Source of the DNA: an uncultured Hormoscilla sp.
Lineage (GTDB): Bacteria > Cyanobacteriota > Cyanobacteriia > Cyanobacteriales > Desertifilaceae
NCBI GenBank assembly: GCA_963921275.4
Contig: OZ001293.3
Location: 128,001 to 192,000, forward strand
Reading direction: 5' to 3'
DNA: 64,000 nucleotides
Shown here: one piece after another, positions 1-64,000 of the stretch
Position numbering within the stretch: the first letter of the stretch is position 1
How the letters are laid out: each line of letters begins with the position of its first letter
Translations under genes and position numbers: made by a program
The notes under the pieces: model-generated
What the model saw: only the letters and a program-made list of their open reading frames with translations
Databases searched by the model: none
Told to the model about the DNA's origin: nothing

Positions 1-395
1 TACTTCCTAGGGTGAAGTCTTCAATGACGTTCAAACCTGAATGCCCAATGACGAAAGTGTCTTTTCCAGGGCCACCGAAGAGAAGGTCATCCCCTGACTC
101 ACCCGCAAGCAGGTCATCTCCAGAGCCACCTAACAACCGGTCATTATCGTCTCCACCCAAGAGACTGTCATTTCCCCCAAAGCCTTTCAAGGTGTCGTTT
201 CCTCCATCCCCGGCGATCCAATCGTTGCCCACATTCAGATTCACAGGGTAGTCAGGTCCTTGAGTCAGGGAAACCTTATCACTCCTGGTGATGGCATCAT
301 CTTCATTGCCCCCAATGATTACCGTGCCATCTATACCTGCCACCTTCGCCACCAACAGAGTGGCTTTGATAATGCCCCGATAACCACCAGCCCCA
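1..395 (-). pseudogene. Copy of the 3' RTX tail of the lipase gene (array unit 5, runs off window)
   Basis: Near-identical to about 4470-4888; no own start context. Confidence 0.85.
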
Positions 396-456
396 CCAAG
401 CCCACTCTACTAAAGATTTTTATTTCACTGTCTAGGTACGTGGTAACTGATAACTG

Positions 457-912
457 CTAACTGTTTCCGCTCCTTTTCGCTATGAAGGCAATGTAAATAG
501 CAAAGGCTATAAGTACTCCGTGGTAGGCAAGTCTAGCAATAAAAAAGAAAGAATAATTTACATTTCCTATATAGCCAAGATTACCATATCTTCCAGGTTT
601 TCCTGCCAAAATAGTCTCATAGAAGTAGCCCCCCTTGGCGCCATCGCCGTTGTCTCCCACATTAAACAGTATGGCAACAATCAGAGTAATCACCATCAAC
701 TTTAGGTAAGTCCAAAGTGATTCCATGGGGATGTAGGCTCCGGCTCTGAAAAAGCAGCCAATTAGAGGAATCAAGGGAGGAACTAAGAAGAGAGGGGTGC
801 TATATATATGAATTAAAGCAGACCATCCTTCAGATGCGAACAACAAGAGAACCCAGTTACCAGTAGAGTAGATTAGCAATAGAAAAGCAATAAGTAATAA
901 ATTGACCTGCAT
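457..912 (-). CDS. Small 4-TM membrane protein, array copy 4 (candidate immunity protein)
   Basis: 151 aa, four hydrophobic stretches, AAGGAG RBS; paralog of the copies at 1704, 2526 and 3725. Confidence 0.8.
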   Translation of the reverse strand: MQVNLLLIAFLLLIYSTGNWVLLLFASEGWSALIHIYSTPLFLVPPLIPLIGCFFRAGAYIPMESLWTYLKLMVITLIVAILFNVGDNGDGAKGGYFYETILAGKPGRYGNLGYIGNVNYSFFFIARLAYHGVLIAFAIYIAFIAKRSGNS

Positions 913-996
913 ATTTAACTCCTTTCAATTCAGCTTTATCTTTAATAAGAAGGGTAGGGGTAAGGCTAACCTCAGCCCCTACACAACCCTCTATAA

Positions 997-1633
997 CTAG
1001 ACCACTACAACCGAATCTATGTCGGAGTAGGGGACAAAGAGATGGTCTTCCAGGTCAGAAGAACTGATGTTTCTGACCAAGCCGAGAGAATCACTCCCAG
1101 AGCTGATAAGAGTACCCCTGTTATTCACCGTTCCTCCTCTGAATGGATAGGAACTAACATCGGTGAAGGAAAGTTGGGAGTAGGTGAGACCTTCGGTGAG
1201 AGCGATCAGATCGGTCGTCCTTCCTAGGGTGAAGTCTTCAATGACGTTCAAACCTGAATGTCCAATGACGAAAGTGTCTTTTCCAGGGCCACCGAAGAGA
1301 AGGTCATCCCCTTCCTCACCCGCAAGCAGGTCATCTCCAGAACCACCTAACAACCGGTCATTATCGTCTCCACCCAAGAGACTGTCATTTCCCCCAAAAC
1401 CTTTCAATGTGTCGTTTCCTCCATCTCCGGCGATCCAATCGTTGCCCAGATTCAGATTCACAGGGTAGTCAGGTCCTTGAGTCAGGGAAACCTTATCACT
1501 CCTGGTGATGGCATCATCTTCATTGCCCCCAATGATTACCGTGCCATCTATACCTGCCACCTTCGCCACCAACAGAATCGGTTCATTGGTGGATTGAGTG
1601 GCTTTGATAATGCCCCGATAACCACTAGCCCCA
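997..1633 (-). pseudogene. Orphan RTX-tail copy (open 191-aa frame)
   Basis: GGxGxD nonapeptides; near-identical to 4252-4888. Confidence 0.85.
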
Positions 1634-1703
1634 CCAAGCCCACCCTACTAAAGATTTTTATTTCACTGTCAAGGTACGTGGTAACTGGTAACTGCTAACT
1701 GTT

Positions 1704-2141
1704 TCAGCTCCTTTTCGCTATGAAGGCAATGTAAATAGCAAAGGCTATAAGTACTCCGTGGTAGGCAAGTCTAGTAATAATAAAGGTAATATCAGCATTG
1801 GATACCTTGCCAGAGTAATCTCCTGATATTCTTCCCCAAATAGTCTGATAGAAGTAGTGCGATGGGCTACTACTACCTGAGTTTCCCACATTTAACAGTA
1901 GGGCAACAATCTGAGTAATCACCATCAGCTTTAGATAAGTCCAAAATAATTCCATGGGGATGTAGGCTCCGGCTCTAAAAAAGCGGCCAACTATAGGAAT
2001 GAGTATAGTGACCACGAACAGAGGAACGCTATATAGTTGACCGAAAATAGCCCATCCTCCAGATGTGATAATAAAGAGAACAAAACTACCGACAGAGTAA
2101 ATGAGCAAGAGAAAAGCAATCAGTAACAAATTGACCTGCAT
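1704..2141 (-). CDS. 4-TM membrane protein, array copy 3
   Basis: 145 aa paralog with the same RBS context. Confidence 0.8.
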   Translation of the reverse strand: MQVNLLLIAFLLLIYSVGSFVLFIITSGGWAIFGQLYSVPLFVVTILIPIVGRFFRAGAYIPMELFWTYLKLMVITQIVALLLNVGNSGSSSPSHYFYQTIWGRISGDYSGKVSNADITFIITRLAYHGVLIAFAIYIAFIAKRS

Positions 2142-2219
2142 ATTTAACTCCTTTCAATTTAGCTTTAATTAAGAAGGGTAGGGAACCGGGAACCCCAGCC
2201 CCTACACAACCCTCTATAA

Positions 2220-2464
2220 CTAGACCACTACAACCGAATCTATGTCGGAGTAGGAGACAAAGAGATGGGATTCCAGGTCAGAAGAACTGATGTTTCTGAC
2301 CACGCCGAGAGAATTACTCCCAGAGCTGATAAGAGCACCCCTGTTATTCACTGTTCCTCCTCGGAATTGATAGGAACTAACATCGGTGAAGAAAAGTTGG
2401 GAGTAGAATCGGTTCATTATTGGAGCGAGTGGCTTTGATAATGCCCCGATAACCACCAGCCCCA
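2220..2464 (-). pseudogene. Orphan RTX-tail copy with ~390 bp internal deletion
   Basis: GGGAGTAG|AATCGG join at about 2406 fuses parent positions ~4439 and ~4831 via TAG microhomology. Confidence 0.85.
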
Positions 2465-2525
2465 CCAAGCCCACCCTACTAAAGATTTTTATTTCACTGT
2501 CTAGGTACGTGGTAACTGATAACTG

Positions 2526-2969
2526 CTAACTGTTTCCGCTCCTTTTCGCTATAAAGGCTATGTAAATAGCAAAGGCTATAAGTACTCCGTTGTAGGCAAG
2601 TCTAGTAATAATAAAGGGATGATTTGGATTGGATACCTTGCCAGAGTAATCTCCTGATATTCTTCCCCAAATAGTCTGATAGAAGTAATACGATGAGGTA
2701 CTACCTGAACCTCCCACATTAAACAGTATGGCAACAATCAGAGTAATCACAATCAACTTTAGATAAGTCCAAAGTAATTCCATGGGTATGTAGGAAGAGG
2801 CTCTGAAAAAGCGGCCAACTATAGGAATCAAGGGAGGGACTAAGAAGAGAGGAGCGCTAAATACATGACCTAAAGCAGGCCATCCTTCAGTTGTGATGAA
2901 CAAGAGAACCCAGCTACCAGCAGAGTAGAGCAGCAAGAGAAAAGCGATAAGTAATAAATTGACCTGCAT
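2526..2969 (-). CDS. 4-TM membrane protein, array copy 2
   Basis: 147 aa paralog. Confidence 0.8.
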   Translation of the reverse strand: MQVNLLLIAFLLLLYSAGSWVLLFITTEGWPALGHVFSAPLFLVPPLIPIVGRFFRASSYIPMELLWTYLKLIVITLIVAILFNVGGSGSTSSYYFYQTIWGRISGDYSGKVSNPNHPFIITRLAYNGVLIAFAIYIAFIAKRSGNS

Positions 2970-3047
2970 ATTTAAATCCTTTCAATTTAGCTTTAATTAA
3001 AAAGGGTAGGGAACCGGGAACCCCAGCCCCTACACAACCCTCTATAA

Positions 3048-3663
3048 CTAGACCACTACAACCGAATCTATGTCGGAGTAGGGGACAAAGAGATGGGATT
3101 CCAAGTCAGAAGAACTGATATTTCTGACCAAGCCGAGAGAATCACTTCCAGAGCTGATGAGAGCACCCCTGTTATTCACCGTCCCTCCTCGGAATTGATA
3201 GGAACTGACATCGGTGAAGGAAAGTTGGGAGTAGGTGAGACCTTCGGTGAGAGCGATCAGATCGGTCGTACTTCCTAGGGTGAAGTCTTCAATGACGTTC
3301 AAACCTGAATGCCCAATGACGAAAGTGTCTTTTCCAGGGCCACCGAAGAGAAGGTCATCCCCTTCCTCACCCGCAAGCAGGTCATCTCCAAAACCACCTA
3401 ACAACCGGTCATTATCGTCTCCACCCAAGAGACTGTCATTTCCCCCAAAGCCTTTCAAGGTGTCGTTTCCTCCATCCCCGGCGATCCAATCGTTGCCCAG
3501 ATTCAGATTCACAGGGTAGTCAGGTCCTTGAGTCAGGGAAACCTTATCACTCCTGGTGATGGCATCATCTTCATTGCCCCCAATGATTACCGTGCCATCT
3601 ATTCCTGCCACCTTCGCCACCAACAGAGTGGCTTTGATAATGCCCCGATAACCACCAGCCCCA
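3048..3663 (-). pseudogene. Orphan RTX-tail copy (open 191-aa frame)
   Basis: Near-identical to 4252-4888. Confidence 0.85.
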
Positions 3664-3724
3664 CCAAGCCCACCCTACTAAAGATTTTTATTTCACTGTC
3701 TAGGTACGTGGTAACTGATAACTG

Positions 3725-4180
3725 CTAACTGTTTCCGCTCCTTTTCGCTATGAAGGCTATGTAAATAGCAAAGGCTATGAGTACACCGTGGTAGACAAGT
3801 CTAGCAATAAGAAAGGGAATCTCTGAATCGCACCCAGTTTTCGAGAGAAAACCATATTTCCCTGGTTTTCCTACCAAAATCGTCTCATAGAAGTAGCCCC
3901 CTCTGCCACCAGTCGTGGAGCCTCCCACATTAAACAGTATGGCAAAAATTAAAGTAATCACAATCAACTTTAGGTAAGTCCAAAGTAATTCCATGGGAAT
4001 GTAGGCTCCGGCTCTGAAAAAGCAGCCAACTATAGAAATAAAGGGAGGGACTACGAACAGAGGAGCGCTAAACATATGAAATAAAGCAGGCCATCCTTCA
4101 GTTGTGATGAACAAGAGAACCCAGCTACCAGCAGAGTAGATCAGCAAGAGAAAAGTGATAAGTAATAAATTGACCTGCAT
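3725..4180 (-). CDS. 4-TM membrane protein, array copy 1 (cognate position)
   Basis: 151 aa, directly downstream of the lipase gene. Confidence 0.8.
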   Translation of the reverse strand: MQVNLLLITFLLLIYSAGSWVLLFITTEGWPALFHMFSAPLFVVPPFISIVGCFFRAGAYIPMELLWTYLKLIVITLIFAILFNVGGSTTGGRGGYFYETILVGKPGKYGFLSKTGCDSEIPFLIARLVYHGVLIAFAIYIAFIAKRSGNS

Positions 4181-4251
4181 ATTTAACTCCTTTCAATTTA
4201 ATAAGAAGGGTATAGAACCGGGAACCCCAGCCCCTACACAACCCTCTATAA

Positions 4252-7023
4252 CTAGACCACTACAACCGAATCTATGTCGGAGTAGGAGACAAAGAGATGG
4301 TCTTCCAGGTCAGAAGAACTGATGTTTCTGACCAAGCCGAGAGAATCACTTCCAGAGCTGATGAGAGCACCCCTGTTATTCACCGTCCCTCCTCGGAATT
4401 GATAGGAACTGACATCAGTGAAGGAAAGTTGGGAGTAGGTGAGACCTTCGGTGAGAGCGATAATATCGGTCGTCCTTCCTAGGGTGAAGTCTTCAATGAC
4501 GTTCAAACCTGAATGTCCAATGACGAAAGTGTCTTTTCCGGGGCCACCGAAGAGAAGGTCATCCCCTTCCTCACCCGCAAGCAGGTCATCTCCATGGTTG
4601 CCTAACAACCGGTCATTATCGTCTCCACCCAAGAGACTGTCATTTCCTCCAAAACCTTTCAAGATGTCATTTCCTCCATCCCCGGCGATCCAATCGTTGC
4701 CCAGATCCAGATTCACAGGGTAGTCAGGTCCTTGAGTCAGGGAAACCTTATCACTCCTGGTGATGGCATCATCTTCATTGCCCCCAATGATGACCGTGCC
4801 ATCTATACCAGCCACCTTCGCCACCAATAGAATCGGTTCATTGGTGGATTGAGTGGCTTTGATAATGCCCCGATAACCACCAGCCCCAACTTGCCGGTTA
4901 TCCAGTATTTGGAACTGGTCTAACCTGAGGCTATCTACTGATTCGTAGGTGCTGGAACCAAATAACTGGCCCAATAAACTAGGCCGGTTAGGTCCGATGC
5001 CATGGGTCAAAAGGTGACCGTAAGTGCGCGGAACAAATTTATGTTCGTCTCCAAAATCTGCTAGTGAGTTGTAATGAACTTGAAAAGCCTCGTGAGCAGT
5101 TACAGCGTAGCCCTGATTGCCAGCAGCACTCCGGGCACCATTGAAAGCCCTGGAAAATTTGGCAACGGAATTGAGAGGCTGAGGTTCCTGGTCTCCTTCT
5201 ACCCTGCCATCCAGATCGTATGGCCTATTGCCAGAAATGGTAAGTGCTGAACCCGGGTCAAGAGCCATGATAGTCTCCACTCCGTAACCATTACCGGGAA
5301 TGACCGAAAGACCGTCCCGGTAGATTCTCCCGATTTCCGAAGCCACGTAAGACCCAAAGCTGTGACCCACTAAAATGAGGTCCGATGGATCCACGCTGTA
5401 TTCTTCCCGTAAAGCCCTGGCGGCGAACTCGGCAACCGGGGTAACCCAGGTAGCAGCAGGAAAATTGACCACACTAGGAATACCAGCTGACCGTGCCGCT
5501 TCTCGCCAATCCAATGCCAAGACCCGGTCCTGGCTATCTACCGTATCTGTCACCGTTTGAACCAGTTCAGCCAGTGAATCCTGAAAATCCAGGTTCCCAT
5601 TCCAGCCGTGGATCACCACCCAGGTTTTCCCGGAACTGCTGCCACTTTGACCTTCCCGGAAGCCAACGGCTCGAACAGTTGGGTCTTGCCTGAGATAGTC
5701 GCTATCCAGTGGATTATCTCGCTCCTGAGACAGGTTGACGTCGGTGCTACCTCCCCAAATAACCCCTTGGACAGGCAAAATTGCTGGGTCAAGGTAAGCG
5801 GGACGAGATTCCCGGGAAAGGGGTGGATTAAACGGTCCGGTCAAATCCGTGACAATATGAACCGGTTTATCCACACCAAAGTTGGATGAGTAGATCTGAA
5901 TCAAGTTGTCTTGCCGGTTGTAGCTCTTGACTTTCACCCTTCCCACAACATTTTCTTCCGGGTTATCCAAATCTACATAGTCACCGGGAAACTGGCTGAG
6001 AATGTAGTCTGCATCCCCATCGTCAGGGCTAATCAAGAAGGCATCACCTACGCTTCGCCATTGGGTTTCCGGTTCAAATGGGTCTAAAATGTCAGTGTCT
6101 CCTACAGTGACTTCCGGCCTTCGCCGCAGGGTATTATCCAGGGTGGAAAAGTCACCCATACCCCACCCACTAGTGCGGTTCGGGTCCCCAACCTGGCCAA
6201 ATGAATCTACAATTTGGATTCCTTTCCTCAAAACAATGGCATCATTGCCGTTGAAAATCCGATCGACGCTGGTCTGGTCCGACTCAATCAACAGCTCTCG
6301 AACTGCTTGGGTGTGAGAAATAGTGAACTTTCTCCCAATGGGAATGGAGCCGGTTAGCTTGATGCTATACTCAGGAGACAAACTGCCATTGGAGTAGATT
6401 TCAAGGCTAAAGTCTCCTGCTGCTAAGTCAATAGCTTCTGCGGATCCGTTAAAGAGTTCCAGAGACTTGTTCCAGCTTTTCCCCTCCTCATATTTGGAAA
6501 TAATTAACCCCAAGGGTATGGGAGGGAGTGTAGGGGCAATACCCAGGTAATTGATTGTACCCAATGCCAAACCATGCCATTCGTTGCTTGGGTTAAAAGG
6601 ATCGCTGGCAGAGGTATTGAGGGGAACATCAAATCGACGCCGGAGAGTATTGTCCTGGGTGGAGGTCAGTCCAGAACCCCACTCCGTTCCGGGATCTTGT
6701 CCGACCCGACCAATAGCGTCTATTTCGACTCCACCTTTAGCTAAAACTATAGCATCATTTCCGTTGAAGGCTACATATCCGTTGGTTTGGTCAGAAAGAG
6801 ATATAATGGCCGAGCTGGCTCGGGGATCGGCAATAACGAAAACTTCACCCGGCTGGACGAGCCCTTGGAGCTGGATTGAGCGAAACTCATTTTGACCATT
6901 ATGGTAGACCCGCAGTCTGTATTCACCGTCTTCCAGGTCGATAGCTGTTGGGCCATAATTAAACAGCTCGATGGCCTTATCCCAGCTCTCTCCCTCTACA
7001 TACTCTGAAATCAGCAATGTCAT
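4252..7023 (-). CDS. Protein with two lamin-tail domains, an alpha/beta-hydrolase (lipase) and an RTX Ca-binding tail; probably type I secreted
   Basis: Two ISEY.EG..KA.E / FNGNDAIVL / TLRR domains; IHGW, ALDW, GHSFG and LDPG lipase motifs; C-terminal GGxGxD repeats; no signal peptide. Confidence 0.85.
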   Translation of the reverse strand: MTLLISEYVEGESWDKAIELFNYGPTAIDLEDGEYRLRVYHNGQNEFRSIQLQGLVQPGEVFVIADPRASSAIISLSDQTNGYVAFNGNDAIVLAKGGVEIDAIGRVGQDPGTEWGSGLTSTQDNTLRRRFDVPLNTSASDPFNPSNEWHGLALGTINYLGIAPTLPPIPLGLIISKYEEGKSWNKSLELFNGSAEAIDLAAGDFSLEIYSNGSLSPEYSIKLTGSIPIGRKFTISHTQAVRELLIESDQTSVDRIFNGNDAIVLRKGIQIVDSFGQVGDPNRTSGWGMGDFSTLDNTLRRRPEVTVGDTDILDPFEPETQWRSVGDAFLISPDDGDADYILSQFPGDYVDLDNPEENVVGRVKVKSYNRQDNLIQIYSSNFGVDKPVHIVTDLTGPFNPPLSRESRPAYLDPAILPVQGVIWGGSTDVNLSQERDNPLDSDYLRQDPTVRAVGFREGQSGSSSGKTWVVIHGWNGNLDFQDSLAELVQTVTDTVDSQDRVLALDWREAARSAGIPSVVNFPAATWVTPVAEFAARALREEYSVDPSDLILVGHSFGSYVASEIGRIYRDGLSVIPGNGYGVETIMALDPGSALTISGNRPYDLDGRVEGDQEPQPLNSVAKFSRAFNGARSAAGNQGYAVTAHEAFQVHYNSLADFGDEHKFVPRTYGHLLTHGIGPNRPSLLGQLFGSSTYESVDSLRLDQFQILDNRQVGAGGYRGIIKATQSTNEPILLVAKVAGIDGTVIIGGNEDDAITRSDKVSLTQGPDYPVNLDLGNDWIAGDGGNDILKGFGGNDSLLGGDDNDRLLGNHGDDLLAGEEGDDLLFGGPGKDTFVIGHSGLNVIEDFTLGRTTDIIALTEGLTYSQLSFTDVSSYQFRGGTVNNRGALISSGSDSLGLVRNISSSDLEDHLFVSYSDIDSVVVV

Positions 7024-7069
7024 GTTATACCTTTGGTTTTGCTCTAATTTTTTTCACATACATATGTGA

Positions 7070-7370
7070 CTGTAATTGTAGCATAGATGGTAAAGGAGGT
7101 ATGATAAGGGATAGCTTCAACCTGGTCGTTAATAGGGATCCGGTGGTAGTCAAGCCGATCGCCGACCAAACGGCAAGCACAGGAGAAGATTTCTGCTTGA
7201 CAGTTCCTGGCGATACCTTTCATGACCCAGGATGGGTCGCCTCTACCGGACTGGTTGAGTTTTGAGCCAGCTACGGGTGAGTTTACTGGTACTCTTGGCA
7301 AGGTCGATATCAGCAGCATCTACATTACTGTTACAGCTGATGATGGTCGTGGCGGTGTCGGATCTAACCG
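7070..7370 (+). pseudogene. Cadherin-like/putative Ig domain fragment
   Basis: PIADQTA..F.LTVP.DTF.DP then, frameshifted, LPDWLSFEPATGEFTGT..ITVTADDG. Confidence 0.6.
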
Positions 7371-7838
7371 AGGATGAATGGCCGGTGAGGGTGCGCAGTT
7401 CCTGTCCGGTTTGGAGATCCCACAGTTTGATGGTATTGTCTCTACTGCCACTGACAAGAGTCTTTCCATCGGGGGCGATCGCTACGGACTTAACATTGTT
7501 TGAATGCCCGCTGAGGGTTCTGAAACTGCGATTATATAATATGTAATCATATACCTTGGCAAGACGGCGGTACACAGCCCGCGCTATCAAGTAAGCAATA
7601 AACAAAAGACTGCCTGCCATCAGCTCGATCGCAGTCCAGGAGGCAATTTCCCAGGGATTATAATCAGAAGTTTCAACTAGAATCGCGGGTTTATGATTTA
7701 AATAGGTGTTAATGGGAATACCCCACTTAAAAGTATTCACCTCCACCAAATTAGAACTATCCATCGAGTTAGGAATATCCGCCGAATTAGGATCTGACGC
7801 CACGATAGCACGACCCATACGGGGCGATCGCAATGACA
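7370..7838 (-). pseudogene. WD40-repeat protein fragment
   Basis: GHSNNVKSVAIAPDGKTLVSGSRDNTIKLWD; truncated, 5' end hit by a MITE. Confidence 0.7.
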
Positions 7839-7989
7839 GGGAGCATCTCACTTTTGCATTTTGGCATTAAACTCTGCTAATTGCGAATTTAGAATAGCGA
7901 AGGTCGAAAATAGTCCAATTTTCAATTTTCAATTTTCAATTTTCAATTCTCGATTCTCAATTCTCAAGAAGCAAAACTGGGATGCACCC
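7839..7989. mobile_element. MITE with GGG(A/T)GCATC TIRs
   Basis: TIRs gggagcatctca / tgggatgcaccc; 8-bp TSD CAATGACA. Confidence 0.85.
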
Positions 7990-8180
7990 CAATGACACAT
8001 TACTGCCCTAAAAAGCGCAGTTTATGACCTTTTGGAGTATATATCAATATTTAGCAAATGCCGATATAGGATAATTGTTAAGAATGCCACAGAAAGGATA
8101 AAAAAGTGTTCAATTGGCAATTGGTAATTTTGCCGATCTGATGGTATGATCGAAGCGGATGTGTGAGGTGTAATCTAACC

Positions 8181-8519
8181 ATGACAGAATTTCTAGATTT
8201 TCTCAAGCATAAATATGCTTATGTCGCGATCGGGGAATTCCAGCCCGGCAAGTTTGATGAGGCGAAGCAGTTGTATGAAAAAGCCGTAGCCACCTATGGC
8301 CAAGGCTTCGGTGGCTCCTATCTGCTGCAAGAACCGGGAACCGATAAAAACATCGCTATCATCTTTTGGTCAAGCTTAGAAGAGATGGAAGCTAATAAAA
8401 ATGATGTTCATGAGGCGATCGTCAAGGAGATATCCCATTTGTTGGTGGAACCAGCGATGACATCAGTATATGAAGTATGCAGTACCTTCGATTCTCCCCC
8501 AAGCCAGTTAGAAGCATAA
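8181..8519 (+). CDS. ABM-like (dimeric alpha-beta barrel) protein
   Basis: GEFQPGKFDEA...IAIIFWSS pattern. Confidence 0.65.
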   Translation: MTEFLDFLKHKYAYVAIGEFQPGKFDEAKQLYEKAVATYGQGFGGSYLLQEPGTDKNIAIIFWSSLEEMEANKNDVHEAIVKEISHLLVEPAMTSVYEVCSTFDSPPSQLEA

Positions 8520-8551
8520 CTTGACATAAGGCACTATATCTGCTTGAATTA

Positions 8552-8585
8552 AGAAACCAGGTTTTTCCAAAAAATCTGGTTTCTG
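8552..8585. repeat. Palindromic AAGAAACCNGGTTTT..AAAACCNGGTTTCT repeat (also ~27482, 48335, 57352, 59113)
   Basis: Dispersed intergenic palindromes, mostly near gene ends. Confidence 0.75.
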
Positions 8586-8616
8586 GGCTACTGATGAATC
8601 AGTATTCAAACCCAGG

Positions 8617-9061
8617 GAAAGACTAAAGTCTTTACTACGAACGGGGGAAAGACTAAAGTCTTTACTACGAACGGGGGAAAGACTGGGTGCATCTCAATGC
8701 ATGCGCTTTGGCAATAATTCTCGCTAATTGCTAATTGCTCCCTTGCATTTGGTAAACCTGAAAGTCCCGCACAGAGCTAGTTTTCTCAATCTATAAATTC
8801 TGAGAGCGCTCAGGTTCTCAAATCGGAAATCTCAATTCTCAAATAATCTTATTGCTTGTTGATTCGCAAATCACCAGATGCTCCCGAAAGACTAAAGTCT
8901 TTACTACGAACGGGGGAAAGACTAAAGTCTTTACTACGAACGGGGAAAAGACTAAAGTCTTTACTACGAACGGGGAAAAGACTAAAGTCTTTACTACGAA
9001 CAGGGGAAAGACCAAAGTCTTTACTACGAACGGGGGAAAGACTAAAGTCTTTACTACGAAC
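8617..9061 (+). repeat. Tandem 30-bp repeat GAAAGACTAAAGTCTTTACTACGAACGGGG (~8 units, split by a MITE)
   Basis: Direct inspection; no spacers. Confidence 0.9.
8685..8885. mobile_element. MITE with GGG(A/T)GCATC TIRs
   Basis: gggtgcatct...agatgctccc; 8-bp TSD GAAAGACT. Confidence 0.85.
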
Positions 9062-9085
9062 GACAACTCAATCAATGGCACTCTC

Positions 9086-10537
9086 ATGACATTAATACTG
9101 TACAATACTCTCACCCGCACAGAATCTCCCTTCTCTCCCCTATCACCTCCCCAGGTCCGCATCTATTGCTGTGGGGTCACGGTCTATGACTACTGCCATT
9201 TGGGTCACGCCCGATCCTATATAGTCTGGGATACCCTCCGCCGCTATCTTCAATGGCAGGGTTTTCAGGTACATTATGTCCAGAATTTTACTGATATCGA
9301 TGACAAGATTCTCAACCGGGCTCGCCAAACAGGTTCCACTATGCAAGCAGTGGCCGATCGCTTCACTCAGACCTATTTTGAAGATATGGCCCGCCTGAAT
9401 GTCCTGGAAGCTGATGAATATCCCCGCGCCACCCACGCGATCAATGGCATTCAGCGCTTGATCCGAGAGTTGGAACGGAAGGGCTATGCCTACCCAGCTG
9501 ATGGAGATGTATATTACCATGTACGCCAATATCCCCAATACGGTAAACTCTCCCGGCGTCAGCTTGCAGAACTGCAAGCCGGTGCTAGCGGACGGGTGCA
9601 GGTACCAGCCGATGAGGCCCAGAAGAAAAAAGACCCCTATGATTTTGCCCTCTGGAAGGCGGCCAAACCAGAAGAACCCAGTTGGCCTTCTCCTTGGGGT
9701 GCCGGTCGCCCCGGATGGCATATCGAATGTTCCGCCATGGTGCGCGATCGCCTGGGGGACTCCATCGACATCCATTGCGGCGGCGCGGATCTGATCTTCC
9801 CCCACCACGAGAATGAAATCGCCCAGTCTGAAGCTGCAATCGGTAAACCCCTAGCCCAATACTGGCTCCATAATGGCTTCGTGACAGTCAATGGCGAAAA
9901 AATGTCCAAATCCTTGGGCAATTTTACCACCATCCGTCAGCTGCTGGATGGGGAAAATGCTCCCGAACCAATGGCTGTCCGCTTGTTTGTCCTCCAGGGA
10001 CATTACCGCAAACCTATCGATTTTACTCCTGAGGCGATCGCCTCGGCCCAAAACAGCTGGGAAACTCTCAAAGATGGGTTGCTTTTCTGCCAAAAGTATG
10101 GTAAACAACTAGAATGGACTGAGACAGGGTCGGTGTTAAAAGAATCCGTTGTCAAATTTCAGATGGCGATGGATGACGATCTGAACACCCCTGGCGCTTT
10201 GGCCGTTTTGTTTGAACTGGCAAAAGAACTCAAGCGGGAGGGAAATATTCTCGTTCATGCCGGAATTACAGAAACCGACCTCCAAATACTCCAAGAACAG
10301 TGGTATACTCTGGTAAGCTTGGCAAAAATATTAGGTTTAGAAGCCGGTTTAGAGGAGGAAAAAATAGCAGCTGATGGTTTAACTGATGCCGAAATAGAAG
10401 CATTGATTGAGCAACGTTCTCAAGCTAGAAAAGCTAAGAACTTTGCTGAGAGCGATCGCATCCGCAACGAACTGCAAGCCCAAGGAATCACCCTGATCGA
10501 TAAACCAGGTGGCATAACTAGCTGGCACCGCAAATAA
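9086..10537 (+). CDS. cysS: Cysteine--tRNA ligase
   Basis: [32 protein letters not shown]; true start ATG at 9086. Confidence 0.98.
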
Positions 10538-10783
10538 AAGTTGCCTAGTTGATTGTTGATTGTGAAAATAATTAATCGGGCAAAATATTGCTGACGAGAC
10601 ATCATCAACCATCAACAATCAACTAGGCCCGATCGGGCAGGCAAATAAGTAGTAGGACATGTTTGTAAATCTGTAAACTTTGGGAAAGGGAAAAATGATA
10701 GGTGGTAATTATTCAACTGACAACTAACAAATAACAAATAACAAATAACAACTGATAACTGACTTAATACTTAATAGCAAATT

Positions 10784-11872
10784 ATGCGCGAGCAACGGAT
10801 TACGTTTTCCCTTTCCGGTCTGCTGCTGATCGTAGCATCAGTCTTGTCGATAGTAGTGTTGTGGCAGCTACAGAGTCTGCTCATAATTTTGATGATTTCG
10901 GTAGTGCTAGCAGCTTCAATTGCACCCTTGGTAGAGGCAGCTGAAAGGTGGCACATCCCGCGTTGGTTGGGGACGATCTTCGTTTACCTCACCCTGTTAT
11001 CTGGATTAACAGGGGTAGGACTGTTGCTAGGTCCAGCAGTAACCGAACAAATTCAGCTTCTAGTAAAGGGGCTGCCAGTCTATGCCGAAAAGTTAATCGC
11101 CGTGGCGGAGGATACAATAACGAGATGGAATGACATTCCGTCAGATATATTCGAGTTCTTTGATGTCCAGCAGTTCACAAGCTGGCTGTTCCGTTCCAGC
11201 CAACAGCTAGTATTGCGATCCTATAGTATCACCAGGGGAATTTTGGGTGCCGTGATTAGCCTAATTCTCTCTTTGTTTATTTCTGGCTACATGGTAGCGG
11301 ATAGTCAAACCCTAGTACGCAGTGTCGTGCGTCTGTTTCCCCAACCTTGGGAGGAACGTTTGGCAGCTCAAGTGCCGATTATTAGTTACCGCATGGGCAG
11401 TTATATTCGGGGCCGACTTTTGGTTTCCTTGATTTTAGGCATAGTCACGACTGTCGGGTTGGGCTTTTTGGGGCTGCGGGAGTTTTCTCTCGGGTTAGGA
11501 GTCATCGCTGGTGTCACAAATTTAATCCCCTTTATCGGACCAGTTTTGGGGGCAATTCCGGCTTTGGTGGTGGCGATCGCCGCTGGGGGATGGAAGTTTC
11601 TCTGGATATTGCTGTTCTTCGTGGTGATCCAGAATATAGAAACCTATGTCCTCGATCCCTTTCTGGTAGGTTCTTCTGTAGGGTTACACCCCCTCTACCA
11701 GTTGCTAGCAGTGGTGGGAGGTACGCAAATTTTCGGTATTATTGGAGCGTTGATCGTACCGCCTTGGGTGGCAGGTGCAGCTGCTTTGATCGAGAATCTG
11801 TATTTAGAGCCTAAGCAGCGGGCCGAACAGAAAACGATCGTCATTTCCCCCGAGACAAATATGCCTCAGTGA
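10784..11872 (+). CDS. AI-2E family transporter
   Basis: Multi-TM; NLIPFIGP, QNIE, VGLHP motifs. Confidence 0.9.
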   Translation: MREQRITFSLSGLLLIVASVLSIVVLWQLQSLLIILMISVVLAASIAPLVEAAERWHIPRWLGTIFVYLTLLSGLTGVGLLLGPAVTEQIQLLVKGLPVYAEKLIAVAEDTITRWNDIPSDIFEFFDVQQFTSWLFRSSQQLVLRSYSITRGILGAVISLILSLFISGYMVADSQTLVRSVVRLFPQPWEERLAAQVPIISYRMGSYIRGRLLVSLILGIVTTVGLGFLGLREFSLGLGVIAGVTNLIPFIGPVLGAIPALVVAIAAGGWKFLWILLFFVVIQNIETYVLDPFLVGSSVGLHPLYQLLAVVGGTQIFGIIGALIVPPWVAGAAALIENLYLEPKQRAEQKTIVISPETNMPQ

Positions 11873-12222
11873 TTTGAGTTGTCAGTTGCGCAGGACGGCC
11901 AGATCGCCTGTCCGGAGGTCCGGAGGTCCTCACTGCTCAGCTGGATATGCTCCCTCGAATCATCGAAGGGGATTTTATTGCTAATTTTGATCTTACCTCT
12001 AAGTACCGCTCGCAGCAATCGATTCACAGCTCTTTGCTCTTGTTCGTCCAGGGACTCATCTAATATGGCGGCCATCAGTCCATAGCGGTCAGTTAGAGTG
12101 AGCACGCCACTGTCGCTACTAGAGGCGAAAATTTCTGCAATAGCACCAGGTATAAGTTGAACTTGTGGTAACATATCATTACATTTAACCCTACTATTCC
12201 CATATCTCTCTTTTTTACTCAT
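11866..12222 (-). CDS. Conserved cyanobacterial hypothetical protein
   Basis: LT.TDRYGLMAAIL..SL.EQE.RAV.RLL motif; start uncertain. Confidence 0.6.
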   Translation of the reverse strand: MSKKERYGNSRVKCNDMLPQVQLIPGAIAEIFASSSDSGVLTLTDRYGLMAAILDESLDEQEQRAVNRLLRAVLRGKIKISNKIPFDDSREHIQLSSEDLRTSGQAIWPSCATDNSNH

Positions 12223-12417
12223 GGCAATCTGTGATACACATCATCTGTGCCAGTGATGGTAAACACAGCCGATCCCCGATAGATGATGTATCGGGGGGCT
12301 GAAGGTATGGGGGTTGGCGCAGCAGTAGGAGTTATGTATAATTTTGCAGCAGTTGCCATTGTAGCACAGCAGCAGATGGGATATGCTTAAAGTTGTTCTT
12401 ACCGAAGCTGTTGTCTT

Positions 12418-14602
12418 ATGACTCAAAGGCCGCAGATATGTGAAAATCTGCCAGAACAGGTGGAGAAGATACTGGGACTATTGCATCAAGAGCCATCTTT
12501 GCGGAGTCAGGATGTCTCAGCTGTACAGGGGTCCCTGAAAAAGGCGATCGCGCCCAAATTTGAAATCGTATTTGCGGGTGCTTTCAGTGCGGGAAAGTCG
12601 ATGTTAATGAATGGGCTGCTGGAACGGGAATTGCTCTATAGTGCTGAAGGGCATGCTACGGGCACCCAATGCTATATTGAATATGCCGAACCAGATGCAG
12701 AGCGAGTGGTCCTCACCTTCTCGAGTGCAGCGGAAATTAAAACACAGGCGATGGCGTTGTGTCAGGGACTGGGAATGTCTGCTGCTACGAAGATCGACGA
12801 GTCCGAAGTGGTCGATCTGCTGGGCCAAGGATGTAAAGCTATTATTCAGACAGAGGGTGGCGAGGGTAAGTCAGAACGGGCTAAACAGGCCCGGGCCTTG
12901 ATGCTGCTGCTGTCCGGGTACGAGAAAAATCGCGATCGCATCCACCCTAGCAACAATGCTACCTACTCCATGGAGCAATTTGATTTCTCGAACCTGAAGG
13001 AAGCTGCGAGTTATGCGCGACGTAGCAGTAACTCTGCTGTCCTCAAGCGGATCGAGTATTATTGCTATCATCCTCTGTTGCAGGATGGCAACGTGTTAAT
13101 AGATATGCCCGGCATTGACGCCCCTGTCAAGCAGGACGCGGAACTGACTTATCAGAAAATTGCCGATCCAGAAACTTCAGCAGTTATCTGCGTGCTCAAA
13201 CCTGCTTCAGCAGGAGATGTGACGACGGAAGAAACGGAACTGTTGGAGAATATCCGCGAAAATCCCGGCATTCGCGATCGGGTGTTTTACGTCTTCAACC
13301 GCATTGACGAGACTTGGTACAATACCCAGTTGAGGAGGCGATTAGATGATTTAATCGGTTCTCAGTTTGCCGATAGCAGTCGGGTTTACAAAACTAGCGG
13401 TTTGTTGGGGTTCTACGGAAGTCAGATTAAAGGAACCAGCGGACGCGATCGCTTTGGGTTAGATTCTGTTTTTGCCGAAAGCGTGAAAACCATGGACGGA
13501 GAGGAGGAGACGCTGCAATTTGTCTATGAGTTTAATCGCTACTGCACCTCTGGTAAACTTTCTCCGAGTAAATTTCGGATTTCTGTGAATGGTTTTGAAA
13601 CTCCGAATCAGAATTACGTGCGGATAATGGCGGAACAGGGGACGGCCCTGATGGAACAGTTGATTGCAGATAGCGGGATAGAGGAATTCAAAAGTGCCAT
13701 TACCCGTTATCTGACGGAGGAAAAGCGTCCCCAACTGTTTGCTAATCTCGCAGATGACTTGCAACCTCTATGCATTAGCTTGCGCAAGCATTATCTCAGC
13801 ATTCAGCGGGATCTAGACAGTCAACCCCGGGAAATTGCAGGGATGAAGGCCCGGGAGTTAGAACAACTGAACCAGCAGTTACAGCAGGTGGGGGAAGCTT
13901 TTTATCAGCAGGTGGAAGCGGAAGTCAATCAGGTGGTGACTAACCGCTGTCGGGAGTTAGAATCTGATTTTGAGAAGCTTCAGTCTCGGATGGTGCGCCG
14001 CTTGGATGAGTTGTTAGATACCTTTTCCGTGCGATCGGCCTACGAACAAGCAACTCTCAGTCATCCCCGCAATGCTACCGCCCCCTTATTGGCAGTTTTG
14101 GTGGAGGCCCTTTACGCGATCGCGAACCAGTTGGAAGATATTTTAGTTGAAGCTTGTCAGTCAATTACTGCTGAAGCTAGATTTTGAGCCGAAAGTTTCT
14201 GCTACAGTGCGGCGCAATTTCCGCCAGGTAATCAACCAAACCCTGAAAACCCAGTTGTTGCCAGCAGCAGCACGGCAGCAAGAGGAAATTTTGAGCAGAT
14301 ACAGTCAAGCGCGGGCATTTTTAGGACAAACTCTGGAAAAAGAAGCAGAAGAACTGATCGCCAATAATCAGCGGTTGCTGAGTGAGGTCGAGCAAAAGAT
14401 CGAGCAGTATAATCAAGCAGTAGGGGGAATAAATGCTTGTCTGAAGGCCATGCAATTGGACCGGCATCAGTTGCCCATGATTGCCGAAGAAGAATTGCTG
14501 CCAGTTGATAATGGTTCAGAAGCAAACACCGCGATACCCGACGCGATACCCGACGCGATACCCGACGCGATACCCGACGCGATACCCGACGCGATACCCT
14601 AA
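12418..14602 (+). pseudogene. Dynamin-like GTPase, split near 14170 (frameshift, probably with internal deletion)
   Basis: GAFSAGKS, DMPG, NRID; C-terminal helical part lies in a second frame. Confidence 0.8.
14531..14600 (+). repeat. 12-bp tandem GCGATACCCGAC x~6 (AIPD repeats)
   Basis: Direct inspection. Confidence 0.9.
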
Positions 14603-14724
14603 AGGGTATCGCTACATGGACAAAGCCCGCCTGCGCGGGCTAGGCTTTTGTAGGGTGGGCTAGGCTTTTGTAGGCACCGCCCACCAGCAGCAGGTTGTTA
14701 TGATGGGAGAAATTATTCTCAGGA

Positions 14725-15126
14725 ATGGAGATGGAAATGGAAGATAATATATCTTGGCACAACTTGAGTGATGATGATGTTTTGTCATTCGATCGGGGTG
14801 ATTCTACGTTCAGAGTAGGAAGATTTAAGCAATTAGTAAAGCAGACCTTAGATGCGAAAGAAGTAGGATATTATCTATTACAAGAATTCCAAAAAATAGG
14901 CATAAAAGTTGAAATGCCTATATATTTTACCGGGGAGGATACTGAACGTGAAAAATGGTTTATAGAAGGAGCAGATTGTGAAATAATGAAAACTAAGGAA
15001 CCAGGCTGGAAAAAAGCAAAAGCTCGCTTGAAAATCGCAATTGAGGTTTGGTCTGAGGAACCCGAAACTAGCGAACCGGAATCGCCCCTTGACGATCTGC
15101 GGCAAAAGCTAAGTGATGAGAGTTGA
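14725..15126 (+). CDS. KGK domain protein
   Basis: WF.EG.DCEI...GWKKAK.RL; ESPLDDLRQ tail. Confidence 0.85.
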   Translation: MEMEMEDNISWHNLSDDDVLSFDRGDSTFRVGRFKQLVKQTLDAKEVGYYLLQEFQKIGIKVEMPIYFTGEDTEREKWFIEGADCEIMKTKEPGWKKAKARLKIAIEVWSEEPETSEPESPLDDLRQKLSDES

Positions 15127-15189
15127 CAGTTGAGATTGGTAATTGATGAAAATAACAATTATTAGTGCGATCGCAGGTTAAGATTGGCA

Positions 15190-15417
15190 ATGGTGACAAT
15201 AACAGTTGATGTGAATAAGGTAGAGATGAGCTTAAAAGAGTTATTATCTCTCGTAAGCGAAGGTACAGAAATTGTCCTTACTGAAAATAATATTCTCCGG
15301 GCCCGTTTAGTCCCGATCGCCTCACAAACATTGCCGCGTATTGCGGGATTATGTTCGGGACAAGGAATGCTGCGCGATCGACCATTACCCGACGAATTCT
15401 GGACAGGGGGTGCATGA
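15190..15417 (+). CDS. Phd/YefM-like antitoxin; partner truncated after ATGAAGCTG
   Basis: LKELLSLV..G.EIVLT....ARLVP..PR.AGL; PLPDEFW. Confidence 0.7.
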   Translation: MVTITVDVNKVEMSLKELLSLVSEGTEIVLTENNILRARLVPIASQTLPRIAGLCSGQGMLRDRPLPDEFWTGGA

Positions 15418-15421
15418 AGCT

Positions 15422-15505
15422 GGTTGACAGCATAGTTTGTTTGACGATATACTATAAATAACAGTAATTAGCTAACAGTAGCATTACTGTGGTATAATCG
15501 GCAGA
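15422..15505 (+). promoter_or_regulatory. Promoter-like module (second copy at 17163-17250)
   Basis: TTGACA-N18-TATACT plus a downstream TGTGGTATAAT. Confidence 0.6.
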
Positions 15506-15566
15506 GAGTATTGGCGAAAGGGTGCATCTCAATTTAGCAAGGGCGAAGCAAGCGGCAAATATAACC

Positions 15567-15851
15567 ATGACTCAAACACATCTGTCTGAACCAAATCAGG
15601 AATATACTCTCCAGGCCGGAGAGGGAGGTAACTTACTGCTGCCAGTACCAGTGCAGCAGCAGCTCAACCTTAAACTAGGCGATCGCCTTACCCTGACTGT
15701 GGAGGCAGATGGTAGCTTACGCCTAGTTAGCTTACGCCAACAAGTCCAGAAACTTCAGGGACTTTTCAAAGACATTGCGCCAGGAGTTAGTCTTGCAGAT
15801 GAACTGATTCAAGAACGGTGTGAAGAAGCTCGTCGAGAGAGCGAAAAATGA
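15567..15851 (+). CDS. AbrB/MazE-family antitoxin
   Basis: G.L.LP..V.Q.L.L..GD.L; SLADELI.ER; overlaps toxin start. Confidence 0.85.
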   Translation: MTQTHLSEPNQEYTLQAGEGGNLLLPVPVQQQLNLKLGDRLTLTVEADGSLRLVSLRQQVQKLQGLFKDIAPGVSLADELIQERCEEARRESEK

Positions 15852-16255
15852 ATAGTCCAGTTGCAGTTTTAGATGCATCAGCTCTCTTAGCTTATTTGCA
15901 AGGGGAACCAGGTGCAGAGCGAGTTGCGGAAGTCTTAGTGCTCGGTGCCGCGATCAGTTCAGTAAACTGGGCAGAAACCCTTACCAAATTAGCTGAGCGC
16001 GGTCAAGACCCCGAGGCAGTGGCTACCCAATTGCGCGATCGAGGTCTATTAAACAAGACTCTATTGGTCTACCCAGTAGACGAGAGTCTGGCGCGTAAGA
16101 TAGCTCAACTACGTTTGCCAACCCGTTCTGAGGGACTATCTCTAGGCGATCGCGCTTGTCTTGCTCTCGCGAGTCAACTTAAAAAACCAGTGATCACTAC
16201 AGACCGAGCCTGGAACAGCTTAAATTTAGCCGTGGAGATCCGTTTAATTCGCTAA
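15848..16255 (+). CDS. vapC: VapC PIN toxin
   Basis: VLDASALLA, LSLGDRACLA, TTDR. Confidence 0.92.
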   Translation: MNSPVAVLDASALLAYLQGEPGAERVAEVLVLGAAISSVNWAETLTKLAERGQDPEAVATQLRDRGLLNKTLLVYPVDESLARKIAQLRLPTRSEGLSLGDRACLALASQLKKPVITTDRAWNSLNLAVEIRLIR

Positions 16256-16460
16256 TTTATCTGATATTTGTCCAGTTTTTCGCATCAAAAGCATTTACCT
16301 TATGGAAGTAATTGCTTGCCCAAAAATGGGTCGTAAAACATACTTTATGCACGACAAGGTGAATTGCGTAAAAATTAAATTTTTGAGTAGCTTCGCGAAC
16401 ATTGACATTAATATCAGTACAGCGAAAAGAGTTGGCAGGACAATTGTACGGGAGGTTGAC

Positions 16461-16823
16461 ATGGAATAAAAATTTACAACATGTGGTGATGATACTGTTG
16501 TATCATGGCAATCTACCACATTCAAGGTATCTATATTGAATGAAGCAATCCGGAAAATATTGTTAGAGGAAACAGATATAGTTCGTGACTCCCTATACAA
16601 TAATATAGGTTATCGTATAGGTTACAATCTTTTTAAAACAATATTAAGTGATGGGATAGATTATGAAATTCTAGAACCAGGTGCAAAGGGATGGCAGAAA
16701 GGAAAAATGAGACTGTGAGTCAATGTGGAGGTAGCGCTGATCCCGGAAGAACCAGAACCAGAAACCACTGAACCAGAATCACCCCTGGATGACTTGCGAC
16801 AAAAATTAAGAGATGAGACTTGA
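16461..16823 (+). pseudogene. KGK protein with two in-frame stops
   Basis: ME*KF...GWQKGKMRL*VNV...ESPLDDLRQ. Confidence 0.8.
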
Positions 16824-16879
16824 CAGGGTTGACAGCTTTTTAGACAAGGTTTGCAGTCGGTTGAAAACCGACTTTAGCC

Positions 16880-17060
16880 TCGTTATTACGCAAATTGGCT
16901 TGGGTATGGTATAGATTGTGAAATACTCACACCAGGGAAAAAAAGATGGCAGAAAGGAAAAATGAGACTGAAAGTCAACGTGAAGGTAGAGTTTATCCCG
17001 GACGAACCAGAAACAACTGAACCAGAATCACCCCTAGATGACTTGCGCCAAAAGCTGTGA
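16880..17060 (+). pseudogene. KGK C-terminal fragment
   Basis: GIDCEIL.PG..WQKGKMRL..ESPLDDLRQKL. Confidence 0.75.
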
Positions 17061-17073
17061 GAGTAAAATTGAC

Positions 17074-17163
17074 ATGAAAGAAATAAAGAAAACTCCCCGG
17101 CTCCAAATTCCCCCAGAGGTGCGGAAATATGTATTATCTCGGGACTGTTACCAATACCAAAGG
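17074..17163 (+). pseudogene. 5' fragment of the HNH gene
   Basis: Copy of 17646-17735, truncated at GGTTGACAGC. Confidence 0.85.
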
Positions 17164-17293
17164 GTTGACAGCGGAGTTGGTTTGATGCTAGATTATAAAT
17201 AACGGTAATTAGCTAACAGGATCATTCCTGTGGTATAATCTGCAGAGAGGACCAGCGAAAATAGTTAGCAGGACAATTGTATTGGAGGTTGAG

Positions 17294-17644
17294 ATGGTAA
17301 AAAAAATAACGATAAAAGGATGCAGTGATGACGGTGTTTTTTCAGAAAAAGATATCACATTAAAAATATCTCAAGTAATTGATAAATTACAGAAGGCATT
17401 TTCCGATGCTAGTCTAGGAAACCTGGTTTATCGGGAGATAAATATTAGTGGCGTTGATTCCAAAAATTGGTTTGCGGATGGGATAGATTGTGAAATACTA
17501 GAACCAGGTGGAAAGGGATGGTAGAAAGGAAAAATCAGACTGCAAGTCAATGTGGAGGTACAGTTTACCCCGTCCGAACCAGAAACCCCTGAACCAGAAT
17601 CACCCCTGGATGACTTGCGCCAGAAGCTGCAAGAGGAAAATTGA
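17294..17644 (+). pseudogene. KGK protein with nonsense codon at 17522
   Basis: GW*KGKIRL...ESPLDDLRQ. Confidence 0.8.
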
Positions 17645-17645
17645 C

Positions 17646-17900
17646 ATGAAAGAAATCAAGAAAACTCCCCGGATCCAAATTCCCCCAGAGGTGCGGAAAT
17701 ATGTATTCTCTCGGGACTCTTACCAATGCCAAAGCTGTGGCAAAACCCATCAAGAAACAGAACTGACTATAGATCACATTATCGCCCTGGCCCGTGGGGG
17801 CACCAACGACATCAGCAACCTGCAAACCCTGTGCCGTAGCTGTAACCAGCAGAAAAAACACCACTTCGACCCCCGGTTCAAGCGTCACTTCAGTAGCTAG
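17646..17900 (+). CDS. HNH endonuclease
   Basis: CQSCG, IDHII...GG.N...NLQTLC..CN. Confidence 0.92.
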   Translation: MKEIKKTPRIQIPPEVRKYVFSRDSYQCQSCGKTHQETELTIDHIIALARGGTNDISNLQTLCRSCNQQKKHHFDPRFKRHFSS

Positions 17901-17930
17901 TCGGTCCATCTAGGCGCGTTCGCGCCCCCG

Positions 17931-18045
17931 AAGCACTAAAGTGCTTACTACGAACCCCCGAAGCACTAAAGTGCTTACTACGAACCCCCGAAGCACTAAA
18001 GTGCTTACTACGAACCCCCGAAGCACTAAAGTGCTTACTACGAAC
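17931..18045 (+). repeat. Tandem 30-bp AAGCACTAAAGTGCTTACTACGAACCCCCG x4
   Basis: Direct inspection. Confidence 0.9.
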
Positions 18046-18107
18046 GACTCTCTAGACTCCCATCTTTGTTATAAAATTGATTAGCACTCGATCGGAATAA
18101 CAGGTTG

Positions 18108-18985
18108 ATGACAGAAGCCGATCCACTAGCTACCGCTATAACCCCGATCGCAGAGGTGACCGAACGAGCAGCACTTGCACCCCTTGATGTAGAAGAGGTG
18201 TCCCTCGAACAGATCAAAAGCGAAACTCTCCTCAGACTCAGGGAGCCCTCGGATCGGCCCTGGGACTATCCGCTAGCGCAGGCGGTGCAGTCAGCAATGG
18301 CACAGCTGGCGGGCGATCGTCACTGAATTGCGATCGCCCGCCAACGGTTGGCCTGCTGGAGTGCCTCAAACCCCAGAAAACCTGCTTCCCTACGTAGCAG
18401 AAGAAGCCTACGGAGTCTTAAACGCCTTAAAAACATCCCAGATATCTGTAGAAACAGGGGAACATATCGGTCCATTTCTGCCCGGTTCCTTGTTATCTTC
18501 CCAATCGCCATATATTCTGATTGAAGGCTTAACCTTCCGACTGCTGTGGTACATCGCCAGAACTTCCTACGAACTGATGCAACTGATGAGCGGAATCAAA
18601 GCTAGAATCTTACCACCAGGTGAACAGTGGCAAACCGGAATTCTGCGACTGGCAGTCATTTTGACAGCTAAAGCCTCCGATTTTAGCAGTGCTGAATACC
18701 CGACTCGACCAATCTTTACAACTAGATTTAGCCACAGGAGAACCAGTCAAACCCAGTTTCTTTTTGCTGATGAGTGATGCTATAATTGAATTAGCAGAAA
18801 GCGGTTTATCTAAAGAACCAGAACAAGTTGGAGATCTGCTGACTAAGTTAATCGACCAAGTGCAAGCAACCCCTCCCACTCTCAAACTCAGTACCCCGAT
18901 AGAATTGCGAACAGCTGATGAAAATTGGCAACTCGGACTACTTCAACTCAGCATCGACCTAGAATTGATTCCTGATGATAGTTGA
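18108..18985 (+). pseudogene. Fragmented hypothetical gene
   Basis: Three consecutive ORF pieces; PQTPENLLPYV.EEA motif. Confidence 0.5.
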
Positions 18986-19063
18986 TAGTTGTCTTCGGAT
19001 CGCCTGCCCGGAGGTTGTCGTCTGAATTTTGAACTTTTAATTTTTAATTTTGAATTTATTATC

Positions 19064-19747
19064 ATGTACACTTACGCATTTATCAAAACCCCAGAAGTGA
19101 CTCTAGAATTACCCCAAGGGATCAAGGGTGATTTGGAAATTGTCAAGGAAAAGCAAATAGCAGCTATTGTCGAACCAGAAGTTTCTATAGAAACCATTGA
19201 AGCGATTATCCAAGATGACGAACTGCTGAAACATGCCTATATTAGACATGGGTTAGTTGTTAGTGAAACTTGCCGTCAAACTACTATCTTGCCTTTGCGC
19301 TTCTATCACTGTTTTGCCGATCGGGCCAACTTGGCATTGCATTTAGCCACCCATCAAGAGGAATATCTCACCCAACTAACCAACTTATCAGGTAAAGGAG
19401 AATACATTTTGAAATTTATTCGCCAAGAACCACCGGTACAAACCCTTGCTACTGAAGCCAAGGGGCGAGAATATTTTTTAGCTAAAAAGCAACGGTATCA
19501 AATTCAACAAGATTGGAAAATTCAACAAGCCCGGGAACGAGACTCGGTCATCGATCGAGTCTCTCAAGCCTATGGGGATGCGATCGTCGCCGAAGAACAA
19601 GAGCAAATTTATCTATTAATTAACCGCCATGTTGAAGAGTTGCTGTATCAGCAACTACAAAACTGGCAAAAATATTGTCCCAGCTGGGAATTACGCTTGT
19701 CAGATGCCATACCGCCTTATGACTTTTTATCACTCCAGACCACCTAA
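19064..19747 (+). CDS. GvpL/GvpF-family gas vesicle protein
   Basis: H..V....TILPLRF, G..EY.LK, PPY.F. Confidence 0.8.
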   Translation: MYTYAFIKTPEVTLELPQGIKGDLEIVKEKQIAAIVEPEVSIETIEAIIQDDELLKHAYIRHGLVVSETCRQTTILPLRFYHCFADRANLALHLATHQEEYLTQLTNLSGKGEYILKFIRQEPPVQTLATEAKGREYFLAKKQRYQIQQDWKIQQARERDSVIDRVSQAYGDAIVAEEQEQIYLLINRHVEELLYQQLQNWQKYCPSWELRLSDAIPPYDFLSLQTT

Positions 19748-20270
19748 TACCTGACATTTTCTTAATAGCCGGGTACATGTATTATATAATACATACATTT
19801 TCTAAACAACCGGAGTTTGATTTCAGGACTGGCATATGCCATCAGACAGAATTCAACAAAAAATTAAAATATGTTAAGAGAATTTCCGTATTACTTAAAA
19901 ACATCCACAGAATCCTTAAGTAAAGCAAAAGATTTTCACATAGGCAGGGCAGGCTTGATATAAAAGAACTAAGTAGTTGTCATGCAGACAAACAGATCTT
20001 GCTAGTGCTTGCCACAGCAGAAGACCTACGGTCCCGGTCCCAATGCAGTATGCCGATCGTCATGGGTATTTGAGCAAGACAAACCGCAGGTTGGTGTAGT
20101 ATAGTGACGCTAAAGGGGATAATTTACCGGATGTGACACAGAGAATTTGACGTTATTATGAAAAAAATAAGCATTGCAGACAAAAAAAATGGGAGATTTT
20201 CACAAAATTTTCACATTGCCAGGTGAGATTGGAAAAAAAATAAACTTAGCAGTAATTCGGTAAAAAAATC

Positions 20271-20555
20271 ATGTTTCCATCAGTCATAAACGAAAACATA
20301 GTGCAACTATTCAAGTACTGGAGTGAGGGCATTAAAGAAGGGATGAACCATAAAGGCGAATTATACGATCATGTGAGGTCATACCCCTCGGATGCAAGAT
20401 TGCAGGCTTATGAGTTAGGAGGCGAAATGGCCCATTCGGGAATGGATATCTGCCTGACTTGTTCTCAGTCGGGTTATAAGGTCTGGATGAACATGAAATC
20501 ATCGGTGACAGCTTCTGGTATAAAAGCAGAAACGAAACAACCAGTGTTGGCCTAA
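20271..20555 (+). CDS. Conserved hypothetical protein
   Basis: FKYW...GM...LY...Y.VW pattern. Confidence 0.6.
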   Translation: MFPSVINENIVQLFKYWSEGIKEGMNHKGELYDHVRSYPSDARLQAYELGGEMAHSGMDICLTCSQSGYKVWMNMKSSVTASGIKAETKQPVLA

Positions 20556-20746
20556 GAGATCGAGAATGACGGAAATAGTGATGGGAAGGAAGAGACGATC
20601 GCGCGGTTCGTAGTAAACGCAAAGCGCGTTTGCCGCCCTTCCTGGTACTGGTCGGGATAAAAACATGGCTCAATAGCGCCGCATCTGGCCAGAAATCGGG
20701 GCTAAAATAGGAGAAAGCCGAGTAAGCGCAGCACAGCTAAAGACCG

Positions 20747-23659
20747 ATGAAGCTAATCAAACGGACAACCCTCCTATATCAGGAGGGAAAGTCAGATAAG
20801 ATTTATGAAGTAGACCTATGCCAGACGGCGGCAGACCGTTATGTGGTAAAATTCCGCTACGGACGCCGTGGCAGTAAGCTCAAAGAAGGGGTAAAAACGG
20901 CTCAACCAGTGGCACTAGATCAGGCCCAGCAAGTATTCGACAAGCTGGTCAGCTCCAAGACGAAAAAAGGTTATCGCGATATTAGCACGGCAGAACCAGC
21001 AGCAACAGCACTGGACCCGACAGCACCGGACAGCGGTGAGGCCCGGAAACAAGCAATTCTCTCACGCCTAGCAGGAGGCGGAAACGGCAAGTGGCCAGTG
21101 TCGCGGGCAATATGGCGGGCCGGGGAACTGCAAATCTCGGAAGCGACCCCCCTACTGTTACCACTCATTAACAAGAATGACGCCCTGACAGATTATTGCA
21201 TTGCCTGGGCTTTAGGATGCTGTGGAGGTGAAGGTACACTGGAAGCGCTGCATGGTCTCATGCAAAATACCTCAACTCCGGAATTTGTCAGTCGCATCGC
21301 CTGGGAAGCAATAGTCAAACTTTCAGATAGTCAAACTAGGGCTTCATTACAGTCCCAGCAGATAGAAATGCTGCCCCAACAGCTACGAGACTATGCCAGA
21401 AATGGTTCGTCAGCATCCCTGGGAACAGCACTAGAAAGCTATCTGGATGGGGGGGACTACCAGAAGTTTGCGGTGTTGGATACTCTCTATCAAATTGATA
21501 ACCAGCACAGTCGCCCCGCCTTACTACATATATTGCGGACTGCGCCCTTACGTCCCAACTATTTTCGGCGCATGCGTCACATTTTCAAAATGGCTGAATA
21601 CCGCCATGATGGGGAAGTATTTGGCATTATTGCCTATCGCTTTGAACAAGAGAAGGCAATGTACCGCAGTAACTATGGGGGTGCCTATATCCGAGGGGTC
21701 GGGTACTTGCGGAAGTACGAATATCAGTATAACCGGGAAACTCGCAGGTATGAAAGACTGTCCAGTAATGAATTCCAAGAGGAAATGCAGCGTCCGGACA
21801 CGCGCATAGCCTACAGTGAAGCGACGCGGGAATATCTGCGGCGCCGGGTGTGGCGTACTCTCAAGCAGTTGGGAGAAGAGGGGTCCTCAGACTACGTGCA
21901 AATGGCTGCGGGCATACTGCTGACCTATTCTGATGATGATGTCGAGGCAGTAAAAGAGTCAATCTTTTATCGCTGGAACCGTTCTAACTGGACTCGCACT
22001 CAGTTCAGACGGCACTGGGACGCCTATGCTGGTTACTTGACATTTAACCATATCCTCTATGAAAATAGTCCCCGCTATGTGTTGATGCCTAATTCCCGGG
22101 GGTGGCGCTGTCGGGAAGGTTATCAACCGGGAGATCCAGAACCGGATGGGCGAGAGGAGGCTTTTCCGGAACTTTGGGAAGCACATCCAGAGGCGCTTTT
22201 GCAATTGCTTTTAGCCAGCAATTGTCGGCCAGTTCATCACTTTGCGGTTAAGGCTTTGCGAGTCTGTCAGCAGTTTTGTGCTACTATCGATGTTGACAGT
22301 TTAATCCAGTTGCTGAATAAACCCTATGAGGTGACGGCTCAACTGGGTTTTGCATTGGCCAGAGACCGCTATAACCCAGAGTATCCTAACATGGCTTTGC
22401 TGATGGCTCTGGCTAATTGCTTGTTTGCTCCAGCCCGCACTCAGGCCCATCAGTGGATCGCAGCCGCACCCGATCGCATCCTCTCAGATACTGGGGCGAT
22501 CGCATCATTAGTGACGAGTCAGCATTCGGACACCAGGGCCTTTGCACGGGAACTGTTAAGTTCGGCAGCGATCGGAAAGAATATAGCCAAGGTAGCGATC
22601 GGGCAGATTATTGCTGCGCTGCTAGCATTGGAGGAGACGGAAGCAGAAATTGCCCGGGAAATTGGCAAAACCTTGCTAAACTGTTTTCCCCAGCAGTTGC
22701 GGAAGTTAGGGTTGGGTGTTATCCTGGATTTGCTATCACACCCGATGCCAGAAATTCAGGCGATCGGGGCTCAGATCCTGTTAAATCACGAAACCCCAGC
22801 GGCGGAATTACCGCCAGAATTGATCGAATCCCTGCTATCATCTCCTTATGAATCGGTACGCAGTATAGGGATTGGGTTATTCGGTCAATTACCGGACGAA
22901 ACCCTGATGGGAGAACAGCGAGTAGTGATAGTAGCAATGGCCGTAAGTGCTGAGATCTCTATCCGCCAAGCCATCCAACCAATTATCCGCCGTCTAGCCA
23001 CAGAACATCCAGCATTTGGCACCCAGCTAGCGGGTGAATTGATCGAACTTTTGCTCGTTCCCGAAAGACATGAAGGGGTCCACAGCTATTTAGTGAGTCT
23101 GCTACGAGACTTTCCCTCGGAATGGATGACTGGCGTCACAAAAGAGACAGCATTGCAGTTGCTGCGGGCCAAATCTTCAGCAGCACGGGAATTGGGTGGT
23201 TTAATCCTCGCTGCCAATCATAGCAGTTGGGCCTCGGAATTTGAAACCCCAGAGGTCGTCAAGCTGGCCAGTCATGAGATTTTAGCCGTGCGATCGGCTG
23301 CGAGGGCCATGTTTTCCCAAAGGCTCGATCGCATCCGCAGAGATCCGCAAGAGAAATTATCAGCGGTGCGGTTGCTAGAGTCGAAATGGGAAGACACGCG
23401 CCAGTTTGCATTAGAAACATTTACGAACAGTTTCAGCAATGAAGACTGGACCCCAGAAGTAATGATTAGCATCTGTGACAGTATTCGAGAAGAGGTGCGT
23501 CAATATGGCAGAGACTTAGTCACGCGCCACTTCCAAGCCAGCAACGGCGAAGAATACCTCGTCAAATTCAGCGAACATCCCTCAGCGAACATGCAGCTAT
23601 TTGCCACCAACTATCTGGAAAGCTATGCGGTGGATAATCCCGATCGGTTAGAGCAGTAA
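20747..23659 (+). CDS. WGR-domain protein with HEAT-like helical repeats (possibly C-truncated)
   Basis: SDKIYEV...FRYGRRG...K.KKGY N-terminus. Confidence 0.8.
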   Translation: MKLIKRTTLLYQEGKSDKIYEVDLCQTAADRYVVKFRYGRRGSKLKEGVKTAQPVALDQAQQVFDKLVSSKTKKGYRDISTAEPAATALDPTAPDSGEARKQAILSRLAGGGNGKWPVSRAIWRAGELQISEATPLLLPLINKNDALTDYCIAWALGCCGGEGTLEALHGLMQNTSTPEFVSRIAWEAIVKLSDSQTRASLQSQQIEMLPQQLRDYARNGSSASLGTALESYLDGGDYQKFAVLDTLYQIDNQHSRPALLHILRTAPLRPNYFRRMRHIFKMAEYRHDGEVFGIIAYRFEQEKAMYRSNYGGAYIRGVGYLRKYEYQYNRETRRYERLSSNEFQEEMQRPDTRIAYSEATREYLRRRVWRTLKQLGEEGSSDYVQMAAGILLTYSDDDVEAVKESIFYRWNRSNWTRTQFRRHWDAYAGYLTFNHILYENSPRYVLMPNSRGWRCREGYQPGDPEPDGREEAFPELWEAHPEALLQLLLASNCRPVHHFAVKALRVCQQFCATIDVDSLIQLLNKPYEVTAQLGFALARDRYNPEYPNMALLMALANCLFAPARTQAHQWIAAAPDRILSDTGAIASLVTSQHSDTRAFARELLSSAAIGKNIAKVAIGQIIAALLALEETEAEIAREIGKTLLNCFPQQLRKLGLGVILDLLSHPMPEIQAIGAQILLNHETPAAELPPELIESLLSSPYESVRSIGIGLFGQLPDETLMGEQRVVIVAMAVSAEISIRQAIQPIIRRLATEHPAFGTQLAGELIELLLVPERHEGVHSYLVSLLRDFPSEWMTGVTKETALQLLRAKSSAARELGGLILAANHSSWASEFETPEVVKLASHEILAVRSAARAMFSQRLDRIRRDPQEKLSAVRLLESKWEDTRQFALETFTNSFSNEDWTPEVMISICDSIREEVRQYGRDLVTRHFQASNGEEYLVKFSEHPSANMQLFATNYLESYAVDNPDRLEQ

Positions 23660-23729
23660 TGACAAGGCCAGAGTCAGGGAATGAGAGAATTGTCAATTTC
23701 CCGTGCAATAATATGAGCATAAGATCGCA

Positions 23730-24146
23730 ATGTCTGCCAAAGATAGATTTCATGATTCAGTCAAAACCGGATTAATTAAACAGGGATGGAAAATTACCCA
23801 CGAGCCTCTATATCTAGATTTTGACAATACTAGAGTTAAAGTAGATTTAGCTGGAGAAAAACTGATTGCAGCAGAGCGAAACATTGAAAAAATTGCCGTT
23901 GAAGTAAAGAGTTTTATTGCACCATCAACTATCTATGAATTTTATTTAGCTGTAGGTCAAGGTTTATCTTATCGTATAGCTCTCAGGGAACAGGAACCGG
24001 AACGCCAACTATATCTTGCCGTGCCAATTTTTATATATCAAGAGTTTTTTCGCCTTACTTTGGCTCAAAAAACTATTCAGGAAGCCAAATTAAGTATTAT
24101 TCTTTACGAACCAGATGAAGAGGAGATTGTGCAATGGATAAGCTAA
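23730..24146 (+). CDS. xisH: XisH family protein
   Basis: MSAKD.FH..V...L...GW.IT; IAVEVKSF. Confidence 0.93.
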   Translation: MSAKDRFHDSVKTGLIKQGWKITHEPLYLDFDNTRVKVDLAGEKLIAAERNIEKIAVEVKSFIAPSTIYEFYLAVGQGLSYRIALREQEPERQLYLAVPIFIYQEFFRLTLAQKTIQEAKLSIILYEPDEEEIVQWIS

Positions 24147-24469
24147 ATCAGTATCGGGGTTTGATTGAAGAAATGCTCGATAAATATAGTGAAATTAAAC
24201 TATCTTACGGGGAGATAGAGATCTATACTTTCTTCGACAGAGAACGGGATCATTATCAGGTTTTTGAAGCGGGATGGAATAAGTATAAGCGAGTGTTCGG
24301 ACCGCTAATTCATATTGATATTTTGGATGGAAAAATCTGGATTCAGCATGATGGTACAGAGGTTGGCATTGCCAATGAATTGGTGGAGCTAGGGATACCG
24401 AAGCATGATATCGTGCTGGGGTATCATGCCAAAATTATGCGACAATATGATGGCTTTGCTGTAGGATGA
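24134..24469 (+). CDS. xisI: XisI family protein
   Basis: HIDI.DGKIWIQHDGTE.GIA.ELV. Confidence 0.95.
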   Translation: MDKLNQYRGLIEEMLDKYSEIKLSYGEIEIYTFFDRERDHYQVFEAGWNKYKRVFGPLIHIDILDGKIWIQHDGTEVGIANELVELGIPKHDIVLGYHAKIMRQYDGFAVG

Positions 24470-24704
24470 TGATTATTTGTTATTAATTCCTGGCCCGATC
24501 GGGTGGTGGGGTGACGAAGCAACCGGGGGCGATCGGGGGGCGATCGGGCTAATTTGATGATAGCATGGTTAACAGGGATATTGTCTCACTAGGAGGAAAA
24601 AAATCCCCAAGCCATTGCTGGCACTGAATTTTAATAGGTATAAGTTGACAAATTAAAAAGGATAATGATAAAATAACAGTAAGAGTTACCGCAGGAGTTG
24701 AGCG

Positions 24705-25376
24705 ATGATAGCTTTAACCACTACTCCCGATCGCATAGATATATCGGAGTTGCCACAATGGCAGTCAGCCACTTGGGAAGATTACTGTGGCTATCGGGAC
24801 GATCGCAATTTAGAGAAGGTTCGCATTTTCTTTAACCACAACTACTTGTATCTAGACATGTCGAATGAAGGAATTAACCACGCTAAGGTTGTTGGTCTCT
24901 TTACGATGCTGTTTTTTATCTGGTTCGATCGCTTTTCAGAATTGACTGCTAGCTATCTAGGGGGGTGTTTAATTGAGAAGCCAAAAAATCAAGCGGCATC
25001 GCCAGATTTAGTTTTATATATAGGTGAAGGCGTCCCCGAATGGCAAGAAGGGGAACCGCGTCGTATTAATTTAAGCAAGTGGCGAGTTCCGGATCTGGTG
25101 GGTGAAATTGCCGATACTACCCTAGCTACTGACTTGGATGAAAAGAAACAACTTTATGCGGAATTAGAAATCCCGGAATATTGGGTCATCGATGTTCTGG
25201 GAGAACGGGTGCTTGCTTTTAGATTGCAGTCCGATGGCAAGTATCAACAGCAGCATAATTCGATCGCTTTAGAGGGTTTGCCGATTTCATTACTAGAGAT
25301 GACGGTAAAACGGCTAAATAAGGAATCTAATATTAGCGCTGGTGGCTGGTTTGCTCGACAAATTGGCAAGCTTTAA
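24705..25376 (+). CDS. Uma2 family endonuclease-like protein
   Basis: PDLV.EI, IPEYWVID. Confidence 0.9.
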   Translation: MIALTTTPDRIDISELPQWQSATWEDYCGYRDDRNLEKVRIFFNHNYLYLDMSNEGINHAKVVGLFTMLFFIWFDRFSELTASYLGGCLIEKPKNQAASPDLVLYIGEGVPEWQEGEPRRINLSKWRVPDLVGEIADTTLATDLDEKKQLYAELEIPEYWVIDVLGERVLAFRLQSDGKYQQQHNSIALEGLPISLLEMTVKRLNKESNISAGGWFARQIGKL

Positions 25377-25627
25377 GATCCGTTTTCATACAACTGGATA
25401 ATTATAGCATAACTGCGAATATTTCCCTCCCAGGCTATTGATATTGGATATAAAATAATGTACAAATTATAATCCGATCGGGCTGATTTGATGATAGCAT
25501 GGTTAACATGGATCTTGTCCCACTACGAGCGATCAAGACTGAATAAGCAATTAAGTAAATTACAAGCTGATAGGCGATAATTTTGGCTAATTTAGGTGTA
25601 TAGTTTTTATGTCGGTAGCAACTTAGA

Positions 25628-27139
25628 TTATTTTGTAATCAAGGACAAATCTACTGCCCCAAAGTTAGTACTAAAAGCCAGATTCACATGTTCAAAGGCT
25701 TCGATTATACTGCCCCAAAGTTGGTACTAAAAGCCAGATTCACATGTTCAAAGGCTTCGATTAACCACTGTACTGCATCTCTGGTACAGGACTCGTAGTG
25801 ATTGTACAAAATCGCCAGTCGCTTTTCCAGGTATGGCTTCACTGTGCGGCAGATTAGTACAATCTTCAGTAGTAAGCCGACTGTCCGGGCAGGTCCATTA
25901 TTGGCTATTAGGTCAACAAAGACAAAGTGGTTCGGGTTCGCGCCGTTTTCCACTACCAGGAAGTTTAGCAACTGACTGCAAGTGCGGACCACCAAGAAGT
26001 CGCTCAACTTCTGATCGTCGCTAGTCGGGATCGCTTTTTTCAGGCGATCGTACAGTTGCCGATTAAATTTCCGCTGACCATACCTCGGATCTATCGACGC
26101 TGTCAAGTATTCATAGAGATCGTGTTTGTAAGCTCCGTAGGATTTTGTCTGCCTCGTCTGGGCCAAGAACTTCTGGGCCAAATCCTGATGAGTGTATGGG
26201 CCTTCCACTTTTCCCACGAATTGTTTCAGGGCCACCACCAGCTCCCGATCGCTCAACAGGGTCGGATTTGGGTGAGATTTGAGAATCCTCGCCACCTTTT
26301 CGGGGGGATATTTACGATACAGTTGAGAACGCCGTACTTGGTAAGTCACATACTGAGACAGGTCCACTTCAAATTTCCGCTGCCTTTCTGTTTGCACCTG
26401 TCTGATCGTTTGTTGTTGCTCGTAATTACTTTCTTCCCCCAACATGCAATGGGCGTACAGGTATGGGTAGCGGCTAATCAATCCCCCTAAAGGTTTATCT
26501 CCTCCCTTTTCATTCACCTCGGCGGTTTGGCTAAATACCTGGGCTAAGGGAGACAGAGTCAAATACTGTTCACTGTTGACAAAATCCTGTACCAGAGGAC
26601 GTAACCGTCTCACTGATATCCTATGAGTAGAACTACTCAGGAAATTTCCTTTACCGTAATTTTCAAACAGCCCCACTAACTCCCGGAATTGCCCCTTGCA
26701 GTTGGGGCTGCCTGCGCCAGTGGTTGATCAGGATGTGGCAGCATCTATTCAGGATAAACTTGAACTCCTGGTCTGCCTTTTTGACAGCCGCCAGCCGATC
26801 TAATGCCGCTTTGATTTCATATTCTGTGTAATTTCCCTCTATAAATAGAGCCCGAAAGCGATTTATCATCTCCTCTGGTGATGACTCTCGCACATAGGAG
26901 AGCAGATGGTCGTATATCACCTGCTCTTGGTTTTTTTTCCGATTTGAGCCGCCTCCCACAGCAATAGCTTGCTGAGATTTTCCTGCGACAGAAAATGTGG
27001 GAATTGAATCGGATTCATATTCTCTTTTTGAGGGAGCAAATATCTTTTTTGTAACTGGCAAACTTACTCCAGCAACAAGTACCTGATTATCCTCTTCAAC
27101 CACTTCATCTACTCGCTCAAGTTGCTGGACTGTTACCAT
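25628..27139 (-). pseudogene. Conserved cyanobacterial hypothetical gene, frameshift near 26685 and duplicated 3' end
   Basis: LNRCCHILINHW / YPYLY; extra G in a G run; 56-bp tandem duplication at 25652-25763. Confidence 0.7.
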
Positions 27140-27718
27140 GCGATCGACCTGGGATCTTGCAGCATTCCCCCATCTGCCTCCAGCTTAACAAAGATGCAAG
27201 ATGTGCGATACAGTTCATTGGCGATCGCGTCCGGCCACGGCGGTATCACATTCCATGTACATTCATTCGGGTGGCGCCGGGGCACGGCGGTATTACATCG
27301 ATCTGATTTACCTCACATCTGTTGATGCCGTGCCCCTTGTATGCTAAGATTAGTCTACATCACATTGCCTCACTCATACCATCTGTCCTCTTTGCCTTGT
27401 CTGTCACCTTCGGGTGGCGCAGGGGCACGATCGAAAGGCTACAGGCTCCAATACCGCCAGCGCGTTCCTCCTCAAAGGGTTAAGAAACCCTGTTTCTCCG
27501 AGAAACAGGGTTTCTGGGTGGGCGAGCGCTCGGAGGGAACTACCATCCTATATACTTAGTCACTTGAGTAGCTTACCGCTATCACCTAAAACCCGATCGG
27601 GCTCACAACCTACCCGTGGGGACGATCGCTAGCTAGAAAGGGCAAGCTATCCCTATAATAGTAAATGTGGAAGCAAAAAGAAGCCAAAGTCAAGGAAGAT
27701 TGACAAAGGAGAAGAAAT

Positions 27719-28330
27719 ATGATCAAAAAAATTGTAGTGACTCTCACCTTAATAACTCCTCTACTTTTTACTAGCGCCGTTAAAGCTGAGAATCCGGAAC
27801 ATGTAGAACAGTTATTGACAACTAGGGAATGTCATCGCTGCGACCTTTCAGGAGCAAACCTATTTCAAGAACATCTGATCGGCGCTGACTTGAGAGAAGC
27901 TAACCTGGAAGGCGCAAACCTCACCCAAGCTAACCTGGAAGGGGCTGATTTAACCGGTGCCAACCTACAGGGAGCTAACTTAACGGGCGCTCACTTAACC
28001 GATGCCAGTCTGAATGACGCCAACCTCAACCAAGTGAATTTTAGCAGTGCCAATATTTATAGCGTTGACGTATCAGGGGCATCAATGGTTGATATAGTCT
28101 TGACTGATGCCAACGTCCATAATACCGCAATCGGCGTTGGGGGAGTATATGAGGAAACCGACCTTGTAGAAGATCCCGAAAAATTATTTGTAGAATCTGC
28201 TACAGGATATATCGAAGGAAATGAGCTTCAAGAATATCCAGCACATTATCTGGTGGAATATCCTGATGCTCCCTATTCCTATCCTGAAGGCCACAAAGAA
28301 TATCCGGTCGTCAATACCTATTGGTATTAA
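27719..28330 (+). CDS. Pentapeptide repeat protein with signal peptide
   Basis: A(N/D)L.. repeats; AENP.HV.QLL.T..C..CDL. Confidence 0.93.
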   Translation: MIKKIVVTLTLITPLLFTSAVKAENPEHVEQLLTTRECHRCDLSGANLFQEHLIGADLREANLEGANLTQANLEGADLTGANLQGANLTGAHLTDASLNDANLNQVNFSSANIYSVDVSGASMVDIVLTDANVHNTAIGVGGVYEETDLVEDPEKLFVESATGYIEGNELQEYPAHYLVEYPDAPYSYPEGHKEYPVVNTYWY

Positions 28331-28560
28331 GGCGCGGGCGGGGGATATATCGGGCGATCGCCTGGAAGGAACTGTAGGTTGGGCTTACCCACGACCCACG
28401 AAACCCAACAGTACCAATGCATGTTGGGTTTCGCTGATTTGTGCCCCGTGTATTATACCATACGATCGCCAGTCCTCTGGTGCGGAGTGCGACCCTACTC
28501 TGGAATTAGTCACGAATCATTTAGGATTGCTATAGCTAAAATATCGAGAAAAGATTGCCA

Positions 28561-30304
28561 ATGCGAAACAAACTTGTTACCTTCATCTTTTTCCTAGTCT
28601 TGATTTTCCTAGTCTTGAGGAGTGTGTGCGATTCGTTCTAGCCTAACGTGGTCAAACACGGAACGCTAGCCCGGTTTCATTAGCCGGGAACTCTGACCGC
28701 ATGGGGGTTAAATTCCCCTCCCCCCAGGTACGGGGGTGACACCGGTCCTCGGTGCTACGAAGCGACATCATCGTGGTGCTAAGCGAGGACTCAAATGTAG
28801 GATAACTGGCAGCCTAAGCCGGTGACGCCGCTAGGAAAGATATCCAAGGTTAGAGCAGGCAAACATGTGCAAGCCTCGTTATAAGGAACCAGCGAAATAA
28901 GGCTATATGCGCTGGCCTAAAAAGGAAATGGTAGCTAGTATTAGTTTTAGACTCTGGCTAATATAGTACTCAAATAGCTCCCGGGGTATAGTGTGGACCT
29001 AAAGGTATCGCGAAATGTTGTTAGGGAACGAAGTAACCTCTCGTGTGCTGTCCATCAGGACAAGTTAGATGTTAAGCGCAAGCCACGGGGGGAGGGATGG
29101 CCCAAGAAGCGAATGCCCGGGGTAATTCCTGGGATAACATCTACAGTAATGTAGATGATGCTGGGTAGCCAGCGCTGACGTGGGTCGGTGATACTAGGAA
29201 GCTGCTGGAATGAGTAATCCTAAAAAGCCACGGAACTAATCCGAAACGCAAGTGGAGGATAAGGTATGGATAACTGGTAAAACTGACTTGAAAATGGTGA
29301 TACTAACGGTTATCAGAACAACCACTCGCTAAACCAGGAAAGGGAAGAAAAGACAGGCGGCAAGGGCTAACGGAAGTAATTCCTATTAAGTCTACCTATG
29401 AAAAGGGCCTAGTACCCAGTAGCCGGATGCGGTGAAAATCGCAAGTCCGGTTCCTCAAGGGAGGGTCGGGAAGCGATTCCCGGCTCGACCCCATCCATTT
29501 CCCTTTAACCTGACTCAAGTCGCTAGGGATTGTTTGCCATTTTTCGATGAGGAGGACAATCCAGTGGCGGTTAATTTCGGGGGCGTACAAGATATTACTC
29601 CGGTGCCACCGGTTTTGTCGGAGTTCGATCGCGCCGTTAACCAAGTCTGCGGCGAACCGGGCAAAGCGGTGTCTCGTGCCGAATTCCAGCAATTGATGAA
29701 TGACCACCCGCAGGTTTTAGCAGCAATTCAAGACTTTACCGAGGGCAAGGTGTTTGGCTCACGCCCCACTCTCCGCGACACCGCAGCCTACCTCGAAGAT
29801 TTAACCGATGCCTGGTTCAACATCCACGGCTTCGACCACATTATCTGCGCCGAACCCACGGCAGGAGGATCCATTGGCGGCTTCCACTTCTGGGGACGCT
29901 ACCTGGAATTGCAGCAAAAAGGCTTGGCATGTCGCCTTCCAAACCTATCTCGCGCTGAAGTCATCCCTGGTGTCATCTATACTATGGGGGCAAAAATCAA
30001 AGTTGACGGCGGCGTGGCTAGTTCTCCCGTCAAGGGATATGGTCTTACCCTCAGTGCCGCCGACATTCTCAAAGCGGCCACCAAAGCGTTCGCGGAAAAT
30101 CCGACTGCGAGTACGAAGAGTAAGGGCTGTTTGTTGCCCCTGGAAGATGACGGTCGGGAGTTTATAACGGTGTTCGTGCGTCGCGCCGGTGGCATTCGCA
30201 CTTTTTATCCCGATGCGACACCGGATACAAACCGCAACCCCGACTGCAAAGCCGAGATTGTCTTGGCCTCCCGCGTCCATAGCTCGGTAGTGGGTCACAA
30301 TTAA
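28561..30304 (+). CDS. Intron-interrupted EndoU-like secreted nuclease (exon 1 28561-~28625; exon 2 29495-30304)
   Basis: Exon 1 is signal-peptide-like; exon 2 has FDHIICAE, GGFHFWGRY, IRTFYPD. Confidence 0.65.
28626..29494 (+). mobile_element. ORF-less group II intron (869 nt)
   Basis: 5' GTGCGATTCG; domain V AGCCGGATGCGGTGAAAATCGCAAGTCCGGTT at ~29421-29452; domain VI ending GACCCCAT; EBS1-like loop at 28947-28955. Confidence 0.9.
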
Positions 30305-30525
30305 GGTGCGCGGTGCTCATCTTATCATTTTCAGGTTGAGATTGGACGAATCGTCGGTCTGAAACAATATCAAGTTTCGCGTCAGATAGGCTTGTCCAAA
30401 CCCGTGCTGTTGAAAGCTTTGTCTTGCTGGAGTGAGCAAAATCAGGGGAATAAACTGACTGCTGAGATATCTCATCAGATGTCGTCAGCCATCAATGGTT
30501 ACAACAGTTCCTACGAACGGAATAA

Positions 30526-30592
30526 TGGACGTAACTGGACTCGAACCAGTGACCGCCACGATGTCAACGTGGTGCTCTAACCAACTGAGCTA
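30526..30592 (-). pseudogene. Partial tRNA-Val(GAC) lacking the 5' acceptor strand
   Basis: Matches 31667-31733 with one substitution. Confidence 0.85.
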
Positions 30593-31399
30593 ATCTATTT
30601 CGTCGGGGTTTATTCCCATTTCCAGTAACCGCTGGGCAAATTTTTCCGCACGTTCGCGTTCTTTTTCCGCACGTTCGCGTTCTTTTTCCGCACGTTGACG
30701 ATCTAAAAGGGCTTGTTCTTCCATGGCTTGAATTTTTGCCCGTTCTTCTTTCATTAATAGCTCCACCTGCGGGGGGTCTAGCAATTCTTTCGCCGATAAA
30801 ACTAGCCGCTCTAATTGACCAGAAACAATTGATTGCTCTTCGGTGAAATCAACAAAGCTATAGCCTTCTATCTTGGTGGGATTAGTAAATACCCTCACTC
30901 GTTGCTGTTTCGGGTCTATTATCCAATATTCGGGAATTTCCGCTATTTCGTATTCAGAGCGTTTAATCACGTAATCATCCCGGGCATTGCTGCTGACAAC
31001 TTCCACTACCAGAATCGGTTTTTCGGCAAAATCTAAAACTCCTGCACCGGTACGATGCTTGACTTGTTCCCAAATACTTTGGGTACAGACTACTACATCG
31101 GGAATTCGTGATGAATTTTCTTCGGTGCGGACACCCGTCGCTATAGAGTGCGCGACTAAATCCAAGTTTCGATCTGTAAGGTAGCGCAGTAACTTATAAA
31201 GCAAAAATTTGCAAATGTCAGTATGTAAGTGTGTTGCTGCTGGCATTCTTATTAATCGCCCCCTGTATAATTCATAGAGAACATCGGGTTCTCCTTCATA
31301 TTCGAGATATTCTGCAAAAGTGTACAAGCGTTCATTCCCTTGATGCTCTTTTTTTTGTGGTTCATTGATGGTAACCGCCTTTGCTACTGCTTGAGTCAT
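30590..31399 (-). CDS. Uma2 family protein with coiled-coil tail
   Basis: R.PDVVV, VEVVS, IPEYWIIDP, ERAEKERER repeats. Confidence 0.9.
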   Translation of the reverse strand: MTQAVAKAVTINEPQKKEHQGNERLYTFAEYLEYEGEPDVLYELYRGRLIRMPAATHLHTDICKFLLYKLLRYLTDRNLDLVAHSIATGVRTEENSSRIPDVVVCTQSIWEQVKHRTGAGVLDFAEKPILVVEVVSSNARDDYVIKRSEYEIAEIPEYWIIDPKQQRVRVFTNPTKIEGYSFVDFTEEQSIVSGQLERLVLSAKELLDPPQVELLMKEERAKIQAMEEQALLDRQRAEKERERAEKERERAEKFAQRLLEMGINPDEID

Positions 31400-31512
31400 A
31401 ATGGACTTGCCTCTCGTGCGATCGGGTTCTTTGACTATTTTATCTAAAAAGTATTGGGAGCGATCCGGGTAGGGATGCTCGGCCCCTGAACGTGGGTAAC
31501 GGTTACGGGGAA

Positions 31513-31586
31513 TGGACGTAACTGGACTCGAACCAGTGACCCCCACGATGTCAACGTGGTGCTCTAACCAACTGGGCTATACGTCC
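31513..31586 (-). tRNA. tRNA-Val(GAC) duplicate with a D-stem mismatch
   Basis: GCCCAG instead of GCTCAG. Confidence 0.7.
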
Positions 31587-31666
31587 ATTTAGAACATTTT
31601 GATTTGCTTGGGAGCGATCCGGGTAGGGATGCTCAGCCCCTGAATGTGGGTAACGGTTGTAGGGAA

Positions 31667-31740
31667 TGGACGTAACTGGACTCGAACCAGTGACCCCCAC
31701 GATGTCAACGTGGTGCTCTAACCAACTGAGCTATACGTCC
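31667..31740 (-). tRNA. trnV: tRNA-Val(GAC)
   Basis: Full cloverleaf; CCACG-TTGACAT-CGTGG anticodon arm; GGTTCGAGTCC. Confidence 0.95.
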
Positions 31741-32081
31741 GTCACAAAAACCAGCATAACACAACTTCTGGTCAGAGTGCAACAAATTTTTTTGCACTGG
31801 CAAGAGGCTGGATGTGCTGACAAAAATCAGCATAACACAACTTCTGGTCAGAGTGCAACAAATTTTTTGCACTTTCCAGGCAAGAGGTTGAAGGCAGGGG
31901 CCTTCACCGGCGCATTACCAGGCTCCGGCCTAGTAATGCGATTGTACAACACAACTGCCTCAGCGGCAATCCCCTGGTTAGAAAGGAGCATGTCTTGGAC
32001 GATCGTCATGTCTTTTTGCTCTTGGTGTGACAGATCGCCGGCGATCGGGGCTGTTGCTGACAGAGACGTTCTCGGTTGACT

Positions 32082-32550
32082 TTACCGGTACTGGCTTAAC
32101 AGTGACTGAATCAAATTTTCAGGGACAAAGAATGTGGTTTGCTGAAGACGGGAAATCGCATTGGGAAAGTTAACCATATTTTGCTGAGCCGCATCATTTA
32201 ATACTCCAATTATTCCCGTGACTCTTAAACCTCGTGCTCTGGCAATTCTTCTACCTACGCCTTCATCTATTATGACTAAACTTGCTCCTTGCTGTTCTGC
32301 TAAAATAATAGCTGCTTTTTCTCCGGCATCTAATACTTCTAAATCTGGATCGTCATTATCATTAACATTGGCGAGGATTAACCAGTTTGGAGGCTTGTCA
32401 ACGCCGAACAATCTCAAGCGATCGCATGTCCGACAGTTCCTGTTTAACTATTGTCAGAATCAACACTTGACCGTAAAGCTGAGGCAATAACTCGATTTCT
32501 CCAATTAGCAGCAAATAGCAAATTGAAGAAGTATCTGAAATAATAATCAT
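32082..32550 (-). pseudogene. DUF3368-type PIN protein, frameshifted
   Basis: MIIISDTS.I.YL..IG; LDAGE.AAI.LA; IIDE..GR; TG.IGVL. Confidence 0.8.
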
Positions 32551-32594
32551 ATTGCTTTTAGTTTTCGGCTACCAACCTCAAGCAGGACAATTTT

Positions 32595-32942
32595 CTAAGT
32601 GCGATCGGCCTTTATACCCTCCGGCTGTAATCTTTGCATCATGGGCTGTCCTGGCTGAAGTTGGTAGCCTAGTTTTCCTTCTCGCCGTAGTTGCTCGTGG
32701 GTAAACCGATCGGCTTCAAAATCTGCTTCGTCGTATGCGAAATAAATCCCTTTAGCTTTCAGAAAAGCATCTGCTTCCAGGCGCGTATTCATCCCCAGCA
32801 ATTCTCGCACTTTCCCCCTACTTATCGCACCTTCCCTATAAGCTTCCAAGACGATCGCTATCTTAAGCCGACGCTCTAGATTACCCCATTTCGCTTCTAG
32901 GTAACAGGCTATGTTATCTGGCAATGAAATCGTAATTTCCAT
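32595..32942 (-). CDS. UPF0175 family protein
   Basis: EAYR.G.IS.GKV.ELLG..TR.E...FLK. Confidence 0.85.
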   Translation of the reverse strand: MEITISLPDNIACYLEAKWGNLERRLKIAIVLEAYREGAISRGKVRELLGMNTRLEADAFLKAKGIYFAYDEADFEADRFTHEQLRREGKLGYQLQPGQPMMQRLQPEGIKADRT

Positions 32943-33087
32943 ATCTTGCTCCCTCTTTACCGTCTCTAGCACACCCACTCCTGATTATAACATTGCGGTT
33001 TTCACCCTTCGCCTCGGACGGGCAGGCAAACGAGCAGCCCTACACTTGGCATGGGAAAATTATCCGAGATATCAATCCAACTCTTTG

Positions 33088-34566
33088 ATGAAGCTTTCCA
33101 CTCCCAACAGCATTTGGAGGACCGCAGCCATTCTGGGACTGCTGGGCATTCTCACGCGCCTGCCCTTCCAAAGCCAGATCCTCAGCGAACATGATGCGGC
33201 TAACTTTGCTCTGGCCCTGACCGACTTCGATGTCCGGTTGCACCAGCCCCATCCCCCGGGAACTTTTGTGTTTTTGATCTTGCTGGGACAGTTGTTTAAC
33301 CTGTTTCTCCATGATGCCAACCAAAGCTTGGTCTGCGTTAATATTCTGGCCTCGGGGATAGCTGCTGCTGCTACCTTCGTTCTGAGTGCCAGCTGGTTCG
33401 GCAGACCCGTGGCCTGGGTGAGTGGTCTGTTGATGCTATCGAGTCCCCTGGTCTGGTTCTACGGGGAGGTGGCACTCTCCTATATGCTGGAGTATGCCTG
33501 GGTTTTGCTGCTGGCGATTGCCTGTTTTCGACTGCGGTTAGGAGACAAAATTGCCTTTTTTGTTGCTGCTGGGATGATGGGGTTAGCGGGTGGCATCCGA
33601 CCCAATACTCCTGTTTTCCTATTTCCCTTGTGGTCAATAGCAGTTGCTTTGGGGATGCGCGATCGCAAATATTCGGGAGCCAACTTAATAGTAGCATTAC
33701 TGCTGATGGCAGGTGGGGTAGCCTTATGGGCGGTGCCAATGGTGGCAATGTCAGGGGGAGTAACTGCTTACTGGCAAGCTATTCAGATGTGGATCGATCG
33801 CCACCTGGAAGATGCCGATAATATTTTTGGGATGCTGAATAATGCGATCGCCCTTGTAAAAGCGCTACTCTTCTGTGTCGGTCTGGGGTTTTTTCCTCTA
33901 GTTTGGGTCTTAGGGAAAGAAAGAAAAACCCTCCTCTCCCGGGTGAAGCAGGACTGGCGAGTGCAAACCCTGCTGCTGTGGATCGCACCAGGGACAGCAT
34001 ACCTGATCTTTATCCACTTTCAGCGCCAAGGTCACAGTTTTACCATTATGCCAGCCTTCGTGCTGATCGGCGGTTTCGCGATCGGGCGATGGGGTCAATA
34101 TTTAGCCCGCTTGCATCGCCAAGCTGGGATTATTATAGCCGCGATCGTCATCAGTTGCAATAGTTTATTTTTCCTGCTGGGACCGGGGGAATTGCGCAGC
34201 TGGACAAAAATCCGGCAGCACGATACCTTTGTGAAAGAGCGAGTTGAAGCTATTCGCGATCGCTTTCCTGCCTCCCAGACAGTAGTGCTGACGAGAGGAC
34301 GCTACGCGCGCATATTAAACTTCTATCTAGAAGACTATCAGGAAACATCTCTGTCTCACAGACTGCAAACAACACCAACAGTTTTACCCCCTCAAGTCCG
34401 GACCCTAGTTTTGTTTGACGATCGCATTTTATCTCGACTTGCAGAAGATCCCGGTTTTGCCAGACTCCCGCTACTGGGGGGAGAAACCCTGCGATACATC
34501 AGTTGGAACGCCAACCAGCAAGTTAAAGTCGGCAAGTTTTCCCTGGAGGTGAATGGCGATCTGTGA
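33088..34566 (+). CDS. GT-C-like polytopic membrane protein (DUF2723/PMT-like)
   Basis: D..NFAL...FD...HQPHPPG; many TMs. Confidence 0.7.
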   Translation: MKLSTPNSIWRTAAILGLLGILTRLPFQSQILSEHDAANFALALTDFDVRLHQPHPPGTFVFLILLGQLFNLFLHDANQSLVCVNILASGIAAAATFVLSASWFGRPVAWVSGLLMLSSPLVWFYGEVALSYMLEYAWVLLLAIACFRLRLGDKIAFFVAAGMMGLAGGIRPNTPVFLFPLWSIAVALGMRDRKYSGANLIVALLLMAGGVALWAVPMVAMSGGVTAYWQAIQMWIDRHLEDADNIFGMLNNAIALVKALLFCVGLGFFPLVWVLGKERKTLLSRVKQDWRVQTLLLWIAPGTAYLIFIHFQRQGHSFTIMPAFVLIGGFAIGRWGQYLARLHRQAGIIIAAIVISCNSLFFLLGPGELRSWTKIRQHDTFVKERVEAIRDRFPASQTVVLTRGRYARILNFYLEDYQETSLSHRLQTTPTVLPPQVRTLVLFDDRILSRLAEDPGFARLPLLGGETLRYISWNANQQVKVGKFSLEVNGDL

Positions 34567-34629
34567 TGGGCGATCTCCGGGCTATTTTTTGTTTGTAGTA
34601 AGCGCTTTAGCGCTATAGGCGGGACTTTT

Positions 34630-35022
34630 CTATGCTAAAAAATCGCGGATTAAATTAAGCAAAGGATTGCGATCGCATCCTGTCTGGTTGTCTACTTTAC
34701 AGAGAAATTTATGAGCAGCATTTCTAAAACTTTCCATAAATTCATCAATTTCTTTTACCTGCAAAGCCCTGTCTTTATATGAGATTATCATCCCCGATTT
34801 CCACGGTTCAAAGATAAGTGGATCTGGTTCTTCGGCAACTTCAACTGTTACCATCTTTCCTGCATTGACTGCTTTTATTCCTGTAATTAATGCCGAAAAC
34901 CAGGAGTCTAAATAAGTGGATTCTACGCTCAAAATTGTATGACTATCGGTAAGAATTATGTCTCCCAATGGATCTATGGGATCTATTCCTTCTTCATCTA
35001 ATGTCCATTTAATGTTTATCAT
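34630..35022 (-). CDS. Acidic hypothetical protein, candidate immunity protein
   Basis: ATGA overlap with the upstream small ORF. Confidence 0.6.
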   Translation of the reverse strand: MINIKWTLDEEGIDPIDPLGDIILTDSHTILSVESTYLDSWFSALITGIKAVNAGKMVTVEVAEEPDPLIFEPWKSGMIISYKDRALQVKEIDEFMESFRNAAHKFLCKVDNQTGCDRNPLLNLIRDFLA

Positions 35023-35315
35023 TCTGACTCTTTTCTGATATGTACGGAACGAATGTTTCCTATAGCATTAAGAACAACTCTGACTCTGACAGTCTGTTCG
35101 GAGAACACTACATCCTGCTCGAAAACTTGCCGTTCGCTTGGAGTTCCGATTAAGTTTTCCGGGCGCGTCGCAATCTCTTGACCTAGTTTAACTATGTCAT
35201 CTAGAGTGAGGTTGACATCATATTGTTGAAATGCTGGCAAATGCTTAGTGATGTGCTTGAGGTTCTTGTTGCTGAGGCTTTCTGGAGGATTAACAATCTT
35301 GCGTTCTCCTTGACT
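35019..35315 (-). other. Orphan toxin-like C-terminal domain
   Basis: Open frame KNLKHITKH...IRSVH without a clear ATG. Confidence 0.45.
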
Positions 35316-35542
35316 ATTTAATATAAGTCGCTTTCAGTAATTGTAACCTTACAAAGGGGCGATGGCGATACTGCTGCACAGTCGCTGCGCGATCGGGAGG
35401 CTCTGCCTCTAACATTGCGTTCCCAGCCAGAGACTGGGAACGAGAGTAAACGAGGGGCGATCGCCTGCTGTCTGGATGGGCTTTTCCCAGCGGGCGATAC
35501 TGCTGCGCAGTCGCTGCGCGAACGGGCTTATTGACAATATTG

Positions 35543-36767
35543 TCATCTATCATTTGTTCGCCTTTTTTGATTGTTCGCCTTCTTCAGGTAAGACTTAGCC
35601 CAAGCATATCGTTTCGGATCTTTTTTGAGCAGATATTCCACAACTTGCCGTCGCTTATTATTATCAGCATTTTTGACAACTCGCTTGATTTCTGCATCCA
35701 TATCTCTTGGTGAAGCACCACGCTTAATTGCTTTATCAAACCAACGTTCTCCCTCTACAAATTGACCCCTTTCAAAACAAATCGCGCCCATTAAAGTGTA
35801 AGGATGATGACTTTGCGGTTGATATTCAATCGCTTTTCGAGCGCACTTTTCTGCGTCATCTAGTTTATGAAGATCGCGGTCATATAGTTCATCTAGTTTA
35901 TAAAGATCGCGGAAAGCACCCCCTCTTGTTGTGAGCAAAGCTGACTTGAGCTTATTTTCTTTGATTGTGTTGAAGTTCAGATTTTCTGTTACTTCCAATG
36001 CACGTCTCGGTTTCTCTGCCTTGCGCCAATGACTACTGGCGTTGGGTAAGTTCCATTTATTGCCAGTGCGATCGTACTCCTGTTCATAGAAAGTTGCTTC
36101 TATTTTGTGGTAAGCGATGCGAATCTTGCCATTAAACAGTTTATTCCCTTGGGAACGCCGCTCTCCATAATAACTATAATAGCTGTAACGTGGTTGAGAT
36201 TCTTCAACTTCATTCTCCTGAAGCCAAGCGACATCCATCTCCTCAAGCCGCTCTCCTTTCTTCAGCTTTTGCAGAATTGCGTACAATGGGCAGGAAGGTA
36301 ATTGGTCTTTGTACTCCGAGACATCATACTTTTTCTTGAGGATAGCAAAATATTCTTTCTCTTTAGCAAATTGTCGAGCAAAAATAATTACATCCTCACG
36401 TCCATTGTTTTTCAGCCAATCAATATCACCCTCACTCAACTGCTTTCCGACTTCAATCTGGGACTTTAAACTAGCAGCATATTTTTCATCAATCCAGAAG
36501 GCTAGCGTTTCAGTCTGTCCATTTTTTCTCAGCCAATCAATATCAGCCTCACTCAACAGCTCTCCCGCTTCAATCTTAGACTTTAAACTAGCAGCATGTT
36601 TTTCAATCCAGAAGGCTAGCGTTTCAGTCTGTCCATTTTTTCTCAGCCAATCAATATCAGCCTCATTCAACAGCTCTCCCGCTTCAATCTTATGCGTTAA
36701 ACTAGCAGCACATTTTTCAATCCCGATCGCAATCGTCTCAGTCAATTTCCGCTTTTTCAATAAATTA
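35543..36767 (-). pseudogene. TPR protein, C-terminal part
   Basis: Internal ~36-aa repeats; TPR-like HHPYTLMGAIC; joins in frame with 39948-40142. Confidence 0.8.
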
Positions 36768-36944
36768 CAATAGTCCGGACATTTTTTAGACCCCAGAACC
36801 ACGACATAGCAAGGGTTACGGCAAAAGGCGCATCATTTTTTTCAAGGTCAGGCCCAGGGCTAACTTGTAAAAAATGGCTCGCTCTCCCAAAGGCTGACGC
36901 TGTAAGGCTTACGGCGTCGTTCCCCAAAGTGTCCGGAGTATTGT
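36767..36944. mobile_element. MITE with 15-bp TIR ACAATA(G/C)TCCGGACA
   Basis: 14/15 inverted match. Confidence 0.75.
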
Positions 36945-38921
36945 TATAACAATGTCAAAGATATCTGTCCCTTGATTGCTCACTGCGTCGATGGCGTCGA
37001 TGGCGGTTACCGTTACGGTAAAGATGCCTGCGGTAGTAGGGGTACCGCTGATAACTCCCTGAGTGTTGATGGTTACGCCCCCTGGTAAACCGGTAGCTGT
37101 GTAGTTGTTGATGTTGTTATTGATGTCGCCGAAGTTGTCGCTAATGTCTATGTCGAGGTTATTACCTAGCAAGAACTCGACGTCGGGAATCTGGGTTTTT
37201 ACATAAGGGGGGTTTTCCAACCGCTTTTCAGCCCGCAAATTTAAGACCTCTTGGGGGATGCTGCCAGTCAGTTGGTTTTTGTTCAGCCAGAGATCCTCCA
37301 AATTGGAAAGATTCCCTAACTCCGTCGGGATGCTGCCAGTCAGTTGGTTGTAGTTCAGCCGGAGATCCTCCAAATTGGAAAGATTCCCTAACTCCGTCGG
37401 GATGCTGCCAGTCAGTTGGTTTTCCTCCAGCCGGAGTTCCGTCACCCTCTTGTTAACTACCGTCACTCCATACCAACCATTAAGAATAGAAGCTTCGGGG
37501 GGAGTTTGGCTGTTGAAATTCCAGTCCCGCCAGCCTGTATTGTTCCTCCAAAAAGCCCCATTGGTGCTTTGATAGAGAGCCCTTAAAGCCTGATACTCCT
37601 GCTGGGGGATCTCATTGACGCTAATAGTCAAGGCTTCTGAGTAACTGTTCCCAGCAGCGTCGGTGGCAGTTACCGTTACGGTAAAGGTGTCTGCGGTAGT
37701 AAAAGTACCGCTGATAACTCCCCGACTGTTGATCGTTACGCCCCCTGGTAAACCGGTAGCTGTGTAATTGTCGATGTTGTTATTGATGTCGCCGAAATTT
37801 GCGCTAATGTCTATGTTGAGGTTATTACCTAGCAAGAGTTGGACGTCGGGAATCTCGGTTAAAACATAAGGGGGGTTTTCCAATCGCTTGAAGGCACTCA
37901 AATCTAGAACCTCTTGGGGGATGCTGCCAGTCAGTTGGTTGGAGTACAGCAAGAGATCCTCCAAATTGGAAAGATTCCCTAACTCCGTCGGGATGCTGCC
38001 AGTCAGTTGGTTGGAGTACAGCAAGAGATCCTCCAAATTGGAAAGATTCCCTAACTCCGTCGGGATGCTGCCAGTCAGTTGGTTGGAGTACAGCCAGAGA
38101 TCCTCCAAATTGGAAAGATTCCCTAACTCCGTCGGGATGCTGCCAGTCAGTTGGTTGGAGTACAGCCAGAGACGATTCAAATTGGAAAGATTCCCTAACT
38201 CCGTCGGGATGCTGCCAGTCAGTCCGTTTAAGTGCAGCCAGAGCCTAGTCACCCGGGAGTTAGCTACCGTCACCCCAAGCCAACCGTTAACAACAGAATC
38301 ATTGGGGGGAGTTGGGCTGTTGAAATTCCAGTCCCGCCAGCCTGTATTGAAACTCCAAGAAGCCCCATTGGTGCTTTGATAGAGAGCCCTTAAGGCCTGA
38401 TACTCCTGCTGGGAGATCAATATGCCCCCATAGGTTATCTGAGCTTCTGCGGACAATGCTAAGGGAGTTTTCATCCCCGGAGTTCGCCACTCCAACTTCC
38501 AATTTCCGCCCCGGGCTGCTGCCCCTGTCCGGGTAGTAGAGGCGGCGAGGGATGCCCCGGTCAGGGCCTGTAGCTTAGTCATCAACTCCTCTCCTGCATC
38601 TCCGGCGGCGACGTTACAGCCGTAGAGTAGGAGTTGTTTTACTTTCCACTTCTGCAGGGTAGAGGCGTAATCTCCTAGAGTATCTAAACTCAGTTGGGAG
38701 TTTCCCAGATACAGACAGCCAGGGCTGCCGTGGGAGAGTAGGTGCAGAACCTCTGTTTCTTGATGCTGTCGGAGAAGTTCGCTGATCTGTTGGATGCCAT
38801 CGGACCGAAGGTCTAAGAGGAAAGATTTGGCCCCAGGCCGGATGCCGTCTATAAGCTGCTGGTAGTTTTCTAGGGAGGCATCCACTACTACCATAGTGTT
38901 GGCATTGGTATTATGTTTCAT
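36909..38921 (-). pseudogene. DUF4347 + LRR + putative Ig protein, 3' truncated by the MITE
   Basis: LHLLSHGSPG, LLYGCNVA; 24-aa NQLTGSIPTELGNL repeats; last residues derive from the TIR. Confidence 0.85.
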
Positions 38922-39487
38922 TTTTTGGTTTCTCTTGTATTTTTCTGTAGAGGTGCTGGTGTAATACTAGCCCGACTATCGTCATATTTCTGACTTACGC
39001 CGGAACGAGTGGCACGTTTGTTTATTATAACTCAAGTGTTGGTTACCGGCGACATTGGTAACATTTCCTGCTTTAACTACAGTCATTAAAACATATTTTA
39101 CGGAAATTATCAAATTTATTTGCTACTATACCGTCGGAGTTGGGTGTCTTTCAATTTAACCCATATTTCGCAATTTCATACCCCAGCAGGTTTCCTCCGA
39201 CGCTGGCTTTCTTCGTCTACGATTCGTATACGAAATAAATCACTTGCTGAAAAGCGGTCTTTTATATCTACCGGCCCCATTTGTTTCACGCTTCCCATAC
39301 ATAGAGTCCCCCGACTGACTCAGGCACTTCCCCGACTGAGTGCGGCACTTTACCTCAGTAGTCAGGCACTTCCCCGTGCTTCTTTTCTATCGATATCCTC
39401 CCCATCGCAGAAGATTGCCAAAGTAGGAGGTAGAGGGTCGGAGTTTTCAACTAGATCGCCTCGCGGTTCCCCCAATCGTGGTAAACT

Positions 39488-39931
39488 TCAATTAACCACA
39501 GTGAAATCATCGACATTAATCAGGGTCTCATCAATCCCCGGCAGGGTGGCCATGGTTTTCGATTCAAAATTAATCCAGGTATCGAGGCCCTGAGAACCTC
39601 CTGCTAGCCTGATAAAGTCCGTGCCATCTTCAAAGTCTATGATAGTATCCCAGCCCATGCCCGACCCCAAGACAAAAAGATCGGCGTCCTCTCCTCCGTG
39701 GAGGGTATCGCTTCCCTCCCCGCCGATCAGAGTGTCCTCCTCCTCCTTCTCAAAGAGTGATAAAGTTAGGGGTTGGGGGTTAAGAGTTAGGGGTTGACGA
39801 GTATTGCTGAAGTTAAGGTCAGTAGGAGATTCGGCAACATCGTTCACATTAATAATCAAAGCCTCCGAGTAACTGGCCCCAGTAACGTCAATAGTCTGAA
39901 CGCGGATACTGTAACTATATCTCATCTCCAA
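39488..39931 (-). pseudogene. Cadherin + RTX C-terminal fragment
   Basis: YSIRVQT.D..G, GGEGSDTL.GG, DTIIDFEDG.D. Confidence 0.75.
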
Positions 39932-39944
39932 GTCCGGAGAACTG

Positions 39945-40142
39945 TTATAAATTAATATCTGACTCTCCTAGCTGACTGCCTGCATCAATTTTTTTGAGAA
40001 CTTTATAGAGATGGCTGTCAGGAGATGAATCTTCATATTTACTCGCTTTATACTTAACTTTCAGTTCCGAAAATCGCTTTTCTTCTATCTCCGAAAATCG
40101 CTTTTCTTCCATCTCAGCTTTCTTTTTTTCTTTCATACTCAT
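39945..40142 (-). pseudogene. TPR protein, N-terminal part
   Basis: Ends ESDINL at the insertion site. Confidence 0.8.
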
Positions 40143-40269
40143 GGCAGGTAATTTGTGATTGCATACTGTACGGTGATTGGGTATCGTTATTATTGTGATT
40201 ACCCGGGTTCGATAATACTCATTATATCATTCATTATCTTTTTTGCCATTTTGATTATGGCAATTTTCT

Positions 40270-40617
40270 ACCTCCCCATACATATTCTACACTAAAATGC
40301 CCGATCGCACCGGTTCCGTTACCAACTTTCATACTCACCTCTCATATTCTACACCTCTATGGGCTACCTGTCAACTTTTCGGCAATCCCTATCTATTCTA
40401 TCGTATCTATGGGCTACCTGTCAACTTTTCGGCAATCCCTATCTATTCTACACCCCAATGCCCGATCTCGTCTAACCGGTGCCTGTCGGCGCCGCCCGAT
40501 CGCACCGGTTCCGTTACCAACTTTCAGGCTCACCTATCATATGCTATACCTCAATGGGCGACCTGTCAACTTTTCGCCTCTCCATATATTCTACCTTATC
40601 AATGGGCGACCTGTCAA
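40270..40617 (-). repeat. ~50-bp degenerate tandem repeats (TTGACA-N18-TAGAAT-like); more at 41865-41985
   Basis: TATTCTA..ATGGGC(G/T)ACCTGTCAACTTTT units on the + strand. Confidence 0.8.
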
Positions 40618-40633
40618 CTGGGGTTATCTGGCC

Positions 40634-40933
40634 TTATTCCCAAACCAGAGACACAAAAGCTATTCTTGACGGCAATTTATTAGCAATAAAATCTCTGACG
40701 ATAATTGCATTATTTTTTACATCTGTTCCTTGACTGATATCCAAAGAACCTGGGTCTTCAGCTATCTCTTGACCAATATAATACCACAGGTCAACTCCCA
40801 GAATCAACATACCCATTTGTTCCAGTTCGTCAGCAAGATTTATTGCATCAGCAGGACGCAAGAGCAATTTTCCTGCTTTTACTATACCGAGGTGATGATA
40901 CTTATCGATCGGTTGTTCTAGAACTGCTATCAT
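40634..40933 (-). CDS. Small Imm40-like immunity candidate
   Basis: DAI.L...LE.....ILG.D.W pattern. Confidence 0.5.
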   Translation of the reverse strand: MIAVLEQPIDKYHHLGIVKAGKLLLRPADAINLADELEQMGMLILGVDLWYYIGQEIAEDPGSLDISQGTDVKNNAIIVRDFIANKLPSRIAFVSLVWE

Positions 40934-40977
40934 TTTACAGACTCCCTATAGTTGACGATACCGGGTTTCTTAATTGC

Positions 40978-41467
40978 TTACCAATTACCCTCAACCCCTT
41001 GCTTAGTCTGAGTTTCTTTTGCATATACCGATATAGACGCGATCGGCATTTTGGGAACCAATGCTGGTTGGGGGTCAATTTCTTGCACGTCAATTGCCAC
41101 ACCTGGAAACCCAGCGCAAAAAATTAGTTCTTCTGCCTCGTCATAATGCAGTCGCGGTTCGACTTTCATTGCTTCTGCCACCCCCATACCTACGGCAATT
41201 TTACCAAACAATTTACCCTGATAACCTTGGCAAGCAGTTAGTTTGAATATCTTCCCATTTCTGACATCAACAGAAATTTCTAGTTCTCCTTTGCCTAATT
41301 TATACCTAGCTTCAAATGGCGAAACCAATTCAAAACTGCCTGCTTGCCAAATGCCCAATCCCACCACCAAATCCTGTAATTGAGAAATCTTAGACCCCAG
41401 ATGTAAACCTCCCAGACTTTGATTAGGAATAATTGCTGCATCAAGTGCGATCTTAAATAACTTCATA
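40978..41467 (-). CDS. Hypothetical immunity candidate
   Basis: I.PN.SLGG..LG start; follows the toxin-like ORF. Confidence 0.55.
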
Positions 41468-41470
41468 ATC

Positions 41471-41806
41471 CTACTCCTTGAAACTTTCTCCTCCAATTCG
41501 GACTGTCCCACCTTCACCGGTACTTACCTTCCAATATGGATCTGGACCGTGATAGGTGCTATCTCCAGGATGCCATTGAATTATTCTCCCTGTGAAGTTT
41601 CCTTCTGATGTTACTTCGCGGAACACCACGCCTTTACCCTTATTACGACCTTTTTTAGTGGTATCGATCGCCCAGTTGGGATTATCTTGGAACAATAATA
41701 TAATATCATTAGGAATTTTTCCTTTGAGGATTTGGGGATTTTCCAAAATTTCATCAATACTTGTCATTGTACAGGATCTATGATATGGAACTGTCGAGTG
41801 AGACAT
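41471..41806 (-). CDS. Toxin-like small domain (orphan C-terminus)
   Basis: IQWHPG...HG..PYWKVS.G.GG..RI motif. Confidence 0.55.
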   Translation of the reverse strand: MSHSTVPYHRSCTMTSIDEILENPQILKGKIPNDIILLFQDNPNWAIDTTKKGRNKGKGVVFREVTSEGNFTGRIIQWHPGDSTYHGPDPYWKVSTGEGGTVRIGGESFKE

Positions 41807-42014
41807 GGGATCTGCGCGATGGCTGGTGATGAGACAGCGATCGCCTATCCTAGGAAATATATGCTCTCCATATATTCTACAGTATCTATGGGCGACCTGT
41901 CAACTTTTCTGCTCTCCATATATTCTGCACCCAAATGCCCATCTGCCAGTCCCCAACTTTCATGCTCCCCATACATATTCTACTCCATTCCTGATTAAAA
42001 AATCTGCTGTAGAC

Positions 42015-42771
42015 GGGTGTGGTCAAAACCTGTCGATCGCGTAGGACAGGTAGCCTGTCAGTGCGCGCAGCGCAATCTTCACGATCTCTCCCAGTCGCCG
42101 GATCCCCCAAAACCCCTCCGTGGCAATTGGGGGGGATTTCGGGGGATCCATCCTTGTGCAACAACTGCCAGACCACGGGCTAGGAGGACGATAAACCAGA
42201 CCAGATTCCTCTCTTCCCAGGGCTGGAAAGACGATAAACCAGACCAGATTCCTCTCCTCCCAGGCTAAATTAATGAGAAACCTGACCAGATCCCTTTTCT
42301 CCCAGGCTAGGTTGATGAGAAACCTGACCAGATCCCTTTCTTCCCAGGCTAGGTTGATGAAAAACCTGACCAGATCCCTTTCTTCCCATTTCTGGGAGGA
42401 CGATAAACCTGACCAGATCCATTTTCCCGGGGCTGGGAGGACGATAAACATGACCAGATTCCTCTCCTCCCGGGGCTGGGAGGACGATAAACCCGAGCAG
42501 ATTTCTCTCCTCCCTAGAGAAATTCACGGTCCTCCGACTAAATTTTTCCTATTGTTCCGCCCAAATCTACCGTGGTCTGGCAGTTGTTGCATAGGGATCC
42601 CCCCCAAACCCCCCCCGCGCCAATTGCTATGCTTTACTCACATATTTTTTAACATTTGTCGGGGGCGATCGTCGAGATATCGTAATTCGCCCACAGTATC
42701 TTTTAAGAGAGGTTTGGGGGATCCTCCGACTGGGAGGGCCCATGAACGATCGACTGGTTTTGACCACACCC
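42015..42771. mobile_element. Non-autonomous element: 25-bp TIR, 9-bp TSD, inner IR and eight ~42-bp repeats
   Basis: GGGTGTGGTCAAAACC(T/A)GTCGATCG ends; TSD GCTGTAGAC. Confidence 0.9.
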
Positions 42772-43597
42772 GCTGTAGACTGGGCGGAAGGGGCGATCGC
42801 TCCCTGACCGGATACCTCCGTTCCTCAATGATGCGCTGTAATTGAGCGACGCGATTTCCGGGAGCAGGATGGGTAGACAAAAAGGCGATATTTGCTCCTC
42901 TTTTCCGATCGAGTCGGGCAAAAAAGTCCGTCGCCCCGGCGACGTGACCGTAAGTTGCTTGTAATAAATCGATGCCAAATTCATCCGCTTGCAGTTCCTG
43001 AGACTGAGAATATTGCGATCGGGAGAAAGCTTCCGCGCCAGAAACCAAAACAGCTTGCAGTCCGCCCACATCGCCGAAAATACTGGCGATCGCCAAGCGC
43101 AGCACCAAAGCTTGTCCCAAACCCCGCAGATGGTCGCGATTAGCAAAATGTCCCAATTCATGTCCCAAGACCATCATCAGTTCGTTTTCCGACTCCGCCT
43201 GGGCTACCAAACCTTGATAAATGACAATTGTATCTCCTGGTAGCGCCAAAGCATTGACTATTTTCTGGGGCACAAACAGCACCCGATAATCTCGGTCTCG
43301 ATGCTGTTCGGGAGGTAAGTTAGTTTCCAATCGATCCAACAACTGATTCAGGGTAGCTTGAGCTCTTGACGGCAGCGCCTGTTGCTCGTAAATTGGTACG
43401 ATCGCCGCCCCCAGCTGTTGTTCCACGCCGATCGGAATATACCAGACTAAGGCATTCACTAACAGCCCGATCGCCCACCACAGCAACCAAAAGACGATCG
43501 CGATAAATCCCACAAACAACCCGAAGATAATCAGCAATTCTCGGTTGCTAGTAGGAGGATTGCGATTTGGCTTTTTTCTTAGGTTATCGGCATCCAT
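42638..43597 (-). CDS. M48 family metallopeptidase (C-terminus replaced by element sequence)
   Basis: NALALPG, HELGH, E.QAD, STHP. Confidence 0.92.
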   Translation of the reverse strand: MDADNLRKKPNRNPPTSNRELLIIFGLFVGFIAIVFWLLWWAIGLLVNALVWYIPIGVEQQLGAAIVPIYEQQALPSRAQATLNQLLDRLETNLPPEQHRDRDYRVLFVPQKIVNALALPGDTIVIYQGLVAQAESENELMMVLGHELGHFANRDHLRGLGQALVLRLAIASIFGDVGGLQAVLVSGAEAFSRSQYSQSQELQADEFGIDLLQATYGHVAGATDFFARLDRKRGANIAFLSTHPAPGNRVAQLQRIIEERRYPVRERSPLPPSLQRVWSKPVDRSWALPVGGSPKPLLKDTVGELRYLDDRPRQMLKNM

Positions 43598-43605
43598 TTC
43601 TTAAT

Positions 43606-44304
43606 TCAGTCGCTACTTTTCACGGGACGGAAAGGATTCAAAAAATTAATCAACCCATAAAGTTCGCGGGACTGAACCCAGAGACGTCCGCGACCCCGGA
43701 AATGGCAAACCAATCCTTCCCCGCCCAAAATCCCCGTTTTCAGATTCTTAAATGATAACCCCCCAATTACCTCCACATTGTAATTCAAGCTATCTTCAAA
43801 GGCCACGATGTAGCTAGTATCTACCACATAGTCTCCTTCCACCGGAATTTCCACAATCCCGCCATAGGAATTGAACCAGATATCCCCGCTGCCAGTTGCC
43901 CGCACCAAAAACAAAGATTCGCCACTAAAGAAGCCCTTAAATCCTTGAAACTGAGTATCGATTTCCACCGTTGGACTAGCAGCTACAAACCCAGAAGATT
44001 GAATCAGCAAGCTTTTCTCACTCAGGTAATAATGCTGAATATCTCCCGGCATTGCTGGCGAGATATAGATTTGTCCTGGTTTTTCCTCAGCAGTAAACTC
44101 GCTGACAAACAGGGACTCCCCACTTACCATCCGCGCCATACCTTTCATCAAACCTCCTTGCATCTTAGATTTCATCAAGATGCCAGCATCCATTGCCGCC
44201 ATTGCCCCTGATTCAACTAAGACAGTTTGATTCGCCTGTAAGTTAATAATTAAAGAAGCATAAGCTGGCGAATGTTCTATTTCGTAAGCAATCTCATTTG
44301 TCAT
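43606..44304 (-). CDS. TIGR00266/AIM24 family protein
   Basis: GESLF, GGEGLV motifs. Confidence 0.9.
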   Translation of the reverse strand: MTNEIAYEIEHSPAYASLIINLQANQTVLVESGAMAAMDAGILMKSKMQGGLMKGMARMVSGESLFVSEFTAEEKPGQIYISPAMPGDIQHYYLSEKSLLIQSSGFVAASPTVEIDTQFQGFKGFFSGESLFLVRATGSGDIWFNSYGGIVEIPVEGDYVVDTSYIVAFEDSLNYNVEVIGGLSFKNLKTGILGGEGLVCHFRGRGRLWVQSRELYGLINFLNPFRPVKSSD

Positions 44305-44334
44305 TTTCCTTTATCCTTTGCTATTCACATCTCG

Positions 44335-45027
44335 CTACTCCTTTCTGGGGGGCAGATGAGAGCCAACTAATTGACCAAAAGCGCCTGAGTTGTGAGTCTG
44401 ACAATATAATTTACCTTGTCCTTGAAACCGACAAACCAATCCTTCGCCGCCCAAGAATGATCCCCACCAGCTAGGATTAGCTTTACCAATATTAAAGGTC
44501 AGACTTTTTTCAAAAGCCACAATATGACCCGTATCCACTATATATTCTCCGTTAACGGGTACTTCATAAATCCCGCCAAAGGAGGTCAACAACAACTCAC
44601 CATTACCCGTCAGACTCAACCAAAATATTGATTCCCCCGAAAAGAGTGATTTTAAACCTTGAAAGCCTAAGTCGATATCAACATCTGAAGCAGATGCCAG
44701 ATAAGAAGTAGCCTGCACGACCAACTCCTGACCCGTCATTTGATAAAGCATAATATCGCCTATCAATTTGGGGGCGATAAAGATTTCACCCCCGTCTCTG
44801 GGCGATCTAAAGACGCTCAAAAACAGCGATTCCCCAGCCACCATCCGTTTCATTCCGCCGAGAATCCCGCCCCCTTTCCCTTGTCGCAAGGTAGTGTTCG
44901 CACTGATGAAGCCACTCATGGCAATCATGCTGCCTGCTTCTGCCACTAATTCTTCTCCCGCCTCCAGAGTCACGCGGGAGATCGCGCTATCTGGTTGATG
45001 CAAAAGTTCTATATCCATATTCTCCAC
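44335..45027 (-). CDS. TIGR00266/AIM24 family protein
   Basis: GESLF, VDTGHIVAF. Confidence 0.9.
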   Translation of the reverse strand: MENMDIELLHQPDSAISRVTLEAGEELVAEAGSMIAMSGFISANTTLRQGKGGGILGGMKRMVAGESLFLSVFRSPRDGGEIFIAPKLIGDIMLYQMTGQELVVQATSYLASASDVDIDLGFQGLKSLFSGESIFWLSLTGNGELLLTSFGGIYEVPVNGEYIVDTGHIVAFEKSLTFNIGKANPSWWGSFLGGEGLVCRFQGQGKLYCQTHNSGAFGQLVGSHLPPRKE

Positions 45028-45041
45028 CTTCTTGGAAATTG

Positions 45042-45704
45042 TTACTTAAATTTGGGGCGCATAAATGCCACCAAACCATCAATACTGCGAGACTGGAGAT
45101 AAATATCACCAGTACCAGTCAGTCGATTCACAAAACCTTCTCCGGAAGTTATCGACCCCAGCAGACCGCCAGCAAGTTTAATATTCATTTTAATTCCCGG
45201 ATCGTAGGCAACCAAGTGACCGGTATCGACAATAAAGTCGCCGTTAATGCGTTTCCGGGTAATGCCACCATAAGCGCCAAAAAACACTATACCCTTACCG
45301 CTGACTTGAAGTTTGAACAGTCCTTCACCAGAGAACCAACTCTTCAAACCGGCCCAGTACACTCCCAGCTTCACCCCAGTTCCATGACAAATATAGGCAC
45401 CCGGTTGAAAACAGAGGTTGCGCCCTCGTAATTCCACAGAAACTATGTCACCAATGCTGGACTGAGTGAGGACAAGATTTAAGGGTTGCTGGGTTTCATT
45501 GGAAAAGGTATTGACAAATAAGGACTCGCCCCCAAAGAATTTTTTCAGTAAAGCTGGGAAGAACCCGCCAGAAAAGTGGGTCTTCATAGTAAGTTGAGCG
45601 TCCATGCTAGTCATGGCTCCCGCCTCAGCGGTTATGGCCTCACCGGGATAGAGGGTAACGAAGATAGCAGCAAAAGCTGGTTTATAGCGAATTTCATGCT
45701 CCAC
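45042..45704 (-). CDS. TIGR00266/AIM24 family protein
   Basis: GGESLF, VDTGHLVA. Confidence 0.9.
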   Translation of the reverse strand: MEHEIRYKPAFAAIFVTLYPGEAITAEAGAMTSMDAQLTMKTHFSGGFFPALLKKFFGGESLFVNTFSNETQQPLNLVLTQSSIGDIVSVELRGRNLCFQPGAYICHGTGVKLGVYWAGLKSWFSGEGLFKLQVSGKGIVFFGAYGGITRKRINGDFIVDTGHLVAYDPGIKMNIKLAGGLLGSITSGEGFVNRLTGTGDIYLQSRSIDGLVAFMRPKFK

Positions 45705-45746
45705 TGGCCTTTCTCCTACATTTTTTCTGTGTAAAGTCGATCATCT

Positions 45747-46240
45747 CTAGCCAAAGCTGTAACCATAGCCATCTCGCCTGTGAACTGCCTGAATGTGATT
45801 TCTGGACACAGAGACTACCGCTCGCCAAAAAGATGATAGATTAAATATAACTGGAATCGGCTGGTCCATGTGTGCTTGGGCCCGATCGAGCAAGTCTCGG
45901 GCCATGGACAGTAAGGTCGCGGTCTTCCCAGAACCCGGTTCCCCCAGTATCAGGAGACTTCGCCCCTCTCCCAATTGGTCAAACAAGTCAATTGCCTTTG
46001 TGGGGGCAATATTTTTCGCGGTGCTTCTGGGGTTTCCCACCCCACCCCGATCGGGCCTTCTATAGCATCTAGTCGTTCTTCTAGACTCAGGGAGATTGCT
46101 GGAGAGCTAATTTTTTCTAATACACCTCCGATCCAATAATTTCTCACCTTATTCAGTAAAGTCTGGCGGTTGCGGTAACTTTCTCTGACGGAAACTGTTT
46201 CAATCCTCTTTTGCAACTGTGGTAATGCCTGGATCTTCAT
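45747..46240 (-). pseudogene. NACHT NTPase fragment
   Basis: YWI.GVLE; LLILGEPGSGKT; IPVIFNLSS. Confidence 0.8.
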
Positions 46241-46421
46241 AGATTTATCTTACCCGAAGTAGTCATAGTCACGGCCAACCCCGATCTTATGGTATTTTAT
46301 GGCTTTTTTACTGAGGGAGCACGGATAATCTTAGTTTGCCCTATTTTGCGTTCTCGTCTATCAATATTCAAGAAAAATTAACAGGCCCAGTCTCTACATC
46401 ACTTCTAAGAATATAATCCCT

Positions 46422-47236
46422 ATGGCTCACCAACCCCGCAAGCGCTTTGCTCAACACTGGCTCCGCAGTGACCGGGTGCTCGATCGCATAATCATGGCGG
46501 CAGAATTGGACGAAGGCGATCGGGTACTAGAAATCGGTCCAGGGACCGGCAGTCTGACTCGTCGATTATTGCCCCTAGTGGAGTCGGTAGTGGCGGTAGA
46601 AATTGACCGGGATCTATGCCGGAAGTTGACTTCTGGGCTGGGGAAGTCGGAAAACTTTCTCCTGCTGCAAGGGGATATCCTCTCTCTGGATTTATCGGCG
46701 CTGCTGAGGTCTTTTCGGTCGTTCCAAAACTTAAATAAAGTTGTTGCCAATATTCCCTATAATATCACGGGTCCGATTCTGGAAAAACTGCTGGGCACAA
46801 TTGAACATCCTGCTGCTTTCCCCTATAATATCATAGTGCTGCTCGTGCAAAAGGAAGTGGCCCAACGCCTAGTTGCCCGATCGGGCTCTAGATCCTTCGG
46901 GGCCCTGTCAGTGCGAGTGCAGTATAATGCGGAATGCGAGTTAATTTGTACAGTGCCAGCGTCGGCTTTTTACCCACCTCCCCAGGTAGAGTCAGCAGTA
47001 GTGAGGTTGCGTCCCCGACAGTGCTCCCCAGCAGCAGTCCCCGGGCACCTGGAAATGCTAGTAAAGCTGGGTTCGCCGCTAAGCGGAAAATGTTGCGGAA
47101 TAATCTGAAATCGGTGGTCGAGAGCGATCGCCTGATTGCGTTACTATCAGAATTAGGAGTGAACCCCCAAGCCCGGGCTGAGGACTTGAGTGTCAGTCAG
47201 TGGGTATCCTTGAGCAATCTCTTGGTCAGTTCGTAG
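46422..47236 (+). pseudogene. rsmA: 16S rRNA dimethyltransferase, frameshift near 47070
   Basis: LEIGPG, VANIPY; GFAAKRKMLRNNL lies in another frame (G-run indel, possibly a sequencing error). Confidence 0.9.
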
Positions 47237-47626
47237 TAAACACTTTAGTGTTTGCGGGTTCGTAGTAAACACTAAAGTGTTTCGGGGGACGCGCTCACTC
47301 ACAGTCCGAGGCCGCCACTCACTCTCAGCAGAGCCTCTGGCGCTCCCATTCCCAGCGAGACCCACTGGAACGAGGGGAACAAGGGTATAGCCATCACAGT
47401 CCGAGGCCACCACTCACTCTCAGCAGAGCCTCTGACTGAGCATTCCCAGGGAGACCCTGGGAACGAGGGTATGGCCAACTAGCCCGCGCAGGCGGGCTTT
47501 GTTCATGTAGCCCCACCCTAAAGGGTGGGGGATCTGGTGCAGGCAAAGGTTCGGGCGGAGGTTCGGGCGCTGCGGAGGGATAGGTTAAATTAAAAAGAAA
47601 GGTTAGTAGTGGAAAGGAGAGGATAG

Positions 47627-48298
47627 ATGTCAACACAAATATTACTGGTAGATGACGAACCGGGAGTGCGCGAATCAGTACAAGCCTATCTGGAAGAGAG
47701 TGGTTTTACCGTTGAAGTTGCCAGCAACGCTATTGATGGCTGGGAAAAGCTACAACAGCTCGTACCTGAGGTAGTGATTACAGACATTATGATGCCCGAG
47801 GTAGATGGCTATCAGTTTTTGCAGCAAATGCGGGAAGATTCTCGGTTTAAGGGCTTGCCAGTGTTGTTTTTAACCGCCAAAGGCATGACAGGAGACCGCA
47901 TCCAAGGCTATGACGTCGGGTGTGATGCCTACTTGCCTAAACCCTTCGATCCCGACGAGTTGGAGTCAATAGTCAAAAATCTGGTGTTACGTCGCGCCCA
48001 GATGGGTGGAACGGAACTTGATGACATTAAAACTCAGCTCAATCAAATTCAGGGTATACTCCAAAACGGAGGCGCGATCGGCCATAAGACCCCACCGATG
48101 AAATTAGACTTCACTCCCAGAGAACAGAGTGTCCTGAACTTAGTAGTAGAGGGACTAATGAACAAGGAAATTGCCCGCCGCCTGGAAACCTCTCTACGAA
48201 ATGTGGAAAAATATGTCAGCCGCTTGTTTGCCAAAACTGAGACCAACAGTCGGACTGAGTTAGTGCGCTTTGCCCTGGAACATGGGTTGACTACATAA
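47627..48298 (+). CDS. NarL/LuxR response regulator
   Basis: LVDD, DIMMP, KPF; TPRE..VL..NKEIA HTH. Confidence 0.93.
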   Translation: MSTQILLVDDEPGVRESVQAYLEESGFTVEVASNAIDGWEKLQQLVPEVVITDIMMPEVDGYQFLQQMREDSRFKGLPVLFLTAKGMTGDRIQGYDVGCDAYLPKPFDPDELESIVKNLVLRRAQMGGTELDDIKTQLNQIQGILQNGGAIGHKTPPMKLDFTPREQSVLNLVVEGLMNKEIARRLETSLRNVEKYVSRLFAKTETNSRTELVRFALEHGLTT

Positions 48299-48839
48299 AC
48301 AACCCCTTATGGTAGGGCGCTACTCTCATAGCCCAGAAACCCGGTTTTTCGGAAAAACCGGGTTTCTTAATGCTTATGACTACAGGCGATCGCACTTCCT
48401 AGGTCAGCGGCTATAGGTAAACTACCCACGCATTATAGCGTTTCTCAAGCTAGTGAGGTACCGTGTTTCGATCCCCCCAACCCCCCGAAGATGCGCTATG
48501 GCTTAAGCCTCGGGACGTTCGCCCTTAGCCAAAAAGTAAAATCATGATTAAATTTTACGACTCTTGCTTGGGCGCGTTGCTAATATTATATAGAGCCGGA
48601 GCTCTGAACAATTCGATATTGACAGAAAACTATGAAGCCATAGGCATCCAAAGAACTAAAATCTGTTGGGCGATCGCCGTCCTCATCAAAGACTGGTGAA
48701 GATCGTATCAGATGAACGCAGAACAACCCTAGGGTACCACAAGCATGTGGAGACTGGGCAGCAACCCAAGCAGCTTATGATTTTTGGGCCGCATGTTAAA
48801 GCCTCAGCAATTCGCTCTAGCCATCAACAAAGTACTGTT

Positions 48840-49064
48840 GAACTCCTCAAGCAGAATGAAATTGTTTTAGCAGCCGGAGCGCTAGGTTGGACTATTGTGC
48901 TGATGGAGAGGGCTACGCGGTTACGCAAGACTCTCGAATGTGGTGAAAAAAAGCAAAAACTTTTGCTAGCAGCAGTAGCAACTTTAGCCGAATTATTTGA
49001 CAAAAGTGAGGCGCTAGTTTTATTCACCGATGGAGAGCTTCGTGGAGCGTCAATTAGTTTTTGA
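48840..49064 (+). mobile_element. Transposase remnant (IS1-like)
   Basis: GWTIVLMERA.R...CG.K...LFTDGE. Confidence 0.5.
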
Positions 49065-49340
49065 TATCTGTCATCAACTGTTTCACAGTGGCCAATGAGG
49101 TAGACCACCTAAAGTGTTACCCTTATGCTTGGCGATTAGACTAAAAAATCCAAGTAGTAAAGGCGGTGACTCTCAGGGTAAAATTGACAAAATTGAAACC
49201 CCTGTAGGTTGTCAGTTGTAGGTTGTCAGTTGTAGGTTGTCAGTTGCAGGTTGTCCGCGTTCGACTAAGGATTAACAACTAACAACTAACGAATAACGAC
49301 TAATAAATAACGACTAACAACTAACCAGGAAAGATATTTT

Positions 49341-50057
49341 CTACATACGCTGAGCCAAGTTTTTCCCATGAGTATCAGTGCCGCAGGTATGCAGCAGACC
49401 GCCGTAGCGTTCTGCTAATTGTCGAACCTGCTCGGTTTGCTTGGGGCTAGGTTTCCAAGGATTAGGGTTGTTGTAGGCGTAGTAAGTTTCCACGCCATCA
49501 ATGCCCCATCGCGCTGCTTCTGGAATCAACTGGGCAGCTGAACGACGACGGTAACGTTCTGGATGAGCTAGCACAGCTAAACCACCCGCCTGATGAATTG
49601 CCGCAATGACATTAGGCGCTTGATAATCGCTGTTAGTGGAAGCCTTACCCTGTATATAGGGTTGCAGGCGCGGGTGTTCAGGGTCGAAGCCATAGCCCAA
49701 AATGTGAACCTGAGTTTTGAGCAAGTTAGCGTTAATTTCTACCCCACTCCAAAGTTCCGGTGCCCGACGCAAGGGATTAGCGGCTTTCCAGTTTTCTAGC
49801 CAGTTCTGAGCAACAAGATAGCCGCCCACGCTGTGGTGATCCGTAATGGCGATTCCTTGCAGACCGATCTCGAGAGCCTGAGACATCAGATCTTCTGGTT
49901 TCAGCTTTCCATCAGAGAATATCGTGTGCATGTGAAAGTTGAAATCATGCGGACAACTGTCTTCATCAATGCTCTCAAACACTTCCCTTAATCTTCTTGC
50001 TGACCCATTTTCCCCTGCTAGCTTGAGTGAACTAGGAATTTCAACTACATTAACCAT
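49341..50057 (-). CDS. PHP domain protein
   Basis: HMHT..SDG, ITDH, AHP, GTDTHG. Confidence 0.92.
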   Translation of the reverse strand: MVNVVEIPSSLKLAGENGSARRLREVFESIDEDSCPHDFNFHMHTIFSDGKLKPEDLMSQALEIGLQGIAITDHHSVGGYLVAQNWLENWKAANPLRRAPELWSGVEINANLLKTQVHILGYGFDPEHPRLQPYIQGKASTNSDYQAPNVIAAIHQAGGLAVLAHPERYRRRSAAQLIPEAARWGIDGVETYYAYNNPNPWKPSPKQTEQVRQLAERYGGLLHTCGTDTHGKNLAQRM

Positions 50058-50416
50058 CTCATCTTACCGCTTCTAATTACTGACTCTACTATAGCCAACT
50101 TTTTATTTTGTAACCTTGCATACACAACATCATGTCGAGCGGGCGATCTGGGAGTGGTCAGTCGTCAGTCGTCAGTAGCCGCACCGGCGTTGGCTAGTGT
50201 TTTTGGATGTTACCAGCTTCTTGTTGATAATTAAAAATTGATAATTGAAAATTGCTAATCGAACATTAATAAATATATGAATATTTATGACATAAATATT
50301 AACGGTCAACAATCAACAATTAACAACCCAAATCATCCCGTAATTGTGCCAACAAGTTTTGGGAAAGATTCGGTCCCATCAAGCCCGCGCAGGCGGGCTT
50401 TGTTATTGTAGCTAAT

Positions 50417-51880
50417 TTATAGCTGGGATTGCAAATACTGATTAATATCAGCGGCACGTCCCTGAGCCCTGAGCACGCAGTCTGGCAAAGCGACGCCATC
50501 AATATAGTTACTACACAGATATATACCTGGCAGCTGCTGAAGATTTGTAGTTATCTGCTGCCAACGCTGTTCGTGACCGAGATTATACTGGGGAATTGCC
50601 CGTTGCCACAGATGCACGGCTAAGACTTTTGGCTGTGCATCTGGCTTGAGCAGAATTTTACACAAGTCCTGATGGACCGCTTGAGCAATTTGCTCGCTGT
50701 CTAAATCAGTAATTTCTGGATCTGTGGCACCGCCGATATAGCTAGTTAGCACTTGCCATCCTTGGGGTGCCCGACCTGGAAACAGACTGGAAGTCCAGAT
50801 CGTGCCCAAAGTTCTAATTCCCTGACTTCTGGGAATTAGATTACCAAAGCCCCGTAGAGGATACTTGAGAGCAGATATCGGGTAGGCTAAGACAACACTG
50901 GCTACGGGTGGGTAGTAGAATTTCCGTAAGGCAAGGCTTGCTTGGGATGCTAGGGGTTGCAACAACTCAGCTGCCACATAAGCTGGTGATGTAATCACTA
51001 CTGTCCGTGCTTCTATCTGGCGAATGTCTTCGGCTGTGGCAAATCGAGCCATGTAGGTTTGCTGCTGGGTAGGATGCAAGCTAGTGAGACGCCAATTCAG
51101 TTTCACAGCACCGCCTAGCTGGGAGGCGATCGCCAGAGGCAATGCTTGCAGCCCCTGCTTAAAGGAGCCCAACTCTCCTGGTTTAGTTTTCGGCAAGTTA
51201 GGGTTCGGTATCACCGGTTTCCGGTTTTTCCGGGACATAATTGCCCCGGCTAACAGTCCGCCGCCGACTGATTCTAACTGTACCACGCGCCGAAAAGCCG
51301 CAGCGGCACTCAACTGATTCACATCACCAGCATAAACCCCAGAGACAAAAGGAGTCACCAGGCGTTCTGTCACCTCTGCACCCAGATGACGCCCAAAGAA
51401 TTGAGCTACCGTCTCCTCGCCACCCTGTTGAGACAATTGCTCGCCCATTGCTGGTGGCACAAACCCCAAAGCACCAGTCAATGCCCGGAGTTTTCCCGGC
51501 CAACTCAGCAATTGGGAGCTGATAGCAGCTGGTGGACTCATGGGCACCGGATGCAGTTTTCCCTGCCAGTAGACAAAACGAGGTAAGCGGCGGTCAGCTA
51601 GAATCAACTCCTGTTCTAGTCCCACATCGACAATCAGCTGTAGCATCTCTGGTTTCGGCTGAAAACTATTGGGGCCTTCTTCCCAGAGAAATTCCCCTGA
51701 GCTTTCTGTAGTGATGTTCCCCCCGACTCGTCCGGTGCTTTCAGAGACTAAAATCTGCCTGTAATGCTGCTTGTGCAAGCTGTAGGCCAGAGTCAAGCCG
51801 CTAATACCTGCACCGACAATCAGGGTATCGAGGACCTTGTCCGATTTTTCCGGAACGGTGGGAGTGGCTGAATCGGTCAT
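50417..51880 (-). CDS. hemY: Protoporphyrinogen oxidase (HemY type)
   Basis: GAGISGL, EEGPNSF, SGVYAGD, AIPQY. Confidence 0.95.
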   Translation of the reverse strand: MTDSATPTVPEKSDKVLDTLIVGAGISGLTLAYSLHKQHYRQILVSESTGRVGGNITTESSGEFLWEEGPNSFQPKPEMLQLIVDVGLEQELILADRRLPRFVYWQGKLHPVPMSPPAAISSQLLSWPGKLRALTGALGFVPPAMGEQLSQQGGEETVAQFFGRHLGAEVTERLVTPFVSGVYAGDVNQLSAAAAFRRVVQLESVGGGLLAGAIMSRKNRKPVIPNPNLPKTKPGELGSFKQGLQALPLAIASQLGGAVKLNWRLTSLHPTQQQTYMARFATAEDIRQIEARTVVITSPAYVAAELLQPLASQASLALRKFYYPPVASVVLAYPISALKYPLRGFGNLIPRSQGIRTLGTIWTSSLFPGRAPQGWQVLTSYIGGATDPEITDLDSEQIAQAVHQDLCKILLKPDAQPKVLAVHLWQRAIPQYNLGHEQRWQQITTNLQQLPGIYLCSNYIDGVALPDCVLRAQGRAADINQYLQSQL

Positions 51881-52110
51881 AGGGCATAGGGAGAGTAATT
51901 GAACAAAGCGTCTAGATAAATCCGGGCAGCTCTACGATAACTGTATTCTGCTTCTGGAGTGTGACCATTTCCATTTTGCAGCAAAAACAGAGACAGAGCC
52001 GCAGAAAATACCCGGTCTTGGTCCCAGTCCGGATGGCTATCCAAGTAGGTTTTGACCGATTCATGCAGATCTTCGGGGATTTCTGCCAGGATACTCACAT
52101 TGGTACGCAT
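51877..52110 (-). CDS. DUF2811 protein
   Basis: HPDWDQDRVFSAALSLFLLQNG. Confidence 0.9.
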   Translation of the reverse strand: MRTNVSILAEIPEDLHESVKTYLDSHPDWDQDRVFSAALSLFLLQNGNGHTPEAEYSYRRAARIYLDALFNYSPYAL

Positions 52111-52389
52111 GTCTAGCCTCCATGATGTAACGAGCCCGAGCGTCAGAGCGCTGGATATATGACGCTGACTCGGTCGGTCGCTTTATTGTGCGCTCACAGA
52201 GCATGGGATTGTCAATGTTGCGAAATGTTGCAACTGACCTTCGGTCTGAAAATTTTTGACGATATCATCAGGCTTTCAGGGCGATTTTTGTTACATTCCT
52301 TTACAAACAGAGGGGCTCTCGGGGTCTTAAGAGGCTCAACCGAGAAATCCCCAATCAAATTTAAGAGACCCGATCGTACCGTGCTCCCT

Positions 52390-52462
52390 TGTGGAAAACC
52401 GGAGGTTTTATTGTGGAAAACTGTCCTAGGCTTGTGGAAACAATGTGGAAGCTGTGGGGATT
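52390..52462. promoter_or_regulatory. Cluster of DnaA-box-like TGTGGAAAA motifs
   Basis: Two perfect and three degenerate copies, same orientation. Confidence 0.55.
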
Positions 52463-52584
52463 TTTCTGGCAAATGATAAGAATCACAAACTGTATGACAA
52501 ATTATGCCAAAAATTGTTAATTGCTAATTGCTAAAATCAGCCCAAAGATCTTGATAAATGCCATAATGTCTGTTATAGTATAAT

Positions 52585-54348
52585 TCATTCTTCATCCAGA
52601 AGTGGTAAGCTGTAACCGATAACTTGATAAACTTGGCGTTGCTCGAACAGATCGACTAAGTCGCGGTTGATTTTGTTGGCGGCGGCTTCCTTACGCATGA
52701 TTTTCAGCACGGTTTCCACGGAGAAGGGGTCCTTGTAGGGGCGATCAGGGGCTGCCAGAGCGTCATAAATATCAGCAACAGTGATAATCTGAGTTTGAAT
52801 CGGAATGTCTGGCTGCTTCAGACCTCGGGGGTAGCTGCTGCCATCCAGCTTTTCGTGGTGACCATAGGCAATAATGGGAATATCTTGGAGATGGGGAGTC
52901 CAGGGAAGGCGTTTGAGAAATTCGTAGGAGTGAGTGACATGCGCTTGGATTGCCAACCGTTCTGCTGGCGTCAGATTCCCCTTAGTAATCATCAGCTGAG
53001 CCATTTCTTCTGATGATACCAGTGGTTTTATCTGACCATCGACATCCAGATAAGTGTATTCAGAAATTGCCCTCAGTTGCTCTTCTACCTCTGGAGGTTT
53101 TACCTCAGACTCGTGATTTTCCCACAGTTCCGGTTCATTAACTTTAAGTAGTAGCTCCCAATAAGAATTCAGTTGCTCAATAGTCTGGGTCACTTGGGTA
53201 TCTAGTCGATCTAGCTGATGGCAGTGAGGACATTCCCGATCGCCCCCGTGGGTAGGATGATCTAGTAGATACTTGAACTTAGCTTGAGCGCATTCCATTT
53301 CCAGGGTCCGTTGTGCTAGAGCAAACCTGTGACGAATCACCTCTAAATGTTCGGGATATAGTTTTTTTCGCTTCTGCAAAATCGCTTCAGGAACCCCGAG
53401 TTTGCCAAAGTCGTGCAACAGGGAAGCGTAGCGAATTTGCATGATTTGGCGATCGCTCAACTGAATCGACCTCATTGGTCCAGTGGTCACAGCATTAACT
53501 TCTTTGCTGAGGGTGACTGTGAGTTTCGCCACCCGTTCCGAATGACCAGAGGTGATCGGGTCTCGGGCTTCTATCAACTGAACAGACGCCTTGACAAAGC
53601 CTTCAAACAGGTTTTCTATACTTTCTTGCAGGTGATTTCGTTCAATGGAAATTGCTGCCATCGACGCCAGACTGCGGACTATGCGCTCTTCTGATTGAGA
53701 ATAAGGCTGTGTCACGAGTAGGGCATTCTTATCTGTGATTACCGCCTCTGGCCTTACCTTGCGATTCAGCAGTTGCAGCACACCTATGATCTGGCCATTC
53801 TGGTTTTGCATGGGCAGCACCAACACCGAGCAAGTGCGGTAAGAAAAGTCGCGGTCAAAATTGCGGTCCAGTTGATAGGGGACTTCTGGTGGTAAATTAT
53901 AGGCATCGGCCAAATTTAAGCTTTCACCCGTGATTGCCACATACCCGGCCAAGCTTTTGGGGGTTATCGGCATGGCAAACTCCCGAAAGGAGGCCGTGGG
54001 CAGAGAATCGTTTTGCGCTGCCTTGAATAGCAACATATGAGTTTCATCCCTGCGATCGAGCAGATATACACTCCCAGCGTCACTACAAGTAATTTCCCGA
54101 CTCTTCTGTAAAATTAAATTTAGTAATTCCCCCAAGTCATAGCTGCCCGAAAGCGCCGTCCCTACACCCAGCAGTTGCTCAATCAGTTCAGCCCTACGTT
54201 CTGATTCGAGCCAGTGCCAGTCATCTTGGTTAAATACAGTCCCGAGATGCAATCCATCCATTTTTTCCTCCCTCTCTTGGTAGACCGCAGTTTGGCTCCC
54301 TAACTGGCGATCGCCAGATCGGTTGCCATCGGAGAGCGCTATGACCAT
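52585..54348 (-). CDS. GAF + HD-GYP phosphodiesterase
   Basis: GHSERV, LHDFGK, HHEKLDGSSYP, DIYDAL. Confidence 0.92.
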   Translation of the reverse strand: MVIALSDGNRSGDRQLGSQTAVYQEREEKMDGLHLGTVFNQDDWHWLESERRAELIEQLLGVGTALSGSYDLGELLNLILQKSREITCSDAGSVYLLDRRDETHMLLFKAAQNDSLPTASFREFAMPITPKSLAGYVAITGESLNLADAYNLPPEVPYQLDRNFDRDFSYRTCSVLVLPMQNQNGQIIGVLQLLNRKVRPEAVITDKNALLVTQPYSQSEERIVRSLASMAAISIERNHLQESIENLFEGFVKASVQLIEARDPITSGHSERVAKLTVTLSKEVNAVTTGPMRSIQLSDRQIMQIRYASLLHDFGKLGVPEAILQKRKKLYPEHLEVIRHRFALAQRTLEMECAQAKFKYLLDHPTHGGDRECPHCHQLDRLDTQVTQTIEQLNSYWELLLKVNEPELWENHESEVKPPEVEEQLRAISEYTYLDVDGQIKPLVSSEEMAQLMITKGNLTPAERLAIQAHVTHSYEFLKRLPWTPHLQDIPIIAYGHHEKLDGSSYPRGLKQPDIPIQTQIITVADIYDALAAPDRPYKDPFSVETVLKIMRKEAAANKINRDLVDLFEQRQVYQVIGYSLPLLDEE

Positions 54349-54559
54349 TATCCCTCATAGCCTAGGTAAAGGCATGTCAGTCAGCGATGCCTGAGGGGTT
54401 GCCTGCGTTGCATCCCGAAGGCCTCGAAGGTCAGCCGCGATGAATTTATCGTAGTCCTGCGGAGTCCAACCGTTCCAGGGAAGCCAAAATTAAACTTATT
54501 CTACCAACTTGCTTGAGTCGAGCGCTCTCACGCGGGGGAGAAAGTCCCCATAGAAAAAG

Positions 54560-54835
54560 TTAAACGGACAAGCTTCCTTGCCAGTGCGATCGCAGGGACT
54601 TTACCTGTTCGGATTCGCGGCGCGGCGGCGGCAAATCTTCGCCGCCTTCGCAAAAGGGATGGCATTTGCCCAGCCGCCGCAATGTCAGCCACAACGCCAG
54701 CGGCGACGGATGCGAACGAAAAACCGCTTTGGCGTATTCCGAACAAGTCGGCGAAAAACGGCAAGCGCCGCCCAGCCACGGCGACAATAAATATTGATAC
54801 GCCGCCAGCAGCCATCACGCCATGCGCCGCACGAG
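54560..54835 (-). pseudogene. yidD: YidD-like remnant
   Basis: *WLLAAYQYLLSPWLGGACRFSPTCSEYA...CHPF..GG.D. Confidence 0.8.
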
Positions 54836-55036
54836 GGCATCGGCCTGTTGCGCAAATAATTTAAAAAATTTAATTAGCATGTATTTGATGGGTAATCCGC
54901 ACTTTTTGAATATTTGAATTTTACCCTGTTTGCCAAATTTTTGCGAATAACAAAAAATGCGGCAAATACAAATTATTTGTAATAAATTACTTGTCCGCTC
55001 AGAATATTTTTCCTGTTTTATGCTATACTTTTCCAT

Positions 55037-55651
55037 ATGGAACACTCAAAATTAACCGCGATTTTATCCCAAAAAGGATATTGTCATCTTGCGGCGCAAT
55101 CAGCCGGGCAGGTTCATGCTCTAATTGACGCTCTGGGCAGAGTTTTCTTTACCACCGATGTAAAGGTTGTGCCCAACAGCAAAGCATTGGTAACTTCCGC
55201 CCGGGCATTGGATGTGCATACCGACCACCATCGGGCGCATTGGATACTGTGGCATTGCCTGGAACAAACGGACATCGGCGGGGAGAGCGTTCTGGTGGAT
55301 GCCATTCAAGCGTATCGGACGCTCGCCCCCGCCGACCAGAAGATGCTTTCGCAGGTTATACTGCTGGAGCATAAAATTTTTGACAAAGGCATGGATTTCT
55401 GCCCGCTGTTGTGGAAAGATAATGGGGCACTGAAGTTCTATTATTCTTTCTGGCTGGCAAAGAAAGACATGCCGCAGGATCAGAAAACGGCTTTTGACGC
55501 TTTCCGAAAAGCCGTGGATGCCCAAGAACGGACCATAATCAAGCTGGGCCAAGGGGATGTGCTTATTGTCGCAAACCATAGAATTCTACATGGAAGACGG
55601 GCAATAGAAGGACACCAAAAACGGCTGCTGAAAAGATATTGGATAGAATAA
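55037..55651 (+). CDS. TauD/TfdA-family Fe/2OG dioxygenase
   Basis: HTD; GGES.LVD; N.R.LHGR. Confidence 0.85.
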   Translation: MEHSKLTAILSQKGYCHLAAQSAGQVHALIDALGRVFFTTDVKVVPNSKALVTSARALDVHTDHHRAHWILWHCLEQTDIGGESVLVDAIQAYRTLAPADQKMLSQVILLEHKIFDKGMDFCPLLWKDNGALKFYYSFWLAKKDMPQDQKTAFDAFRKAVDAQERTIIKLGQGDVLIVANHRILHGRRAIEGHQKRLLKRYWIE

Positions 55652-55799
55652 CCGGGAAATTTTTCCCTAACCGCCGCTTGGCGGCGGAAACCCCGCGCCT
55701 TAAAACTCATCAATACCGCCAAATCCCAAAAACATTTGTTAAAAGTTAAAATTTTTAGTAGAATGAAATCTCATTTTTGACACACATGGAGGACTAACC

Positions 55800-56401
55800 A
55801 TGACAACAACTCTTGTACTGCCGGAATCGCTCACCGGTGATCGCGTGGATTTTCTGCAAGCCAAGGGCATTTTTGATACACATGGAGGACTAACCATGAC
55901 AACAACTCTTGTACTGCCGGAATCGCTCACCGGTGATCGCGTGGATTTTCTGCAAGCCAAGGGCATTGACGAAGACATTGCTCGCGTCGATTTGGAGATG
56001 GTCAAAATGAAACTGGCCGAACCCGAAGAAGGCGCGGGCTGGAATGCTGAGCAAACCAACGATGCCGAAATCGAATACAAACGGTATTTGACGCTCTGCC
56101 GAAAATACCCGTACCCCAAGTATTCCATCGTGCCCAACAAAATTATGGACACCATGTGGCACTACCACATTCTGGATACGCGGGCCTATGTTAAAGATTC
56201 GGAAGCAATCTTGGCGGTTATTTTCACCATTTCCCGTACTTTGGCATGCGCGGCAAAGACGATGAGGAGCAGCTCAAATCGTCTTTTGAAAAGACCAAGC
56301 AATTGTACGAGTCTCTATTCGGCGAACCGATGGCACGGGAAGGTGAAAGTAACTGCTGGCATGATTGCGAAGATCGATGCTGGCATGCGTGCTCGGACTA
56401 A
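55800..56401 (+). pseudogene. Glycine-rich-domain-like protein with Cys/Trp/His tail; 96-bp 5' duplication and frameshift near 56210
   Basis: EYKRYL, D.MWH.HILDT..Y, then GGYFHHFPYFG...CWHDCEDRCWHACSD. Confidence 0.75.
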
Positions 56402-56454
56402 ATAAAAATGCGGCGCATTTTTATTTAAATTTTCCCGTATTGACATCCCGCCGA

Positions 56455-56568
56455 TTATTGCCGCCGCCACTGCGTTGCGCTGGCGGCATCTTCCAGCACA
56501 ATGCCGGCATCGGCCAATTGTTTGCGAATAGAATCGGCGGCGGCAAAATCGCGCCGCACCGCATCTCT
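56455..56568 (-). pseudogene. C-terminal fragment of a second, foreign-type cysS
   Basis: RRDFAAADSIRKQLADAGIVLED...TQWRR. Confidence 0.75.
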
Positions 56569-56689
56569 ATTCTCAAACTCAAACATACTTATACTCAAGA
56601 GGTTTTCAATTGACAAGCAATCTGTTCTTTTTTGTAGTCGTAGGCAGATTTTCAAACCCAAATCAATTCGCAGAGAACAATGTTATTGA

Positions 56690-56802
56690 TTAAACAATAT
56701 TCTCCATCAGCAACCATTTTTTCTATGAATTGGGATGCTTTTTCACTCGGGGTCATCCTGTACTAAATAGCGTACCAGAACATTAGTATCTATTCCTTTC
56801 AT
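56690..56802 (-). pseudogene. PIN toxin fragment
   Basis: MKGIDTNVLVRYLVQDDPE*. Confidence 0.7.
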
Positions 56803-57047
56803 TGCAGTTTTTCGCATACCCGTTGTTTTACTGCCGCATTCATCGCTTCTATGGAGATGGATTCCATGCCCTCGCGGTGTAGTATTCCTTTGAGAGACTG
56901 CACCTGGATCTTGGCCGGTTGGACTATCACCCGCCCGTCCGAGTCAATGATGAAGTCAATGGTATCTCGGGGGTTGAGTTTGAGGAAGTCTATGATCTCT
57001 CTGGGCACAGTAGTTTGCCCTGACTCAGCGATCGTAGCAATTGGCAT
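56799..57047 (-). CDS. AbrB/MazE-family antitoxin
   Basis: GQTTVP.EI...L.L...D.I.F. Confidence 0.85.
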   Translation of the reverse strand: MPIATIAESGQTTVPREIIDFLKLNPRDTIDFIIDSDGRVIVQPAKIQVQSLKGILHREGMESISIEAMNAAVKQRVCEKLQ

Positions 57048-57402
57048 TTTACTTTTCCTGACCAGTTGTTCTTTCCTTTATTCTAAACCATAACTAGAAG
57101 GATATCAATTTTGTTAACTGCAAAAGTTGGTGTAAGTCTAGGACATCTGTCAAGTATTGGCAGAAACCGGTTTTTTTGTCATGGGAACGACGAGTATTAA
57201 TGCCCTATGACTTGATAAACCCGGTTTCTTAACCGATTCCTTCTGGGTTCTTGCTTTGTCTCACGTGCGATCGCGGCTATCCATTTTATATTATATCACA
57301 GGGTTCAAAACTGATGTATAAATTAGCGGAGGCCATCTGAACCAAGAGCCCAGAAACCAGGTTTTCCGCAAAAACCTGGTTTCTTAATTCATATATATGC
57401 GC

Positions 57403-57798
57403 TCAATTAAGTTTGGCAATCAATTGTTCTACTCGTTCCTTAATTTCATCCCGAACCCGGTGAAAGGTTTCCATCGGTTGCCCGTCGGGGTCGTCTAATT
57501 GCCAATCTTCAAAGATTTCTCGCATCACCCAAGCTTCTGGCAAGTTGACGCCGCAGCCACACAGAGAAATTACGGCATCGTACTCTTCCGGGTTAAAATC
57601 AGTTAATGGCTTAGAAGTCTGGTCGCTGATATCAATTTCAATTTCATCCATGACTTGAATGGCTGTAGGATGAACTCTGCTGGCTTCTAGTCCGGAACTG
57701 GTAACGGCAATTTGGCCCGTTCCTAGCTGACGAGCAAATCCTTCTGCCATCTGAGAACGACAGCTGTTTCTCTTGCAAACAAACATGACTTTTTTCAT
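57403..57798 (-). CDS. arsC: Arsenate reductase (LMW-PTP fold, cyanobacterial type)
   Basis: CKRNSCRSQMAEG, SLCGC. Confidence 0.93.
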   Translation of the reverse strand: MKKVMFVCKRNSCRSQMAEGFARQLGTGQIAVTSSGLEASRVHPTAIQVMDEIEIDISDQTSKPLTDFNPEEYDAVISLCGCGVNLPEAWVMREIFEDWQLDDPDGQPMETFHRVRDEIKERVEQLIAKLN

Positions 57799-57818
57799 TT
57801 TTGTCTTCCATTAAACAA

Positions 57819-58535
57819 TTATTTTATATCCCGAAATCCATGGGAAAGTTGCCCATAGAATATCACTGCTAATTGGGCTCCTAAAATGGGGGCTACCCAA
57901 TAAACCCAATGATGCTGCCAAATGCTCGCAACTACGGCGGGACCGAGCGATCGGGCTGGGTTCATGCTGGCTCCGGTAATTGGCCCCATACAGGTGGCTT
58001 CTAATCCGACTGTTAGCCCGATCGCTATCCCGGCAAAACCATTCGGAGAGCGGCGATCGAGCCCACTTCCTAAGATAACAAACATCAGGATAAAGGTGAG
58101 AATTGTTTCCAGGACTAATGCTTGCCACCAGTTCCCATTTAATGGTTGGGTGGCGCCCAGATCGGCTACGGCACCTAGGGTGAGCAGCAGTAAGGCCGAA
58201 GCGGCGATCGCTCCTAGGCATTGAGCCAAGATATAGGGTAGTACCTTGCGGGTGGGAAAAAAGCCACTTGACCAGAGACCTAGGGTTACAGCTGGGTTAA
58301 TATGCGCTCCGCTGATGTGCCCTGTGGTATAAATTAAAGCGGCTACCACTGCCCCAAACACGAAGCTGATGCCCAGATGAGTCAAGGCTCCATCTGCTAT
58401 CTGATTTACCATCACAGCACCCGTGCCCACAAACACTAAAACGAAAGTGTCTATGGCCTCTACCACTGCCTCTTGCCAGCAATGGGAAACCGCGTTCCAC
58501 AGATTCTTTTTAATTCCCTGTTTTTTCCCGATCAC
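57819..58535 (-). CDS. MIP aquaporin, probable arsenite channel
   Basis: Two NPA motifs; adjacent to arsC. Confidence 0.92.
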   Translation of the reverse strand: MIGKKQGIKKNLWNAVSHCWQEAVVEAIDTFVLVFVGTGAVMVNQIADGALTHLGISFVFGAVVAALIYTTGHISGAHINPAVTLGLWSSGFFPTRKVLPYILAQCLGAIAASALLLLTLGAVADLGATQPLNGNWWQALVLETILTFILMFVILGSGLDRRSPNGFAGIAIGLTVGLEATCMGPITGASMNPARSLGPAVVASIWQHHWVYWVAPILGAQLAVIFYGQLSHGFRDIK

Positions 58536-59212
58536 GATGTTATTCTTTCCCTGTCAATGAACAGCAAATTATACCATTTGAATTTAATCATGATACAGTT
58601 AGTAGCAACACCTCAATTATCTCATAACCCTGTTGCCGATCCCCCCCAACCGGTAGCAGGGAGCAGGGAGCAGGGAGCAGGGAGCAGGGAGCAAGGAGCA
58701 GGGAGCTTTGAGAAATGTTAAGAAATATGTGAGTAAGGCATAGCTTATTAAGGGGGGTTTGGGGGGATCTTAACTGTTTCATCGCCAATAAAATTTGTAT
58801 TATCTACTTAAAACTCTGCTTGTTTTTTCAACACTTCTCCAATGGTCAGGTCTGACATGGCTGCGCCACGCTACGCGATCTGACTTGCCCCCATATACTG
58901 TTCACCTTCACTTGATAAAAATTATGGTAGAGCAAGTTATAACTGCGTGTGAAGAAAGGCACGTAGCGACATCATTTACTACTCCCGGTGCGTTTTTCAT
59001 GTAAAAATCCACGAAATCTACTATCGCTGGGTTGTTCTGAGCAACTTCGGCATTGATGTAGATAGACAGTGGGCGGGCCAGGGATTGATAAGTACCCCGG
59101 CTGCAAGACCCAGAAACCAGGTATATGGGAAAAACCTGGTTTCTTAATTCAAACCACCTTATCGCTTTTATTCCTCGAATAAAGGCGATCGCCCTCTAAT
59201 CTTCAGCGATCT

Positions 59213-60403
59213 TTAACAACAGCTGCTTTCTGGCCCACAGCAATCACTTGCATCCTTATTCACCCGATAATTCATTCCTTTAGTTTCCCGGGGGTGGCGG
59301 ATGCTGGGGCGAGAACAATCAAATACTCCCGCCTTTTCTAAAGGAATCTCTACATAGGGTTCTACGGGCAAGAAATCGCCATTATATGGATCATTAGGGT
59401 TAGTCAAGATGTGGAAAGTCTTGTCACAAACTGCTGTCCGCTTGCCCCGCTCGTAAGTATGTCCGTCATCATCCAACACCTGTTTCCAAGGTCCAGTATA
59501 AATCACTGCCTGATTCCGTTCCCAGCAAGGACCATCCTTCCCCTTAAAAGCTTGCACCGTCACAGAACGAAATTAAATTCCGTCAATCACTTGCCAAGGT
59601 TCCGACTGGCGGCTGAGAATTTCCATCCCATAAAAACCCGCTTGTGCAAACATTTCCACAAACGCATCTTCCCGGAAAGCACCCGCAATACAGCTACTCC
59701 ACAGTTGCGGGTCATTGATAATTTCCGCAGTCGGGTCTTCATCGCAGACAATATCAGAAATCACGGCCCGTCCACCCCGTTTCAGGACGCGATATATTTC
59801 GGCAAACAGCTGTTTTTTATCTTGGGGACGCACCAAATTTAACACGCAATTAGAAACTACCACGTCAACGCTATTATCTGCGATCAGGGGCTGTTCTTGC
59901 CGCAGCCGATCGCATTCGGCCTCAAGCTTGGCCACATCTTCGATCGAAGTAATCGGATGTTCGGACAACCACCGTTGTACCGCCTCTAAATCCAAAGCCA
60001 AGTCTTGAATTTTTCCCTTGAAAAACCGCACATTATGGTATCCAATCTGTTTGGCAATATTATCTTGATATTTCTTGGCCAAGGTCAGCATTTCATCATT
60101 GAAATCAACCCCGATCGCCTTGCCCTGCGGACCCACTTTCTGAGCTAAAATATAGCAAATCTTGCCCGAACCAGAACCCAAATCCACCACCGTTTCGCCT
60201 GGCTTGACGTAGCGACTGGGGTCGCCACAACCATAATCTTTCTCAATGATTTCTGCTGGCAGGATATCCAGATATTCGCTCTCGTATTTAGTAGGGCAAC
60301 ACAGACCATCCTCTACCTGACGCGCACCTGCTTGGTAACGCTCTAACACAGTGCTTTCGATATCATAGGCAGTTGTTGGCATTTCAGTCAAACTTTCCAT
60401 CAT
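59213..60403 (-). pseudogene. ArsM-like SAM methyltransferase with in-frame TAA at 59573
   Basis: YGCGDP, DLGSGSG, SNCVLNL; GI*FRSVTV; CC tail. Confidence 0.8.
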
Positions 60404-60578
60404 TGTTCTCTCTTTTGGACAATTATATCCTACAATTGCTATTTTACTAGTAAATTATGGCTAGATTAATTTTTCCTGAAAATTCGCGAGCAGCAGTTAA
60501 GAATAAGCTGAGCTGCGGTTAATATCGAGCACCTTCGACTGCTTTTGCAGATGGTCGCACGGCACCTTTGCCTCGGTC

Positions 60579-60693
60579 GGGTGCATCTTTGTCAATTGAG
60601 AATTGTTGATGATTTTTCATGACCTTCGCAATTAGCTCGGTTATATTTGCAATAATCGGTTTTCATTTGCAAAGACAAAGGTGAGATGCTCCT
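60579..60693. mobile_element. Degenerate GGGTGCATC-family MITE
   Basis: gggtgcatct...agatgctcct; no clear TSD. Confidence 0.55.
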
Positions 60694-60824
60694 TTTGCGC
60701 CTCCCGTACGATCTACTGTTGCTATTATCTCAAGAGTTTTATTATGTTTGTCGGAACCGCCGTTCGCGCTAGCGTGGCGCCAGCTACTCTAATTATATCA
60801 AGTTTTTTACATATCAAGTTAAGG

Positions 60825-61069
60825 GACTCTTCGGTACTTACTATGGTATTTTATGAGGCCATTGATGATGTAAGGCTTGCAGTGCAAAGGAAAGATGCTA
60901 TAAACTTACTTTTTTTGATAATTATTGGGCGATGTCACTTGACAAGGGTGATATTCTATTTAGACACCCTTGTCAAGTGACCTTGTTGCTTGATTCGCCA
61001 AAACCTTGCGTAGCAATACTTTAGGGGCTTTTTCACGGCTAGATATAGCTTCCCTTGTACCGAAGAGCC
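60825..61069. mobile_element. ISL3-like MITE
   Basis: TIR G(G/A)CTCTTCGGTAC; 8-bp TSD AGTTAAGG. Confidence 0.8.
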
Positions 61070-61178
61070 AGTTAAGGAAAGTTTAAGACTTGCCGGGTTA
61101 ACCCTAGGTTTGTAGTGATCCACTGTACTTTACGGCTACTCTCCGGCAAAGGACTAAAGTCCTTACTACGAACGGCAG

Positions 61179-61511
61179 TCATAAATCAGATGGGGAGACG
61201 AGGCGATTTGTCAAGCGTTGGATGACCAGTTGCACTGCTAAAGCTAACAGACCCAGGGTCGCGATCGCAAAAATTCCGGTTCCCAAGGCACTCAGACCGA
61301 CTATCAGGGTACGAACGGCGGCAGCAATATTGAGAGTAATGGGGTTGGTGGAGTGGATGGGTTTGTCAGCGAAGTTCTGAGCAATAGATGCCGTGAGCAA
61401 ATAAAAAGCAGTGGCGCAGGCCCCACTGATAACTGCGCCACTGATGCAGCGCCAGGGACTCGTCTTGTCTGGCGCTGTCGGAGATTCTGTTTTTGGGTTC
61501 TTCTCAGTCAT
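61179..61511 (-). CDS. DUF3082-like membrane protein
   Basis: NI..AVRTL..GL..L.T.IF; follows ispE. Confidence 0.8.
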   Translation of the reverse strand: MTEKNPKTESPTAPDKTSPWRCISGAVISGACATAFYLLTASIAQNFADKPIHSTNPITLNIAAAVRTLIVGLSALGTGIFAIATLGLLALAVQLVIQRLTNRLVSPSDL

Positions 61512-61526
61512 TGGTCACAACTTGGA

Positions 61527-62471
61527 TTATTTTGCTATCCGAATGCCTGTGGGGGTAAACTTGGTTACCCACAGATCTAACTCAGGGTCGGAAATTGCCT
61601 GCTTTACAGTTTCCTTTACTAATTGGGCCTGTTCTGGGGTTTCTGTCAGAGCAAAGATGGTGGGACCAGACCCGGACATAATTGTCCCCAATACCCCCGC
61701 TTGCTCAAATGCTGCTTTCAGTTGCATTAACTGCGGATATTCGGGAAAGACTACTCGCTCAAAGTCGTTGTGCAGTAACTTGCCGATTTGGGTACTATCA
61801 AAATGGGCGATCGCCCTTACCATCGGACCGGAATGGACTTTTTCCCAGCAGGCTGCTAAACTTTGGGCATCTGTAATGTAACAATCGCTCTCATTTTCCC
61901 GGTAGGTTTGATATGCCCAAGGGGTAGAGATCGTCAGATTACGGTATTTTGCCAAGACTACATAGATACTATCTAGATCTGGTAAGGGAGAGAGCTTTTC
62001 TCCCCGTCCCGTGGCCAGTGCTGTCCCACCCATAACACAGAATGGTACGTCCGATCCTAACTGGGCTGCTAAAGTTTGTAATTCTGCTTGAGTTAGTCCC
62101 AACTGCCAAATTAAATCTAAGCCCACCAGGACCCCTGCGGCATTAGTGGACCCCCCTGCTAGTCCCGCTGCTACGGGTATTTGTTTGTCTATGGTAATGT
62201 CAATGCCTCCATATTTGGCAAAGGCGTCCGGGAATTCGGTTTTCATCAGTTCGGCGGCCCGGTAGGCCAGGTTCGTGCGATCGGACGGCACTTGGGGATG
62301 GTCGCAATGGACGCGAATGCTATCATTGCCAGACAGACGCAAATCGATTTTATCAACCAGGTCGATGCTTTGGAAGACTGTCGCCAGTTCGTGATAGCCG
62401 TCGGACCGCGAGCCAATAATTTCCAGATACAGATTTATCTTCGCAGCAGCTTCTAAAGAGTAAGAGTGCAT
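61527..62471 (-). CDS. ispE: 4-diphosphocytidyl-2-C-methyl-D-erythritol kinase
   Basis: AKINLYL, IPVAAGLAGGS, GSDVPF, MSGSGPT. Confidence 0.97.
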   Translation of the reverse strand: MHSYSLEAAAKINLYLEIIGSRSDGYHELATVFQSIDLVDKIDLRLSGNDSIRVHCDHPQVPSDRTNLAYRAAELMKTEFPDAFAKYGGIDITIDKQIPVAAGLAGGSTNAAGVLVGLDLIWQLGLTQAELQTLAAQLGSDVPFCVMGGTALATGRGEKLSPLPDLDSIYVVLAKYRNLTISTPWAYQTYRENESDCYITDAQSLAACWEKVHSGPMVRAIAHFDSTQIGKLLHNDFERVVFPEYPQLMQLKAAFEQAGVLGTIMSGSGPTIFALTETPEQAQLVKETVKQAISDPELDLWVTKFTPTGIRIAK

Positions 62472-62489
62472 GATGATTAGTGAGCTGAA

Positions 62490-63268
62490 TTATAACCATT
62501 CTATTTTACGGGCTGCTTCTGGGAGTTTAGCTTCTTGTTGACCTCTAGATCGCGCTTTGGCTGTAAACAGACCAATGTACTTACCAAGTCGAGAACAGTT
62601 GCTTTGCCGAGGGTAGCCTTGACCATTGTGATTGGCAACTCTTTGAGCAACCACCGACTCAGGCCATAGTTCTCGTCTCGCCAAGTCATTTCTGGCATTA
62701 ATTTTACCCCGTGCAGTTCGTGCAGGTAAAGATTCGATCGACCATACCTGCGCCATTGACTTTCCAGTTCCTTCATTGACTGGCGATGACGGTGCTGTAC
62801 AATGGCTGTGGGGATGGGCTAGAGTATGTTTTTGGGATAGGGTATTCTGGCGATCAGCATATTGTTCTAGAAAGGTTTTTCCTGGCAGGGCCAATATCTC
62901 TCCGGCTACAATTCCTATACTGGGGTTGCTAAAAGGGCAATTAGGTTTTCTAACTAATCGGGTTGGGGGCGACAATCGGCATCGGTAAATGCTAGAATAT
63001 TACCAGTGGCTGCTTTGATACCCCGATTGCGAGCAGCATAGGAGCTTTGGATTTCCAATTCCGTCAGGTGTTTAATTGCTAGTGTCTGGTCCGATGCTGC
63101 TTGCAGGATATCAGGCGTGCGATCGCTACTCCTATTGTCTATCAGCAAATACTCTACTCGCGCTGCCGGGAAGCGCTGCTCTCTCAAGCATGACAGCAAC
63201 TCTGGCAAGTCTGCCTCTCCATTATATACTGGGACTATAACTGAAACCTTAAATTTTTCTTTGTTCAT
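62490..63268 (-). pseudogene. Family 2 glycosyltransferase (nonsense, frameshift, deletion)
   Basis: VIVPVYN, AARN.G, FTDADC, then PD*LENL. Confidence 0.8.
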
Positions 63269-63423
63269 TTTTTTGCTAACTGCACGATTTGTGTTATTAT
63301 CTTTATGGGAAACCGATGCTTGCTGCCGGCACTAGGCACAGATTTCCCATTATGAAAAAAAGCCGATCAGAAAATGTCAACTTTGGCAACCCCTTTTTTC
63401 AGATCGGGAGGGCAAGGTAGGGG

Positions 63424-63897
63424 ATGAAAAAGATGATTATCGGTGTAATGGGACCGGGTACTGGAGCCAAGGCCCAGGATCTGGAAAATGCCTATGAACT
63501 GGGCAGGCTAATTGCCGAACGGGGATGGGTACTGCTGACTGGCGGCAGGAATGTCGGGGTCATGGATGCTGCTAGTCGCGGGGCGAAGGCGGCTAATGGT
63601 TTGACGATCGGCATTCTCCCCAGCAGCGATAAAACAGGTATTTCCCCAGCGATCGATATTCCCATTATCACAGATTTGGGCAATGCTCGCAATAATATTA
63701 ACGTGCTTTCCTCTGATGTGGTGATTGCCTGTGGCATGAGTGCCGGGACAGCTTCGGAAATTGCTTTAGCCCTGAAAAGCCATAAGAAGGTAATTCTCTT
63801 AACCGATAATCAAGAAGCTAAAGCATTCTTCAGCCAACTGTCACCCAACCATGTTATGCTGAGCAATAGCCCAGAAGCGGCGATCAGGCTAATTTAG
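63424..63897 (+). CDS. TIGR00725/LOG-like protein
   Basis: TGG..GVMDAA..GA, ARN.IN, GT.SE. Confidence 0.88.
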   Translation: MKKMIIGVMGPGTGAKAQDLENAYELGRLIAERGWVLLTGGRNVGVMDAASRGAKAANGLTIGILPSSDKTGISPAIDIPIITDLGNARNNINVLSSDVVIACGMSAGTASEIALALKSHKKVILLTDNQEAKAFFSQLSPNHVMLSNSPEAAIRLI

Positions 63898-64000
63898 GCA
63901 TGTTAGACTCACGATCCGGCCCTTGGCTTAATTTATACCTTCATAAACTTTTAAAACAGCCTCTTAGGACTATTGGGAGTTTTTGATGTTTGCGGAATTT

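Follow-up and report, generated by a model that had tools for sequence, protein, structure and literature searches.

Sequence comparison identifies the left end of the window (the 64,000-nucleotide stretch of an uncultured Hormoscilla sp. genome analyzed here) as a genuine mobile locus of a lipase gene and its membrane-partner genes, whose growth is driven by recombination between the repeated tails. Downstream of a parent lipase gene, four intact genes for membrane proteins with four predicted transmembrane helices (the TM genes) are each followed by one orphan copy of the last ~640 nt of the parent, four copies in all (Table 1). A preliminary description of this DNA had all modules beginning at one base, parent position 4888, and they do all start there; the tails that it called near-identical share 94–97.5% nucleotide identity among copies, and the catalytic GHSFG domain is never copied, as it had also proposed, the lipase domain occurring once in the genome. 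When module 3664–4888 is compared with the whole genome by blastn, six rows are returned, all within C1:127874–132888 and with no copy outside it; at 84–91% identity over up to 1242 nt (E=0), these repeats are not a matter of chance. The module at 1634–2464 is real, but its tail is not intact, because an internal deletion of ~389 nt shifts the frame. The suggestion that further modules lie to the left did not hold, since the last module is a 3′-truncated 543-nt tail that ends the array 126 nt left of the window.

Table 1. Features of the lipase/TM array; positions are those of the window unless marked C1.
Feature	Position	Strand	Basis and remarks
Parent gene, 923 aa	4252..7023	-	ORF; two LTD (lamin-tail) domains, linker, alpha/beta-hydrolase lipase (GHSFG), RTX repeats, C-terminal ...DSVVVV
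N-terminal LTD pair, aa 3–322	6058..7017	-	Pfam LTD, 2 stretches, E 5.7e-18
Lipase domain, aa 430–720	4864..5736	-	Pfam and homologue alignment; Ser555 within GHSFG
Parent tail, aa 713–923	4252..4888	-	RTX beta-roll repeats and C-terminal end; the copied segment
TM1, 151 aa, 4 predicted TM helices	3725..4180	-	ORF, hydropathy, AF2 model
Orphan tail 1	3048..3663	-	ORF 3048–3623; open frame, 21-nt in-frame deletion
TM2, 147 aa	2526..2969	-	ORF
Orphan tail 2	2220..2464	-	Tail-like ORF 2220–2474; internal deletion ~389 nt, frame shift at start
TM3, 145 aa	1704..2141	-	ORF
Orphan tail 3	997..1633	-	ORF 997–1572; full length, open frame
TM4, 151 aa	457..912	-	ORF
Orphan tail 4	1..395 and 126 nt left of window (C1:127874)	-	blastn; ORF 2–355; 3′-truncated, 543 nt

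TM1 starts 71 nt past the parent stop on the same strand, with an AAGGAG-type ribosome-binding site 7 nt before its ATG. Promoter and terminator scans stay at chance level, and Rfam has no match over positions 1–12000. Contigs from four sequencing runs over the region are short and fragmented, and they carry other alleles and joints absent from the window (for example 3680>1696 and 5231>1872); lying in a repeat, these extra joints are indistinguishable from assembly chimeras.

The assignment of the parent as an LTD-lipase-RTX protein is upheld by Pfam, with matches to LTD, Lipase PF00151, Abhydrolase_6 and HemolysinCabind, the PF00151 match being borderline at 28.9 bits (threshold 27) and Abhydrolase_6 scoring 28.8 (threshold 26.3). 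Residues 1–157 resemble residues 170–322 of the same protein in tblastn rows, and matches to PDB sequences fall on the RTX blocks and on pancreatic-lipase relatives. Among 25 homologues, G553, H554, S555 and G557 are invariant, as is His661; the Asp of the ALDP motif is absent from the list of invariant and near-invariant positions, and the variable patches are at aa 470–530 and aa 640–670. The RTX nonapeptide repeats (Gly/Asp-rich, calcium-binding) near the C-terminus match PF00353 (E 1.8e-9, aa 799–832), and phmmer aligns them with the RTX blocks of CyaA (E 1.7e-19). There is no obvious hydrophobic signal visible in the sequence at the parent N-terminus. A type I secretion setting had been proposed, and the genome does contain an adjacent pair of HlyB-type (TIGR01846, 737.8 bits, cutoff 725.55) and HlyD-type (TIGR01843, 210.8 bits, cutoff 208.65) genes at C1:775616–779301, ~650 kb from the lipase locus; the most likely route of export for the parent is a type I secretion system whose genes lie elsewhere in the genome.

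Hydropathy gives TM1 four hydrophobic segments, and an AF2 model built from 43 sequences has four helices with a pLDDT of 81.6; a model from 12 close sequences is poor (pLDDT 48.7). Compared with solved structures, the TM1 model has no detectable relative (best Foldseek E-value 1.2), and the best VIA-align Z of 7.5 is under the stated noise level for helical bundles. Pfam has no family for the TM proteins (the four window copies and 21 distant ones), nor does NCBIfam (three window copies and four distant ones), and a search of the ESM Atlas returned unnamed clusters only. Metagenome contigs scanned with alignment A1 yielded no relative, and a scan with P0016 yielded only an unrelated beta-propeller match; P0016 is a TM gene whose frame runs on from an AUDH-propeller remnant. 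The TM genes had been described as intact and strongly divergent; they are intact and their alleles have diversified, but the proteins are 63–76% identical to TM1, and strong divergence is true of one loop only. The differences cluster in helices 1 and 2 and in the loop joining helix 3 to helix 4, which is predicted to face the periplasm and which contains conserved Cys residues in the wider family.

Hormoscilla, Prochloron and Ca. Paraprochloron, all of them cyanobacterial symbionts of sponges or ascidians, share the array described here, down to its duplication junction. The junction ...GTAGGGTG(G/A)GCTTGG|TGG... is found in 12/12 orphan tails from four genomes (two Hormoscilla, Ca. Paraprochloron and Prochloron), and the locus is ~80–93% identical between symbionts of different host phyla. 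Several parents are damaged: in G028 an inserted GH31 gene and an oppositely oriented group II intron reverse-transcriptase ORF interrupt the gene, and in Prochloron (G437) it is frameshifted and has lost LTD2. TM genes are still intact where the lipase is broken (G028, G599 and G437); the first TM gene of G437 carries a TGA stop, and 12/13 TM ORFs in G000, G004 and G028 are full-length. All arrayed or multi-copy TM loci among 401 genomes adjoin a lipase gene or its remnants, save a second TM cluster in G437 that has no lipase beside it and appears to have been split off by insertion.

The linkage recurs in a lineage, represented by G523 and G599, that shares only 51% lipase and 29% TM identity. 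In G523 a 942-aa LTD-lipase-RTX gene is followed by two TM genes, between which lie, in this order, a transposase-like ORF and an orphan tail only 73.5% identical to the tail of its own parent; G523 is an independent second case of the order lipase, TM, orphan tail, TM. G599 retains lipase remnants and an intact TM gene. Across the 401 genomes, 44 have a lipase-domain match and a TM gene adjoins it in six; the contigs of G003 are too short to tell, three genomes have the two genes on different contigs, and 34 have no TM-family match. The expectation that the pair would be found in relatives is therefore borne out for close and intermediate homologues but not for distant TM homologues, where 0/24 loci have any lipase piece within 1.5 kb. 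These remoter TM homologues are single-copy, with syntenic housekeeping-type neighbors within one cyanobacterial family, a context that places the ancestral role of the wider family outside immunity. Remoter lipase-RTX relatives (≤47% identity) do without a TM partner, and thus the lipase family would not be inherently self-toxic.

Measures of selection, which the preliminary description had recommended, support functional but diversified TM alleles. Four same-class pairs from G000 and G004 give a TM pN/pS of 0.44 overall, 0.29 in helices 1–3 and 0.73 in the loop, and by this measure each TM class is under purifying selection; a loop value of 0.7–0.9 is as compatible with relaxed constraint as with diversifying selection. 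TM classes are common to different genera and the alleles are mosaic, with a correlation of r=0.25 between N-part and loop identity over 496 pairs. Orphan tails have a pN/pS of 0.37 over 45 pairs (parents, 0.38) and 9/9 full-length ones keep an open frame, so that they evolve in a coding-like manner; on the value of 0.37 we rejected the idea that they are neutral pseudogenes, although it may stem from descent from, or conversion by, functional tails and not from expression. The lipase has a pN/pS of 0.41, no 20-codon window of its domain exceeds 1, and the domain is 88–91% identical across four other genomes. Its hot spots are small, one of them lying beside the catalytic His, where a patch of 6–7 residues just before His661 differs in 6/6 lipases. 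TM diversity is far above lipase diversity, with more than 30 TM proteins and about six lipase variants known.

We picture the locus as an accessory, horizontally mobile one with two functional partners, an exoprotein and a dedicated membrane protein. The first would be the large secreted product, whose Ser-His lipase domain follows a pair of LTD modules and precedes the RTX repeats and the C-terminal end; the second would be a four-helix inner-membrane protein of 145–151 aa, whose gene lies immediately downstream in the same orientation. The partner gene has multiplied into the array, each extra copy preceded by an orphan ~640-nt lipase-gene tail, with the near-identical tails as substrate for unequal homologous recombination that adds, removes and reorders units, and with intragenic recombination shuffling TM alleles. 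A tentative reading, to which we give slightly less than an even chance, is that the TM proteins shield the producing cell and its kin against the lipase, in the manner of effector and immunity protein; the keeping of several TM classes would then give wider protection. Several observations stand against it. The preliminary description proposed to test whether lipase variants co-vary with the first TM; the lipases of G000 and G004 are 93% identical, yet their first-position TM classes differ; the lipase is under purifying selection, its relatives at ≤47% identity lack a TM partner, and the wider TM family is single-copy in a housekeeping-like context. Immunity would also require so large an exoprotein (923 aa) to get to the periplasmic side of the inner membrane in a target cell, which counts against it, as do the missing structural relative of the TM protein and loop pN/pS values that relaxed constraint would equally explain. 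The more specific proposal, in which the array stores immunities to lipase alleles of other strains, is weakly supported.

A further elaboration, which we regard as unlikely, is an "inverted" polymorphic effector system for type I secretion, in which units of tail plus membrane immunity allele would move between arrays and genomes, forming a pool common to Hormoscilla, Prochloron and Paraprochloron for strain competition in hosts, and small changes beside the lipase active site would set the protective class. In such a system the position of the export signal at the C-terminus would place the conserved tail beside the immunity gene and let it double as the recombination handle.

The TM protein could instead be a non-protective accessory of the lipase, acting in export, folding, membrane tethering or the handling of lipid products, with the array a by-product of unequal crossing-over between tails and its paralogues drifted or subfunctionalised. 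Tight, conserved lipase/TM linkage is equally expected here, and a conserved, non-polymorphic lipase and a housekeeping-like ancestral context fit it. An accessory factor would have no need, however, of 4–8 divergent classes held under purifying selection across genera, TM genes persist intact beside broken lipases, and the lipase relatives at ≤47% identity need none; we consider this account rather unlikely.

A strict polymorphic-toxin system, in which each TM class neutralises one lipase variant and the array is an immunity library against foreign alleles, is distinctly unlikely. Hot spots do lie in the catalytic domain, including the patch adjacent to His661, and the patch without a Pro insertion accompanies a class-A first TM (G000, G028 and G437) and that with the insertion a class-B one (G004), an anecdote of n=4 with two close kin. 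The preliminary claim of a polymorphic toxin in the Rhs/CDI sense fails, however, on a lipase that is 88–93% identical between genomes with a pN/pS of 0.41; about six lipase variants face more than 30 TM proteins, and the first TM of G437 has its TGA stop. Neither a hypervariable toxic domain nor orphan cassettes with alternative toxic domains are present here, the orphans being tail plus TM gene, unlike the Rhs, CDI and MafB cassettes as described in the available part of PMC5472700. It is very unlikely that the TM function has nothing to do with the lipase (the protein being, say, a variable envelope component directed against phage or another toxin, at a duplication-prone spot with tails as passive passengers), for although the predicted periplasmic loop with its Cys residues in the wider family, the distant homologues unlinked to lipases and the second Prochloron cluster would suit it, the linkage has an independent second occurrence at 51%/29% identity, where an orphan tail is likewise present, and arrayed TM loci in the 401 genomes otherwise adjoin lipases or remnants.

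If the TM proteins do protect, an effector-immunity array would here be linked for the first time to an RTX/T1SS enzyme and described for the first time in cyanobacteria, and a membrane-protein family that lacks annotation would gain a function; our literature searches found no paper on this locus. At ~80–93% identity across host phyla, the locus is a marker of recent gene flow between the symbionts concerned and could be relevant to the way a single strain gains dominance within a host. Should immunity not apply, it still offers a clear example from nature of an array that grows, and of alleles that are shuffled, through a repeated piece of a gene.

Known systems share single features with the locus. 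Like family I.3 RTX lipases (Pseudomonas/Serratia LipA, TliA), the parent has C-terminal RTX repeats and predicted T1SS-type export, but its catalytic domain is PF00151-like, and matches to PDB 2qua and 2z8x are confined to the RTX part (aa 773–858). Family I.3 lipases are not known to have a partner membrane gene or an array. The T6SS Tle effectors are GxSxG lipases used against neighboring bacteria, and their adjacent Tli immunity genes, sometimes duplicated, encode periplasmic proteins or lipoproteins; delivery is by the T6SS. Here the partner is a four-helix membrane protein and the export signature is RTX/T1SS, and no T6SS gene stood out when neighboring ORF lists were inspected by eye.

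The Cdz system of Caulobacter is a contact-dependent T1SS bacteriocin whose operon includes a small multi-pass membrane immunity protein, CdzI (PMC5380434, available part). As in Cdz, microcin and pore-forming colicin loci, a small multi-pass membrane gene here adjoins, co-oriented (71-nt gap, same strand, ribosome-binding site), that of a putative T1SS protein; CdzC and CdzD, unlike the lipase, are ~85-aa glycine-zipper peptides and not enzymes, CdzI has three predicted helices against four here and no detected similarity to the TM family, and the available part of that source describes no arrays or orphan fragments. The orphan cassette arrays of Neisseria tpsC and mafB-CT, as the available part of PMC5472700 describes them, consist of a secreted-protein gene and, after it, 5′-truncated repeats of its 3′ part that alternate with small genes for which an immunity role is proposed or demonstrated; they vary between strains, which is explained by recombination in the conserved segment. 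Our locus resembles these, and Rhs and CDI orphans, in interleaving truncated tail copies with small genes. Those orphans carry a different C-terminal toxic domain with the handle upstream, whereas here it is the conserved RTX/export tail that is copied, with no catalytic domain; and unlike polymorphic toxins, in which the toxin itself diversifies, the lipase is not polymorphic and only the small membrane gene varies.

On its anatomy and evolutionary pattern, it is well supported that this locus is a two-gene partnership, an LTD-lipase-RTX gene (the parent) and a small four-transmembrane (TM) gene, of which the second has been amplified. The segment copied between the TM genes is the final ~640 nt of the parent (an orphan tail), and a blastn search with one module against the whole 7.03-Mb source assembly (G000) places it solely at C1:127874-132888, the window being C1:128001-192000; the array thus comprises four orphan tails and as many TM genes, the tandem modules downstream of the lipase that the preliminary description had listed. 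That description left room for further modules to the left; there are none beyond the window edge: the fourth and last orphan tail stops after 543 nt, 126 nt to the left of it. Orphan tail 2 has lost ~389 nt by deletion. No secretion genes adjoin the array; a HlyB-type and a HlyD-type gene, next to each other and each exceeding its NCBIfam cutoff, lie at C1:775616-779301. Contigs of the public runs X1 and X3 covering window positions 1-7100 contain additional TM alleles (90-95% identity) and joints missing from the window (3680>1696, 5231>1872 and 2147>470), as would result either from arrays ordered differently in other populations or from assembly chimeras, which are indistinguishable here.

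Features of the lipase/TM array in the window and of related loci
Locus	Feature	Position	Strand	Remarks
Window	Parent ORF, 923 aa	4252-7023	minus	from ORF listing
Window	TM1-TM4 ORFs, 145-151 aa	3725-4180, 2526-2969, 1704-2141, 457-912	minus	3' of parent, alternating with tail copies
Window	Left flank of array			ABC ATPase gene, psbD
Window	Right flank of array			WD40-like fragment, cysS
Window	202-aa ORF, WD40-like C-terminal part	7243-7851	minus	immediately upstream of lipase gene; G004 counterpart broken into several ORFs
Window	30-nt tandem unit, palindromic core (AAAGACTAAAGTCTTT)	8615-8684, 8886-9062		2.3 and 5.9 copies, 95-100% match; immediately upstream of long cysS-containing ORF and extending into it; no match in Rfam
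G004 (Hormoscilla sp. GUM202)	Array			five TM genes, five tails; same chromosomal site as in G000
G004 (L014, G004:C6)	136-aa ORF	4612-5022		touches distal truncated orphan tail; no Pfam match; looks like an insertion-sequence fragment
G028 (Ca. Paraprochloron)	Array			TM, tail, then three head-to-tail TM genes without intervening tails
G437 (Prochloron)	Array			TM-TM-tail-TM-TM-tail-TM-partial tail; second TM cluster ~9 kb away
G523 (remoter lineage)	1st: LTD-lipase-RTX gene, 942 aa			51% identity to parent
G523	2nd: TM homologue			29% identity to TM1
G523	3rd: 285-aa transposase-like ORF	L065 (G523:C102) 10469-11326		
G523	4th: orphan tail			only 73.5% nucleotide identity to own parent's tail
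G523	5th: second TM gene			51% identity to first TM gene

The parent contains two lamin-tail domains (Pfam, E 5.7e-18), a lipase/alpha-beta-hydrolase domain (PF00151, 28.9 bits against a cutoff of 27; Abhydrolase_6, 28.8 against 26.3) and RTX nonapeptide repeats (E 1.8e-9); among PDB sequences, residues 776-838 match the RTX blocks of CyaA and hemolysins, and residues 449-577 match pancreatic-lipase relatives more weakly. The lipase is conserved. The G000 and G004 genes are 93% identical over the full protein, pN/pS is 0.41 across residues 430-720, and not a single window of 20 codons in the lipase domain exceeds 1. It has hot spots of variation at residues 470-530 and 640-670, one of them a patch of 6-7 residues immediately ahead of the invariant His661 that differs in all six lipases.

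Each of TM1-TM4 has four hydrophobic segments, and a conserved AAGGAG-type ribosome-binding site precedes every ATG. The proteins match no family in Pfam or NCBIfam; an AlphaFold model built on a 43-sequence alignment is a four-helix bundle (pLDDT 81.6, pTM 0.78), for which comparison with solved structures finds no informative relative. From the charge distribution, with an Arg after helix 2 and Lys-Arg at the C-terminus, the loop of 35-40 residues between helices 3 and 4 is predicted to be periplasmic, with which the two cysteines in this loop of many distant relatives are consistent.

Tails within G000 are 94-97.5% identical and cluster largely by lineage. The pN/pS of orphan tails is 0.37 (45 orphan pairs, with tail G004_t1 and the short Pro_t3p omitted) against 0.38 for the four parents, and the frame is open to the native stop in all nine full-length orphans, among them G004_t1 with its early frameshift; the orphan tails therefore look like present or recent parts of working genes, or copies repaired from these. 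The repeated tail supplies the homology for unequal exchange. The TM genes are much more diverged, dS being 0.12-0.37 for the helices and reaching 0.8 for the loop. Classes of similar TM alleles are common to several genomes and genera, while their order along the arrays varies, and N-terminal and loop types have been recombined, with pairs showing 92% and 40%, or 70% and 93%, identity in the two parts (r=0.25 between N-terminal and loop identity, 496 pairs). Same-class pairs from G000 and G004 have a pN/pS of 0.44 (0.29 in helices 1-3, 0.73 in the loop), so all four copies are maintained genes; between members of different classes the loop has a ratio of 0.90 (truncated G028_TM4 omitted).

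Close relatives are rare, with 31 protein clusters among 5.8 billion; the named records come from Hormoscilla sp. GUM202 and SP12CHS1, a Prochloron sp. and Ca. Paraprochloron terpiosi, all of them cyanobacterial symbionts of sponges and ascidians. The family occurs in four of 61 related genomes, G000 included, and both the lipase and the TM gene are missing from two (G001 and G002) of the four other genomes of the genus; the locus is thus accessory. In all four arrays (G000, G004, G028 and G437) the parent precedes a run of TM genes and orphan tails of varying content, and spacer and orphan tail meet at an identical junction in 12 of 12 tails from these genomes; a single ancestral duplication was therefore passed on, by descent or transfer, in the form of an array. 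Lipase genes of Hormoscilla and of the Prochloron group have a synonymous divergence of just ~0.16-0.20, a sign of recent exchange between the genera. One further genome has two lipases (P0059 and P0060) and at least eight TM genes. The distal ends differ in each of the four arrays.

In three genomes the lipase is broken and intact TM genes persist. The G028 lipase gene is in three pieces (residues 1-55, 98-210 and 212-919; L015, G028:C1:838001-858000, 143-10716), interrupted by an inserted GH31 glycosidase gene and an opposite-strand ORF of the group II intron reverse transcriptase/maturase type; the G437 parent has lost its second LTD and is frame-shifted (L069/L070, G437:C1:3876001-3904000), and its first TM gene is interrupted by an in-frame TGA stop; and G599, of the remoter lineage, retains lipase fragments, one partial TM gene and one intact TM gene. 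We note that the second G437 cluster, a partial TM and two TM genes, adjoins the same flanking genes as the end of the Paraprochloron array, and that a TnpB-like ORF, a GH31 gene and a beta-propeller remnant lie between the two clusters.

The G523 locus is a second, independent case of the lipase/TM/orphan-tail layout, and the partnership is old enough for divergence to 51% (lipase) and 29% (TM) identity. Among 1.84 billion representatives, a profile search returned 24 proteins; apart from P0012, the TM family's own representative, and two odd-sized matches, they have ~150 residues and share T-x-G-G-W and F-N-x-G-D-C-G-D motifs. Members of the TM family are present in 33 of the 401 genomes of an order-level sample, and in 19 of 27 genomes of one cyanobacterial family a distant homologue is single-copy with recurring unrelated neighbors. 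Relatives with the lipase/TM pair, for which the preliminary description had proposed a search, include G004, G028, G437 and G523; none of 24 loci of the more distant TM homologues has a lipase piece within 1.5 kb. Lipase-domain matches occur in 44 of the 401 genomes: six have an adjoining TM gene, three have both genes on separate contigs, 34 have no TM-family match, and one has contigs too short to judge. Since the lipase-RTX module is also common across cyanobacteria downstream of other N-terminal domains, the TM partnership is specific to the LTD-lipase clade. The distant branch of the TM family, in genomes of family f14, is single-copy and conserves the loop motif F-N-x-G-D-C-G-D; recurring neighbors at its 20 loci (L030, L031, L047-L064) are an ORF bearing a CPRKFQH motif (10), a ComF-like ORF (8) and a cNMP/sigma-54-type AAA protein (6).

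A secreted enzyme next to a small membrane protein kept in several classes, small genes that outlast the enzyme, and an accessory, mobile distribution together match the pattern of effector-immunity loci. It is quite possible, if somewhat short of probable, that the TM proteins are an immunity-like partner of the lipase, a judgment that takes in the strict version in which TM class matches lipase variant; taken by itself, that strict version seems unlikely. The comparison of loci covers only four to six lipase/array pairs, several from close kin.

The preliminary description had presented the locus as a candidate polymorphic toxin. Such systems have a hypervariable catalytic domain and orphans with an alternative toxic domain, whereas here the catalytic domain is not hypervariable (pN/pS 0.41) and the orphans carry no such domain; because these two defining features are missing, we do not class the locus with them. 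Among published systems, the locus is similar to the orphan-cassette islands known from Neisseria (PMC5472700) and to Cdz, a T1SS bacteriocin with a membrane immunity protein (PMC5380434).
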